Numbered from the stretch's first letter, positions 1-64,000 are shown. The stretch: DNA of 64,000 nucleotides from Vulcanimicrobiota bacterium (GCA_963820825.1 CAWGBN010000002.1:224001-288000); one strand, 5' to 3'. The notes: generated by a model not told the origin, from the sequence alone. Numbers and translations are program-made.

Positions 1-2667
1 ACGATCACGCCGTCCTATAACGCGTACGGCGTCTCGAATCTCGCCGATCGCGAGAGCATCATCAATCTCCATATCGGCGTACCCCACCGCCACGACGCCG
101 GCCGCGACGACATTCAAGTGCTCTACAACGTCGTGGCGCTGCAGACGCAGTTCGTCAGCTCGCAGAACGATCTCGGACCGAACGTCATCACGGAACTGAG
201 CCAATACGAGACCGGCGAATCGATACCGGAGGTCTGGCCCGACTTCGTCACGTGGCCGCGCGGAACGCGCTTCGGGCAGAGCGCATCGAACCTCTCAGCG
301 GTTCCCTACTTCGCGCCGAGCTCGCCGGGGGACCGCTGCGCCAACATCGACCCGTACGGCTTCTATCCCGGAGTGCAGCTCAAAGGACAATGCGCCGCCG
401 GAACGTTCTCGGCGGTGCCGCCCGACAACCGGGATTCGTTCTGGAACAACGCCTCGATCTTCAAGCTGCAATACCAGCACAACATCGGGTCGAGCGCCTA
501 CATCCGGCTCTACGGCTACTCGTTCTACTCCGATTGGCTGCAGGCGAGCGCGCTCAGCTACGGGACGCCGTTTTATGGTTTCGGCGCACTCAGTTACGAC
601 TACGAGCTCGAGTCCCACACGCGCGGACTCTCGATGACCGCGGCCGACCAGGTCAGCCCCGAGCATCTGCTGACCTTCGATGCCAACTACGTAACCGCGA
701 CCACGAACCGCTACAACAATAACAACTTCAACAACTTTCTTTCGACCAACGCGACAAATCTCACCAATGGCAAGCAATGTTTCGCCTATTACTCCGGCAA
801 CTTCGAAGGCCAACACTACGAGCAGGGACAGCCCGCCCCGTGCAACAGCGGGCTGACGAGCGGCAGTTTTTTGACTCCCGAGCCCGGGCCGACCGTTCGC
901 GGCGCCACCTGGCAGGTGACCTATACCGGAAACTCCGGTTTCGTCAACACGGTCGAGCCGAATTTCACGGCGCTGGCACTGCAAGATCAATGGAACCCGA
1001 GCGACAAGCTCAACGTCAATATCGGTCTGCGCGAGGAAGAGTACGAATACAATCTCGCCAACACATCTGACAACGGTCAGAACTTCTGGTTCTTAGCGGG
1101 ACAGCGCGAGTTCTGTTACAACCCGCAGACGCTCGCACCGTACTTCATTCCCACCCCGCCCGCGAGCGGCCGCCCGCCGAATCCGTTCATCGGCTTCGAC
1201 TGCCCGGTCGATAAGTCGATTCCGGCGCACCCCGTGCAGACCGTGCACCCCGACGGCAAGGACGGCCACTTACTGCTCAGCAACAGCTACCCGCCGTCGG
1301 TCGCCGACTACGCCTTCACGCCGCAGTTGGGCATGACGTACACCGTCAATCCCGACACCGTCCTCCGCCTCTCGGCGGGACGGTACGCGCAAGAGCCGCA
1401 GACCTACCAAGTGCAGTACAACGCCAAAGATAATAACCTCGCCTACGATCTCTTTCAGGCCTTCTGGCAGTACGGTTACACGACGCCGCTGCACAACGCG
1501 CTGGTGCAGTACTCCGACAACTACGACTTCTCGTACGAGCGGCGCTTCAAGGGCACCGATATGTCGATCAAGGTGACGCCGTACTTGCGCTACGCGACCA
1601 ATCAAATCTACGGCGTCGGGTTACCATTCGGCCTGGCCGGGGGCTTAAACTCCGGCGTCGAACGAGTCGACGGCTTCGAGACCGAGTTTACCAAGGGGGA
1701 CTTCAGCAAGAACGGCCTCTCCTTCTTGATCTCCTACACGTACACCAACGCCGCCGAGCGTTGGAACAACTTTCCCGGGACCTCGATCAATCCGCTCGAC
1801 GCGTACAATCAGGACATCGGCAACTACAACGGACTCACCAAGGCCGGCGGCGGTTCGCAATGCTACGAAAACGACAAAGCCGGCAACGTCTATCCCGATC
1901 CATCCTGCGTGCAGCTCAATCCGAAGTACCACCCGCCGATTTGGAATCCGTACTACCGGATGGCAGCGCAGCCGCTGCTCGACCGCGACGGCTGGTATCC
2001 CGTCGGCCTCGACTACGCCTATCTCTCGCCGAACGTACTGAGCGCGATCGTCAACTACAAGCACAACCGGCTCACGATCACGCCGGCGTTGACGTTCAAC
2101 GAGGGCTCGCTCTACGGCAACCCAGCGGACATTTACGGCAACGATCCGCGCGTCTGCGCGGGCAACTCCGCCGGCTTCACCAACTCGCCTATCCACACCA
2201 AGAATCCATTGCAGGCCGACTATACGACCTGCTTCTCGGCGGCGACGCAGAGCGGCTCGTCGCCCGGCTCGCTCTTTATTCCAAACCCGACCACGGGCAC
2301 GTTCGACGGATTCGGATCCTTCCGGCAGCCGAATCAGCTCAATCTCAGCCTGCAGCTCGGCTATCAGCTCACGCCGCGCGTCAGGGTGAGTGCGTTGCTG
2401 GCCAATCTCGTCAACGCCTGTTTCGGCGGCTCGTCGGAACCGTGGACGAAGCAGTTCCCGCCCAATGGCTACACCTGCGGCTATCAAGCGAACTACTACT
2501 ACGTCTCGAACTTCTACAACGGAACCTCGCCGAACGACCGCGGAGCGAACGGCGTTCCGCTCAACCCGGCATTCAAGCAACCCTTCATTCCCGCGTATGC
2601 CGACACGAATGGATTCGTCTTACCGAACCCGTTCAATATGTATCTGCAGTTCCAGATCGGCCTATAA
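1..2667 (+). CDS. TonB-dependent-receptor-like outer-membrane beta-barrel protein (5' end outside window)
   Basis: Frame open from base 1. Aromatic/Asn-rich beta-strand pattern, TBDR-like segments (LQDQWNPSDKLNVNIGLR; PQLGMTYTVNPDTVLRLSAGRY), C-terminal strand MYLQFQIGL, many Cys in loops. Confidence 0.75.
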   Translation, partial: TITPSYNAYGVSNLADRESIINLHIGVPHRHDAGRDDIQVLYNVVALQTQFVSSQNDLGPNVITELSQYETGESIPEVWPDFVTWPRGTRFGQSASNLSAVPYFAPSSPGDRCANIDPYGFYPGVQLKGQCAAGTFSAVPPDNRDSFWNNASIFKLQYQHNIGSSAYIRLYGYSFYSDWLQASALSYGTPFYGFGALSYDYELESHTRGLSMTAADQVSPEHLLTFDANYVTATTNRYNNNNFNNFLSTNATNLTNGKQCFAYYSGNFEGQHYEQGQPAPCNSGLTSGSFLTPEPGPTVRGATWQVTYTGNSGFVNTVEPNFTALALQDQWNPSDKLNVNIGLREEEYEYNLANTSDNGQNFWFLAGQREFCYNPQTLAPYFIPTPPASGRPPNPFIGFDCPVDKSIPAHPVQTVHPDGKDGHLLLSNSYPPSVADYAFTPQLGMTYTVNPDTVLRLSAGRYAQEPQTYQVQYNAKDNNLAYDLFQAFWQYGYTTPLHNALVQYSDNYDFSYERRFKGTDMSIKVTPYLRYATNQIYGVGLPFGLAGGLNSGVERVDGFETEFTKGDFSKNGLSFLISYTYTNAAERWNNFPGTSINPLDAYNQDIGNYNGLTKAGGGSQCYENDKAGNVYPDPSCVQLNPKYHPPIWNPYYRMAAQPLLDRDGWYPVGLDYAYLSPNVLSAIVNYKHNRLTITPALTFNEGSLYGNPADIYGNDPRVCAGNSAGFTNSPIHTKNPLQADYTTCFSAATQSGSSPGSLFIPNPTTGTFDGFGSFRQPNQLNLSLQLGYQLTPRVRVSALLANLVNACFGGSSEPWTKQFPPNGYTCGYQANYYYVSNFYNGTSPNDRGANGVPLNPAFKQPFIPAYADTNGFVLPNPFNMYLQFQIGL

Positions 2668-4182
2668 GGCGCGGCCGATCGCGGTTTCGGCGGCGCGCGC
2701 GAGCCGGTGCGAACCGATGAGCTCGCGCGCGGCGGCAATGTCGGGCGCCGGTGGCCGGTCCTCGAGCCAGACCGGAATAGACTCGCGCGCCGTCCCGTGC
2801 GCCGCCTGCGTTCCTCGACCGGAGCGCAGCGGGCGGCGCAGATCGGTTGCGGCGAGCGCACCGACCAGCTCGCAGGCGAGCGCGCCTTCGACGTTGTCGA
2901 GCACGCGCGGGAGGTTGTTCGCCGAGGTCATCCCCATGCTGACGTGATCCTCTTGACCGGCAGAGGTCGGAATCGAATCGACGCTCGAGGGCCAGGCCAG
3001 GCCTTTGTTGTCGTTGACGAGCGCGGCCGCGGTGTACTGCACGATCATGAGCCCCGATTCGAGGCCGAGTCGCCGCGCGAGGAAGAGCGGTAAGCCGCGG
3101 TCCTCGGCGTTGAGCAAGAGATAGAGCCGCCGTTCGGCGATCGAGGCGAGTTCGGCGACGGCAATCTTCAAGATATCGATGGCCAGTGCGATCGGCTCTC
3201 CGTGAAAGTTGCCGCCGGAGAGAAAATCGCCGTCCTCGGGAAAGACGAGCGGGTTGTCGGTAACCGAGTTTGCCTCGATCTCGGTGACCCGGCGCACGTG
3301 CGCCAGCGTGTCGCGGACCGCGCCGTGCACGACCGGAATGCAGCGGAACGAGTACGGATCCTGAACGCGCCCGCACTCGGCGTGCGACTGCACGATCTCC
3401 GATCCGGAGAGCAGCGCTCGCAGATTCGCGGCGACGCGCTCTTGGCCCGGGTGCGGGCGCAGATCGTTCAGCCGCCGGTCGAAGACGTGCTCGGTACCGA
3501 GATAGGCCTCGAGCGACATCGCTCCGATCACGTCTGCGGCGGCGGCGAGCCGTTCGGCGCGCAGCAGCCCGAGCGCTGCGATCCCGGTCATGACCTGCGT
3601 GCCGTTGACCAGCGCGAGACCCTCCTTTGCGCCGAGCGATATCGGCTTGAGGCCGGCGCGGCCGAGCGCGAGGGCGCTGGGAAGACGCTCGCCGCGATAG
3701 AAGGCCTCGCCTTCGCCGATCAGCGTCAGCGTCATGTGCGCGAGCGGTGCGAGATCGCCGCTCGCGCCGACCGAGCCTTGGCTCGGAACGACCGGCGTGA
3801 CGCCGCGATCGAGCATCGCGACGATGAGATCGAGCGTCTCCGGCTTGACGCCGGAGTGTCCGGCCGAGAGCGAGTTGGCGCGCAGCACGCTCGCCGCGCG
3901 AACGAACGGAATCTCGAGCGGCGCGCCAGTCCCGGCGGCGTGGCTGCGCACCAAGTTGAGCTGCAGCACAACGGCATCGGCCGGATCGACCGGGATGTTG
4001 GCGAGCCGGCCGAAGCCGGTCGTGACGCCGTAGATCGGCTCGCCTTGCGCGAAACGGTTCTCGACGAACTCTCGCGCTAGTGCGACGCGTTCGCGTGCCG
4101 CGGGAGCGATCCGAACCGGGGCGCCGCCGGCGACGGCCTCAATAGACTCGAGCGTCAGATGGCGCCCGTCGAGCTCGATCAA
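2662..4182 (-). CDS. hutH: Histidine ammonia-lyase
   Basis: YGVTTGFG, MIO-forming GSVGASGDLAPL, QDPYSFRC, SGGNFHG, QEDHVSMG. Probable TTG start overlaps the upstream gene's stop. Confidence 0.93.
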   Translation of the reverse strand: MIELDGRHLTLESIEAVAGGAPVRIAPAARERVALAREFVENRFAQGEPIYGVTTGFGRLANIPVDPADAVVLQLNLVRSHAAGTGAPLEIPFVRAASVLRANSLSAGHSGVKPETLDLIVAMLDRGVTPVVPSQGSVGASGDLAPLAHMTLTLIGEGEAFYRGERLPSALALGRAGLKPISLGAKEGLALVNGTQVMTGIAALGLLRAERLAAAADVIGAMSLEAYLGTEHVFDRRLNDLRPHPGQERVAANLRALLSGSEIVQSHAECGRVQDPYSFRCIPVVHGAVRDTLAHVRRVTEIEANSVTDNPLVFPEDGDFLSGGNFHGEPIALAIDILKIAVAELASIAERRLYLLLNAEDRGLPLFLARRLGLESGLMIVQYTAAALVNDNKGLAWPSSVDSIPTSAGQEDHVSMGMTSANNLPRVLDNVEGALACELVGALAATDLRRPLRSGRGTQAAHGTARESIPVWLEDRPPAPDIAAARELIGSHRLARAAETAIGRAL

Positions 4183-4652
4183 AATTTCGACCAATCGACG
4201 GATGCCGGCTTGGCGAAGGGTGCCCCGCTCTGAATTACGATCGTTTCGCGATCGCGCAAGCGAATCGCGCGCGGATCTTTGCCGTGCCACGGCACGCCGT
4301 TAACCCAGATCGAGAGCCGGCCGCCGTGCGGTGCGCTTACGCCGGCGGCACGCGTCCAGCTCAAGTCGGGTCCCCAAATATCGAAGAACTCGCCGAGATC
4401 GAAGTTGCGCTTCACCGGCGACTCGATGTGAATGATTCCATCGGCCGCGTGCGTGTGCACCCAATAGAGACACGCCGATCCCTGCGGGATGCCGACGTTT
4501 GCCGGCAGGGTCACGGCGCGACCCCGCTCGTAGAGCTGCAGGTCGGTATGCACGTGCTCAACCGCGCCCTCGGTCCGATCGCAGCTTATGCCGTCGATCG
4601 CCAGCGTTCCAAAGAAGCTCTGCGCAACGAGCGTTACCGTCAAGAGAAGCAT
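4179..4652 (-). CDS. Conserved hypothetical exported protein with His-rich motifs
   Basis: Hydrophobic N-terminus. HVH and CLYWVHTHAADGIIHIES motifs suggest metal binding. Stop is coupled to hutH. Confidence 0.7.
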   Translation of the reverse strand: MLLLTVTLVAQSFFGTLAIDGISCDRTEGAVEHVHTDLQLYERGRAVTLPANVGIPQGSACLYWVHTHAADGIIHIESPVKRNFDLGEFFDIWGPDLSWTRAAGVSAPHGGRLSIWVNGVPWHGKDPRAIRLRDRETIVIQSGAPFAKPASVDWSKF

Positions 4653-4767
4653 CGCCGCTGGACTTCGCTCCCCCGCGCGGTGCTACCCGCGCAGCGTGAA
4701 GGCTCCCGTACCGTGTGCATAACGAAAAATAATTGTGGACAGCTTGTGAATTGCGCGACGAGATGCT

Positions 4768-4796
4768 TGTCGTTGCATCTTTTCGCGTGATACGAT
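4768..4796 (+). promoter_or_regulatory. Sigma70-type promoter (extended -10) with no downstream CDS
   Basis: TTGTCG (4768-4773), 17 nt, TACGAT (4791-4796), with TG at 4788-4789. Confidence 0.5.
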
Positions 4797-4799
4797 GCA

Positions 4800-5006
4800 C
4801 GAGCTTCGAATCTTTCGAAGTGCGACGAACGTATCGTTCGCGACCAACGCAAATCGAAGACGTTGCATTTATTGCAGCCCTCCGAGGCAGCGGTCAAACC
4901 GCCAGGCCGGCGTCAGTGGGGTCTCCGCAAGGAAGCCAAACAGGCGAGGTGGGTGAGTGAATACGTCGGAGCCCGTTTCAGCTCACGCTGCGGCGGGTTT
5001 CGTTAT
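4800..5006 (+). ncRNA. Candidate structured small RNA of unknown family
   Basis: Promoter upstream, consecutive hairpins, terminator-like 3' end, and no credible ORF. Confidence 0.45.
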
Positions 5007-5051
5007 TCTGCACGGTCGGCTTGCCTACGTGGTGGTGCGGGTCGCTGGGGC

Positions 5052-6035
5052 TTAGCGATACTTGGTGGAAATTTCCGCGGAGAGTTCCGCGATGCGCGCG
5101 CGGGCGGCTGGCGGGGCGAGTATCTCTGCTTGCGTGCCCCAGCCGAGCACCCAGCGGACGAGTTCGTCGACGTCGGCCACGCGGTAGCCGATCTCGACCG
5201 ATCCGTCCTTGCCGTGCTCTAACTCACGCTCCGCGACGATTCGCGCCGCGACCGCCGCCTTTGCAACCCGTGGAGCAAAGCGTACGCGCACCTCGGTCGT
5301 TTCGTCGGCGTGCAAGACCCCGCTGATCGAGGCCGCGGCGTACTCCTCGACGTTGAAGCCGTTCGGACGAACGAAGGTTTGCGCCAGCAGATGCGGATCG
5401 CCGACGCTATCGACGGCGAAGGTGCGCATATCCCGGCGGGTGTGGTCGTAGGCGACGCAGTAGACGCGGCCGGCATTGAGAATGAAGCCGTATGGATCGA
5501 CGGTCCGCGCGGTCGACTTCCCTTCTTTGTCGAGATAGGTAAACCGGGCGCTTCGCGAGTTTCGCTCGGCCGAGGAGAGCAGCGCGAAGGCGCGCTCCCC
5601 GCGCTCGTCGAGGCGGATCTCGGAGAATCGGAACGCGATCGGCGAAGCCGCTTCGACGCGCGCACGGGCGGCGCGCCCGGCGCTCCCGACGAGCTTCTCG
5701 GCGACTTCGTCGATCGACGCGCCGATCGTTCCCCCGATGCTCGCGCCGAGCGACCGCAAAGCGACGAGTCCAAAGAGCTCGCCGCTGCTCAAGTCGAGAC
5801 GCCGCAGACTATAGCCTCCCGCAAAGCGATAGACGTTTGCCGCGCGATCGAAGTACCACGGGAATCCGGCCTCGCTGAGGACCGAGAGGTAGCGCCGCAG
5901 CGTGCGCGTGCTCGGGCGCTTGCCGCCCTCGGCGATGCGATCTTTGAGATCCTCGAAGGAGTGCTGCCCCTGATCGATCGCGTTGAGCAGTCGCACGAGG
6001 AGCACGACCTTCGACTCCCCTTCCGCGAGGCTCAT
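5052..6035 (-). CDS. WYL-domain transcriptional regulator (HTH-WYL-WCX, PafB/C-like)
   Basis: N-terminal HTH (STRTLRRYLSVLSEAGFP), WYL core (RTVDPYG...YCVAYDHTRRDMRTF), WCX (ELVRWVLGWGTQAEILAP). ATG overlaps the upstream TGA. Confidence 0.9.
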   Translation of the reverse strand: MSLAEGESKVVLLVRLLNAIDQGQHSFEDLKDRIAEGGKRPSTRTLRRYLSVLSEAGFPWYFDRAANVYRFAGGYSLRRLDLSSGELFGLVALRSLGASIGGTIGASIDEVAEKLVGSAGRAARARVEAASPIAFRFSEIRLDERGERAFALLSSAERNSRSARFTYLDKEGKSTARTVDPYGFILNAGRVYCVAYDHTRRDMRTFAVDSVGDPHLLAQTFVRPNGFNVEEYAAASISGVLHADETTEVRVRFAPRVAKAAVAARIVAERELEHGKDGSVEIGYRVADVDELVRWVLGWGTQAEILAPPAARARIAELSAEISTKYR

Positions 6036-7579
6036 CGCGACGACGAAGCGTCCGGCTTCGGGAAGCAGCCGTCGGGCGCGGTGATCGGCGGAGCATTCGG
6101 TTGCGGCGGTGTCGCGGTCAAGCCGATCTGCACCGGATAGAACGAACCTCCGTCGGTCATCGTCTGCACGAGGACGTGCGACGTCTGCCCCGCGGCGAGA
6201 TCGAACGACGTCACCTGATAGGGCGCGGGCACCCGCACGCATCCGATGTCGAAGAGGCTTCCGTCGATGAGAAAGCTCCCGCGCGCCGGTCCGGCGAGCG
6301 GTTTGAGATAGAGATAGGCCGTCGACGGCACCGATCCGGGATTCTTCATCGTCAGCTCGATCGTGTGGACGACGCCATAATCCCCGTAGTCGTGTCCGGA
6401 GGCCGCCGGATCGAGGCTCGGCGGCGTCGGCTCGGTATCGCCGACCACGAGCGTCGCATCGGGGCCGCCCGCGTCAAAACTCAGCGCATCGCTTCCGAAA
6501 CCTGCGATCTTGAAGACGCCGGTTCGATGGTGGCCGTCGCCCGGCAGCACCGGACCGCCCAGGAGCATACGCGGATCGACGCCCGGTGAGACGGCGAGGA
6601 CGGTGACGACCACGGGGCCGCCGGAGAGCACGCGCAGGTCGACGGCGCCGGTGACGAGCTGTCGCGCCGTCATCGGGATGTTGGTAACCACGTAGGGGTC
6701 GTCCGACGAGAGCGCTACGACTACGCCCTCGCCGCGCGCCTTAGTCAAGAGAAAGTTCTTCGTCAGCGTCTGGCCGACGTGCATGACGTCCATGTTCGGG
6801 CCGGCTGTAGCGTTCACGAGTTGAACGGTGGTGGGATCTTGGGAATCGCTCCCGAGCGCGACGACGAGCGCACGAGCGTCGCCCGGATCGGAGACGGCGT
6901 CGTGGTAGTAGAAGAGTCTTGCCGGCTCCTGCGCCGAGACCGTGCCGCGGAAGAGCACGCCGTCTTGGCCGACGTGTTCGGGGTCGTCGTCGTAGAAGAG
7001 CACCGCCGGAGCGAAGCCTAGCAACGCGACGTCCTGGACGTTGACCGTCGTCGTTCCCGATTGATCGAAGTATTGGCCGTTGCCGGCGATCTGCACCGGA
7101 ACGTTGAGCTGCGTGCTCGCCCCCGGCTGCAGCGCCGCCGCCGGCTCGCTGACCGGGCCAATCGTCGTTTGAGCGCCGGGCAACGCCTTGGTCAGGCGCG
7201 CCACGGATGTTTGGACCTGCGCGGCCAACCACTGTGGGTCGGCGGGATCGCCGGTAACCGTGAGACTGGTCTGCGCCACGATCGTCCCGGCGTTGAAGGC
7301 GACGCGGATCGGAAGATCGGCGCGCGCGCCGTTGGCGTCGACGAGGTGAAGGACGTCGTTCCCGGTCGCCTGGGTTGCCGTTACCGTTACCGTCGTTCCA
7401 TCGGCGCTCACGCCCGCCGTGACGAGCCGTTGGTCGAGCGTCGCTTGCACCGGCGGCGCGGCTCCAGTCACGGTTATAACCTGCTGTTGTGCCGGATTCA
7501 GCGCGACGTTGGTTGCAGAAAGAACCAGCGAAGCAGGAGCTGCTTGAGCCAGAGCTACGCCGAAAACCAGGCCGATCAC
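6032..7579 (-). CDS. Hypothetical secreted protein
   Basis: 515 aa, signal-like N-terminus, beta-rich, motifs LFYDDDPEHV and GDYGV, genome-typical codon use. Confidence 0.75.
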   Translation of the reverse strand: MIGLVFGVALAQAAPASLVLSATNVALNPAQQQVITVTGAAPPVQATLDQRLVTAGVSADGTTVTVTATQATGNDVLHLVDANGARADLPIRVAFNAGTIVAQTSLTVTGDPADPQWLAAQVQTSVARLTKALPGAQTTIGPVSEPAAALQPGASTQLNVPVQIAGNGQYFDQSGTTTVNVQDVALLGFAPAVLFYDDDPEHVGQDGVLFRGTVSAQEPARLFYYHDAVSDPGDARALVVALGSDSQDPTTVQLVNATAGPNMDVMHVGQTLTKNFLLTKARGEGVVVALSSDDPYVVTNIPMTARQLVTGAVDLRVLSGGPVVVTVLAVSPGVDPRMLLGGPVLPGDGHHRTGVFKIAGFGSDALSFDAGGPDATLVVGDTEPTPPSLDPAASGHDYGDYGVVHTIELTMKNPGSVPSTAYLYLKPLAGPARGSFLIDGSLFDIGCVRVPAPYQVTSFDLAAGQTSHVLVQTMTDGGSFYPVQIGLTATPPQPNAPPITAPDGCFPKPDASSSR

Positions 7580-7966
7580 TCACCTAAACTCCAGGACGTC
7601 AACTCGGGATACCATGTCGCTCAGGTGGAGCATGACTGGGATTTCTTGGGCCGCTTGGCCTGCTAACATTGGATTTAGCCATCGTGTAGCGGCCCTCCAG
7701 GTACCTTTCGAACGGAGAGCGAGGCATTGCAGTGCCGGGCCGCCTGGGGTGCGGACGGTTTAGGCGTCTGATTCCAACTTGTCCAAGTCGATTGTCCAAG
7801 TGTCCGTTACGCGGAGCGCCTCACAGCCACATTATAGAGGATACGACCGGGAAACGGCCGTCTTCATCGGCGCATTGGGCCGCGCAACGAATTTGCGCCC
7901 CGAACCGGACGGTGACGTTCAATCTCGACTGACCACTCACTCGGCTGATCCGAGCGTCGTGCTGCG

Positions 7967-10465
7967 CTAGGTTACGAGGTGCTCGGGCGCCGGCGGCGCG
8001 GGCGGTTCGACCGACGGGATCTTGGCATACTTGAGTTTCTCGGGATCGTCGGGATCGACGTCGGCCAAAATGTGGTCGCCCGGTATGAAGGTTCCCTTGA
8101 GCATCTCTTCGGCGATTTCGTCTTCGACGTTGCGTTGGATCGCACGACGCAGCGGCCGCGCGCCAAACTGCGGGTCCCATCCCTTCTTGGCAAGCAACGC
8201 TTTCGCGGCCTCGGTGACCTTGAGCTCCATCTCCTGCGCGCGGACCTCGCGAATGACCTTGGCGAGCTCGAGCGTTACGATCTGCTCGATTTGCTCGCGC
8301 GTAAGCTGATGGAAGACGATCACTTCGTCGACGCGGTTGAGGAACTCGGGCCGGAAGGTCTGCTTGACCTCTTCCATGACGCGATTCTTCATCCGGTCGT
8401 AAGCCTTCACTTCGTCTTCGGCCGAGAGCTTTTGCGGACGGAAGCCGATGTCGGTCGTCGTCGTCATGCCGATTGCACCGACGTTGCTCGTCATGATGAT
8501 GACGGTGTTCTTGAAATCGACTTGGCGGCCCTGAGAGTCGGTCAGCCGCCCGTCTTCCAGGACTTGGAGCAGCAGGTTGAAGACGTCGGGGTGCGCCTTT
8601 TCGATCTCGTCGAGTAAGACGACCGAGTAGGGCCGGCGCCGCACCGCTTCGGTGAGCTGGCCGCCCTCTTCGTAGCCGACATATCCCGGCGGCGCGCCGA
8701 CGAGGCGGCTCACCGAATACTTCTCCATGTACTCCGACATGTCGATGCGGATCATCGACTCTTCGTCGTCGAAGAGGAAGGCGGCGACGCTGCGCGCGAC
8801 TTCGGTCTTGCCGACGCCGGTCGGGCCCAGGAAGATGAACGAACCGATCGGGCGACTGGGGTTCTTCAACCCCGCGCGCGAGCGGCGGATGGCCCGGGTC
8901 ATTACCTGAATCGCCTCTTCTTGACCGACGACTCGCTCGTGAAGCAGCTCGCCCATTTTGAGCAGCTTCTCGGTCTCGGCTTGCGCGAGGCGGCTGACCG
9001 GAATTCGCGTCCACGAGGCGACGATCTCGGCAACGTTCTCGGACGTGACCGTCAGTTTACGGTCGGAGGCCGCCTTTTGGTCGCGCCATTCCTGTTCGAG
9101 ATGCGCCTTTTCGAGACGCAGCTTCTCCTCGCGATCGCGAATCGATGCGGCCTTGTCGAACTCCTGATTTTTGACGACGGCCTCTTTTTCGGCGATCAGC
9201 TTGCGCAGCTGCGCGTCGGCTTCGCGAATCGCCGGCGGCGGAAGGGTTGCCTGCAGGCGAACCCGCGAGCTCGCTTCGTCGATCAAATCGACGGCCTTAT
9301 CGGGCAGGAAGCGATCGGTAATATACCGGTCGCCGAGCTTCGCCGCCGTCGCGAGCGCTTCGTCGGTGATTTGCACCTTGTGATGCGCCTCGTAGCGGTC
9401 GCGCAGGCCCTTGAGAATCTCGATGGTCTCTTCAACCGTGGGCTCGCCGACCATAACCGGCTGGAAGCGCCGCTCGAGCGCCGAGTCCTTTTCGATATGC
9501 TTGCGGAATTCGTTGAGCGTCGTCGCCCCAATGCACTGCAGCTCGCCGCGCGCGAGCGCAGGCTTGATGATGTTGCTGGCGTCGATGGCACCTTCGGCGG
9601 CACCCGCTCCGACCAGGGTGTGCAGCTCGTCGATAAAGAGAATGATCTCGCCCGAGGCGCCGCGGATCTCGTCCATGACGCGCTTCATACGCTCCTCAAA
9701 CTCGCCGCGGTACTTCGTACCGGCGACGAGGCCGGCAAGATCGAGGGTGATCACGCGCCGGTCGCGCAGCGGTTCGGGAATGTCGCCCTTGATGACGCGT
9801 TGGGCGAGTCCCTCGGCGATCGCCGTCTTCCCGACTCCGGGCTCGCCGATGAGCGCCGGGTTGTTCTTCGTCCGACGCGAGAGAATTTGAATGACGCGCT
9901 CGATCTCGTTGTTGCGCCCGATCACCGGATCGAGTTTGTTGTCGCGCGCCAGTTGGGTGAGGTCTCGCCCGTAGGCATCGAGGGTCGGGGTCTTACTCTT
10001 GCCCTTCGGCGCCGCGGGCTGGCCTTCGGCACCGAGCAGGGAGGTCGTTTGAACGCGCACCTTTGCCGGATCGACGCCGAGATTGGTAAGCACGCGAGCG
10101 GCGACGCCCTCGCCTTCACGAATCAAGCCGAGCAGCAGGTGCTCGGTACCGATGTAGTTGTGATTGAGCTGGCGCGCCTCTTCAAAAGCGAGCTCGATCA
10201 CCCGCTTCGCTCGCGGGGTGAAGACCATCTCTTGCTGTACGGTCTGGCCGCCGCGCCCGACGATCGCTTCGACCTCTTGGCGGACCTTCGCAAGATTGAC
10301 GCCGAGCGACTCGAGGACTTTTGCGGCCAAGCTCTCGCCCTCGGAGATGATCCCGAGCAGAATATGCTCGGTCCCGATATAGTTATTTCCGAGGCGTTGC
10401 GCTTCTTCCTGAGCAAGCACGATGCTGCGCCGTGCTCGCTCGGTGAAGGGCTCCCACATCGACAT
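7967..10465 (-). CDS. clpC: ATP-dependent Clp protease ATP-binding subunit ClpC
   Basis: Two Clp-N repeats, Walker A motifs GEPGVGKT and [11 protein letters not shown] coiled coil, GARPLRR. Confidence 0.97.
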
Positions 10466-10640
10466 CGCTCTGGCTCTTCCTTTCTTCTATATAGACTCTA
10501 CCCGCCAGAGAGCAGTTTCGTGGCAGTTCGTTGGCACTGCGCCGTACGCCCGCCTGCGTTGCTCCAGGCTTGCCGCTGCGACCTCGCCGAATTCTAACTG
10601 GAGGTTTGCCGCAAACGCCGCGGAACCTCGCTAGACCCTT

Positions 10641-10952
10641 ATGCCCACCGTCGAACAAGTTCGCGAAGCGCTCGTGGAGGTCAAAGATCCCGAGTTGAAT
10701 CTCGGGATCCTCGAGCTCGGTCTCGTCTACGACATCGCCACCGAGGGCGAGAACGGCGAGAACGTCAACGTCATGATGACGCTCACCTCGCCGATGTGTC
10801 CGGTCGGCCCGATGTTCATGCAGTCGGTCAAGGACCACGTGCTCGCGATCGAGGGCGTGAAGAACGCCAACGTCGAGATCACCTTCACGCCCCCATGGGA
10901 CCCCGCAACGATGGCCTCCGACGACGTGAAGGCCATGTTGGGGATCTGGTAG
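10641..10952 (+). CDS. Metal-sulfur cluster assembly factor (DUF59/SufT-PaaD family)
   Basis: DPELNLGILELGLVY, TLTSPMCP, FTPPW motifs. Confidence 0.9.
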   Translation: MPTVEQVREALVEVKDPELNLGILELGLVYDIATEGENGENVNVMMTLTSPMCPVGPMFMQSVKDHVLAIEGVKNANVEITFTPPWDPATMASDDVKAMLGIW

Positions 10953-10960
10953 CTCCGGCG

Positions 10961-11111
10961 CGCTGAACGCGCGGTAACGTAACGTCGAGGAGGCTCGGAC
11001 CGACGAGCGGAGCCGTGGATGGCGAGAGCGAGGAGGCCGTGCAGCAGGAGCGCAGCCAGGATGGCGGAGCGACGAGCGGCTCCGAGGCGTTACGTTACCG
11101 CGCGTTCAGCG
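10961..11111. repeat. MITE-like element with perfect 24-bp terminal inverted repeats
   Basis: CGCTGAACGCGCGGTAACGTAACG at 10961-10984 and its reverse complement at 11088-11111. Two internal GCC-N(1-2)-GGATGGCG units. Confidence 0.75.
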
Positions 11112-11119
11112 AGGCTGCG

Positions 11120-13369
11120 CTACCGAGATTGGAAATTGGCGGGCTTTGGGAAGATGCGGGTGGGGATCTCCGCGAAGGCTGGGTCGCCGCATTGCCAGAG
11201 CAAGAACGCATACTCGTCGGTGAGCAACTCCTCGCTCTGCTTGCGCGAGGCCGCGAGGAATCCGTGACCGGCATCGTAGTCGACGCGTAGTAGGATGGGG
11301 CGGCCGCTCGTCGTCGATTTTTGTAAGCGCGCCGTAAACTTCGCGAGCTCCCACGACGAGACGCGCGGATCGTTGTAGCCGGTGATCAGCATGACGGCGG
11401 GGTACGCGGTTCCCGGGACGACGTGTTCGTAGGCGTCCATCGCGTAGAGCGCCTTGAACCCGACCTTGTTCTTCACCGTGCCGAACTCGGGGATGTTGGG
11501 CGGACCGTTCGGCGAGAACTCCATGCGAAACGCGTTGCTCGCGCCGACCACGTCGAGTGCGGCGGCGAAGAGATGCGGTTGCGTGGTGATCGCGCGGCCG
11601 ATCGTGATGCCGCCGGCGCTCGTTCCCTCCCCGGCAAGGTGTGCCGGCGAGGTGTACTTATGCGCGATCAGCCACTGGCCGCAGGCGATGAAGTCTTGCC
11701 ACGTATGCGGCTTGGTCGTTATCATCCCCGCGCGGTGCCAGGCCTCGCCGTACCATCCGCCGCCGCGGACGTGACAGACGGCGAAGACGCCGCCGCGCTC
11801 GAGCCAGGCGACGCGCGTCGCGCTAAACGACGGCTCGATCGTTATTCCGTACGCGCCGTAGCCGTTCAAGTACGCCGGGTGCGAGCCGTCGAGCTTGAGA
11901 TCTTTGCGATAGACGACCGAGAGCGGCACCATCGTCCCGTCGGCACTGCGCGCCTGCACCTCCGACGACGTGTACGGCGACATGTCGACGTTGGCGAGCG
12001 CCTTGAGATGCGTATCCGTGACGCTGCCGTTTGCGTCCACGGCGTAATAGAGCAGCGAATGCGTCCACCCCGTCATGCCGAAGACGGCTCCCGGAACTCG
12101 CGCGTCGGTGCTCATCGCGTTGATGGAGCCCGGGAACGGAAGCGCCACGTCGCTGCTTGCGCCGGGAGTCCCGTCGTCGGAGAGCGCGATGCGCGTGATC
12201 TTCCCGAAGCCGCCGGTGCGAGCGAGAGCGTAGAGACCGTCGGCGGCGACGCCGACTTGCTCGACGACGGGCACGCCCGCCGCCACCACGGTCTTCGCAG
12301 CGGCGAGATCCGGCGCGTCGAGCGACGTTGCGATTACCTTGAAACTCGGCGCGCCTTTATGCGTGAGCAGGTATATGGTCGAGCCCTTCAGATCGTAGCC
12401 GGTAACGCCGTCGGCCGGCGTCACGATCTTCTTCCACGCAACGTCGGGCGAGTCGATCGACGCCGCCCGAGTTGCGTAGATCGTCACCTCATTCTGGACG
12501 CCGTTCGAAACGACGGCCAAAATATAGGGAGAGACCGGCGAATACAGGATGGCGGGAAAGTCGGTCGGCAAGAACTTGAGATTCGGGTTGACGCCGTAGC
12601 CGAATACCGCGACGTCCGTCTCCGCATCGCGCCCGAGGACGTGGAGGTAGGTGGCCGGTCGCGTCTCTTTGTCGGTCTCCGGCTCGCCCGGCTGCAGCTT
12701 TGGAAAGCGCACGTAATAGAACGATTTGCCGTCGGGCAGCCAACTCGTCGCGCCGATATAATACGCGCGGTCGATTGCATCGGGGAGCACCCGGCCGGTA
12801 TCGGTCTCGACGACGTGAATTATCGCCGCCTCAGAACCGCCTTCGGAGATGCCGTACGCGACGTATTTTCCGTCGAGCGACGGTAGATAGTAGTTGATCG
12901 TGTAATGCGTGCCGGCCGCTGCGAGACTCTGCGGGTCGATCAAGACGCGTTCGTCGCTCGCGAACGCGTTGCGCACGTAGAGCTTCGGCGAGTTGTCGCC
13001 CGGGTTGCTCTTGAGATAGAAATAGTACGGCCCGTCGATCGTCACGTCGTTGACGACGGCTCCCGCATTATCGAGCTGCTGGATCCGGTCGAAGAGCTGC
13101 TGGCGAGGAGTTCCGAGCCGGCCGAGCACCGCTCTCGCGTAGGCGTTCTGATCCTTGAAGAACTTAACGACGACCGGGTCGTTCATGTTCTCGAAGTAAC
13201 GGTACGGATCGGTAACCGACATGCCGTACGTCGTGATGCCGACCGGACGCTCGGGCGGCACCGGAGGCGGGGTCGGAAAACCTTGTGCCGCCGGCGCGAC
13301 GGCACGCACGGCGCAGAGCGCCAAAGCGGCGGCTGCAACGACGAATGCAACGAGTCGAGTAAGCAGCAT
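11120..13369 (-). CDS. Secreted prolyl oligopeptidase (S9A)
   Basis: Signal peptide, DPYRYFE, VRGGGWYGEAWH, nucleophile GTSAGG, NDPRV (Asp), AGHG (His). Confidence 0.93.
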   Translation of the reverse strand: MLLTRLVAFVVAAAALALCAVRAVAPAAQGFPTPPPVPPERPVGITTYGMSVTDPYRYFENMNDPVVVKFFKDQNAYARAVLGRLGTPRQQLFDRIQQLDNAGAVVNDVTIDGPYYFYLKSNPGDNSPKLYVRNAFASDERVLIDPQSLAAAGTHYTINYYLPSLDGKYVAYGISEGGSEAAIIHVVETDTGRVLPDAIDRAYYIGATSWLPDGKSFYYVRFPKLQPGEPETDKETRPATYLHVLGRDAETDVAVFGYGVNPNLKFLPTDFPAILYSPVSPYILAVVSNGVQNEVTIYATRAASIDSPDVAWKKIVTPADGVTGYDLKGSTIYLLTHKGAPSFKVIATSLDAPDLAAAKTVVAAGVPVVEQVGVAADGLYALARTGGFGKITRIALSDDGTPGASSDVALPFPGSINAMSTDARVPGAVFGMTGWTHSLLYYAVDANGSVTDTHLKALANVDMSPYTSSEVQARSADGTMVPLSVVYRKDLKLDGSHPAYLNGYGAYGITIEPSFSATRVAWLERGGVFAVCHVRGGGWYGEAWHRAGMITTKPHTWQDFIACGQWLIAHKYTSPAHLAGEGTSAGGITIGRAITTQPHLFAAALDVVGASNAFRMEFSPNGPPNIPEFGTVKNKVGFKALYAMDAYEHVVPGTAYPAVMLITGYNDPRVSSWELAKFTARLQKSTTSGRPILLRVDYDAGHGFLAASRKQSEELLTDEYAFLLWQCGDPAFAEIPTRIFPKPANFQSR

Positions 13370-13398
13370 GCACCTGCGTATTCTACGACCCTGAATCG

Positions 13399-13424
13399 TG
13401 TCATCCCGAGCGGGGCCGAGGACC
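13399..13424 (+). repeat. Degenerate copy of the TGTCATCCTGAGCG...GAAGGAC REP-like repeat
   Basis: TGTCATCCCGAGCGGGGCCGAGGACC between divergent genes. Confidence 0.45.
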
Positions 13425-13453
13425 TCTGCGACGAGGCGTGCAAGCCTGACGGT

Positions 13454-15007
13454 GTGAAGAACCGAGCCGAAAAGTATGCCGAGCTCGCGAAAAAACGCGA
13501 GCTGGCGAGGACGCCCGCCGGTTCGGAGGCCGTCGAGCGGCAGCACCAGCGGGGGAAACGCTCGGCACGCGAGCGCGTCGAGGGGCTCGTCGACGACGGC
13601 TCCTTCGTCGAGTTCGACCGTTTCGTCGTCCATCGAACCAATGCGTTCGGCCTGGATGAAAAGGAGTTTCTCGGCGACGGCGTGATCACCGGCCGCGCGA
13701 CGATCGACGGGCGGCAGGTCTTTCTCTTCTCCCAGGATTTCTCGGTGCTGGGCGGTTCGCTCGGCGAAGCCTTCGCCGAAAAGATCTGCAAGGTGATGGA
13801 CCTCGCGGTGCGCACCGGCTCGCCGATGATCGGCATCAACGATTCGGGCGGCGCGCGCATTCAAGAGGGAGTGGTCTCGCTCGGAGGCTATGCGGAGATT
13901 TTTTGGCGCAACGTTCAAGCCAGCGGCGTCGTTCCCCAGATCAGCTTGATCGCCGGGCCCTGCGCCGGCGGTGCGGTATACTCGCCCGCAATCACCGACT
14001 TCATCATCATGACCGAGAAGATCTCGCAGATGTTCATCACCGGACCGGAGATCATCAAGACGGTGACGGGCGAAGAGGTTTCCTTCGAAGAGCTGGGCGG
14101 AGCGAACACTCACGCGACGCGCAGCGGCGTCGCGCACCTCGTTGCGAGCGACGAAGCGAATCTCTTCGAGCTGACCCGGGCGCTCTTCTCGTTCGTTCCG
14201 CAGAACAATCGCGAGCGGCCGCCGAAGTACGATTGCGACGACGACCCAAACCGCAGCGTCGATGCGCTCGACGAGCTCGTTCCCGATTCACCGAACAAGC
14301 CGTACGACATGCACGCGGCGATCGAGGGAATCGTCGACTACGGCGATTTCTTGGAGATCCAGCCGCTCTATGCGCCGAACATTATTTGCGGCTTCGGTCG
14401 CGTCAACGGCGGCACCGTCGGCATCGTCGGAAATCAGCCGAGCGTGCTCGCCGGCGTGCTCGACACGCGATCGTCGATCAAGGCGGCGCGCTTCGTGCGC
14501 TTCTGCGATGCCTTCAACATTCCGCTCGTCACCTTCGTCGACGTCCCCGGCTTTCTGCCGGGAACCGACCAGGAGTACGGCGGAATCATCCTCCACGGCG
14601 CCAAGCTGCTCTACGCCTTTGCCGAAGCGACCGTTCCCAAGATTACGATCATCACGCGCAAAGCGTACGGCGGCGCATACGACGTCATGGCGAGCAAGCA
14701 CATCCGCGCCGACGTCAACCTCGCCTGGCCGACGGCGGAGATTGCAGTGATGGGCGCCGAAGGCGCGGTCAAGACGATCTTCCGCCGCGAGATCGCCGCC
14801 GCTCCCGACCAGGAGGCGAAGATGCGCGAACTGGTCGACGAATATACCGAGCGCTTCGCGAATCCATATATCGCGGCCCAACGCGGGTACGTGGACGACG
14901 TCATCGAGGCACGCGTGACCCGCAGCGCCGTGGCCCGCTCGCTCGAGATGCTCGCCGAGAAGCGAGTTCCCCGTCCCGAGCGCAAACACGGCAACATACC
15001 GCTCTAG
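13454..15007 (+). CDS. pccB: Acyl-CoA (propionyl-CoA) carboxylase carboxyltransferase subunit
   Basis: DSGGARIQEG, GPCAGGAVYSPA, DVPGFLPG, RKAYGGAY, RKHGNIPL. Confidence 0.92.
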   Translation: MKNRAEKYAELAKKRELARTPAGSEAVERQHQRGKRSARERVEGLVDDGSFVEFDRFVVHRTNAFGLDEKEFLGDGVITGRATIDGRQVFLFSQDFSVLGGSLGEAFAEKICKVMDLAVRTGSPMIGINDSGGARIQEGVVSLGGYAEIFWRNVQASGVVPQISLIAGPCAGGAVYSPAITDFIIMTEKISQMFITGPEIIKTVTGEEVSFEELGGANTHATRSGVAHLVASDEANLFELTRALFSFVPQNNRERPPKYDCDDDPNRSVDALDELVPDSPNKPYDMHAAIEGIVDYGDFLEIQPLYAPNIICGFGRVNGGTVGIVGNQPSVLAGVLDTRSSIKAARFVRFCDAFNIPLVTFVDVPGFLPGTDQEYGGIILHGAKLLYAFAEATVPKITIITRKAYGGAYDVMASKHIRADVNLAWPTAEIAVMGAEGAVKTIFRREIAAAPDQEAKMRELVDEYTERFANPYIAAQRGYVDDVIEARVTRSAVARSLEMLAEKRVPRPERKHGNIPL

Positions 15008-15031
15008 CACGCAACGAAGAGGAAGGCTTAC

Positions 15032-15817
15032 GTGAAACTGTTGGAAGGGAAGCGCGCGTTGGTGACCGGCGTCGCGAACCGCTGGTCGATCGCGACGCGG
15101 CGTCGCTCGTAAACTGCACGAGCACGGTGCGTCGATCGCACTCACCTATCAAGGCGAACGCGTAAAAGACGAAGTAGAAAAGCTCGCCGCCGAGCTCGGC
15201 GGCGGACCCGTCATTGAGTGCGACGTTTCCAGCGATGCCTCGCTTGCTGCAATGCGCGACGCGCTCGCGAGCGATTTCGGGAGCCTCGACGTCCTCGTTC
15301 ACTCGATCGCCTTTGCCAATAAGGAAGATCTTGGCGGGCAAAGTCTTCGAGACGTCGCGCCCGGTTTCGCGCTCGCACTCGACGTATCGTCCTACTCGCT
15401 CATCGCGCTCGTGAGCGCGCTGCGCGAATCCTTCAACGACGGCGCTTCGATCATGGCCCTCACCTATCTCGGCGCAACCCAGATCGTGCCGAACTACAAC
15501 CTGATGGGCATCGCCAAAGCGGCACTCGAGTCGACGGTGCGATACCTCTCCTTCGATCTGGGCGATCGCGGAGTTCGCGTCAACGCGATCTCGGCCGGAC
15601 CGATCAAGACGGCGAGCTCGCGCCAGGTCGGCGGCTTCTCGCGACATTCTCGACATCGTGCCGAAGGTCGCGCCGCTGCGGCGCAACGTCACGCCCGAAG
15701 ACGTCGGCAACATGGCCGTCTTTCTCGCCTCGGAGTCTATCGAGCGCGGTGACGGCCGACGTTCACTTCGTCGATGCCGGATACCACGCCATGGGTCTCT
15801 TCGCGCTTGGCGATTAG
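15032..15817 (+). CDS. fabI: Enoyl-ACP reductase (frameshifted in this assembly)
   Basis: LEGKRALVTGVANRWSIA, LVHSIAFA, YNLMGIAKAALE, NAISAGPIKT and DAGYH pieces across frames. Confidence 0.85.
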
Positions 15818-17499
15818 GAAGATCCTGATCGCCAATCGCGGCGAGATCGCGGTTCGGATCATTCGCACTGCGCGGGAGATGGGAATTGCTATGCGTCGCC
15901 GTTTACTCCGACGCCGATCGCGACGCGCTCCACGTCGAGCTTGCCGACGAATCGTACCGGCTCGGTCCGGCGGCTCGCCGCGCAGAGCTATCTCGATGCC
16001 GAAAAGCTGCGTCGATTGCGCGCAACGCGCGGGCGCCGATGCGGTCCATCCCGGTTACGGCTTCCTCGCCGAGAACGCCGAGTTCGCACGCCGCGTCGTT
16101 GCCGCCGGTTTGACCTGGATCGGACCGCATGCCGAGGCGATCGACGCAATGGGCGACAAGCTGCGCGCGCGGCGCGCGATGCAAGCCGCCGGCGTGCCGT
16201 TCGTGCCGGGTGCCACGCAGCCGATCGCTCGACGTCGCCGCACGCGCGCGACGCCGCCAAGGAGTTACGGCCTTCCGCTCGCGCTCAAAGCGGCCGCGGG
16301 CGGTGGAGGGAAAGGGCTGAGAGTCGCGCGCTCGCTTCGCCGAGATCGACTCGGCGTTCGAAACGGCGCGGCGCGAAGCCGATGCCTACTTCAAGAGACG
16401 GCACGATCTACGCCGAGCGATACTTCGAGAATCCCAAGCACGTCGAGCTGCAGATCGTTCGCCGACAAGCACGGCAACGTCGTCCACGTCGGCGAGCGCG
16501 ACTGCTCGCTGCAACGGCGCCATCAAAAACTCTGGGAAGAGACGCCGGCCGCGATCTCGCCGCACGTTCGCGCGGCGATGCGCGAAGCCGGGCATGCGCG
16601 CCGCGCGGCGATCGGTTACGATTCGACCGGCACCATCGAGTGCCTCGTCGCCGGCGATGCGTTCTACTTTCTCGAGATGAACACGCGCATTCAGGTCGAG
16701 CACACCGTGACCGAGATGGTCACCGGTCTCGATCTGGTGCGCGAACAGATCCGTCTTGCCGCAGGCGAGCCGCTCGGCTACGCGCAGGACGATATCGAGT
16801 TTCGCGGATACGCGATCGAAGCGCGCGTCAATGCGGAGGATCCTGCGCAGAACTTTCGCCCGGCGCCCGGAACGATCACCGCGTATCGCGAGCCGGCCGG
16901 CCCCGGCGTGCGCGTCGATTCCGCGGCCTACGCGGGCTGGACGATCCCAGCCGAGTACGATTCGCTCGTCGCCAAGCTCGATCGTCTGGGCGCCCTCGCG
17001 CGATCGCGCGATCGCGCGGCTGCGACGCGCCATCGACGAGTATCTCATCGAGGGTGTCCCGACCACGCTGCCGTTAGCTACGCGCGCTCTGCGATCATCC
17101 CGCCGTCGTCGACGGCACGTACGGCACGGCGACCCTCGAGGCCTTTGCGGCGGTTGGCGCCCGCCGGACGGAGCAGAGCCGCAGCGGCTGCTCTCCCCGG
17201 CTTTCGCCACGGTTCCGGCCGTTGGGCGCCGGACCGCGCCACGCCTCGCCTCGCTCCAAAGAGGCGGCTCGAGCGCGAGTGGAAGTAGCGTACGTCTCAC
17301 CGATGCACGGCACTCATCGTTGAAGTCCGCGTGGCCGCGGGCGATCGCGTCAACGGAGGGGCAAGTCGTCGCCGTGATCGAGGCGATGAAGATGATGAAC
17401 GAGATTCGCGCGCACCGCAGCGGAAACGTCGGCACCGTGCATGGTCGGCGCCGGTGCGACCGTTGAAAAGCGGCCGCGCGGCTGCGTAACGATTCCCGA
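15807..17499 (+). CDS. Biotin carboxylase fused to biotin-carrier domain (acyl-CoA carboxylase alpha; frameshifted)
   Basis: KILIANRGEIA, HPGYGFLAEN, ERDCSLQRRHQK, FLEMNTRIQVEH, and biotinylation motif EAMKM near 17380-17395. End approximate. Confidence 0.87.
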
Positions 17500-19083
17500 A
17501 TGGCCAAAGACGATCAACGATTCGGGAATTCCGATTCGAGCCCGTCTACGATCGCGGTCGAGGGGCCTCCGCTCGAACTGGGTGAGCCGGGCGCTTTCCC
17601 TACGGACGCGGCATTCGCACGGACATGTATCGCGGACGTCTCTGGACGATGCGCCAATACGCCGGCTTCGCAACCGCGGCCGAATCGAACGCCCGATACC
17701 GCTATCTGCTGGAGCGCGGCCAGACCGGATTATCGGTGGCCTTCGATCTGCCGACGCAGCTCGGTTACGACTCCGACGCACCGCAAGCGCGCGGCGAAGT
17801 CGGCAAGGTCGGCGTCGCAATCGACTCGATCGCGGACATGGAGACGCTGCTCGACGGCGTTCCGCTCGACCGCGTCACCGTCTCGATGACGATCAACGCG
17901 CCGGCCTCGATTCTGCTGGCGCTGTTCCTGGCCGTCGCTCGCCGTCGCGGTATCCCATTCGACAAGCTTGGCGGAACGGTCCAGAACGACGTGCTCAAAG
18001 AGTACGCCGCGCGCGGCACGTACATCTATCCGCCAAGGCCGTCGATGCGCCTCGTGACCGACGTGATGGCCTATTGCGCGCGCGACGGTTCCGCACTGGA
18101 ACGCCATTTCGATCTCCGGCTACCACATTCGCGAGGCCGGCTCGACGGCGGTCGAAGAGATCGCCTTTACGCTCTCCAACGGTAAGGCCTATCTACGCGC
18201 AGCGCGCGAGGCTGGTATCGCGCTCGACGACGTCGCTCCGCGCATCTCCTTCTTCTGGAACGCACACAACGACTTCTTCGAGGAGATCGCCAAGTTCCGC
18301 GCCGCGCGGTATCTCTGGGCGCATATCACGCGCGACGAGTTCGGATGCCGGGATCCGCGCTCGCAGATGCTGCGCTTTCACACGCAGACCGGCGGTTCGA
18401 CGCTGACCGCAGCGGAACCGGAGAACAACGTCGTTCGCGTCGCGCTTCAGGCGCTCGCCGCCGTGCTTGGGCGGAACGCAGTCGCTGCATACCAACGGTA
18501 AGGACGAGGCGCTCGCGCTGCCGACCGCGGAGAGCGCGAAGACGGCGCTGCGCACGCAGCAGATCATCGGGTACGAATCGGGCGTTGCCAATGTCGTCGA
18601 TCCGCTCGCCGGCTCGTATTACGTCGAGAGCGCTGACCGACGAGCTCGTCGCGCGCGCAAAGAGAATCATCGAAGAGGTCGACGCGATGGGCGGCAGCAT
18701 CGCCGCGATCGAGAGCGGCTGGATGCAGGCGCGTATCGCCGAATCGGCCTATCTCGCGCAGCAGGCGATCGAGCGCGGCGAGCAAGTCGTCGTCGGTGTG
18801 AACCGGTTCGCCGAAGCGGCGGCGACGAGCGAGATACCGCTGCAACGTATCGACGACCGCATCGAACACGAACAGGTCGAGCGGTTGCGACGCGTTTCGC
18901 GCCGGCCGCGACGCGGCCGATGCCGACCGCGCGTCTCGCGACGATTCGCGGCGCTGCGGAGAGCGGCGAGAACTCTGATGCCGCACTTCGTCGACGCCGT
19001 CGATGCCGGGGTGACGCTCGGCGAGATCTGCAACGTGCTGCGGGAGGTCTTCGGCACGTACCGCTGCCGAAATGGTCGCGTAA
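17500..19083 (+). CDS. Methylmalonyl-CoA mutase family, substrate-binding large subunit (frameshifted)
   Basis: [46 protein letters not shown]. No fused B12-binding domain is visible. Confidence 0.88.
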
Positions 19084-19097
19084 ACGGGACGCAGCCA

Positions 19098-19526
19098 ATG
19101 GAAATCGATCACGTCGCCATCGTCGTCAAGGATCTCGAGGCCGCCGTCCGGTTCTACACGCGGACGCTGGGCTTCAAAGAAGTCTTATCGCGAAGTCGTC
19201 TACGACCAGGGCGTCGAGACGGTCGGATTGGAAGCGGGCGAGTCCTTCGTCGAATTGCATTCTACCGCTCGACGAAGACTCGGCGATCGCTCGCTACCGC
19301 GGAGAGGCCGCAGACGAAACTTCACCACACAGCCTATCGCGTCGCCGACATCGAAGGAAAACTTGCCGAGCTCAAGGCTGCCGGCGTTGCGCTCATCGAC
19401 GAGCGGCCCCCGCCGGGGCGCGCACGGCAACCTCATCGCATTTCTCCACCCAAAGGCGACCGGCGGCGTTCTCATCGAACTCTGCCAGCCTCATCCGCTC
19501 CGCAGGACATCCCGAAGGAAATCTGA
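19098..19526 (+). CDS. mce: Methylmalonyl-CoA epimerase (VOC family; frameshifted)
   Basis: [40 protein letters not shown]. End approximate. Confidence 0.85.
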
Positions 19527-19533
19527 CGGTCGC

Positions 19534-20309
19534 TTGATTTCAGGAAGACAGGATCGGCGCCGGCGGGCGCTATTTTGGTCGACGATCGCATCGGCAGCCA
19601 TCCACGTTATCTTTTTGACGCTGCTGCTTCTACGCAATCGCGCGGCTCTTCATACCGAAAGGCGAGAAAGAGATCGTCGCTGCGACGACGGTCATCACGA
19701 TGAACAAGGCCGGCACAGGCTCCGGCCCGCGCCTCACCGCGCGCACGGCGGTCGCCAGCATCAGTCCCCGCCCGCGCGGGTACCGCGTGCGGAGATCGCG
19801 CAGAGACGTACGACGTCCCGCACCGCCGCAAGTGCCGCACCGCCGGCCGCAGCGTCCCGTCGCGGCTCGAGCGCGACGAGGCCGGTTTCGCACGCGAAGT
19901 CGCCCAGCTCAACGAGCAGAACGATCCGCACGCGATCCCGACTATCGATCCGGCAGCGCGCGAGTCGTCGACGAAGAGCTACGCGTTCAACGTTCCCTCT
20001 TCGTTGCGCGGCGACGAGCACGGCAACGGAATCATCACGCCGGTGCAGAGCTGGCGCGAGAACGGACGCGACTGTTACTACGGACGGTACGAGTATACGT
20101 ACCCCGACGGTGCGACCGAGAGCGGCAATATTCTCTGGCCCTTCTGCTTCGAACCCGACGCCGATCCGTTCAAAGAGCCGCCGCATCCGATTCCGTTTCC
20201 ATTGCCGCTGCTGGGCTTCAAACTTCCGGCCGACGCGGCGATGCCGCCGATCGAAAAATCGGTCTATCAGCAGTGGGCTGCGGCCAACGGCGCTACGTCA
20301 GCGCCGTAG
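19534..20309 (+). CDS. Hypothetical membrane-anchored protein (TonB-like N-anchor with S..IH; frameshifted)
   Basis: [20 protein letters not shown] transmembrane segment, Pro/Ala-rich linker, C-terminal domain with a Cys pair (RDCYYG...WPFCF). Confidence 0.55.
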
Positions 20310-20929
20310 GAGCGGCGTCTCTCGATCCCGTTGAGCACGAACTGCACGGCAAGGGCGGCAAGAATGATCCCAAGCAATCGCGTGACGACGTGAATGCCGG
20401 TCGTTCCGATCACGCCGAGCAGCCACGAAGAGCCGCGCATGCAGAGCCACGTTACGAGGAGCGCGACGGCGTAGGCGACCGTCACCACGACCAGGTCGAG
20501 GCGATCGCCGCGCGACAGGTTGACCAGCAAGAGCACGGTCGCAATCGTACCGGGACCCGCGATCATCGGAACGGCTAGTGGAAATACCGCAGGGTTCTCA
20601 CCCGCCGCGGCCTCGCGCTCTTCCGCTTCGGTGCGCTTCGCGCGCGTCGGACGCGCGAAGAGCATGTCGATTGCGATCAGGAAGAGCAAGATTCCACCGG
20701 CGATCATAAACGCCGGCAAGGTAATGCCGAGATACTCGAGGAGAACGCGTCCGACCACGCCCATGAAGAGCATGATGCCGGCCGCAACGATCACCGCCTG
20801 ATCGACGACCGCGTTGCGCCGCTCCGGGGCCATGCGCGACGTCGCCGCGAGCGTCATCGGAATCATGCCGATCGGGTCGATGATCGTAAATGCGGTTGCG
20901 AATGCCGTCGCGATGAATCGGGCGTCCAT
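20267..20929 (-). CDS. MarC family membrane protein
   Basis: IDPIG, AGGILLF, VFPLAVPMIAGPGTI, TRLLGIILAALAVQ. Confidence 0.92.
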   Translation of the reverse strand: MDARFIATAFATAFTIIDPIGMIPMTLAATSRMAPERRNAVVDQAVIVAAGIMLFMGVVGRVLLEYLGITLPAFMIAGGILLFLIAIDMLFARPTRAKRTEAEEREAAAGENPAVFPLAVPMIAGPGTIATVLLLVNLSRGDRLDLVVVTVAYAVALLVTWLCMRGSSWLLGVIGTTGIHVVTRLLGIILAALAVQFVLNGIERRRSYGADVAPLAAAHC

Positions 20930-20979
20930 GGTGCGACCAAAGGGTATCGTCTGATGAAGGCTAACGTCAAGGGCTCGAA

Positions 20980-22119
20980 GTGAACGCCGTCAACATCGAG
21001 GATCTGCGGCGCCTCGCGCGGCGCCGCCTTCCGCGCGTCGTCTTCGACTATATCGACGGCGGCGCCGAGAGCGAAACGACGCTTCGCGAAAACTGCGAGG
21101 CATTCGCCCGGCTGCGATTTCGTCCGCGCAATGCCGTCGGCAACGCCCCCTGCGATCTACGCACGACGGTGCTCGGCACGACCCTGGAACTACCCTTCCT
21201 GCTCGCGCCGGTCGGGAGCAGCCGGCTCTTCTTCCCGCGCGGCGAGTGCGTCGCGGCCGCAAGGGCGGGCGAGGCCGGAACCGCTTACGTTTTATCGACG
21301 CTCTCCGGTTGCCGGCTCGAAGAGGTCCGCGCCGCGTCGCGCGGGCCTCTGTGGTATCAGCTCTATCTCGTCGCCGGGCGCGAGGTCGCCTCGGCCGCGA
21401 TCGAGCGCGCCCGAAACGCCGGTTTCTCTGCACTGGTCGTAACGATCGATACGGCCGTCGCCGGCGAGCGCGAGCGCGATCTTCGCAACGGAGCGAAGGA
21501 GCTCACCGGTGGCAACCCTCTCGCGATGCTCCCGTTTGCGCCGCAGCTTCTCGCGCGCCCGCGCTGGCTGCTCGATTTCGTGCGCGACGGCGGGATGATG
21601 AAGTTTCCGAACGTCGTCTTGCCGGCGGCAGGCGAGATGGGTTACGCCGACGTCGCGGCCGCACTGGCGCAATCCACGGTCGCATGGTCAGACCTCGTCT
21701 GGGTCCGCGAGCTTTGGCCCGGACCGATCGTCGTCAAAGGCGTTCTCACCGCCGAGGATGCGCGCCGCGCGGTCGAGGCCGGTGCGGCGGCAATCGTCGT
21801 CTCGAATCACGGCGGACGACAGCTCGACGGCGTCGCTGCGACGATTGACGCACTCCCCGAGGTCGTCGAGGCCGTCGCCGGACGTGCCGAAGTCTATCTC
21901 GATAGCGGCGTGCGCCGCGGCTCGGACGTCGTCAAGGCGCTTTGTGTCGGCGCGCGCGCGGTGCTCGTCGGGCGCGCCTACGCGTACGGACTCGGCGCCG
22001 GCGGCGGCGCCGGCGTGACGCGTGCAATCGAGATCTTGCGCGACGGCGTCGCGCGAACGCTCCACTTGCTCGGATGCCACGCAACGAGCGAACTCAACCG
22101 CTCGTACCTCGCAACGTAG
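20980..22119 (+). CDS. FMN-dependent alpha-hydroxy-acid dehydrogenase/oxidase
   Basis: FDYIDGGA, VVKGV, VSNHGGRQLD, DSGVRRGSDV. Confidence 0.93.
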   Translation: MNAVNIEDLRRLARRRLPRVVFDYIDGGAESETTLRENCEAFARLRFRPRNAVGNAPCDLRTTVLGTTLELPFLLAPVGSSRLFFPRGECVAAARAGEAGTAYVLSTLSGCRLEEVRAASRGPLWYQLYLVAGREVASAAIERARNAGFSALVVTIDTAVAGERERDLRNGAKELTGGNPLAMLPFAPQLLARPRWLLDFVRDGGMMKFPNVVLPAAGEMGYADVAAALAQSTVAWSDLVWVRELWPGPIVVKGVLTAEDARRAVEAGAAAIVVSNHGGRQLDGVAATIDALPEVVEAVAGRAEVYLDSGVRRGSDVVKALCVGARAVLVGRAYAYGLGAGGGAGVTRAIEILRDGVARTLHLLGCHATSELNRSYLAT

Positions 22120-22710
22120 ATGCAACTCTATCTGCGCGGACGTCTGCCGCACAACGGCGTTGCCGTAATCGGAAGCCGTACTCCACCACCCGCCGCCGCC
22201 GCCTTCGCCTACGAGCTCGCCTACGCACTCAACGAGCCGATCGTCGCCGGGCTCGCTCCGGGAATCGACGTTGCCGCGCATCGCGGCGCGATTGCGGCCG
22301 GCACTCCGACGGTGGCATTCGTCGGTTACGGTTTCGGTTGCACCGATCCGCCAGAACACGCCGAGCTCGAATCGCAGATCGTGGCCGCGGGCGGCGCGAT
22401 TGCAACGTTGCTTCCCCCGGGAACGCGCATCTCCGAAGAATCTCGGATCGAACGCGACCGCCTTCAGGCCGAACAGGCGCGCGCCGTCGTGCTCGTCTGC
22501 AGCGAGATCGGCGGCGGAGCGATGTATACGATGAAGTTTGCGCGCGAGCTTGGGCGACCGCGCTTCGCGGTCGAGCCGCCGCACGACGTGCGCGACGCGC
22601 CCGAGTGGAGCGGCAACCTCGCATGCATTCGTGACGGTGCCGCGCCGCTTCCGTTCGACGTGATCAAGGCGACCGAGGCAATAAAGGCGCTCGGCCTCGA
22701 CGTTACTTGA
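22120..22710 (+). CDS. Short DprA/Smf-like (SLOG Rossmann) protein
   Basis: VAVIGSR, IVAGLAPGIDVAAHRGA, ERDRLQA, GGAMYT. Lacks the SAM and wHTH domains. Confidence 0.8.
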   Translation: MQLYLRGRLPHNGVAVIGSRTPPPAAAAFAYELAYALNEPIVAGLAPGIDVAAHRGAIAAGTPTVAFVGYGFGCTDPPEHAELESQIVAAGGAIATLLPPGTRISEESRIERDRLQAEQARAVVLVCSEIGGGAMYTMKFARELGRPRFAVEPPHDVRDAPEWSGNLACIRDGAAPLPFDVIKATEAIKALGLDVT

Positions 22711-23728
22711 TCGCCGAGACCTCCTGCGTCGTGATTGGCGATACGTTGTTGCCCCACGAGGAGCGCACGTAGGTCGCGACGGCGGCGATGTCGCCGGCGG
22801 AGAGTTGCCCTCTCCACGACGGCATCATGTTGCGGCCCTGAACGATCGTGGTCAGCATCGTGGTCGGATTGTCGATGTTGACGTGCGGATTACCGGCGAG
22901 TGCCGGCCCGATTCCGCCGGCTCCGTTTGCGCCCGTGACAGGCAGCGCAGTTCTTTGCGTAGACCGAAGCCCCGACTTGAACCGATACCGGTGCTCCGGC
23001 CGCGGCAACTTCCTGCTCGGTCACCGGCGAGGCATTGTTGCTCCAGGCCGAGCGAACGTAGGTCGCCACCGAAGCGATATCGGCGTTGCTGAGCTGTCCT
23101 TTCCAGGTCGGCATTTGAGCGTTGTACGTCTTACCGTTGACGGTCAGCAGGCCGGTACGGCCGTTCACGATGACGGCGATCATCGTGCCGGGATCGGCGG
23201 CAGTGATGACCGGGTTTCCGGCGAGCGGCGGAAAGACGTCGGTACCTTGACCCGAGGATTGGTGACAGGTCGCGCAATGAGCGGCAAAAAGCGCTTCGCC
23301 ACTGAGCGCAATCGGTGCGCGTGCGACCGTTACCTGATCGGCAGAGACGGCCGGCGCGCTGTTTTCCCAGGCGGAACGGACGTAGGTCAGCACCGCTGCG
23401 ATCTCGGCATCGGAAAGATCGCGCCACGCGGGCATATTGCCGCCGTACTGCGCGCCGTTCACCGTAATCGGACCGGTTCGTGCCGTTCAGAACGGTCCGG
23501 ATCAGTGCGCCACTGTCGACCGCGTTGACGTCGGGATTTGCCCGCGAGCGGCGGGTAAGGGCCACCGCCCTGACCGTTGGCTTGATGACAAGCCGCGCAG
23601 TTGAGGGAGAAAGATCGCTTTACCGTCGGGCGGTTGGGCGCCCATCACCTTCCGTGGGAAACGGCTGCGAGAATCAATCCGCTGAGAACGATCCCGGCGA
23701 GATAGGCAAACCTAACGGTGCTGTTCAA
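22703..23728 (-). CDS. Periplasmic cytochrome c with three tandem class-I domains (frameshifted)
   Basis: Signal peptide after GGGAGG. Three CxxCH (NCAACH, HCATCH, NCAACH), each followed by an MP(A/T/S)W...LS..DIA.V.TYVRS(A/S)W.N segment. Confidence 0.82.
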
Positions 23729-23784
23729 GCGCGACCTCCCTCCAGCGGCACGTACTCCGCTTTACGAGAATCGACTTCGACGAC

Positions 23785-24977
23785 TTACATCACCAACCTG
23801 TTTGCGAGAGCGGCGGCCACAGCGGACCCAGTCGGCACGGCGAACCAGATCAGTCCGTTCCACGTCGGCTTTTGTCCGACGCCAAGGCCTCTTCGGCGTA
23901 GAGCATGATGAAGCGCGTTATGTGATAGGAAGCGTCGATGTTCCCGATCTGCGTGTGCGTGCCCAAGCCATCGTTGGTGAGCTGTTCGCCGACCGAGACG
24001 AGCGCTCGCTTACCGATATTATCGTAGAGTTCGTACGAGATGCCGTTGCTGCCCGACAGCGGGAAGGCCCGTACCTGGATTGCTGTCGTGATTCATCTGA
24101 TAGGTTGCGAGGAATCCGGGGAGCGCCGTTGACCGGGTCGCGCTGCGCGTAAAATCCGTTGCTGTAATACTGGTCGAAATCGCGCCTCGCTCAGCGGCCA
24201 TGAGCCGCGCGCGCCGTAGTAGCCGAACTCCAGCGGATTGCTTCGATTCGCGAACGCAAGTTTATACTGCAGCGTCTTGTCCTGGCCGCGAGTCGTATGC
24301 ATTGAAACCGTTGAGATCGGCGCCCGAGGTGACGTAGGCAATCTCTGCGTCGAGCGAGCCGCGCTCGATAGGCGAACTTGTATCCCCAGCGATTGCCATC
24401 CAGTTGGTAGGCGTGCTCGCCGACGGTGATCTCCGCCTGCGAGTTGCACCGTAAGGCCGCAGACGTCAAGCCACTGACTGAACTCGGACGGGGCCGGCAC
24501 TTCGAGCTTGCCCGCGAAGATGTGACCCGCACCGTTGAAAGAAGTTGTTGTAGGCAATCCACGCCGTGTCGAGACCGCCGGCCTCGACTCGCCTCCCAAA
24601 TCCATTGCTGCACGTGATAGGTCCATTCGCTCTTGGGAGTTCCGAAGGCACCGTCGGCGTGCAGTCCGAGATCGTCCCGATGTCCCACGACGCCGCGTTC
24701 GGCGTCTGCTGGCTGATAGCCGACGGGATAGTCTACCCATATCGGCGACTCGCGCTCCAACACGTGCGGATTCAGACCCGGCGTATCCCGTGCGCTGGAC
24801 CCAGCGCCCGTAGGCGTTGAGTGCGGGAATCTGAATGTGACAGTAGGAGCACGGTATGCCGTACGCCTGCGCAAAGTTCGGCATCGCCAGCGCCGGTTTA
24901 CACGCGGCAAAGACGATCGCGGCGAAGGCCGCAACCATAATGCTTGGACGAAGACCGATTTTGCTATGGACGTGCAT
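23785..24977 (-). CDS. Cyc2-like monoheme cytochrome c-porin fusion (frameshifted)
   Basis: Signal peptide, then MPNFAQAYGIPCSYCHIQIPALNAYG, followed by aromatic beta-strand-like segments. Confidence 0.7.
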
Positions 24978-25221
24978 CTGATATCTCCTAGCCGCTTATT
25001 ATGCCCTCGACTCTAGCGGCCGCCTGGGAAGATTACGGGAATCGGACCTTCTCAGAATCTTCTCCAGCAGCGGCACCTTGGAGAGCGAGTGGGGCGGCGG
25101 CTGCCCGAGCCAGGGCACGAAAGCCCAGCCTTGGCGGGGAAGCGGCAGAAGATGACGAAACTCACTCAGGACCCGGGGTATCCCCGGCCACACTCCAGCT
25201 ACTGCTTAAGGAGATCCACCT

Positions 25222-26296
25222 ATGCGATTGATATCGTCAGCACTGTGTACGACAGTCGCTGTGGCGTTGCTCGCGGGCTGCTCCGGCATGTCTCAGACTA
25301 CCCCATCTGCGCCGAGCAGCACCGGACAAACGCAATCTCGGTTCGACCATGGCAAGTATAAGCCCCATTGGGCCTATCCTGCCTCGCTCATTCCGCATCT
25401 GGGCGCTCCGCCCCGCTACCGTGAAGTGCTGCAGCGCTTCGCCAAGAAGCACGGGAACGACGGCGGCATCTATGCCACCGAGTTCCTTGGAACTTCCGCC
25501 TTTGGCTACCAGCACGTCAACACGGGCAACAACCCGCCCGAATGCTCCGTCGGACCGGTCTCCTATATCAACGGCGTCGCCGTTGACGGTAAGGGCAACC
25601 TGATCGATCCCGATGGCGGCACCCGCTCGGTCATCGTTTTCAGCGGTCCGGGAATGTGCGGCTCAGAAGCCGGCTACGTTCTCCGATCCGTACGGTCAGC
25701 CGTCCGACGCTTCGAGCGCCGACGCGGTGAACGGAACGATTGCCGTCGGTAACATCTTCGACAACAGCGGTCTCCCGGGCAGCATCTCGGTCTGCACGAT
25801 GTCCGGCGGCTGTACGGCCAACCTGACCTCCTCTTCGATGTACGAAGTCGCCGGCGTCGCCATGGACAACAGCGGCAACTGCTATGCTTCGGCAACGAAC
25901 TCGGGCGGCACGGCCACCCTCACCTACTTCGCCGGCTGCACCGGATCGGGACAACAGGCGACGGGCTTACATGAACACCTACTACGGCGGCTTGGACATT
26001 GACAAGAACGGCAACATCGTTGCCATCAGCGCCTTCGACAGCAATGTCTACGTGTACTCGGGTTGCAACCCGGCATGCACGCTCGTCGGCGGCCCCTTCC
26101 CGATGCACGGTGAAGCGGTCTTCGGACACCTGAACAAGCAGTCGATGACCTTCGCTCTGGCGACTTCGCCAACGGCGAGATCGACGTCTACTACTACAGC
26201 CCGAGCGCGCTCACGTATTGGTACAGCTTCAACAACGGTCTCAGCGCAAGCTACGACCCGGAAGGCTGTGCGTTCAACCCGCGTTCCACTCAGTAA
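25222..26296 (+). CDS. Lipoprotein with NHL/beta-propeller-like repeats (frameshifted)
   Basis: AAGGAG RBS, lipobox LLAGC, repeats GVAVDGKGNL / GVAMDNSGNC / GLDIDKNGNI. Confidence 0.78.
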
Positions 26297-26329
26297 CACT
26301 AGCGAAGACTAGCGTTTAGAAACGCTGCG

Positions 26330-26364
26330 AAAGAGGGTGACCGGTTCGACCGGTCGCCCTCTTT
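26330..26364. terminator. Bidirectional intrinsic terminator
   Basis: AAAGAGGGTGACCGGT-TCG-ACCGGTCGCCCTCTTT between convergent genes. Confidence 0.85.
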
Positions 26365-26369
26365 ATACT

Positions 26370-27904
26370 TTAGAGATCCGGCGCCAAGCCGACGTCGATC
26401 GAGGTCTCGAAGGTGCGGCTCCAAGGCAGCCCAATCGACATCGCGGCGATGTGATAGCCCGGATCGAGCTGAGGGAGAATTTCGGAGCGCATAACCCCAG
26501 AGCAACGCTCGTGTGCGCTGCGCGATTCGCGCGGCGGGCTCCGGCGCGAGCAGCGAATGATCGGTGACGCCCTCCAACGCGAGCGCTGCGTTGAGATCCG
26601 GCCGGACCTCGTCGTGAAACGCATAGTCGTCGAGAAACATCGGACGAAGGTGAACGTACGATGCGCCAGCGCGTCGTACGTGCGCATGCGTCGCCCGGCT
26701 CCGGCTGCTATCGCTTCGGCGAGCGCCGTCCCCACGGTGTTGGCATTCGTGTTCCAGGAAGAGTAGGCATCGAGTCTGGACGCGACTCCCGAGGCGAGAA
26801 TGCTTCCGCGCAAAATCGGCCTGCTCGCGCGTACGAGCCGAGATACGAGAGATCGGCCAACGCCGACGGATCGACCCGCTGCGGCATCGGCCGCGCATCG
26901 CCGCGGCGAAGGCGCGTCGTCTTGCGCCGGACGTCGTTCCGGGAACGCGGACGTAGAGCACGATCTCAGGGTGCGCGTCGTCGCGAATGCCGCCGCAGAC
27001 GTCGATCAGGGCCTCGATCGCCGTCGGAGATCGGCGCGTACTCGATCGGATCCTGATACGCTCGCGCCGTCGGGCGTCGAGTAGCGAACGGCGACGCGCG
27101 GCGCCACCGCGCCGCGCGCGCGATCGCGTGCGCGACCAGCGCCATGCCCAGCTCGTCGGCGCCGGGCTCGATCGAGACGCGGCTCTGCGAGTCGAGGCCG
27201 CCGCCAGATCGGATTGCAGCAGCGCGACGTCGGGCACGTGCAGCCCGACCGGACCGGCGTCGTCCTGCCCGAGCACGAGCCGATCGATCGCGCCCGCGGA
27301 CAGTGAGCTTGAGCAGGAGCCGGTCGACGGCGAGATTGCGGGCGCGCGTCGCGAGATACGCGTCGAGCGTCGCGGGCCCGATCAGGTCGCGCAGTTGCGC
27401 CGCGCGCGCCGTCTTCGCTCGGCAGCAGCGGATCGTGCAGGTTCGCATACTCTTGCAAGTACGCCCAAATGGGATAGGCGCGCAAAGAACGGCGTGCCGG
27501 CCGGAATGCCGGTCGGCGCGAGACGCATGATCGTGCCGAACGCGCCGATCCACGCGTGCGGCGATTCGCGCGCGCAGATGCGCCAGTTCGCGCAGGCGCG
27601 AGTAGGCATCGACGTACGTCGCGCCCGGCACGCGCGAGGCGATCAATCCGCCGTAGGCCAGCATGTCGGTCGAGACGACGAAGGCGTCGGGCCGGCGATT
27701 CGTCGTCTCGCGATTGAGCCACCGAATCAGCGCGTCGGAACGCCCGGCTTCGAGGAATCGCCCGAGCAGCGCGTGCGGCGGCGCGTCGCACCGGTACGCC
27801 GGCGATGCGCCCGAGCATCACCGGAAGCTGCGCCGTCACCGGCCGGTCGTCGATCGGAACGAATGCGATCGTCGCCAGCAACGCAGCGCAGCGAGTCCGA
27901 TCAA
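26370..27904 (-). CDS. DUF4127 family protein (frameshifted)
   Basis: [54 protein letters not shown]. Confidence 0.75.
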
Positions 27905-28797
27905 AGCAGGGCTCGCAGCGATCCGCCGCGCCGCGTCGAGCAGCGTCGCGCGCCGTCGCGGCGTCGACGTCCGCGGCGCTCCATGACGATCGCGACTTTG
28001 ACGCGCCCTTCGGCGGCATCGATCAACTCGGCCGCCGCGCGCGTGCGTCGACCTCCGGCCAACTCGGCGATCATGCGTAGCGCGCGAGCGCGCAGCTTTG
28101 CGTTCGACGCGACGAGATCGACCATCAGATTGTCGTGCACCTTCCCCAAGCGAACCATCACCGCGGTCGAGATTGCGTTGAGCGCAATCTTCTGCGCGGT
28201 CCCGGCCTTCATGCGCGTCGATCCGGCCAGCGCTTCCGCACCCGTGTCGAAGACGATCGCGGCCTCGGCCGTCGCGCGCGAGCGGCGAATCGGCGACGCC
28301 GTGAGCGCGAGCGTATACGCGCCGAGCTCGCGTGCGCGCTTCGATCGCCGGCGACCACGAAAGCCGCGCCTCCGCTCGCCGAGATCCCGATCGACCGCAT
28401 CGTCGCCCTTCGCGCATGCGCCGCATCAGCGCCGCGCCGGCCTCACCGTCGTCTTCGGCGCCTTCGACCGAACGCGTTACCGCCGCCGGACCGCCGGCGA
28501 CATGCGCGCACACCAGCTCGGGCGGCGTTCCAAACGTCGGAGGCATCTCGGCCGCATCGAGCACGGCGAGCCGCCCGCTGCTCCCGGCGCCGACGTAGTG
28601 CAGCGTGCCGCCGCGCGAAGACGCGCGGCGATTGCGTCGACCGCATCGGCGATCGCTTCGGTCTGCGCGAGGACGGCCTCCACGGCCGTCGCGCTGCTCG
28701 CCGACGAGCAGTTCGACGAGCGCGGGCGTGCTCGACCGAGTCGAGACCGGCACTGCGCTGGTTGCGCGCGTTCGGTCGAAGGAAGATCGGCGCTCAT
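27901..28797 (-). CDS. murQ: N-acetylmuramic acid 6-phosphate etherase (frameshifted)
   Basis: [49 protein letters not shown]. Confidence 0.9.
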
Positions 28798-29953
28798 TCG
28801 AGATGCGCGCATTCGCCGGCGATCTCGCCGAGCAACGTCGCGCAGCTCGTACGGAGCGATCGCTCCGAGGCACGACCGGATGCGCCGCGCCCGTCGCGGC
28901 CGGGACGTTTGACGCGCGGCCGCGCAGCGTCTCGTAACCGAGTACGGCAAACGCCATCGCTTCTTTTGCATCGCGCCGGAAGGCCCATCGCGTCGGAGGT
29001 TTCGACGCGCGCGCCGTCGAGCCGTGCCGCGAGCCGGCGCATCAGCGCCGCGTTGCGCGCGCCGCCACCGCTGACGACGACGCGTGCGCGCGCGAATCCC
29101 GCTCGTTCGACCGCCTCTGCGATCGAACGCCGCGGTCAGCTCCGTCAGCGTCGCCGCGCCGTCTTCGAGCGAGAGCCGGTCGAGCGCGCCGCTATGCCGG
29201 AATAGGAACTGGCGCGCCGAAACGCTCGCGTCCGGTCGTCTTCGGCGGCACCGCTGCGAAGTACTCATCCGCGAGGATCGCTTCGAGGAGCTGGGGATCG
29301 ACGCGCCCCTCGGCGGCGAGCGTGCCGTCTTCGTCGAAGGTGCGCGCCCCCGCGTGCGTTCCCGGACGAACGCATCGATCAAGCATATTCGCCGGCCCGG
29401 TATCGAAGGCGATCGCCTCCGCCGCGCTCGCACCGGCGCCGAGCAAGGTAACGTTCGCGATCCCGCCGAGGTTGAGCGCGACGCGATCCTCATCCTCGCT
29501 CGCAAGGAGCAGCGCGTCGACGCGCGCGACGAGCGGCGCGCCCTGACCGCCGGCCGCGCAATCGGCGCTGCGAAAATCGTAACAGACGGTTCTTTTCAAC
29601 GCTTCGCGGATCACGAACGCGTCGCCGAGTTGCAGCGTCACGCGCGCCGCGCCGTCGTGCCAGAGCGTCTGGCCGTGCGAGGCGACGAATCCGATCGGCT
29701 CGTCGAGGGCGACGGCGCGAGCGGCGCGCGCGTAGGCCGTTCCCAGCGCGCGATGAAGACGCGCCGCAGCGGCAACCGTGCCGGCGTGCGGCGGGAGCGC
29801 CGCGAGGAGCGCATCGTGCAGCTCGGAATCGAACGGATCCATGCGAAAGCGCAAGAGCTTGACCGCATAGCTCTGCCCGCGAGGAAGAATTTCGACGAGC
29901 GCCGCGTCGACGCCGTCGAGCGAGGTTCCGCTCATCAGACCGACGGCACGCAT
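28794..29953 (-). CDS. anmK: Anhydro-N-acetylmuramic acid kinase (frameshifted)
   Basis: [45 protein letters not shown]. Confidence 0.92.
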
Positions 29954-30954
29954 TCGATCATCGCTTCGTAAAAACGCGAACGAACGTCGCGCGTCTCCGC
30001 ACGGCCGAAGTAGACGGCGTTGGTTAAGAGCACGCCCTGCACGTCGCGCCGCGGATCGGCCCAGACGCAGGTGCCGACGAAACCGGTGTGTCCGAACGAC
30101 GTACGATCCATCAATCGGCCGCAGGAGTTCTCGTCGTTCGTTTTGAGCGCCCACCCGAGGCCGCGTCGCAGAACGGGATCGTCGGCCTGCTGCGATATGG
30201 CTTCGCGCACGATCGATTCGGGAAGGCGCGCGCATCGACGCCCGAGCAACGTTCCGAGATAGCACTCGGTAAGCGCGGCGACGTCGGCGGCCGTGCCGAA
30301 GAGTCCGGCGTGTCCGGCGACGCCGCCCATCAGGTAGGCCTTTTCGTCGTGAACGAAGCCCTGCACGCGTCCGCGCCAGTCGTCGTCTTCAGTCGCGGGA
30401 ATCGAAGACCGCAGCGCAGCGCGCGGGCGATAGGTCAGCGTCGGCGAGAAGGATCGCGGCGAGCGCCGCAAGCGATCGTCCGGCGATCCTCTCGACGACG
30501 GCACCCGCAGCAATGAATCCGAGATCGCTGTAGATCACCCGATCGCCCGGGGGCGCGATCAACTCCGAGCGCAGCGCGAATCGCTCGACGTTCTCGTCGA
30601 CGATCGTGCGGTAATCGGCACCCGAGTTCATGCCCGACGTATGGGCGAGCAGCATTCGCGCGGTGATCGCACGGTGCGCTCCGCGGTTCCATTCGGGAAG
30701 TATGCGGACGAGCGGCTCGTCGAGTGCGAGCGCTCCGGCCGCAACCCGCTCCAGAGCAGCGTCGCTACGAAGAGTTTCGTCAGCGAGGCGAGATCGAAGA
30801 GCGTATCGGCGTAGACCGGACGTGCGAGAGCGTCGGCGCGAGTTTGGCCGAGCGCGCGCTCGTAGACAACGCATCCGCGACGTTCGATGCGCGCCGTGAC
30901 CGCGGTGAATTCGGCTCCGCAAGCCTGCTCGAGCAAGGCGTCTATGCGATTCAT
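29935..30954 (-). CDS. Serine hydrolase, beta-lactamase/AmiE-like (frameshifted)
   Basis: FDLASLTK (SxxK), LLAHTSG, YSDLGF, VHDE, GHAGLF, GHTGFVGT. Confidence 0.85.
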
Positions 30955-32396
30955 ATCGGGAGACGTCCGCGCGGCATGCTGCCGCCGAAGATGACGTCGG
31001 CGAGGCCGCCGAGCGAGACGGCGGTATCGCCGCAGGTTGCCAGCAGATGGCGCGCGCTGCCAAAGAGCGGGACGTCGAAGGGCTCGAGCAGCGAGACGAC
31101 GAGGGCGTCGGGATGGCGGTCGATGATGCGAGCGATCGCTCCGGCTTGCGCGCCATGTCGATGGGCGCGGCGTGCCAAGATCAAGGGACGGCGACGACAG
31201 CGCGCAATCTCGGCGAGGATCGATTCCGTCTCCGCAGGCGGCGGATCGATCGAGGCGTCCCACTCTGCTAAAGCCGGCGCCTCGCGCTGCAAGTGCTTGC
31301 CGCTCCCGCCGAAAGCTACCGCGATGGATGCGAGCGGATCGGCGTGCGGGATGCCGCGCACGAGCGTCACCGCGCGACGCGCGATTTCGCGCCCAATCCC
31401 TTCGTGCGGCGCAAATGCATCGAGCGGTAGCGGCGGCGAACCAGTTTCGCGCAAGCACGTCACGCGCGCGTACGCTTCTTCGAGCCGCGCGAGCGGTAGG
31501 CGTCCGTCGTCGGCTGCCGCGGCGATCGCGGCCGCGGCGGCGGCGGGCAACTCTGGATCGTGACTGAAGGTCAGCAGGTCGGCACCCGCGGCCAGAGCTT
31601 CGACCGCGCCGACAACCGAGCTGCGGGGCGCGATCGCGCTCATCTCCAGACAATCGGTGAGCAACGTGCCGGCGAATCCGAGTTCGCCGCGCAGCAGTTC
31701 GGAGAGGACCGCGCGCGAGAGCGTCGCCGGACGTTGCGAATCGAGCGCCCGCAGCAATACGTGGGCGCTCATCATCGCGAGTGCCTCGCGCGCTACGGAT
31801 GCGAACGGGACGAGATCGCGAGCGCGCAGCGTCGCCGAATCGACCTCGACGATCGGAAGCGATTGGTGCGAATCGACGGCGGTCGCACCGTGCCCCGGAA
31901 AGTGCTTGAAACACGGCTGCACGCCCGATTCGCGCAGCCCGCGAGCGAGCGCCGCTCCCAGGGAGGCGACTCGCTGCGGATCGGCACCGAACGAGCGCGT
32001 CCCGATCACGGCGTTCTCCGGCTCGAGTGCCAAGTCGAGTACCGGAGCGCAATCGAGCGTACATCCGGCACGCCGCAGGTCGAAGCCGATCTGAACGCCG
32101 GCGAATCGTGCCAGCTCGAGATCGCCGGCCGCACCCAACGCCATCATCGACGGCATCGGCTCGACACCGGCGCGCAAACGCGCGACCGGGCCGCCCTCCT
32201 GGTCGATCGCAATCACCGGCACGAGCGCACCGCCACGCGCGCGCAGCGCGTCGGTCACTGCGCGAACCTCTTGCAGCGACGCGTTCTCCTCGGGGAAGAG
32301 GAGATAGCCTCCGTAGTGCGGTTCGGGGAGCCTCGCGTTCGAGCCGGCGACGCCGGCCATGATGACGCCGCGTGCGAGTGCGAGCGTATCGCTCAC
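30951..32396 (-). CDS. nagZ: Beta-N-acetylhexosaminidase (GH3)
   Basis: IDQEGG, KHFPGHGATAVDSH, MSAH, TDCLEM. Confidence 0.92.
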   Translation of the reverse strand: MSDTLALARGVIMAGVAGSNARLPEPHYGGYLLFPEENASLQEVRAVTDALRARGGALVPVIAIDQEGGPVARLRAGVEPMPSMMALGAAGDLELARFAGVQIGFDLRRAGCTLDCAPVLDLALEPENAVIGTRSFGADPQRVASLGAALARGLRESGVQPCFKHFPGHGATAVDSHQSLPIVEVDSATLRARDLVPFASVAREALAMMSAHVLLRALDSQRPATLSRAVLSELLRGELGFAGTLLTDCLEMSAIAPRSSVVGAVEALAAGADLLTFSHDPELPAAAAAAIAAAADDGRLPLARLEEAYARVTCLRETGSPPLPLDAFAPHEGIGREIARRAVTLVRGIPHADPLASIAVAFGGSGKHLQREAPALAEWDASIDPPPAETESILAEIARCRRRPLILARRAHRHGAQAGAIARIIDRHPDALVVSLLEPFDVPLFGSARHLLATCGDTAVSLGGLADVIFGGSMPRGRLPI

Positions 32397-33361
32397 GCGA
32401 CGGCGCGTCCGGTCTGCGGATCGAAGCGCCGCACCGATTCCGCGGGCAGGTCGAGCGCGATTCGATCGCCGACGCGCGCCGGCTCCGACGCGGGAACGCG
32501 CACTGCGAGCCGGCCGCGCCCGGTCTCGACTTCGAGAAATGCGTCGGCGCCGGTGCTTTCGCGGCGCACGACCGATCCGCTCAGCGTACCGTCCGGACGC
32601 AGTCGAATGCGCTCGGGCCGGATTCCGGCGATCGTTCCGCGATCTTCGAAGAGATTCATCGGACGCTCGCCGAGAAAGCGCGCGACGACCAGCGACCGCG
32701 GCGAATCGTAGACGCGTTGCGGTTCGCCGACGTCCTCGATCCGGCCGTTTACCAGCACGGCTAGCAGATCGCCCACCCCCATCGCCTCGGCGTGATCGTG
32801 CGTCACGTAAAGGATCGGTCCGGTAAATCGTTGGCGCACGCCGATCACTTCGTCACGCACCGAGCGGCGCAGCGCGGGATCCAGATGCGCGAGCGGCTCG
32901 TCGAGGAGCAGCGCAAGCGGATCGGAGAGCAGCGCTCGCGCGATCGACGCACGTTGACGCTCGCCGCCTGAGAGCTGCCGCGGGCGCCGGTCCAGATGCT
33001 TGGCGACGTGAAGCGCTGCCGCCGTCGCCGCGAGGTGCTCGTCGGTGCCTTGGCGGTGTCGCAGAGCGAAGCGAAGATTCTCACGCACGCTCATGTTTGC
33101 AAAGAGTGCGTCGTCCTGCGCGACGAGCGCGATTCTGCGCCGCTGCGGCGGCTCGCCGGCCACTGAGCGGCCATCGAGACGCACGTCGCCGCTGCGCGCG
33201 CGCAGCAGACCCGCGACAACGCGCAGCAAGGTCGTCTTTCCCGCGCCCGAGGGACCAACGACGGCCAGCGTCGTGCCCTGCGGAACCTCGAGTGAGACTC
33301 GATCGAGCGCACGGCGCGCTTCGTCTCCAAAATGAAAGGTCAGCTCGGTGGTCGAGAGCAC
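32393..33361 (-). CDS. ABC transporter ATP-binding protein (MalK/PotA-like, TOBE domain)
   Basis: GPSGAGKT, LSGGERQR, LLLDEP, YVTHD. Confidence 0.92.
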   Translation of the reverse strand: MLSTTELTFHFGDEARRALDRVSLEVPQGTTLAVVGPSGAGKTTLLRVVAGLLRARSGDVRLDGRSVAGEPPQRRRIALVAQDDALFANMSVRENLRFALRHRQGTDEHLAATAAALHVAKHLDRRPRQLSGGERQRASIARALLSDPLALLLDEPLAHLDPALRRSVRDEVIGVRQRFTGPILYVTHDHAEAMGVGDLLAVLVNGRIEDVGEPQRVYDSPRSLVVARFLGERPMNLFEDRGTIAGIRPERIRLRPDGTLSGSVVRRESTGADAFLEVETGRGRLAVRVPASEPARVGDRIALDLPAESVRRFDPQTGRAVA

Positions 33362-33663
33362 TATTGCGCGCGCCGATCCAGGCTCCGATACTCCTCGCGC
33401 GCCGCCGCGTCGCCGGTGCGCGCGCGGGTTACGACGTCGCGAAGCCAGGTAACCGTCGCGTCGTCGGCCTTCCTGCCCGCAAGAACCAAGCGCAGGGCGA
33501 TCAACGCGAGATCCGGCGTCCGCGCTCCCAGTCGCGCCAATCCCTCGTAGAAGGGCGATGCGCCCTCCGCTTGCGGGCGCCGTTCGAGCAAGGCTCGCAC
33601 CACCTCCGATTTCGAAGGCTCACCGTCGAGAAGATAGCCGTCGAGCAACTCGAAGTCCATCAC
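33361..33663 (-). CDS. Hypothetical protein
   Basis: 100-aa ORF abutting the ABC ATPase start, plausible helical composition. Confidence 0.6.
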   Translation of the reverse strand: MMDFELLDGYLLDGEPSKSEVVRALLERRPQAEGASPFYEGLARLGARTPDLALIALRLVLAGRKADDATVTWLRDVVTRARTGDAAAREEYRSLDRRAQ

Positions 33664-33665
33664 TC

Positions 33666-35120
33666 ATGGGCTTCGCCAGGCGAACCGGTTTGCTCTGCGC
33701 GCTCGTACTCGGCACGCTGGGAGCGAACCGGAACGACGGCGACGTCTCGGCACTGCTCGCGCGCATGCGCGCCGCGGCAGGTCCGGTCTGGCAGGCGCAT
33801 CTGGTATCGGTATCGCGCCTCTCGTTCGGCAACTCGCAGAACCTGGTCTCGAGCGATAGCGCCGGCCTGCGGATCACCGTACGGCATTGCGCCGGAGAGC
33901 TCTGCAACGGCAGCTATTTCGACGGCGCGCATCTATACTCGGTCAACATGAACGGCACCGCGGTACCGGAGTCGCTCGAGCCGGAACCCTTTCTGCGGTC
34001 CCTGCGCCTCATCGCGTCGCTGCAGTTTCTGGCACCGTCGTTCACGGCCCGCGGCGGCCGGATCGGCGACGTAAGCAGCGCAACGTTTGCCGGTAGGAGC
34101 TATCGAACGATCGTGGTCGGCGAGGTCAACGCGGTCCCGCTGCGTCTCTATATCGATCCGCAGAGCGCGCTCGTACGGCTGGCGCGCGAAATCGGAGGCG
34201 GGGAGACCTTCGAGTATCGCGCCTATCGCCGCGTCGGCCCGTTTACGCTGCCGTTCGAGGTCTTACACGACGGTCAGCCGTTCGAGCGCTACGACGATCG
34301 CGCCGCCGTCTCGTCTCCTTTTGCGCCCCCACGCGGACCGACGCCGGCGTTTCGCGGTGCACCGGCTGCCGTACCGACCGACCCGCGAGCGGTCACGCCG
34401 ATCATCGATTGCATCGTCGCGGGCGTTGCGGTGCGATGCTTGGTCGACACCGGCAACTCCGGGCTCTCGATGAGCAGCGAGTTGGCAAGCCGGCTGGGTG
34501 CGCCGGTGGTCGGTAACTACGAGGTTCGCGGTCTCGGCGGCTACACCACGCAGGTCGTCCGCGCCGGACCGCTGCGCGTCGCCAATGCGACGTTTCCCGA
34601 CGCGTACTACGCCGTTCTCACCGATCTTCGCCGCTACGGTTACGACGTCGTGCTCGGCGCCGACGCGCTCGCATCGACCGGCCTCCAGATCGATGCGGGC
34701 AGCCATACCATCCGTCTGGCCACCTCCGGCGCGCACGCGCGCATCGCCGTTCCGGTTTCATTCGAGAACTTCGTTCCGGTGATCGACGTCGGACTCGGCA
34801 GCGTGCATGCGGCGCTTGCAGTGGATACGGGCGACGAGTCGAATATCAATCTTGCGTACGACTTTTATGCCAAGCATCCGGGACTCTTCAGCATCGCCCA
34901 GCGACGGTTCGTGAGCGGAATCGGCGGCAGCAGCGTCGAGTTGATCGGGGAGATTCCGGCGGTAACGCTCGGCGATTACCGGACCGGTCCGCAACGAATC
35001 GGAACGACTCAGACGCTGCGCGGAACGGGCTTCGGCCACCTCGGCGCAGCATTCTTACAGCAGTTCCTCGTCGAGCTCGATTATGCCGCCGCACAGCTCC
35101 GCCTCGCACCGAGGACGTGA
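33666..35120 (+). CDS. Exported aspartyl protease with two retropepsin-like domains
   Basis: Two DTG motifs (LVDTGNSG, AVDTGDES) with LG closers (VVLGAD, HLGAAFL). Confidence 0.82.
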   Translation: MGFARRTGLLCALVLGTLGANRNDGDVSALLARMRAAAGPVWQAHLVSVSRLSFGNSQNLVSSDSAGLRITVRHCAGELCNGSYFDGAHLYSVNMNGTAVPESLEPEPFLRSLRLIASLQFLAPSFTARGGRIGDVSSATFAGRSYRTIVVGEVNAVPLRLYIDPQSALVRLAREIGGGETFEYRAYRRVGPFTLPFEVLHDGQPFERYDDRAAVSSPFAPPRGPTPAFRGAPAAVPTDPRAVTPIIDCIVAGVAVRCLVDTGNSGLSMSSELASRLGAPVVGNYEVRGLGGYTTQVVRAGPLRVANATFPDAYYAVLTDLRRYGYDVVLGADALASTGLQIDAGSHTIRLATSGAHARIAVPVSFENFVPVIDVGLGSVHAALAVDTGDESNINLAYDFYAKHPGLFSIAQRRFVSGIGGSSVELIGEIPAVTLGDYRTGPQRIGTTQTLRGTGFGHLGAAFLQQFLVELDYAAAQLRLAPRT

Positions 35121-35680
35121 CCGCAAAGCTCATTCGCCGCCTCGCCGCATGCGCGTTTGCCGCAAGCCTTCTCTACTCTCCGGGCGCGAACGCGATGGCG
35201 CTCGACCGCTGTACGGTCGTTGCGGCCGAGATGATGGACGTCGTCGACTCATCTGATGCCCGGCCCGGTGATTTCTTCCGTTTCCAAACCGTGAACGCGG
35301 TGACGGCCGGCAGACAAGTCGTGATTCCGTCGCGCACGGTGGGATACGGCGTCGTGACGGTCGCCGCGCCGGCGGGGCGCGACGCGCGTCCCGGAGTCCT
35401 CGTCCTCGAGCCGCGATACCTCGTGCTGCCCGACGGAAGACACCTCGGCGTCGTGCTCAACCATAACGTGAACTCCGATCCGCTCGATAAGGCCGGTCCG
35501 ACCGACGGTATTCCCGGCTATCTCGGCGCAATTCCACTGCTCGGCGTCGGGGCGGCGATCGGTATCTTCAATCATTTTCGAAAGGGCAAGAACATCGTCG
35601 TTCTGCGGGGGACGGTCTTTACAGTCTTTCCGAGCGATGATCCCTCGGTCGAACGCTGCCAAGACCATCCTTCGTATTAG
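35117..35680 (+). CDS. Hypothetical secreted protein
   Basis: Signal peptide, VDSSDARPGDFFRF beta-rich segment, coupled to the upstream gene. Confidence 0.7.
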   Translation: MTAKLIRRLAACAFAASLLYSPGANAMALDRCTVVAAEMMDVVDSSDARPGDFFRFQTVNAVTAGRQVVIPSRTVGYGVVTVAAPAGRDARPGVLVLEPRYLVLPDGRHLGVVLNHNVNSDPLDKAGPTDGIPGYLGAIPLLGVGAAIGIFNHFRKGKNIVVLRGTVFTVFPSDDPSVERCQDHPSY

Positions 35681-35715
35681 CGTAGTCTCTTTATAACCCG
35701 AGAGGACGACGCGGG

Positions 35716-36495
35716 ATGCGGTCAAACGTCGCGTGCATGCACTTTCGTGCGAACGACGGGGCCGAGCTCGCTTTCGAAGAGCGCGGATCCGGCGAGCCCG
35801 CCTTTCTCTTCATTCACGGCTGGCAGGCCGATCGCAGCGTCTGGCACGATCTCGCTGCCGCCCTCGGCTCCGCCGCGCACGTAATCGTCCCCGATGCGCG
35901 TGGCAGCGGCGAATCGCAGCCGGCGAAAGGACCATTTACGCTCGATCGCTTCGCCGCGGATCTGCGCGAGCTCGTCGACGCGCGCGGCTTCGGACCCGTC
36001 GTACTCATCGGTCACTCGATGGGGGCGACCGTCGCGTTACGCTTTGCCGTCGATTACCCGGAGCTCGTGCGCGCACTCGTGCTGATCGCGCCGGTGCCGG
36101 CAAGCGGCGGCGGATACTCGCCCAAAGGCGCGGCCTACTTGCGTTCAACTGCAGGCGATCCCGCGGTGCAGCGGGGTTGGCTCGCACGCACGCTCGCGCA
36201 GCCGCCCGACGAGGCGAGGCTCGAACGGCTCTGCGCCGCCGCGGGACGAACGCCGCGAGACGTCGCGCTGGAATCCTTCGAATCGTGGGCGCATTCCGAT
36301 TTTGCCGAAGCGACGCGAACGATCGCGGCGCCGGCGCTGGTCATCGCTCCCGAGCACGACGCGCGCGAGACGCGCGAGCGCGTTGCGGAGCTGCTGCCCA
36401 ACTCGCGCTACGTCGAACTGCCGGGATGCGCGCACTATGCGATTCTCGAGCAACCGCGGGCGATTGCGGAGCTGATCTCCGAGTTCGTCGCTTGA
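35716..36495 (+). CDS. Alpha/beta hydrolase
   Basis: FIHGW, DARGSG, GHSMG nucleophile, C-terminal His (GCAHY). Start may be 35737. Confidence 0.9.
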
Positions 36496-39155
36496 ACGCC
36501 GAACGCAAGCGGCTCGAGACTGGGCGCGAGAAAGCGCTCTGGCACCGCTGGGGACCCTACCTCAGCGAGCGGCAGTGGGGAACCGTGCGCGAGGATTACA
36601 GCCCGTACGGCACCGCATGGGAGTATCTGCCGCACGATCACGCGCGCTCGCGCGCCTATCGGTGGGGCGAGGACGGCATCGCCGGCATCTGCGATCGCTA
36701 TCAGCTCCTCTGCTTCTCCGTCGCGATGTGGAACGGTAAGGACCCCATCCTCAAGGAGCGGCTCTTCGGACTGACCGGCAACGAAGGCAACCACGGCGAG
36801 GACGTCAAGGAGTACTACTTCTTCCTCGACGCGCTTCCGTCGCACGCCTACATGAAGATGCTCTATCGCTATCCTCAGGCGGAGTATCCGTACGCGCAGC
36901 TCGTCGACGTGAACCGGCGGCGCACGCGACTCGATCCGGAGTACGAGCTGATCGACACCGGCGTTCTCGACGGGGATCGCTTCTTCGACGTCTACGTCGA
37001 GTACGCGAAGGCCGCTCCCGACGACGTTCTCGTTCGCATCACCGTTGAGAACCGCGGACCGGAGCGCGCGCGGCTGACGCTGCTGCCGACGCTTTGGTTT
37101 CGCAACACCTGGTCGTGGAAGCCCGGCGTAGCCAAGCCGGTACTCGAAGAAGAACCGGGATTGCCCGACGTCAGAATCGTTCGCGCGAGCCACGAGCGCC
37201 TCGATACCTATCGGCTCTACTGCGAAGAGTCCGACGAACTGCTCTTTACCGAGAACGAAACCAACGCCCAGCGTCTCTTCGGCGCGCCCAACGCCTCACC
37301 GTACGTAAAGGATGCGATCGATGCGTACGTCGTCGCCGGCAATCGCGAGGCGATCGATCCGGCGACGTGCGGAACGAAGTGCGCGGCGCGCTACGAGCTC
37401 GACGTCGCGCCGGGTCAGCGCCAGATCGTCCGGCTGCGGCTCTGCGATCGCGCGCGCGGCGAGCCGTTCGAGGGATTCGAACGCATCTTCGAGCAGCGCA
37501 TCGCCGAGGCCGACGAATTCTACCGCGACCTCAACGCCTTTCCGGTCACCGACGACGAGCGCGCGGTTCAGCGGCAAGCCTTCGCGGGACTCCTCTGGAG
37601 CAAACAGTTCTATAACTACGTCGTCCACGATTGGCTCGACGGCGATCCGCTCCAGCCGCCCCCGCCGCCGCAGCGCACGCATGGGCGCAATAGCGGCTGG
37701 GATCACTTCTATAGCGACGACGTCGTGGCGATGCCCGATACCTGGGAGTATCCCTGGTTTGCCGCTTGGGATTTGGCCTTTCACTGCGTCGTCTTTGCCA
37801 TGATCGATCCCGAGTTCGCCAAGGTCCAGCTCTCGCTGCTCACCCGCGAATACTACATGCATCCCAACGGTCAGCTTCCGGCCTACGAGTGGGCCTTCGG
37901 CGACGTCAATCCGCCGGTGCACGCCTGGGCCGCCTATCGCATCTTCAAAATCGAACGCAAGCAGACCGGTCGCGGCGATCTCTTCTTCCTCGAGCGCGTC
38001 TTTCAGAAACTGCTGCTCACCTTTACGTGGTGGGTCAATCGCAAAGATCCATCGGGGCGCAACGTCTTCGAGGGCGGATTCCTCGGGCTCGATAACATCG
38101 GCATCTTCGATCGCAGCGCGCCGTTGCCCGGCGGGGGTTCGCTCGACCAAGCCGACGGCACGAGTTGGATGGGCGTCTTTACCCTCAACATGCTCGCGAT
38201 CGCGCTCGAGCTCGCGCGCGAGATGCCCGTCTACGAAGATATCGCCTCAAAGTTCTTCGAGCATTTTCTGCTGATCGCCGACGCGATGAACAAGATCGGC
38301 GGCGACGAGGATCGCGGGCTCTGGGACGACGAGGATGGTTTCTACTACGATTACCTCCACGCCGACGGCAACGTCATCCCGCTTCAGATCCGCTCGCTCG
38401 TCGGACTCGCGCCGCTGCTCGCGGTCGAGACGTTCGATGGGACGATCCGCGACAAGCTCCCCGGCTTCGCCAAGAAGCTCGAGTGGTTCGTTGCGAACCG
38501 TCCCGACCTCATCGAGAATATCGCGGAGATGAACCTCGGGGGCGTCGGGATCCGGCGCATCCTCTCGGTGGTCGACCGCGACCGGCTCAAACGGCTGCTG
38601 CGCCGCATGCTCGACGAATCGGAATTTCTCTCACCGTACGGCATTCGCTCGCTCTCTCGCGAGCACGACGCACACCCGTACTCGCTCCAGCTCGACGGGC
38701 GGGAGTACCGGATCGATTACGAGCCGGCCGAATCGACGACCGGACTCTTCGGCGGGAACTCAAACTGGCGCGGCCCGGTATGGTTTCCGATCAACTATCT
38801 GATCATCGAAGCGCTGCAGAAGTATCACTACTTTTACGGCGACGACTTCAAGGTGGAGCTGCCGACGGGTTCGGGACGGATGATGACGCTCTGGGATGTC
38901 TCGATGGAGCTCTCGCACCGGCTCATCGGTATCTTCACTCGCGACGCGCAGGGGCGGCGTGCGGTCTTCGGCGCGAGCGAGACGTTCCAGCAGAACCCGC
39001 TCTGGCGCGATCACGTTCCGTTCTACGAATACTTCCACGGCGATAACGGCGCCGGGCTCGGCGCGAGCCACCAGACCGGCTGGACCGCGCTCGTCGCTAA
39101 GCTAATTCAGCAATGCGGCGAGTATTGCCGTCAGGGAAAGCACCCGTTTGATTGA
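36492..39155 (+). CDS. GH63-like glucosidase (MGH1-like)
   Basis: [56 protein letters not shown]. Confidence 0.9.
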
Positions 39156-41114
39156 CGGCACTTTGCCGATAGACTTCGGCCGCTCGATCTGCGGCGAGCT
39201 GCTCGAAGCCGAGCGGCGCGAATGGCTGGTGACCAACGGATTGGGCGGCTTCGCCTCGGGGACGATCGCGGGAACGCTCACGCGCCGGTATCACGGGCTG
39301 CTCGTCGCGGCCTTGAAACCGCCGCTGCAGCGCACGCTGCTCGTTGCCAAGTTCGACGAGACGGTCACCTACCGCGCAACTCCCTACACGCTGGCGACGA
39401 ATCGCTGGAAGGACGAATATCTCGCGCCCCGCGGATTCGACCTGATCGAGCGCTTCTATCTCGAGGGGACGACGCCGGTTTGGGAGTACGCGCTTGCCGA
39501 CGCGCTGATCGAGAAACGAATCTGGATGGCGCCGGGCGCGAACGTCACGTACATTCGCTATCGCGCGTTGCGCGCGGCCGAGCCGCTGGCGATCGAGCCT
39601 GGTCGCGCTCGCCAACTACCGGGATTTTCACGGCAACACGCATGCCGGCGATTGGCAGATGGGGATCGCGCAGGGTGCCGGCGGCGTCACGATTACCGCC
39701 TACGACGGGGCCACGCTCTTCTCCATCGTCGCCGACCGCGCGACGGTTACGCCGCAGAACGTCTGGTATCGCGATTTCGTGCTCGCGCAAGAGACCGCGC
39801 GCGGATTGGACGACCGCGACGATCATCTTGCGGTGGCGCGATTTACCTTCACGCTGCAGCCCGGCGAGAGCGTCACGCTCGCGGCGGGAGTTGGTCGCGC
39901 CGATGACTTGGGCGGTGTCATCCTGAGCGTAGCATCGCGCAGCGATGCGAAGTCGAAGGACCAAGAACCATGGTGGGTTGGGCAGCTCGAGCGCGCGGCG
40001 GAGCAATTTATCGTGGCGCGCCCGACGGCGAGCGACCCCGACGGACGAACGATTATCGCCGGGTATCATTGGTTCGGCGATTGGGGGCGCGACACGATGA
40101 TCGCCTTGCCGGGGTTGACGCTCGCGACCGGGCATACCGAGATCGCCCGAAAGATCCTTACCGCGTTCGCTCCCTTCGTCGACCGCGGTATGCTTCCGAA
40201 CTTCTTCCCCGAAGCCGGCGAGTCGCCCGAATACAACACTGCCGATGCGGCACTTTGGTACGTCGAGGCGGCTGCCGCGTACGTCGACGCGACCGCCGAA
40301 TCGTGCGACGCTACGCGTGCTCTGGCCCTCGCTGCGCGACGTCGTAACCTCGTATCGCGCCGGCACGCGCTACGGGATTCACATGGACGGCGACGGCATC
40401 GTCGTCGCAAGTGCACCCGGCCTGCAGCTCACGTGGATGGATGCAAAAATCGGCGACTGGGTGGTAACGCCGCGGATGGGAAAGCCGGTCGAAATTGCGG
40501 CGCTTTGGTATAACGCGCTCGAACGGATGACCGCGCTCGCCGCGCTGCTCGGCGAGCCCGCCGACGAGTACGCCGCACTTGCCAAACGCGCCCGCCGAGG
40601 CTTCGAGCGGTTCTGGAACGGCGATGCCGGCTATTGCTACGACGTCATCGACGGCCCCGGCGGCAACGACGCGACGTTGCGGCCGAATCAAATCTTTGCC
40701 GTCTCGCTGCCGCATTCGCCGTTGAACGCGGCGCAGCAGCGCGCGGTCGTCGACGTCTGCGCCGCGGAGCTGCTCACCACGAACGGCTTGCGAACGCTAG
40801 CGCCCTCCGATCCGCGATCTGTCGCGCGATACGGCGGATCGCCGCACGATCGCGACGCCGCCTATCATCAAGGAACCGTTTGGCCATGGCTGCTCGGAGC
40901 ATTTACGATCGCTCACGCGCGCGTCTATCGCGATCGAGACGCGGCGCGTTCGTTTCTCTCCCCGCTCGCCGATCAGCTCAGCGACCACGGTCTCGGTTCG
41001 ATCTCGGAACTCGCCGACGCGGCTGCGCCGTATCGGCCGAACGGAGCGATCGCGCAGGCTTGGTCGGTCGCCGAACTCTTGCGGGCCTGGAAAGAGGTTG
41101 GGCGGCTCCCATAG
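39148..41114 (+). CDS. Amylo-alpha-1,6-glucosidase / glycogen debranching enzyme (frameshifted)
   Basis: [57 protein letters not shown]. Confidence 0.88.
39916..39961 (+). repeat. REP-like palindromic element inside a CDS
   Basis: TGTCATCCTGAGCG-TA-GCATCGC-GCA-GCGATGC-GAA-GTCGAAGGAC, same family as 56819-56860. Confidence 0.7.
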
Positions 41115-41132
41115 GCCAAGCTTGAGCGCGCA

Positions 41133-41176
41133 CGGGATGGAGCTCCCGGTAACTGCCGAACGGCTGATGGCTCCTG
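41133..41176 (+). promoter_or_regulatory. Fluoride (crcB-motif) riboswitch aptamer
   Basis: CGGGAUGGAGCUCCCG-GUAAC-UGCCGAACGGC-UGAUGGCUCCUG matches the GAUGGAG...AAC...GCUGAUGRCUCCU pseudoknot consensus and lies upstream of a cation/H+ antiporter, a known association. Confidence 0.88.
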
Positions 41177-41206
41177 ATCAAACTTTTCTTTGACGGGAGC
41201 TTTTTT
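41170..41206 (+). terminator. Riboswitch expression-platform terminator
   Basis: GCTCCTGATCAAA / TTTGACGGGAGC stem plus T6, overlapping the aptamer 3' end. Confidence 0.8.
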
Positions 41207-42346
41207 ATGTGGCTAATCGCCGGTCTCTGGTTGTCACTCGCCGCCGCCAGCGGCTTCATTGCGATTCGTCTCAAGATGCCGGCCGCGCTGGTCGAAATCA
41301 TCATCGGGATGCTCGCCGGCAATCTGATTGCCCTTCGCACGAACGCCTGGATCGATTTCGTCGCCGGATTCGGCAGCATTCTCTTGACGTTTCTAGCCGG
41401 CGCCGAGATCGATCCGGTCGTCTTGCGCCGTCAGCTCGTGCCGTCGTCGGTCCTCGGCGCCGCATCCTTCGGCGCGCCGTTCTTGGCGGCGATGGCTTAC
41501 GCCCATTTCGTCGGCCACTGGACGCCCGACGCATCGAAGATCGCCGGGATCGCGATGTCGACCACCTCGGTAGCGGTCGTGTACGCGGTGATGATCGAGT
41601 CGGGACTCGCCGGCAAAGAATTCGGGCAGCTGATCCTCGCCGCATGTTTCTTCACCGACCTCGGCACGGTCGTCGCGCTGGGCCTGCTCTTTGCAAACTA
41701 CAATCTTTGGCTGGCCGCATTGGTCGCCGGGATCGTCGTCGCAATCTTCCTCGTGCCGAGGCTATTGCCACAATTGATCGAGCGCACGGGCCGCTACGTC
41801 AGCGAGCCCGCGCTGCGCGTGCTCTTCGCGGTCATCTTCCTGCTCGCCGCGCTGGCCACGAATGCCAAGAGCGAGGGCGTTCTGCCCGCCTACTTTCTCG
41901 GGCTCGCCTGCGCCGGCCTGATGACCGCGATGCCCGACGTCAAGCGCCGCCTTCAGACGATGACGATGACGCTCCTAGCCCCATTCTACTTTTTGAAGGC
42001 CGGAACGTACATCGAGTTCGGCGCGGCGCTTGCAAACATCAGCCTCATCGCCGCGCTGTTCTTCGTCAAGGTTGGAGCGAAGATCGTCGGCGTGCTTCCC
42101 ACGGCCCGCTTCGTCTTTCGGTACGGCGCGAGCAATGCGAACTATTTGACTCTGATGATGGCGACCGGCCTGACCTTCGGCACGATCTCGAGCCTCTACG
42201 GCTTGACCCATCACTACATCACGCAAGGCCAGTATACGGCGCTCGTGACCGTGGTGATCTTGACGGCAATTATCCCCACGGCGATCGCTCAGGCACTCTT
42301 CAAGCCGATCGAAGAACCCGAGGAGATGGAGGCCGAAGTCCCGTAG
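41207..42346 (+). CDS. Cation:proton antiporter (CPA2/Kef-like)
   Basis: Multiple transmembrane segments, FLAGAEID, STTSVAVV, FFTD. Confidence 0.9.
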   Translation: MWLIAGLWLSLAAASGFIAIRLKMPAALVEIIIGMLAGNLIALRTNAWIDFVAGFGSILLTFLAGAEIDPVVLRRQLVPSSVLGAASFGAPFLAAMAYAHFVGHWTPDASKIAGIAMSTTSVAVVYAVMIESGLAGKEFGQLILAACFFTDLGTVVALGLLFANYNLWLAALVAGIVVAIFLVPRLLPQLIERTGRYVSEPALRVLFAVIFLLAALATNAKSEGVLPAYFLGLACAGLMTAMPDVKRRLQTMTMTLLAPFYFLKAGTYIEFGAALANISLIAALFFVKVGAKIVGVLPTARFVFRYGASNANYLTLMMATGLTFGTISSLYGLTHHYITQGQYTALVTVVILTAIIPTAIAQALFKPIEEPEEMEAEVP

Positions 42347-42354
42347 CCAGGCGA

Positions 42355-44505
42355 ATGCTTCGGCACTTCGGGGCCGACCCGTTCGCGTATCTCGGGATGC
42401 ACGCCGCGGACGGCGGCGTCGTCGTGCGCGCCTCGATGCCCCAAGCGACCCGCGTCTTCCTCCGCGAGCGCGGCGGAGCGGAATGCTTCGAGCTCGAGCG
42501 CATCGGCGGCGACGGCCTCTTCGAAGCCCATCTGCCGAATCGAGCGCCCTTCGATTATTCGTTCGTCGTCGAAACCGCGCACGGCCGCGAGGAGATCGAG
42601 GACCCGTACCGCTTCGGGCCGATTCTCGGCGACGTGGACGTCTACCTCATCGCCGAGGGAACGCACCTTCGGCTCTGGGATGCGCTCGGATCGCACGCGC
42701 GTACGATCGGCGGTATCGCCGGCGTCGCCTTCGCGGTCTGGGCACCGAACGCGCGGCGTGTCAGCGTCGTCGGCGATTTCAACGATTGGGACGGACGCCG
42801 CCATCCGATGCGCAAACGCGTCGAGTGCGGCGTGTGGGAGATCTTCGTTCCCGGCGTGCTCGACGGTTCGCGATATAAGTACGAGATCGCCGCAGCGAAC
42901 GGCGATCTACTCCCGCTCAAAGCCGATCCGCTCGCGCGATACGCGGAGCGTTCGGCCCGCGAATGCCTCGATCGTGTGGAACGAACCTGCGCCGCAGTGG
43001 CGCGACGACGCGTGGATGCGCCGCCGCAGCGAACGAAACGCGCTCGATGCGGCGATCTCGATCTACGAGGCGCACCTGGGTTCGTGGCGGCGCGGCGAAG
43101 AGGGCCGCATGCTCACCTACGCGCAGCTCGCCGACGAACTGCTGCCGTACGTGCGCGAGTTGGGCTTCAGCGCACGTGGAGCTCTTGCCGGTCACGGAGC
43201 ATCCGTTCGACGGATCGTGGGGATATCAACCGACGGGGATGTTCGCGCCGACGAGCCGGTACGGCACGCCCGCCGAGTTTCGCGCCTTCGTCGAACGGGC
43301 GCACGAGCTCGAGCTCGGCGTGATCCTCGACTGGGTACCGGGACATTTTCCGAACGATCCGCACGGCCTCGCGCTCTTCGACGGAACGCATCTCTACGAG
43401 CACGGCGACCCGCGCAAGGGTTTTGCGCCCGATTGGAACACGCTGATCTACAACTACGACCGCCGCGAGGTCGCGAACTTCTTGATCGCCGGCGCGCTCT
43501 ACTGGTTGGAGGAGTTTCACATTGACGCGCTGCGCGTCGATGCGGTCGCGTCGATGCTCTATCTCGATTACAGCCGCCGTCCCGGCGAATGGGATGCCGA
43601 ACCACCACGGCGGAAACGAGAATACTCGAGGCGATCGCCTTTCTTCGCCGTCTCAACGAGACGCTCTACGCGCGCGCCCACAGCGCGGTAACTATCGCGG
43701 AAGAGTCGACGGCGTGGCCGATGGTCTCGCGTCCGGTGAGCGCCGGCGGGCTCGGCTTCGGCTACAAATGGAATATGGGCTGGATGCACGATACGCTGCG
43801 CTACTTCGGCTACGATCCCGTCTATCGCGGATACCACCAGAACGATCTGACCTTCGGGCTGGTCTATGCATATAGTGAGAACTACATTCTCCCGCTCTCG
43901 CACGACGAGGTGGTGCACGGAAAACGCTCGCTGCTTTCGAAGATGCCCGGCGACCGCTGGCAGCGCTTCGCGAATCTTCGGTTACTGCTCGCCTTGATGT
44001 TCGCCCACCCCGGCAAGAAACTGCTCTTCATGGGCGCCGAGCTCGCGGCCGTGCTCGAGTGGAACCACGACGCGCAACTCGACTGGGGGCTTCTGCACGA
44101 CGAGCTGCACGCCGGCGTTCAGCGTCTGGTCCGCGATTGCAACGCGCTCTATCGCCGCTTGCCGGCGCTTCACCGGCTCGATAGCGATCCCAACGGCTTC
44201 GAATGGATCGACTTTCAGGATGCGTCGCAGAGCGTGCTGGCCTTCGCGCGCAAAGGGGCCGGCGCGAAGGACCACGTCATCGTCGCGATCAACGCGACGC
44301 CGGTCGTGCATTACGGCTATCGCATCGGCGTCTTGCGCTCCGGGAGTTATCGAGAAGTGCTCAACACCGATTCGCAGTTCTACGGCGGAAGCAACGTCGG
44401 AAACGACGGAGCGATCGCAACCGAGGCGATCGCGGCGCACGGCCACCCGCAGTCGCTGGCGTTGACGCTTCCACCCCTTGGCGCGGCTGCGTGCTGCAGC
44501 CGTGA
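42355..44505 (+). CDS. glgB: 1,4-alpha-glucan branching enzyme (frameshifted)
   Basis: [49 protein letters not shown]. Confidence 0.93.
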
Positions 44506-46701
44506 TCGCAACGCGCAGGCGCCGCGGTTCTGCCGGGACGCCCCTATCCGCTCGGCGCGACGTGGAACGGCGCCGGCGTGAACTTCGCGCTCTTCTCCGA
44601 GCATGCCGAGAAGGTCGAGCTCTGTCTCTTCGATCCGCGCGGCCGCCGCGAGGTGCAGCGCATCGCGCTCCCGGAGTATACCGACTCGGTCTGGCACGGC
44701 TATCTGCCCGACGCGCGCCCGGGTCTGCTCTACGGCTACCGCGTCTACGGACCGTACGATCCGGCCAACGGCCACCGCTTCAACCACCACAAGCTGCTGC
44801 TCGATCCGTACGCCGCGATGCTCTCGGGAGCGCTGCAGTGGAGCGACGCGCACTTCGGCTATCGCATCGGCTCGCCGCGCGCGGATCTCTCCTTCGACCG
44901 GCGCGACGACGCTGCCGGCATGCCCAAGTGCGTCGTCGTGGACACGGCCTTCACGTGGGGCAACGACCGGCTGCTGCACACGCGCTGGCACGAGCTCATC
45001 GTCTACGAGCTGCACGTGCGCGGCTTCACGATGAAGCATCCCGGCGTGCCGCCAGCGCTGCGCGGCACCTTTGCCGGCCTCTCTTCGCCGGCGGCGATCG
45101 AGCATCTCGTCGCGCCTCGGCATCACCGCGGTCGAGCTGCTGCCGATCAACTACTTCGTCGACGAGCGCCACCTCGTCGAGCGCAGGCCTGCGCAACTAT
45201 TGGGGATATAGCCCGATCTCGTTCTTCGCCCCGCATCCGCGCTATTGCTCGCAGCCAAATCTCGGCGAGTTCAAGACGATGGTCGACGCGCCTGCACGAC
45301 GCCGGCATCGAAGTGATTCTCGACGTCGTCTTCAACCATACGGCCGAGGGCAACGAGCTCGGACCGACGCTGAGCTTTCGCGGCATCGACAACAAGTCGT
45401 ACTATCGCGCTGGCGGAGCGATCCGCGCTACTACGTCGACTATACCGGCTGCGGCAACACGCTCAACCTCGGTCATCCGCACGTGCTCAAGATGGTCACC
45501 GACGCGCTGCGCTACTGGGTACGCGAGATGCACGTCGACGGCTTTCGTTTCGACCTGGCGACGACGCTGGCGCGCACGCGACGGCCATTTCACCACGCAC
45601 AGCAACTTTCTCGCGGCGATCGAACAAGATCCGGTACTCTCGCGCGTCAAGCTGATCGCCGAGCCGTGGGACCTCGGCCCGGACGGCTATCACATCGGCG
45701 ATTTTCCGGCGGGGTGGTCGGAGTGGAACGACCGTTTCCGCGACGGCGTCCGGCGATTCTGGCGCGGCGACGGGAGCGATCGCCCGAGATGGCGACGCGA
45801 CTTGACCGGATCGAGCGATCTCTTCGACCGGCGCGGACGCCGCCCGCGCGCGAGCGTCAACTTCGTCACCGCGCACGACGGGTTCACGCTGCGCGATCTG
45901 GTTTCGTACGACCGCAAGCACAACGAGGCGAATCTCGAGGAGAACCGCGACGGCGCCGACGAGAACTACAGCTGGAACTGCGGCGCCGAGGGCGATGACG
46001 CGACGATCCGCAGATTCTCGCGCTGCGCGAGCGCAACAGCAAGCGCAACCTGCTCGCGACGCTGTTGCTCTCGCAAGGCATGCCGATGCTGCTGGCCGGC
46101 GACGAGCTGCAGCGACACGCAGCGCGGAAACAACAACGCCTACTGCCAAGACAACGAGATCAGTTGGCTCGACTGGTCGGCCTTCAATCCGGCCCTCGCC
46201 TTCGATTTTGCCCGCGCGGCGCATTTCGACCGGCACGACGCGACCGGAAGCGACCTCATCGAGTTCGTTCGCAACTTGATCGCGCTGCGGCGAACGCATC
46301 CGGTCTTTCGGCGACCGCGCTTCTTCCGCGGGGTCGAGACCGAGCCGTCGCCGCTCAAAGACATCACCTGGTACGCACCCGACGGCCGCGAGATGACCCA
46401 CGACGATTGGCAGAATAGCGAGCTTCGCTGCTTCGGTGCGCTGTTCGGCGGCGACGTCGGCGACCGATTCATCAGCCTGCAGGGTTATCCCGAGGTCGAC
46501 GACAGCTTTCTGATGATCCTCAACGGTCATCAGACCGCCGTCGAGTTCGTGCTTCCGGTCGCGACGGGCGTGCGGCGATGGACGCATCTGCTCGATACCG
46601 CGCGCGCCGGCGCCACACCGATGCTTCCCGTTGCTCCGGGATCACGGTTGACGATCGCGGATCGTTCGTTTTCGCTCTTTGCCGGGCAGCTCTCGGAGTG
46701 A
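44502..46701 (+). CDS. glgX: Glycogen debranching isoamylase (frameshifted)
   Basis: [55 protein letters not shown]. Confidence 0.92.
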
Positions 46702-48680
46702 TCGAGCCGCACTATCACGATTATTGGGGCAATCGAATTGAAACGCCGGAGTCCACGCGGCTCGTGCTGCTCGCGGCGATGGGTTATGGCGATGAGGCCG
46801 CCGACGTCGATATCGATGCGAATGCCGCGGGCTTGCCGCCGGTTATCGTCATGCGGCTCGGTAATGCGCAGCGGCTGCCGGTTGAGGCGGGGCAATGGTC
46901 GGTCGAGCTCGAGGACGGTAGCGCGCTTCGCGGCGCACTGACGGAGCTTCCGCTCGGGTACCATCGGCTGACAACGTGTAGCGACCGGCACGATGCGGCG
47001 TGCGCGCTGATCGTCGTGCCGGCGCAGTGTTATCTGCCGCGCACGATGCACGACGGGCGAGTCTGGGCACTCGCGACGCAGCTCTACGCGCTGCGCTCGG
47101 AGCGCAATTGGGGGATCGGCGACTTCACCGATCTCGCCACGCTCGCCGGTATGGCTGGACGCGCCGGCGCCGGCGCGCTCGCGCTCAATCCGCTGCACGA
47201 GCTCCATCCGAGCAATCCGCGAGCGGCGAGCCCGTATAGTCCGTCGAGCCGCCTCTTCTGCAACGTCTTCGCGATCGACGTCGAGAGCGTTGCCGAACTG
47301 GCCGACTCGCCGCACGCGCAGGCAACGATCGCAAACCCTTCGTTTCGAGCCGAGCTGCGCGCGGCGCGCGATGCGCCGCTCGTCGACTACGCGCGCGTTG
47401 CGAAGATAAAGCTCGGCGTGCTCGAGGTGCTGCACGCGGTCTTTCTTGCCAACCATGCGAAGCGCGCGAACGATGCGCGATGGCGCGCCTTTCACCATTT
47501 CGTCCGCGCCGAAGGGCTTGCCCTCGAGCGGCTTGCGCTCTACGAGGCGTTGGCGGAGTATTTTCGCGCGCGAGACTCGCAGTGTTACGGCTGGCAGGAT
47601 TGGCCGCGCGAGTATCGCTCGCCTGATTCGCCCGAGGTTACGCGGTTCGCGCGGGAGCATCGCGAGCGCGTCGACTTCTACCGTTACCTGCAGTGTCTCG
47701 CGCGGCAGCAGCTCGGCGCGGCAGCGCGCGCGTCGCGCAACAACGGCGTCGCGCTCTATTGCGATTTGGCCGTCGGTGTCGAGCGCAACGGCGCCGATGC
47801 TTGGGGCGATCAAGATGCGATTCTCGGTAACGTCTCGCTCGGGGCGCCGCCCGATCCGCTCAACCGGCAGGGCCAGAACTGGGGGCTTGCGCCGCTCTCG
47901 CCGCGCGCGCTGCGCGCGCGCGCCTACGAACCCTTCGTCGCGCTGCTGCGGGCGAACATGCGCTATGCCGGAATTCTGCGCAGTCGACCACGTGATGGCG
48001 CTGCGCCGCGCCTTCTGGATTCCGCGCGGGGCGCCCGCGTCGGAGGGTGCGTACGTTCGCTACCCGCTTCGACGAGATGCTCGGCATCCTCGCGCTCGAG
48101 AGCGTGCGCAATCGTTGCGCGGTCGTCGGCGAAGATTTAGGCACCGTACCCGAAGGCTTTCGCGAACGCATGGCATGCCGCACGGGCGCTCTCGTCGCGC
48201 CTCTTCTACTTCGAGCGCGACGCGCACGGAGCGTTTCTGATGCCGGAGCGTTATCCGCGTCTCGCCGCGGCGAGCATCGGCACGCACGATCTTCCGACGC
48301 TGGCAGGATGGTGGACCGGCGACCGCAGCGACGAGCGAAGATCGCGCCGCCGATCGCCTGCTGCTCGTAGATCGCGCTGGAGCGCGCCGGTGCGATCGAC
48401 GCCGCGGGTGCCGCCCGGCTGCGCGACGACGCGAGCCGGCGGAACGCTGCCGTCGTCCCCGAGCTCGTCGGCGCGGTTCACCGCTTTCTGGCGGCGACGC
48501 CGTCGATGCTTGCGGTGGTCGCCATCGAGGACGTGCTGCACGAGACGGAGCGCAGTCAACGTGCCAGGAACGGTCGACGAACATCCGAACTGGCACCGTA
48601 AGCGCTCGCTACCGCTCGAACGCTATCGAGGCCGACGGCACGTCGGAAGCAAACCGAGCAGGTTCTTCGTGACGAAATGA
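46698..48680 (+). CDS. malQ: 4-alpha-glucanotransferase (frameshifted)
   Basis: [56 protein letters not shown]. Confidence 0.9.
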
Positions 48681-51191
48681 AAGCCGTCGTCATGGCCGGC
48701 GGCGAGGGCTCGCGCCTTCGCCCGCTGACGTCGAGTCGCCCCAAGCCGCTCGTGCCGGTTGCCAACAAGCCGGTGATGCATCACATCGTCGACTTGCTGC
48801 GCCGCCACGGCATCACCGACGTCGTCGCGACGCTGCATTACCTCGCCGACGAGATCGAGAACTATTTCGGCGACGGCTCGGAGCTGGGCGTTTCGATGGA
48901 GTACGTCGTCGAGGATACGCCGCTGGGGACGGCGGGCGCCGTGAAGTTAGCGCAGTCGCTGCTCGGCGACGAACGTTTCATCATCGTCTCCGGCGATGCG
49001 CTCACCGACATCGACTTGAGCGAGCTGATTGCGGCGCACGAGCGCAGCGGCGCGGTCGCGACGATCGCACTGCAGCGGGTCGCCAATCCGCTCGAGTTCG
49101 GCGTCGTCGTCACCGACGAGCGACGGGCGCATCACGCGCTTCTTGGAGAAGCCGTCGTGGGGCGAGATCTTCTCCGATACGATCAACACCGGGATATACG
49201 TGCTCGAGCCGGAGATCTTCGAGTACATGGAGGCCGGCAAGAACTACGATTTTCGCGCAGATATTTTCGCATACGATGCTGCGCGACGGCCGACCGATCT
49301 ACGGCCACGTGATCGGCGGATACTGGAGCGACATCGGCAACCTGCAGCAGTATATGCAGGCAAACTACGATGCGCTGTCGCGGCGCGGTGCGCGTGGAGA
49401 TTCCCGGCAACGAAGATTCGGCCCGGCGTGTGGGTCGGCGAGAACGCCGCATTTCGCCCGAGGCCGCATGTTGCACGGACCGGTCTGCATCGGGCGCAAC
49501 GTCACGATCGAGGCCGGTGCGGTGGTCGAGGAGTTGAGCGTCGATCGGCGCCTCGTCGATCGTCGCGGCGAATGCGCGGCTGCATCGGACGATTGCTTGG
49601 GAGGACGTCTACGTCGGCGAAGGCGCGTCGCTGACGGGCTGCACGCTCGCCGACCGCGTGATCGTCAAAGACCGCGTGTCGATCATGGAGGGCGCCGTGA
49701 TCGGCCGCGGCAGCACGCTCGGGAGCGGCTCGACGGTGCCCTCGAACATCAAGCTGTGGCCCGATAAGTCGGTCGCGTCGGGCTCGATCGTCTCGATGTC
49801 GCTGATCTACGGCATCAAGTGGCCGGGCTCGCTCTTCGGCGCCGACGGCGTGAGCGGACTAGCGAACATCGAGATCACGCCGGAGTTCGCGCTGAAGCTC
49901 GGCCAGGCGCTCGGTTCGGTGCTGCGGACCGGGTCAGATCGTGATGACCAGCCGCGACGCGCATCCGGCGTCGCGCTTGACGAATCGCTGCATGATCTCG
50001 GGGCTGCTCTCGGTCGGCGTCAACGTGCAGCGACTTGCGCGAGACGCCGATGCCGGTTTCGCGCTATGCCGTGCGCATGTCGGGCGATGCGTGCGTGCAC
50101 ACCGGGATCTCGCCGTACTATTCCGATCAGTTTCTGCTCGAGTTCTTCGACTCGCACGGCGTCAACGTCGATAAGAATACCGAGCGGAAGATCGAGAACA
50201 TCTTCTTCCGCGAAGATTTCCGGCGCACGCCGATGGAGGCGGTCGGGAATCTCAATTTCCCCGAGCGCGTGGTCGAAGGCGTACAGCAGCGGCTTCTTGG
50301 AGGCGCTCGCGCCGCAAGCGATCTCGGATGCGAATATGCGCGTGGTCATCGACTACGCGCACGGCAATGCGTCGCTGATCCTGCCGCGGATCTTGAGCAA
50401 CCTCGGCGTCGAGATGATTGCGCTCAACGCATTCTTCGATAACGCGAAGGTGCTAACGTTTGCGGCGAATCGGCGCGAGCATTTGGAGCAGCTCGGCAAC
50501 GTGACGACCTCGCTTGGCGCGGCGCTCGGGATTCTGCTCGACCAGCGCGGCGAGTCGCTGGCATTGGTTGACGATCGCGGGCGGATCGTCGAGGGGAGCC
50601 GGCTGCTGACGCTGCTGACCGCGCTCGTGGCGCAGCGTCGTGCCCGGTGCGCGGATTGCGGTGCCGGTGATGGCGCCGCAGCGCCATCGAGGTGGTGGCC
50701 GAGCAGCACGGCGCGACTGTCCTTCGCACGCGCACCGACCGGCGGTCGCTGATGGCGTTGGCAGCGCGGGAAGGCTCGTCACTCGCCTTCGCCGGCGGGG
50801 CGAACTACGAGCTGATCTTCCCCGAGTTTGCGCCGGTCTTCGACTCGCTCTACGGCGCGGCGAAAGTGATGGAGCTGATCGCGGCACAGGGCCGTCCCTT
50901 GAGTGCGATCGTCGACGAGTTGCCGCCGTCGCACCTCGCATCGCGACGCGATCACGTGCCCGTGGGAACGCAAGGGCCAGATCATGCGCCGGCTCCTCGA
51001 CGAAACCGATGGCCAAGAACGTCGAGCTCACCGATGGCATTCGCGTGGCACGCGAAGGCGGGTGGGTGCTCGTGATCCCCGACGCGAGCGATCCGCTGTT
51101 CAACGTCTGGGCCGAGGGGCGCTCCGACGAAGAGGCCAACCGCTACGCCGACGAGATTGCCGGCCGGATTGATGAACTAGCGCGTTCCTAA
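48677..51191 (+). CDS. Mannose-1-phosphate guanylyltransferase-phosphohexomutase fusion (frameshifted)
   Basis: [29 protein letters not shown], LbH repeats, then PMM-like domain (LFGADGVSG...DGIRV...[11 protein letters not shown]). Confidence 0.87.
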
Positions 51192-51280
51192 GTCTGCAAA
51201 AGGCTGAACTTGCCGCCTACGCGATCATAGCTTTCAGGATGTCGGGGCGGCGGTAATACCGACGATGGCCCCACGCCAGC

Positions 51281-52549
51281 CTACTTGGTTATCATCGTCC
51301 AGTGATACAGCTGTGCGGAAACGCCATAGTGTAGTCGATTGCAGGTTAAATCTCCCTGATTTAATGGTTGACCGTCATTCCCGCTGAGATTTATAAAACT
51401 AGTACCGTTGTGCGTTATTTCAAGATCGGTTGATTCAAAGAATGCTGGAAGTAAGTTGCAATAGTCCGACCATGTTCCATCCTTAACCGCGTGTTCTTCG
51501 AAGAAATCCCAGCCCGTATTGCCCATTGTGGTCAAGGTTTGACCGGACGACCGGTACTTCTCGTCCCAACGTCCGCTCTGGTAATTATATAATTTTGCAA
51601 CCCAGATATTTCCGCCAGGCAAATGCGTCGTTTGTACGGTGTATTCCCCGATGCCCGAACCAAAGTCACGCACGTATTGGCTTATAAACTCGGCATTTAC
51701 TATGAGCGGTACCGCCGGATTATTTACCATCGCGTTGCACCAATCCCAAAACCAAACCTGCGCAGGACCGCTGCTATATGCCGTAACGACTTCAATACAA
51801 GCTCCGTCTGGAGCGAGCATTGTCGGAGCATACAGGTAGCTACCAGAGTCGGCATCAAACCGCAGCGCCGGGTTTACGCTCTGGTTTGCATACGCCGCTT
51901 TGATCGCATTCGAAGCGCCCATAAAGAACCCGCGACCTGCATAAACTCGGAGCGGCGTGCCCGCGGGAGCGGGCAGCGATTTGCTATGGAGGAACAGTAG
52001 CCGCTGTTTGGACGGATCCTTCACGGATAATACGGTTGCGGGCGCAGTTATCGGTAGCCCCTTTTTTTCCTCATGCATAGCAGCGGAAACTTCTCTGAAG
52101 CTTGTGGCTGCGGTGCTTAGTGCCAGCGACGGCGACATGGTTGCCGCCGTCGAGGTTGCGGGGCTGGAGGAGCTTGTCGCGTTTCCCGATGGGGTGCCCG
52201 TCGCATTTGCCGACGGGGCAATCGTCGGGGCGGCGCCGCTCGATAACGAACTTGGTGATACCGAACTACCTACCGAAGCACCACCTAATGGCGAACTTGT
52301 TGCAAAGGGCACGTAGTCCTTGTACTCTGTCACGAAAGTCGCGCGAACTTGGCTCGGCGGTGGCAGCGGTTGCGGCGCTACTTGGGCGACCTCCTCTGGG
52401 GGCGCAGGCGTAGCCTTTATCAAGACAACCGTCGGAGCTGGCGCAGGCTTTACGTTCCCGCCCCTGCAACCAGACAGCAGTACGAGGATACTCACGCTCG
52501 CGGTAAGCATCCCAAACCTTGAGATTCGAGCAGTGTGCATGAGAGCCAT
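51281..52549 (-). CDS. Hypothetical lipoprotein with Ser/Thr-rich linker and C-terminal beta domain
   Basis: Lipobox LLSGC, low-complexity linker, YAPTMLAPDGACIEV...WFWDWC...GWDFFE domain, AT-richer codons. Confidence 0.75.
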   Translation of the reverse strand: MALMHTARISRFGMLTASVSILVLLSGCRGGNVKPAPAPTVVLIKATPAPPEEVAQVAPQPLPPPSQVRATFVTEYKDYVPFATSSPLGGASVGSSVSPSSLSSGAAPTIAPSANATGTPSGNATSSSSPATSTAATMSPSLALSTAATSFREVSAAMHEEKKGLPITAPATVLSVKDPSKQRLLFLHSKSLPAPAGTPLRVYAGRGFFMGASNAIKAAYANQSVNPALRFDADSGSYLYAPTMLAPDGACIEVVTAYSSGPAQVWFWDWCNAMVNNPAVPLIVNAEFISQYVRDFGSGIGEYTVQTTHLPGGNIWVAKLYNYQSGRWDEKYRSSGQTLTTMGNTGWDFFEEHAVKDGTWSDYCNLLPAFFESTDLEITHNGTSFINLSGNDGQPLNQGDLTCNRLHYGVSAQLYHWTMITK

Positions 52550-52817
52550 TGCGACGTGCCTCCATCGGTTGAAGATGCCGAGGCGCCAAGCCGCCCCGCA
52601 TCACGGTAAGACTAGCCACTCAGCTAGCACGTACTAGCTAGCTGGTGCGGTTTCCTATTGAACTGCAGTCAGGGTTGCCATCAGCGCACCAAAGCCGGTG
52701 CCGTGCCTAACCGTAAACGGTCGAAGACCTCTGTCCAGTCGATCGCCTGGTTTTGCGTGGACAGTCTCCTCCTTTTAATTTGAGCGGTACGAGTAATTAG
52801 AGTGGTACAAGGCTCGC

Positions 52818-54467
52818 TTAACAGTTCGGCGGAACGGTAAGAATCGTCATGTCACTTTTCATGGCGTCTTGCGCATTCTTATACGCCGCGGGATCGGAAT
52901 CGATATTTCGTATTAGAATTTGCCCCGGGTCAATGCTGGTAAAGTTGGCGGTGCTCGGATCGGGTGTCGGAATCGTTATTAGCGACGTCGTGGGCGGCGG
53001 AGTGGCAGTTGGGCTCCTACCTAGTGCGGATGCATCGCGTGGATCATAGGGCCCACGTCGTTCGGCCCATAGCTGAATGTCGCTAAATGTCGGCATCGTA
53101 ACATGTTTGCTCCAGTAGCATGCCTCGCGCTGAATGTGCGCATTTTCAAATGCCTCTTCCACGGAACTAACGTCACTGAGACACTTGATGCCTGACGTAA
53201 CACCCGTAACGCCCGAGCAATCCGACGCGATGGCCCCGATCGTCGAAAGCGTTCCCTGAAAACCGCTGGGTGCTGGGGCCGGCGGGGGAGGTGGGGTTGG
53301 AAGGCTGTCGATGAACTGGATAGCAGCGGTCGCCAGGAAGAGATTCCTGACGTAGTCGTCCGCCACATAGGTGCCTACATTTTCATTGGTCACTTGGGCC
53401 AATAGACTTGGCGAAGTCGACAAGTATGAGGCCAGGTCTCGCGAGTCTATTTGCGTTTGCGCGTTGAACGCCAGAGTTTCGGCATCTGTTGTGCTTAAAG
53501 GTGATGGCGTTGCAGTAGCCGTCGGGCTCGTGGCGCCGGTGACTTGCCCGCTGGACAACAGTTTGTTCGCTGCAGCAATATCGCCTTGATAGTCAGCTAG
53601 AACATCATTAAATAGATCGCTGCACGTGGGCTTAGAGGGCGAAACAGAGGGGCTCGGTGACGGCGCCGAGCTTGGCGAAGCTGACGGTGCAGCTGAATGC
53701 GCTGTCTTAGCCTTAGTGGTTTTTGTTGAGCTACCGCTGCCTTGTTGGCTGCTCTGATGGCGTCCGCGTTGAGTTGGATTTGGCGATGCTAGGTAGCCAT
53801 CTAACTGGTAAGCGTCGTCGAACCCTAGGGGAGCGACGCCAACTTCGGAGCCACCGACATCGCTTACCGAGTGCATAGAAACGTAGACTACGTCGCTATA
53901 TCCAGTTAGAGAAGCGACGGAATCAGGGATCGGAGGCGTCTTGTTTTTTTTTGATTTATCTGAAGCGCTGTTATTCTTTTTATTGCTTGCCGAACTACTT
54001 GCTGAAGGTGTGGGAGATGCAGTCCCCGATGGTGACGAACTAGGACTGGCCGTTGCGGGTGTAACGAGCGCCGTATTCCAACAGCTGCGCAATGTTTCGA
54101 ATTTGCTGCGCCATTTCATCTCTGCCGCGGGGTTCTTGACGATCGTTATCTCGTATGCAATATCTGCCATGACAATCCCGCGCATCGCCTGAAGACTGAG
54201 CTGGTGAGGGTCGGGCGATGCTCCTGGACTTGAAGTCCCGAACAGCGTGAGGTCCATTACCGTTTCGCCCTGCTTTACGCTCCCTTTTGAGCGAAGCATT
54301 GCGGACTCGTACTTCAGGAAGAATCCAATTGCGGCCGCGCCGATCGCACTGATGATGGCAACGGTCCACGCATGACCATCCCAGGTCCAGGCATTGGCGC
54401 GCCTGGGTGGAGAGAGAGTAGCAACCAGTCCGGCCAGAGCAATGAGGGCGAGGAAGCGTCGCAGCAT
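52818..54467 (-). CDS. Hypothetical secreted/membrane Ser/Thr/Pro-rich protein
   Basis: GGGAGG RBS, signal peptide plus a second hydrophobic segment, long low-complexity tracts, several Cys, AT-richer codons. Confidence 0.72.
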   Translation of the reverse strand: MLRRFLALIALAGLVATLSPPRRANAWTWDGHAWTVAIISAIGAAAIGFFLKYESAMLRSKGSVKQGETVMDLTLFGTSSPGASPDPHQLSLQAMRGIVMADIAYEITIVKNPAAEMKWRSKFETLRSCWNTALVTPATASPSSSPSGTASPTPSASSSASNKKNNSASDKSKKNKTPPIPDSVASLTGYSDVVYVSMHSVSDVGGSEVGVAPLGFDDAYQLDGYLASPNPTQRGRHQSSQQGSGSSTKTTKAKTAHSAAPSASPSSAPSPSPSVSPSKPTCSDLFNDVLADYQGDIAAANKLLSSGQVTGATSPTATATPSPLSTTDAETLAFNAQTQIDSRDLASYLSTSPSLLAQVTNENVGTYVADDYVRNLFLATAAIQFIDSLPTPPPPPAPAPSGFQGTLSTIGAIASDCSGVTGVTSGIKCLSDVSSVEEAFENAHIQREACYWSKHVTMPTFSDIQLWAERRGPYDPRDASALGRSPTATPPPTTSLITIPTPDPSTANFTSIDPGQILIRNIDSDPAAYKNAQDAMKSDMTILTVPPNC

Positions 54468-54878
54468 TTAACCTCCCACGGAATAAATCACCCTGCAAAC
54501 ACCAAGCTGCCGCTGACGACGCCCGCAAGCCCCTTCTCGCAGGGAAGAATGAGCATGACAGCTTGCTTTGGACTGGCTATTCCGGCTAGCCCATTTGAAG
54601 CCTCTTGCTGAGCCTTCCCCGTGCGGGCGGTGCGGGGCGCCAAAAGCGCTCAACGGCAAGCCGCGGTAGGCGGAGCCGTTCGGGGGCCTGGCGTTGGTCC
54701 GACCAAACTGCGACAAACCTCCACGACACGGATACCCGAATCATTGCCGCGGTGCCACGACGATGCGCTCTACGGAGCCCGGTGCGGTCCTCTGCTGAGG
54801 GCCCAATGCCTGGCGCGAAAGTGTGACTCCGCTGGCCTTAGGGCCACCCCGCTTTCCAGCCAGATAGTACAGGCTAAG

Positions 54879-56432
54879 TTAATGGCCGACGCCGGATAAA
54901 TGCCCGCGCGCCGCCGCTTCCGCAACTAACGCCGCACGATTGTTTACACCATAGGCTCGGAATACGGCCTTCAGATGATTCCTAACCGTATGCTGGCTTA
55001 GACCAAGTTCAGAAGCAATTTCGGCAGTAGTCATCTTGCGGCAGAGCATGCCGAAGACTTTACTCTGCATGGGCGGCAACTTAACGGGTGGATTCGACGC
55101 CGCCGACGCCCGATCGCGAAGCTCGCGGGCGAGCCACGATTGGGGGAACGCCTCGAGCTTGTCCTCGGCGAGGTGGCGCCAGCGCTCCTTCTTCGTCACT
55201 TCAAATAACCTGATCGCCGTACGCGCGGCACGCCAATCGAAGCCGATCCGGTCGAAAATAACCCACGCAGCGCGCAAGACCTCTTCAGCGCCGGCGCCTT
55301 TGCCGGACATCCGAACGACGCCCTCGGTGTACGCGGCATAGGCTTCGAGGCGATGGTCGAAGGCGAAAAGATGCAGCGGCGAGCGGATCCGGTCGAGTCC
55401 TTTATACCGCGCGAGATAGTACCGCCCTCGCTCCGGGTCGATCTCGACCGTGGCTCTGGCGAGGAGGAGCAAAGCCAGTCGCTCCTCGCCGGCCAAGGCG
55501 TTCCAATCGATTCGCTCGGCGACGTTCTCGGCCTGAGCGATTTCGTCGAGTGCCCAGTTCTGCTCCCCGACGATGCGCGCGAAGTACGCGCGATCCAGCA
55601 ATAGGATTACCCTGAAGGCGTCGCTAGGGATCCGGCGCTCCGCGGCGCGCAGATACCGAAAGCATCCCAGCATATCGCCGCGCAACGCGCACGACCAACC
55701 GACGGTGACGAGCGCCTGGAATCGCTGCGTCGTAAAGTCTTCCGGCCACTCGATGGGCTGATCCACCTCGCTTCGCGCTAGCGCTACGGCTTCGTCGAAG
55801 GCAAGTTCGCGTCCGAGCAGCGCGAGGTTTTGAACGGCGTGAAACCACTCTTCACGATACTGCTCGCGGTGTTTTCCGATCAAACCGATCGCCTTAATTA
55901 ACGATTGCGCCGCCTCACGATAGCGCTCTTCATGGCAGTGGATGAACGAACGCAGCAGCTCGTTGGAAACTTTTGTCGCGTGCGACTTCTCGCGAGCCAT
56001 TTCGGCCGTAAGGCGCCATGCTTCATCGGTACGGCCCTCGAGCATCTGACGTCGGGCGATGTGGTAGGTGAGTTGGGCCCGATCGGCTGCCGAAGACAGC
56101 GTGCGCTCCGCTTGAGCGAAGTGCTCGTCGGCGCGCTCAAAATCATGCATTCGCGAGTAGCCGACGCCGAGGAGCATCGCCCACTTCCCGCGCTGGCCGG
56201 CGGGGCGCCCCTTCGGAGGACGCCGGATGAGAAACGCTACGGCGCGGTTTTCGTCGTGCTTGAGCAGAATTCGGGCTCGTAGCAGGTCGTCTTCATAGGT
56301 CGTGGCCGCGCCATCCGAAACGGCGGCGTCGTAGGCATCTCCTGCAGCGAGGAATTCGGCATTGGCGTAGTGACTGAGCATCGCATCGCGCCACTCCCGC
56401 ACCCCAGCTTGCTTCTTTGGCATAGCCGTCAT
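54879..56432 (-). CDS. TPR-like helical sensor with C-terminal LuxR-type HTH transcriptional regulator
   Basis: Long all-helical N-terminal region with TPR-like repeats. C-terminus LPPMQSKVFGMLCRKMTTAEIASELGLSQHTVRNHLKAVFRAYGVNNRAAL. No REC or ATPase motif. Confidence 0.85.
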   Translation of the reverse strand: MTAMPKKQAGVREWRDAMLSHYANAEFLAAGDAYDAAVSDGAATTYEDDLLRARILLKHDENRAVAFLIRRPPKGRPAGQRGKWAMLLGVGYSRMHDFERADEHFAQAERTLSSAADRAQLTYHIARRQMLEGRTDEAWRLTAEMAREKSHATKVSNELLRSFIHCHEERYREAAQSLIKAIGLIGKHREQYREEWFHAVQNLALLGRELAFDEAVALARSEVDQPIEWPEDFTTQRFQALVTVGWSCALRGDMLGCFRYLRAAERRIPSDAFRVILLLDRAYFARIVGEQNWALDEIAQAENVAERIDWNALAGEERLALLLLARATVEIDPERGRYYLARYKGLDRIRSPLHLFAFDHRLEAYAAYTEGVVRMSGKGAGAEEVLRAAWVIFDRIGFDWRAARTAIRLFEVTKKERWRHLAEDKLEAFPQSWLARELRDRASAASNPPVKLPPMQSKVFGMLCRKMTTAEIASELGLSQHTVRNHLKAVFRAYGVNNRAALVAEAAARGHLSGVGH

Positions 56433-56437
56433 GATTA

Positions 56438-56464
56438 GGCGGCGGGGGGCAAGCCCCCGCCGCC
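56438..56464. other. Strong GC hairpin between peptide and regulator genes
   Basis: GGCGGCGGGGG-GCAAG-CCCCCGCCGCC (11-bp stem), no U-tract. Confidence 0.7.
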
Positions 56465-56478
56465 GCCTCGATTTGCCG

Positions 56479-56679
56479 CTAGTGGCCTCCTCCTCCGCCG
56501 GTTCCCTCTCCCGGCATCGTGCCACCGCCTCCGTCGGTTGGGCCGGGCATCGTTCCGCCGGCGCCGTCCATCGGTCCGGCGATTGCGCCGCCGGCCGCGT
56601 GAATCGAAGCGCCGGAACCTCCGGAGAATCCGGTTAAGAATCCAAATAGCAGTGCGAGCCCGTGAAGAAACAGGAACAT
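56479..56679 (-). CDS. 66-aa secreted Gly-rich peptide with tandem core repeats (candidate signalling propeptide)
   Basis: AAAGGA RBS ~8 nt before ATG. Hydrophobic leader MFLFLHGLALLFGFLTG, then GPMDGAGGTMP-GPTDGGGGTMP-GEGTGGGGGH. Confidence 0.72.
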   Translation of the reverse strand: MFLFLHGLALLFGFLTGFSGGSGASIHAAGGAIAGPMDGAGGTMPGPTDGGGGTMPGEGTGGGGGH

Positions 56680-56818
56680 CGGGACTGTCCTTTCTGCCGC
56701 ACAAGCCACGGCAAGTACCAATGAGCTAGCTCAATCGGCCAGCTTACTTGGATTATCGGACAGTTTAGGGGGCGGTCAATAGGGACAGGGGGTTACTTCG
56801 TCGCTTTCTTGAGCGTTC

Positions 56819-56888
56819 GTCCATCGACTGCGGCGTTGCGCGCCTGCGCTCAGGATGACAAAGTGGGGGCGCTTCGCTCAGGATGACA
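56819..56888 (-). repeat. REP-like element (one full copy and one partial copy)
   Basis: Reverse strand TGTCATCCTGAGCGCAGGCGCGCAACGCCGCAGTCGATGGAC (56860-56819) and a second TGTCATCCTGAGCGAAG (56888-56872) that supplies the GT4 stop codon. Confidence 0.7.
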
Positions 56889-58137
56889 AGGTGGGCGTCA
56901 GTTTGCGGGCGAGCAGCGTCAGAACGCGGGGCCAAGCGTAGCGTTTCGCCGTTGCTGCGCCGCCGTCGCGGATCGCCGAAGCGAGTTTTCGGTTAGCGAT
57001 CAGTTCCGACAAATATATCGCAAGCTCGTGCGGATCGGCGGTGTCGCAGACGATCGCGTTGTCGAAGGGCTGCACGTAATCTTCGCCGGTCGAGCCGGTC
57101 ACGGCGATGCCGCCGGCGGCCATCACCTCGAGTCCGACGAGCCCAAAGGGTTCGCGTCCGCTGTTGGCCAGCACGCCGTCGGCGATGCAGTAGAGCGCGA
57201 GGAGCGCCTCCTCCGGTACGAAGCTGCGGACGTTGAGCACGTTGCCGGATGCCGATGCGATCGCGGCGATTGCATCGCGCGGATCGCGCGAGGCAAGCGC
57301 GAGATCCCGCACGTCCAACCCAAGATCGCGCGCGTGCGCAAAGATCGCGTCGCCGTAGGCTTCGCGACCACCTCGCACCACCAGCGCCGCATCCTGATGC
57401 TCGGCCGCAATCGCGGCAAAGGCCTCGATCGCCTGCATCCAGCGCTTCTCTTCTTCGAAACGCGCGACTTTGACGTAGAGCGGGCGGCGCTGCCGCCACA
57501 CCTTCTCCGCGAATCGCACCAGTTTCTTCGGCGCGCCGTCGAGCAGTCGCTGCGGAATGCCGTTCGGAATGACGAGCGATTCGACGCCGCGTAGTTGCAG
57601 CTCGAACTTCATATAGCGGCTGACCGTCGTGATCTGCGCGGCGCGCGCGAGCGCATCCCAGTCGATCGTATCGAAGCCGTAGGTGTTGTTCGCGTTCCAC
57701 GTCAGAACCGCGCGATCGCGCAGGCCGCGCTCGCGCAACCGCGCGTCGAGCGCGATCGCGGCCGGGGCGGTCTGCCAATCTTCGGCGATGACCAGCACCG
57801 CTTCGCCGCGCGCGGCTGCCGGCTCGACGATCGTCTCGACGACAAACGGCGGCACGCTAGCCGTAAAGTCATTCATCTTCGCGATCTCGCCATCGTAGAC
57901 GCTGCCGGGGTAGTAGGCCGAAATCCACTGGCACCAACGGCGATATTCGAGATTCGGCGAGAGCCGCTCGACCGGCGCGCTCGTCGGATCGCCGACGAAG
58001 AGCAGGGTCGTGCAAACGCCCGCTTGAGCGAGCGCGCCGCTGAGCTCGGTAACTCGGGTGCCGAGTCCACCGACCATCGAGTACCGGTCGGGTCCTTCGA
58101 ACGAGAGCAACACCGCATTGCGCGGCAATGGAGTCAT
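56878..58137 (-). CDS. Glycosyltransferase family 4 (GT-B)
   Basis: VGGLGTRV, EDWQT, VIPNGI, EPFGLVGLEVMAAG. Confidence 0.88.
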   Translation of the reverse strand: MTPLPRNAVLLSFEGPDRYSMVGGLGTRVTELSGALAQAGVCTTLLFVGDPTSAPVERLSPNLEYRRWCQWISAYYPGSVYDGEIAKMNDFTASVPPFVVETIVEPAAARGEAVLVIAEDWQTAPAAIALDARLRERGLRDRAVLTWNANNTYGFDTIDWDALARAAQITTVSRYMKFELQLRGVESLVIPNGIPQRLLDGAPKKLVRFAEKVWRQRRPLYVKVARFEEEKRWMQAIEAFAAIAAEHQDAALVVRGGREAYGDAIFAHARDLGLDVRDLALASRDPRDAIAAIASASGNVLNVRSFVPEEALLALYCIADGVLANSGREPFGLVGLEVMAAGGIAVTGSTGEDYVQPFDNAIVCDTADPHELAIYLSELIANRKLASAIRDGGAATAKRYAWPRVLTLLARKLTPTLSS

Positions 58138-58235
58138 CCGCCCGCTCTTTGCCGAATCGAACCGGTGAATCCCGCAGTTCGACGCGAGCGTGCGATTGGA
58201 GCGCAAAAGTACCGCCGATTAAGGGTAAGACTGCA

Positions 58236-58868
58236 ATGATGCACGTTCCAAAGGGCGCCATGGCCGGCGGCGCGTCGTTCGTATTCTTCGCGCTGGCATC
58301 GCCGGTCGCGGGCAGCACGGGATCTACGGCCGCCTCACCTCCCCAAGAGAGCGCTCCTCCCCCGGGCTACACCTTCCGGCTCGACGTCGCCATGGCGATG
58401 CGCCACTTTCCCTGGCTTCACTTCCACCTCGAAGGCGCCGGCGTCTACGATCCGGGCGAGAGCTACGTCGTGCACTTCACGTCGGTTCCGTGGTTTGCTC
58501 CGCGAAAGCAGCACGATGCCGACCTTTCGATGCTCGATCCGTGGATGTGGCCGAAGCATTATACGTTTCAAGAGGTCGGTGAAGCCAACGGCAACCGGCT
58601 CTTCGAACTGCACGCAATCAACGACCCGACGCTGCGCAGCGCAACTGTCGCGATCGGTCCTCGCGGGAAGGCGCGCCAAGTCGATGCGAGCTACACCGAC
58701 GGCACGCACATCGAAACCCGCGTAACCTCAAGCGACGTCGACGGCTTCTTTCTGCCCGCGACCATAAGCGCCGATATCGACGAGCCGCATATGGCGCTGT
58801 CGGCCAACGCAGACTTCACGAATTATGCGTTCGGTAACGCGCCGGCGCCCAATAGCCCATTACGGTGA
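58236..58868 (+). CDS. Hypothetical secreted protein
   Basis: Signal-like N-terminus, beta-rich body, stop overlaps the next gene. Confidence 0.65.
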   Translation: MMHVPKGAMAGGASFVFFALASPVAGSTGSTAASPPQESAPPPGYTFRLDVAMAMRHFPWLHFHLEGAGVYDPGESYVVHFTSVPWFAPRKQHDADLSMLDPWMWPKHYTFQEVGEANGNRLFELHAINDPTLRSATVAIGPRGKARQVDASYTDGTHIETRVTSSDVDGFFLPATISADIDEPHMALSANADFTNYAFGNAPAPNSPLR

Positions 58869-59236
58869 GCGAGCTCGCGCAGCGCGCCTGCGTCCCATGC
58901 CGTGGCGGCGTGCCGCCGCTGACCGATGAGCAGATCGCGCCGCTGCTCGCACAACTCGACTCAGGATGGCGCGTCGTCGAACGCAGCGATCCCAAACGCG
59001 GGCCGATCAAGATTCTCACCTGCACGTTTACGTTTCAGAACTTCGCGCGAGCGATGGAGGCGGCGCAGCGAATCGGCGAGACGGCCGAGGAGCAACAGCA
59101 TCATCCCGACCTGCACGTCGCTTGGGGACGGCTCGTCGTCGACGTATGGACGCATAAGATCGGCGGATTGACCGAGAGCGATTTTGTCTTCGCCGCCAAG
59201 TGCGACGCGCTGCTCAAAGAGCGGGCGCAAAACTAA
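58865..59236 (+). CDS. phhB: Pterin-4-alpha-carbinolamine dehydratase
   Basis: CVPCRGG, QHHPDL, WTHKIGGLTESDF. Confidence 0.92.
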   Translation: MSELAQRACVPCRGGVPPLTDEQIAPLLAQLDSGWRVVERSDPKRGPIKILTCTFTFQNFARAMEAAQRIGETAEEQQHHPDLHVAWGRLVVDVWTHKIGGLTESDFVFAAKCDALLKERAQN

Positions 59237-59396
59237 AAGAGGAGACCGGCTCGCACCGATCCCCTCCCCTCGCTACCACGGGCCTTGGCAAGTCCGTGAT
59301 GCGGCCTTAATAATACGACACAATTCCGCCGGGACTCTGCTCCCCGCGTGCCGGGGGCGCCGCGAAGCAAGCAACCAAGCTGGCATAGCAGGGAAT

Positions 59397-59410
59397 TTAG
59401 GACCACCTAA
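59397..59410. promoter_or_regulatory. DtxR/IdeR/SirR-like operator palindrome next to a -10 element
   Basis: TTAGG-ACCA-CCTAA followed by TATATT (59412-59417), 7 nt before the GTG start. Confidence 0.55.
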
Positions 59411-59424
59411 GTATATTGTGAGGC

Positions 59425-60540
59425 GTGCTTAAGTGGACGCCGCTTTGGCTTCTCCTCCTGCTCGCCGTGCAGCGGCCAGTCGCCGTGCCGGCGATTCCGC
59501 TCTTCGCGCACCAATACGGGGTAACGTGCGCGAAGTGCCACTCGGTCATTCCGCACCTCAACGAATTCGGCGCCGCTTTCTTGGCATACGGCGAGCGCTT
59601 TCCGGGGATATCGTCAGGTCCGGCATTCCCGCTCTCGGTGAAAGTCAACGCGGTCGACTCGAGCGAGTATCAAGGCGAGGGAACCGACGGCCAGGGGCTT
59701 CCCAAAGCGATCGTCGACGAAGTCGAAGCCTTCACCTCGGCGACGATCGGCTCGCGCGCCAACTTCTTCGTCGAGCAGTACGTCGTCGACGGCGGCGAGC
59801 CCGGGTTGCTGCGCGATGCCTGGATCAACGATCGCGTCAATCCCTGGAACGCGCGGATTCCGGCCTATTTGCAAGGCGGGCAGTTCACGCTGCCGCTCCC
59901 GGTCGATCCCGAGACGTTTCGCGACACCTATCAGGAGTACACGCCGTACGCGCAGACGGTCGGCGCGAATCCGTTCGACTTCTTCGACCCCGCGATGGGC
60001 GCGCGGCTCGGTGTCGGCGATCCGTTGCGCGGTCTGAGCGGGCAACTCTTCGCCGGACCTGGATATACGCGCCAGAGCGGACTTGCCGTCACGGGCGTCG
60101 ACACCGAAGTTTACGCACAAGATGCGATGGGCCCGTTCACGCTCAGTGCCCTTCGCTACGACGGCCTGCGTCCGGTGGCAGGCGGCCCGAACGATCGCTT
60201 CGAGCGCACCGCCATCGGCTTGACCTACGGCCAGTGGTCGCGCTTCTCGAGCGAGTTTGTGTTGATCAACGGCTGGGATGCAAACTGCGCGACTCCGGGA
60301 TTCACCGGCTGCAGGTCGAGCGGCGGCTTCGAGCAACTGCGCTACGCGTTCAACCGCCGGCTCTTCGCCGAAGCGCGTTACGAGGGGACGAACGATCCGA
60401 CGAATGGCTTTACGCGCGACGGCGTGATCCTGCTCGGCTACGGCCCGACCGAAAACACGCGTTTGACGATTGAAGATGTGATCGCGCATTCGCCCCAGAC
60501 GACCAACACGATGAATCTTCAGCTCACTTTCGCCTATTAG
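59425..60540 (+). CDS. Cyc2-like monoheme cytochrome c-porin fusion
   Basis: Signal peptide, IPLFAHQYGVTCAKCHSVIPHLNEFG, beta-barrel-like body ending in aromatic LQLTFAY. Confidence 0.75.
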   Translation: MLKWTPLWLLLLLAVQRPVAVPAIPLFAHQYGVTCAKCHSVIPHLNEFGAAFLAYGERFPGISSGPAFPLSVKVNAVDSSEYQGEGTDGQGLPKAIVDEVEAFTSATIGSRANFFVEQYVVDGGEPGLLRDAWINDRVNPWNARIPAYLQGGQFTLPLPVDPETFRDTYQEYTPYAQTVGANPFDFFDPAMGARLGVGDPLRGLSGQLFAGPGYTRQSGLAVTGVDTEVYAQDAMGPFTLSALRYDGLRPVAGGPNDRFERTAIGLTYGQWSRFSSEFVLINGWDANCATPGFTGCRSSGGFEQLRYAFNRRLFAEARYEGTNDPTNGFTRDGVILLGYGPTENTRLTIEDVIAHSPQTTNTMNLQLTFAY

Positions 60541-60542
60541 CG

Positions 60543-61085
60543 ATGAAGTCTACCGTCGCCGCGCTGCTCCTCGCTTCGACGCTCGCATCTGCGCCTGCGC
60601 AACCGCGTGCAATCGACGCCGCCCGCTCGCGCGCAGCGTTCAGCGTCTCCCACATTTGGGTCGAGCACGTGACCGGCAGCGTGCCGATTCTCTCCGGGAC
60701 GGTCACGCTCGCGGAGGACTCGATGATTCCGACCGCTGCCACGGCCGTGCTCGATGCGACGCAGATCGCGACCGGCGAGCCCGATCGCGACCGCTCGCTC
60801 GAGTCTGCGGACTTCTTCGACGTTGCGAAGTTTCCACGCTGGAGCTTCAGCAGCACGAAGGTCGTGGCGCGAAGCACCACCGCCTTCGAGATGGACGGCA
60901 ACCTTACCATCCACGGAGTCGCGCAGCCCGAAAAACTCGACGTAACGGCCAGCGGAACACCGGCACATCCGGTCTATCACGCGACCGCGCAGGTCGACCG
61001 TCACGCCTTCGGCATGGCGACGACGCGTCTCGATCCGACGATCGGCGGCACCGTCGACGTCACGCTCGACATCGTGCTGCAGTAA
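60543..61085 (+). CDS. YceI family periplasmic lipid/polyisoprenoid-binding protein
   Basis: IDAARSRAAFSVSH, RDRSLESADFFDVAKFP, GNLTIHGV, DRHAFG. Confidence 0.9.
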   Translation: MKSTVAALLLASTLASAPAQPRAIDAARSRAAFSVSHIWVEHVTGSVPILSGTVTLAEDSMIPTAATAVLDATQIATGEPDRDRSLESADFFDVAKFPRWSFSSTKVVARSTTAFEMDGNLTIHGVAQPEKLDVTASGTPAHPVYHATAQVDRHAFGMATTRLDPTIGGTVDVTLDIVLQ

Positions 61086-61117
61086 CCGATGAAAAATGCG
61101 TCGTACATCTTGCAGGT

Positions 61118-61504
61118 ATGAACCCACCGGCGACGATTACAACGAGCGCCTATTCCTATACCGAAACCCTCGCTCGCCTCTCGGCCGCGATCACCGGTGC
61201 GAGCAATACAGTCTTCGCCAGGATCGATCAATCCGCCGCGGCCAGCTCTGTCGGATTGAATCTGCGTCCGACGACGCTCATCATCTTCGGCAATCCGAAA
61301 AGCGGAACGCCGCTGATGGATACCTATCCGCTGGTCGCGCTCGACCTTCCGCTCAAAATTCTCATTTGGGAAGAGCCTGACGGCGTCAAAGTCGCCTACG
61401 TGCCGATCTCGACAGTCGCCGCGCGCTACGGCGTCACCGGCATGGAGGCGCGAATCTCCGCGATGGACGGCGCACTCGAATCACTGCTTCAGAGCGTCGT
61501 CTAA
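61118..61504 (+). CDS. DUF302 domain protein
   Basis: VFARIDQ, FGNPKSGTPLM, ALDLPLKILIWE. Confidence 0.85.
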   Translation: MNPPATITTSAYSYTETLARLSAAITGASNTVFARIDQSAAASSVGLNLRPTTLIIFGNPKSGTPLMDTYPLVALDLPLKILIWEEPDGVKVAYVPISTVAARYGVTGMEARISAMDGALESLLQSVV

Positions 61505-63582
61505 TTCTGCAGCGCCGCCGTCGCGCTCCGCACCGATTGCAGCATTCGATCGTAGGCCGACTTCAAAACGCTCTCGTCGCCGGCGGCGAAGACGATCTCC
61601 GGGAAGCTCGTGTAGACGCGGTCGATGGTGTGATAGTAGGAGTTCTCTAAAAGGCCGCCCGGGATGAAGAACGCGTCGCGTGAGGCCTGCTCGTGCGCCG
61701 CAATCGAGGCCATCGCGGCCGTATCCCCTTTGCCTTCGGCCTGCTGCATCGCAAGATCGGTTTGGTGCGCGACTTGCTGATACTGCGTCAACGCTTGCCG
61801 TAGCTCGCCAAGGGTGATCGCGCCGTTACTCTTCTGAAATGCCGCGGTCGCCAGCGGCGTTAGGTCGTCGAGCAGCTGCGAGGGAACCTCCTCGATTCGC
61901 AGCGGTTCGACCGTTGCATTCGCGGCTCGCATCGCTTGAATGCCGGTGAGCTGCGCCATCGCGACGGCTTGCCGCATCCCCGGATCATAGGTGCGCAGAC
62001 CGTCGATATTATCCTCGGCGGTGTGGTGCGCGCCGAAGTAGCCGTAGTAGCCGTTCGACGTGCTGAGAACACCGAGCATATAGGAGAAGTTCTGATGGTC
62101 GGAGCCGCCGGTGATTGGGTTGAGCAGCGGCTCGAGGCGCTGGTCGCGCGCGCCGAGCATGCCCATACCGTCGGCGGCCGGAACGACGTCGCAGATCTGC
62201 TTCACGAACGCATAGAGTCCGGGAGAGGCGCTCACCACGAACGGGTCGCCGGTCGTGAGCTGGTCGGTATTGATATACTGAAAGACGTTCTTACGCAGTT
62301 CGGGTCCGTACTGATAGATGTAGGCCGCCGAACCGAACAGCCCGAGCTCGTGTCCGTCCCACGACGCGAATTCGATCGTGCGTTTGGGCTTCCAGCCGCG
62401 CTGCGCGAGTGCGTGAAATGCATCGGCGTCTTGGAGCAGCACCGTCGTGCCGCTTCCGGGATCGATTGCGCCAAAGGTCATAGCGTCGCGGTGGCTGCCG
62501 ATCATCACGATCGAGTCGGGCTCTTCGCTGCCCTTCATGTCACCAAAGACCAGCCAGATCGTCTTGAGCTTCCGCTCGAACTTCGTATGCACGCGGGCGA
62601 TCACGTTCCCGCCGAAGTGCTGCACGAACTCGAACATCGGATGCCACGATTGCGGAACGACTCTACCGGTCATAGCTGCGAGCAGCGTACGCGCGGTGCT
62701 CTGCGTAAGGCTCAACTCCGGAATCGTCGCGTGGGGGATCTCGTTCCAGCTCTGGTGCGCCGCGCCGACGACGGGTGCGTGGCCTGCCATCGTTGGATCG
62801 CCCGGCGGAAAGGCCAGGAACCCGCGCGGGGACATTCCGCTCATCCGCTCGGCCATGTGCGTATTCTTGTAGTTGCCATCCGGCCACATCGCGCCGCCGC
62901 CGTAGCCGCTCGTCGCCGGCTCGAAATACTCCAAGATTCCGGCCACGCCGCGCTTGCGAAGTTCGTTGTACGGGATCCAGCTTCGGTTGGCGTTGCGGAT
63001 GCCGCCGCCGCCCGGTGCGCCGAGGCGCACGAGCGCGATCGCGCCTTTGAGGCTCACGTGATCCGCATCGATCTCTGCGAGGTCATCTTTGGTCGCCGCG
63101 TCGACGTAAACGACCGGACCGGTGACCGTGCCGTCGCCCGACTCTTCGAGAAACGGCGGCCCCGCCATCATCTCCCAGCGCGTATGGTGTCCCGGCACCC
63201 CTTCGAGCAGATCGAAGGCCTGACGATGGGGCGCGAGCAGCGTCAAACTCTGCTCGAGCGGCCCGGTGAACTCGACTTGGTACTCCTGGATTCGCGTGAC
63301 GAACCCGTCACGCGCCAATCGCTGCTTGACGTAGAGCGCGGTTGCATAATCGGCAGCCGAGCCGGCGCGGTGTGGAACGGATGAGAGGTGATGCTCGATC
63401 TCCATCGCGTTCGCGCCGCTCGGCGCGGAGAGCATCGTCTTCTCAGCTTGGAGTTCGGCCGAAACCGCCGGACCGGCGGCCCAGCCGATCAGCGCCGTGT
63501 CCGAAGAAACCGTCGACGGCGCCGCCGCGCCGAGTAAGACGAGCGCACAAATAATTGCAAGAAACGTTCGCATGGAGGCCAT
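61501..63582 (-). CDS. M28 peptidase, glutamate carboxypeptidase II / transferrin-receptor-like
   Basis: Signal peptide, PHRAGS, PA domain, GSHRDAMTFGAIDPGSGT, ASWDGHE, GSDH, HHT, helical dimerisation tail. Confidence 0.88.
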   Translation of the reverse strand: MASMRTFLAIICALVLLGAAAPSTVSSDTALIGWAAGPAVSAELQAEKTMLSAPSGANAMEIEHHLSSVPHRAGSAADYATALYVKQRLARDGFVTRIQEYQVEFTGPLEQSLTLLAPHRQAFDLLEGVPGHHTRWEMMAGPPFLEESGDGTVTGPVVYVDAATKDDLAEIDADHVSLKGAIALVRLGAPGGGGIRNANRSWIPYNELRKRGVAGILEYFEPATSGYGGGAMWPDGNYKNTHMAERMSGMSPRGFLAFPPGDPTMAGHAPVVGAAHQSWNEIPHATIPELSLTQSTARTLLAAMTGRVVPQSWHPMFEFVQHFGGNVIARVHTKFERKLKTIWLVFGDMKGSEEPDSIVMIGSHRDAMTFGAIDPGSGTTVLLQDADAFHALAQRGWKPKRTIEFASWDGHELGLFGSAAYIYQYGPELRKNVFQYINTDQLTTGDPFVVSASPGLYAFVKQICDVVPAADGMGMLGARDQRLEPLLNPITGGSDHQNFSYMLGVLSTSNGYYGYFGAHHTAEDNIDGLRTYDPGMRQAVAMAQLTGIQAMRAANATVEPLRIEEVPSQLLDDLTPLATAAFQKSNGAITLGELRQALTQYQQVAHQTDLAMQQAEGKGDTAAMASIAAHEQASRDAFFIPGGLLENSYYHTIDRVYTSFPEIVFAAGDESVLKSAYDRMLQSVRSATAALQN

Positions 63583-63678
63583 CGTTTGCGGACGACGGCG
63601 CGCGCACCTCGGAGGGTTCGAACGGTAACCGGGCCCCCGTGGCCTCCGTGCCGCGAGGGCCTGATTACCGTGGCGTCC

Positions 63679-64000
63679 CTACAATCGACTCAGGGAGGTC
63701 TCGATCAGGTCCAATAACCGTGGATCGTCGGTCTGCGTCTGTGCGTCGGTAAGGAAGAATCGTGCCGCCGCTTTCGCCGACGCGGCGTCGTTGTAGCGTC
63801 CGACGTTGTCGTACGCAATGCCGACCTCGGCCATCCACGTGCCCTCGAGCGTCAGATCGAGCGCGCGCTGGTGGCCTTTGTCGCTCTGCGCGTTGGTCGC
63901 ATAGTCATCGGCTACGGCGCGGCAGTTCGCGGCGATGCCCGACCAGTTCTGCGTCTGCATCGCTGACGTGCAGAGGGTCTTGTCTTGAGATTGATCGGCG
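63679..64000 (-). CDS. Hypothetical protein (5' end outside window)
   Basis: Frame remains open to the window edge, helical composition. Confidence 0.55.
   Translation of the reverse strand, partial: ADQSQDKTLCTSAMQTQNWSGIAANCRAVADDYATNAQSDKGHQRALDLTLEGTWMAEVGIAYDNVGRYNDAASAKAAARFFLTDAQTQTDDPRLLDLIETSLSRL

Follow-up and report, generated by a model that had tools for sequence, protein, structure and literature searches.

A small propeptide-like gene paired with a TPR-LuxR regulator: a candidate peptide-signalling cassette conserved in a family of Eremiobacterota

Why does a very small gene with a hydrophobic leader and a repeated glycine-rich core lie directly ahead of a gene for a TPR-like protein that ends in a LuxR HTH? 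The pair was found in a 64,000-nucleotide stretch of a Vulcanimicrobiota genome (the whole of which is referred to here as the window), and an earlier note, made from the sequence alone, had read it as a candidate peptide-signalling system. From comparison of the cassette (Table 1) with related loci, this interpretation is partly supported.

Table 1. Features of the cassette and its surroundings (positions counted from the first nucleotide of the window)
Feature	Positions	Strand	Basis or remark
Sigma-70-type peptide promoter: -35 TTGACC, 16 nt, -10 GATAAT	56752..56779	minus	promoter scan; -10 region kept in orthologues
Palindromic box, candidate operator, beginning 7 nt downstream of the -10	56724..56744	.	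best N7 site in genome, 25.8 bits
Ribosome-binding site AAAGGA, ATG 8 nt further on	56688..56693	minus	kept among orthologues
Propeptide candidate, 66 aa	56479..56679	minus	hydrophobic leader, Gly-rich linker, two D-G-x-G-G-T-M-P cores
G+C hairpin without U-tract	~56438..56467	minus	sequence; between peptide stop and regulator
TAATC after hairpin	56433..56437	minus	near regulator start in 37/42 loci L001-L046
Regulator, 517 aa from first ATG, TPR-like superhelix and GerE/LuxR HTH	54879..56432	minus	ORF, domain search, model
Second box, ~100 nt upstream of 549-aa gene	54571..54591	.	matrix scan, 11.8 bits
Exported-looking accessory protein, 549 aa, 55% G+C, candidate target	52818..54467	minus	no family
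Third box, 73 nt upstream of 422-aa gene	52622..52643	.	best N8 site in genome, 21.9 bits
Lipoprotein-like accessory protein, 422 aa, 54% G+C, candidate target	51281..52549	minus	beta-sandwich C-terminal domain

Judging from sequence comparison among relatives, the 66-aa ORF is a real gene under purifying selection. Its ribosome-binding site is as good as had been claimed, and the ORF lies upstream of the regulator in all 28 close orthologues (the window clade). Across 32 close pairs of peptide ORFs, which are not independent of one another, differences at codon positions 1/2/3 numbered 284/209/636, and single changes comprised 433 synonymous versus 173 non-synonymous. Peptide length varies from 45 to 73 aa within the window clade while the core stays, a sequence of approximately D-G-G-G-[TS]-M-P (D-[GST]-G-G-[TS]-M-P-like) being found in 27/28 peptides, close to the DGxGGTMP-type core predicted in the earlier note. 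The tandem arrangement described there is present, with cores GPMDGAGGTMP and GPTDGGGGTMP followed by a degenerate GEGTGGGGGH, but this third repeat shows no conservation. Similarly, the proposed export leader is indeed hydrophobic but without the basic residues expected in a Sec signal; it has neither a basic n-region nor a lipobox, and both features are missing from 26/28 window-clade leaders, which leaves the export and topology of these peptides uncertain.

The regulator had been described as a protein of ~517 aa starting 46 nt past the peptide stop. An ORF of this length does run from the first ATG; translation, however, probably starts at the second Met (position 56423; 514 aa, 55 nt past the peptide stop), since close orthologues begin there. 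The domain content fared better: a GerE/LuxR HTH was identified at residues 456-504 (E 7.5e-08), no receiver or ATPase (NOD) family was detected in the Pfam/NCBIfam domain search, and a confident AlphaFold2 model (pLDDT 96, pTM 0.90) is all-helical from residue 6, comprising a helical superhelix over residues ~6-446 and a four-helix HTH. In sequence searches the window regulator gave only a trace of TPR_2 (E 0.065); Pfam TPR_2 matched 10/42 family members, with the TPR part of the window protein unmatched at E 0.01. The top structural match was MalT domain III (1hz4; Z 24.8, rmsd 4.7, 326 residues aligned), ahead of APC5 (Z 21.4), LGN (20.4), APPBP2 (19.9) and RapI (19.7), with phage Rap (18.8), AimR (17.9), NprR (16.8) and PlcR (13.1) lower in the ranking. 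Foldseek returned generic TPR matches, Rap and MalT included, and an ESM Atlas search with the TPR part returned only generic actinobacterial TPR clusters (0.90-0.91). A TPR-only profile search also recovered generic TPR proteins, with no MalT or RRNPP chain among the best 60 of its 103 matches; a MalT-like origin is therefore argued from fold and domain order only. No NOD-fused relative of greater length turned up among 8000 candidates, which is weak evidence on this point.

Members of the regulator family are mostly 500-530 aa in length, and seven residues (G252, R281, W310, L321, R361, R401 and W433) do not vary across 42 members. The idea that regulators without a peptide lose pocket residues was rejected, as these proteins keep nearly all conserved TPR residues; for the same reason, such residues cannot be tied to the peptide. 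Complex prediction with regulator residues 1-447 and peptide residues 27-66 gave a score of 0.01, which counts neither for nor against binding. Also identified were TPR-only members of 436-455 aa (L115, L122 and L124), which have no HTH and keep an upstream peptide; their output is possibly through Rap-like protein interaction.

The family was sampled at 135 loci, comprising the five closest, the 30 best class matches, 99 from the 150 listed of 629, and the paralogue in the window's own genome. Removal of four duplicates and of a locus with just 3 nt of upstream sequence left 130 loci, a sample that leans to close relatives. A detector for short ORFs whose N-terminus is hydrophobic and which contain a D/E/N-x-G-G-type core, a motif chosen after the data had been seen, identified an upstream co-oriented candidate at 84/130 loci versus 26/500 control long ORFs (taken from 1292 long ORFs of the window's own genome), and a candidate in any adjacent position at 99/130 loci versus 74/500 controls. 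Curation by eye, which removed two false matches and swapped two others for a second candidate, yielded 97 peptides, of which 81 are upstream, 13 divergent, 2 convergent and 1 downstream of the regulator; the linkage outlasts these rearrangements. Six more peptides recognized by eye bring the total to 103/130 loci, two others look frameshifted, and 25 have no peptide. The adjacency of a small ORF that the earlier note had expected among regulator homologues is thus consistent, both in the window clade and across the sample.

We also identified a shared DNA element, absent from the earlier note, ahead of the peptide genes. The promoter scan itself found one promoter versus 1.8 expected in shuffled sequence, and the peptide promoter counts because orthologues keep it rather than on scan statistics. 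Just downstream lies a palindromic box with the consensus CTAG[CT]-N-[AG]CTAG, overlapped in the window by weaker sites at 56710-56731 and 56737-56758. Exact TAG[CT]-N7-[AG]CTA was found in 19/97 peptide upstream regions versus 4/4733 control regions, and exact TAG[CT]-N8-[AG]CTA in 39/97 versus 11/4733. Box matrices scored above 10 bits in 76/97 peptide upstream regions versus 2/800 controls, a circular comparison in that the training set is the test set. A less circular measure is the strict palindrome, of which 73 genomes of the genus contain just 9 copies; 6 of these are at a cassette peptide promoter, two of them from loci outside matrix training. In 25/28 close loci the box starts 4-9 nt past a -10-like hexamer, and an extra half-site often lies on the -10, which is the position expected of a repressor site. 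Where the peptide gene is divergent or downstream, the box has moved with it. The HTH helix hardly varies (T482 and N485 in 125/126 members, H486 in 120/126), as would fit one shared site. Although the palindrome can also be folded as an RNA stem, the constancy of its spacing and the conservation of its half-sites speak for protein binding; against the operator role, another factor could read the box. The arrangement suggests that the regulator is a repressor with a small local regulon.

Box-bearing loci also include unusual variants. At L061 and L073, the peptide ORF appears frameshifted between leader and core with the box intact, which would reflect sequencing error or signal-mute alleles. 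A 12-locus peptide-less clade (L067, L070, L074, L081-L083, L085, L092, L096, L098, L101, L130; also L118) has a perfect box between the regulator and a divergent gene for a 131-aa stand-alone AraC-type HTH protein, a possible eavesdropper relay.

Within the window, the 549-aa and 422-aa genes that follow the second and third boxes are low in G+C, rare and exported-looking. The former recurs in 1/60 relatives, and the absence of a box upstream of this only relative (at L147) counts against a fixed target. The latter is no conserved neighbour of the cassette. Genome-wide, 37 box sites exceed 11 bits, five of which lie in this 4.3-kb part of the window, with two training sites and one intragenic site among the five. 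Boxes elsewhere are often ahead of lipoprotein genes, and many have no obvious gene; in the genome-wide regulon scan, most of the 29 sites listed had no adjoining ribosome-site-led gene. The lipoprotein genes behind further boxes of the window's own genome, at G000:C7:200018-200066, C6:522619 and C7:368891, one of which is phosphoesterase-like by motif, are candidate distant targets. For the 422-aa protein, the C-terminal domain has conserved C-I-E-V and G-W-D-x-F-E motifs, a Peptidase_A4 cluster appeared at rank 13 in the Atlas, and a low-confidence model of the domain (pLDDT 47) matched neprosin best (Z 6.2), a score that other jelly rolls equalled; searching solved structures by sequence with this domain gave no match. 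A neprosin/G1-type glutamic peptidase is a weak lead from this model, and such an enzyme, if Pro-specific, could cut or clear the Pro-flanked cores.

Two further observations concern the flanking DNA. Between 43589 and 51191, glycogen and sugar-nucleotide genes, which we take by motif to be branching, debranching, amylomaltase and nucleotidyltransferase/mutase-like, show many frame breaks, which are probably assembly errors. Between the glycosyltransferase stop and the peptide promoter (~56845-56890), as also at L003-L005, are short REP-like repeats of the GTCATCCTGAGC type, with a copy number that varies among relatives.

Phylogenetic reconstruction of the regulators (129 sequences, FastTree) revealed that, among the clades listed, cores are clade-specific, with types including DGGG[TS]MP, DSGG[IVG]MTG, DNGG, DSTGGM, DSVGGM, D[ST]xG[EQ], NTNGGIPA, ESHGG, DSVGGGP and DNFG. 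For regulators that are 20-30% identical the core similarity is 0.37, and it climbs to 0.94 where they are 90-100% identical, for cores that are Gly-rich, of low complexity and easy to match. Between same-genome paralogues the extracted core differs in 22/22 pairs; the four pairs whose regulators are at least 60% identical have near-identical cores. The co-variation with the TPR sequence anticipated in the earlier note is therefore seen insofar as the core follows the regulator tree, as co-evolution predicts, but the same pattern is expected from linkage and co-inheritance alone. Leaders divide into those with a basic n-region and a lipobox (42/97) and those with neither (51/97), the window clade belonging to the second class. 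Its sister clades L034 and L035 carry nearly the window-clade core on a lipoprotein leader. In the 97-peptide set, 12 cores are present in at least two copies, up to 13. At least 13 divergent loci have the core directly after the lipobox Cys, from where it would be hard to release as a free peptide. At L127:4051-5400, L120 and L114 this placement is at the N-terminus of long lipoproteins, so that peptide and cargo are fused; the L127 carrier is a 449-aa GloVer-repeat protein.

The five closest named loci belong to Ca. Cybelea / Eremiobacterota. Consistent with the diderm host assumed earlier, the genome encodes BamA, and it also encodes signal peptidase II, an M50 protease and 9 family-5 peptide-binding proteins, so that oligopeptide-binding genes are present too. 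Only one member of the phylum has been cultured; its envelope is Gram-negative, and the words 'quorum', 'LuxR' and 'peptide' do not occur in the accessible part of its description (PMC9758169). Regulator matches were found in 223/301 genomes of the class and 218/263 in the window's family, tallies that include five unpublished genomes, on which nothing else here depends. A profile search was positive for 97/113 genomes of that family (1-7 matches per positive genome), 3/18 in two related families and 0/69 from 18 further families of the phylum; exhaustive searching of proteins recovered 568 matches at 1e-10, without taxonomy. Within the phylum searched, the regulator family is thus almost confined to one Eremiobacterota family, of which one genome (G001; one contig, 99% complete) had no regulator match. 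A single paralogue is encoded in the window's genome. Its aligned part is 27% identical to the window regulator, and ahead of it is a lipoprotein-type ORF of 121 aa in which D-S-V-G-G-G-P-V-P units are repeated in tandem. Elsewhere, two cassettes or regulators lie 3-7 kb apart (G081:C5, G242:C10, G039:C2, G090:C1), and in G081 and G242, where both cores were read, they differ.

We assign a probability of roughly 0.55 to the reading that these loci are one-component peptide-signalling cassettes, RRNPP-like but separately evolved, in which an imported peptide lifts repression. A regulator dimer would bind the box and repress the peptide promoter, given that the transcription start, and often the -10 too, falls within the box. 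The propeptide would be exported, as a lipoprotein in many clades and through a non-canonical hydrophobic leader in the window clade, and cut to a short peptide starting near Asp (D-G-G-G-T-M-P-G type). This peptide would build up outside or in the periplasm, return via an Opp/Dpp-type ABC importer and bind the concave TPR face, where the invariant Arg281, Arg361 and Arg401 might hold its Asp or C-terminus. Peptide binding would free the HTH from DNA, resulting in positive feedback on the peptide gene and induction of accessory surface or secreted proteins. Because same-genome paralogues have different cores and a common box, several channels would converge on one operator type. The retention of the core while linker length and leader type change counts in favour of signalling; the peptide-less loci count against it, as does the neighbourhood comparison across loci, in which no recurrent dedicated protease, exporter or importer was found beside the cassette.

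The region between the two genes raises the alternative that the ORF acts in cis, its translation opening the hairpin by attenuation or ribosome stalling in the style of SecM/MifM. The GC hairpin noted past the 66-aa ORF is present, although it lacks a U-tract and is absent from the terminator scan output. It may end the peptide transcript, and/or the TAATC that follows may precede a leaderless regulator message. A signal-like leader, a Pro/Gly-rich end and a conserved hairpin before a regulator start without a clear Shine-Dalgarno sequence would all suit attenuation, but the hairpin is past the stop, three loci that keep the peptide (L014, L029 and L030) have lost it, the core-to-stop distance varies widely, and the pairing persists where the peptide gene is divergent, downstream or convergent (16/97). 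We consider this mechanism very improbable. A better but still unlikely candidate is that the small gene is merely a target, encoding a surface or secreted effector, an adhesin-like tag or a modified-peptide precursor, while the regulator senses some other small molecule via its MalT-like domain. MalT domain III, the best fold match, has a sugar as its ligand. Furthermore, the window cassette adjoins glycogen-metabolism genes, with an upstream glycosyltransferase common to 5 close loci; the box is also found ahead of unrelated lipoprotein genes, and cores are at times fused to long lipoproteins (L114, L127). However, the sugar context is lost beyond a few close loci, recurrent modification enzymes are missing from the compared neighbourhoods, and other box-bearing neighbours change between loci while the peptide stays. 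What is conserved and amplified is just an 8-residue core, a pattern that suits a ligand rather than a folded effector.

Of similarly low probability is a cell-autonomous role, in which the peptide binds the regulator but is never a public signal. It could be a cofactor similar to AfsS, or a tail that is anchored in the membrane and faces the cytoplasm; alternatively, precursor accumulating in the cytoplasm whenever Sec or lipoprotein export jams would tune lipoprotein gene expression. Such a role has a precedent in AfsS-AfsR (PMC10832544), makes outer-membrane passage unnecessary, and agrees with the 51/97 leaders that are non-canonical and with candidate targets that are mostly exported proteins. 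Conversely, the 42/97 peptides with textbook lipoprotein signals are at odds with it, as is the occurrence of one core type on both leader types in sister clades, and an export monitor has no obvious need for many orthogonal cores per genome, such as those of the 22 paralogue pairs.

How the proposed peptide-signalling cassette relates to known systems was assessed by its architecture. A small adjoining propeptide gene and a predicted cytoplasmic TPR superhelix recall the RRNPP/RRNPPA systems (Rap-Phr, NprR-NprX, PlcR-PapR, Rgg-SHP, ComR-ComS, PrgX, AimR-AimP), and the HTH-less family members recall Rap. A description of RRNPPA systems (PMC9765709) also reports multi-copy cores, some lipoprotein-type export and peptide-less receptors, and the 66-aa window peptide lies within the 10-100 aa used for RRNPP propeptides (PMC10075063). 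RRNPP propeptides leave the cell by Sec, or by PptAB in the SHP type, and the mature peptide is taken up again to bind the TPR groove; on the export side, the window leader is hydrophobic without a basic n-region or lipobox, and 42/97 family peptides have lipoprotein signals. In contrast, the window receptor of 514-517 aa exceeds the 250-500 aa set for RRNPP receptors, and the peptide gene is usually upstream in the new family, unlike RRNPP. As the earlier note had recognized, the architecture is inverted: RRNPPA receptors have an N-terminal HTH or three-helix bundle (PMC9765709), whereas here the TPR region is N-terminal and the LuxR/GerE HTH C-terminal. RRNPP hosts are Bacillota or their mobile elements, whereas the window derives from the diderm phylum Eremiobacterota. 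The cassette is not a member of RRNPP, since domain order, receptor length and host phylum all differ, and each of these three is a defining feature. A survey with RRNPP_detector was run on Firmicutes and discarded clusters with an N-terminal TPR region (PMC10075063); on both counts it would have missed the new family.

With MalT/LAL (STAND) proteins, the regulator shares a superhelical sensor domain followed by a C-terminal LuxR HTH. In MalT, it is domain III that precedes the LuxR HTH. The window regulator differs in lacking a NOD ATPase or winged-helix domain, and MalT systems have no adjacent peptide; the regulator is not a STAND protein. In heterocyst-forming cyanobacteria, PatS-HetR provides a diderm example in which an intracellular transcription factor is the target of a short peptide, but it has no TPR receptor, adjacent cassette or orthogonal codes, and the peptide is thought to move within the filament. 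AfsR-AfsS also combines a TPR-containing regulator with an adjoining small repeat protein, Streptomyces AfsS binding AfsR through its repeats and co-regulating targets including afsS (PMC10832544). However, AfsR has a SARP-ATPase-TPR organization and the window regulator has no SARP-ATPase, and the available text of the AfsS paper lacks the words 'secreted' and 'signal peptide' (PMC10832544), whereas the peptides of the new family all have hydrophobic leaders. In the literature searched we found no description of the system, although subscription journals and supplements could hold one.

Together, these findings point to a cassette family that is real, conserved, apparently undescribed and probably convergent with RRNPP. 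A bolder reading, to which we give somewhat less than even odds, is that the cassettes constitute a second, independent form of cytoplasmic-receptor peptide quorum sensing, derived from a MalT-like sensor-LuxR module minus its ATPase. It would employ dozens of orthogonal D-x-x-G-G codes on interchangeable lipoprotein or short hydrophobic precursors in outer-membrane bacteria. All receptors would converge on a single CTAG-based operator controlling accessory surface proteins, and cleavage or removal of the signal might fall to a glutamic peptidase regulated along with them. Two sources present peptide signalling via cytoplasmic TPR receptors as a trait of Bacillota (PMC10075063, PMC9765709). 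With a receptor, a predicted 8-residue ligand and a predicted operator specified, the proposal is testable without culture, and cross-tests between clades provide specificity controls. If it is true, the cassettes would offer orthogonal peptide-inducible switches for Gram-negative hosts, and would pose the problem of peptide transport across two membranes. The design would have evolved twice, from different parts, the multi-paralogue system would be widespread in a diderm soil lineage, and it would represent the first communication mechanism for Eremiobacterota.
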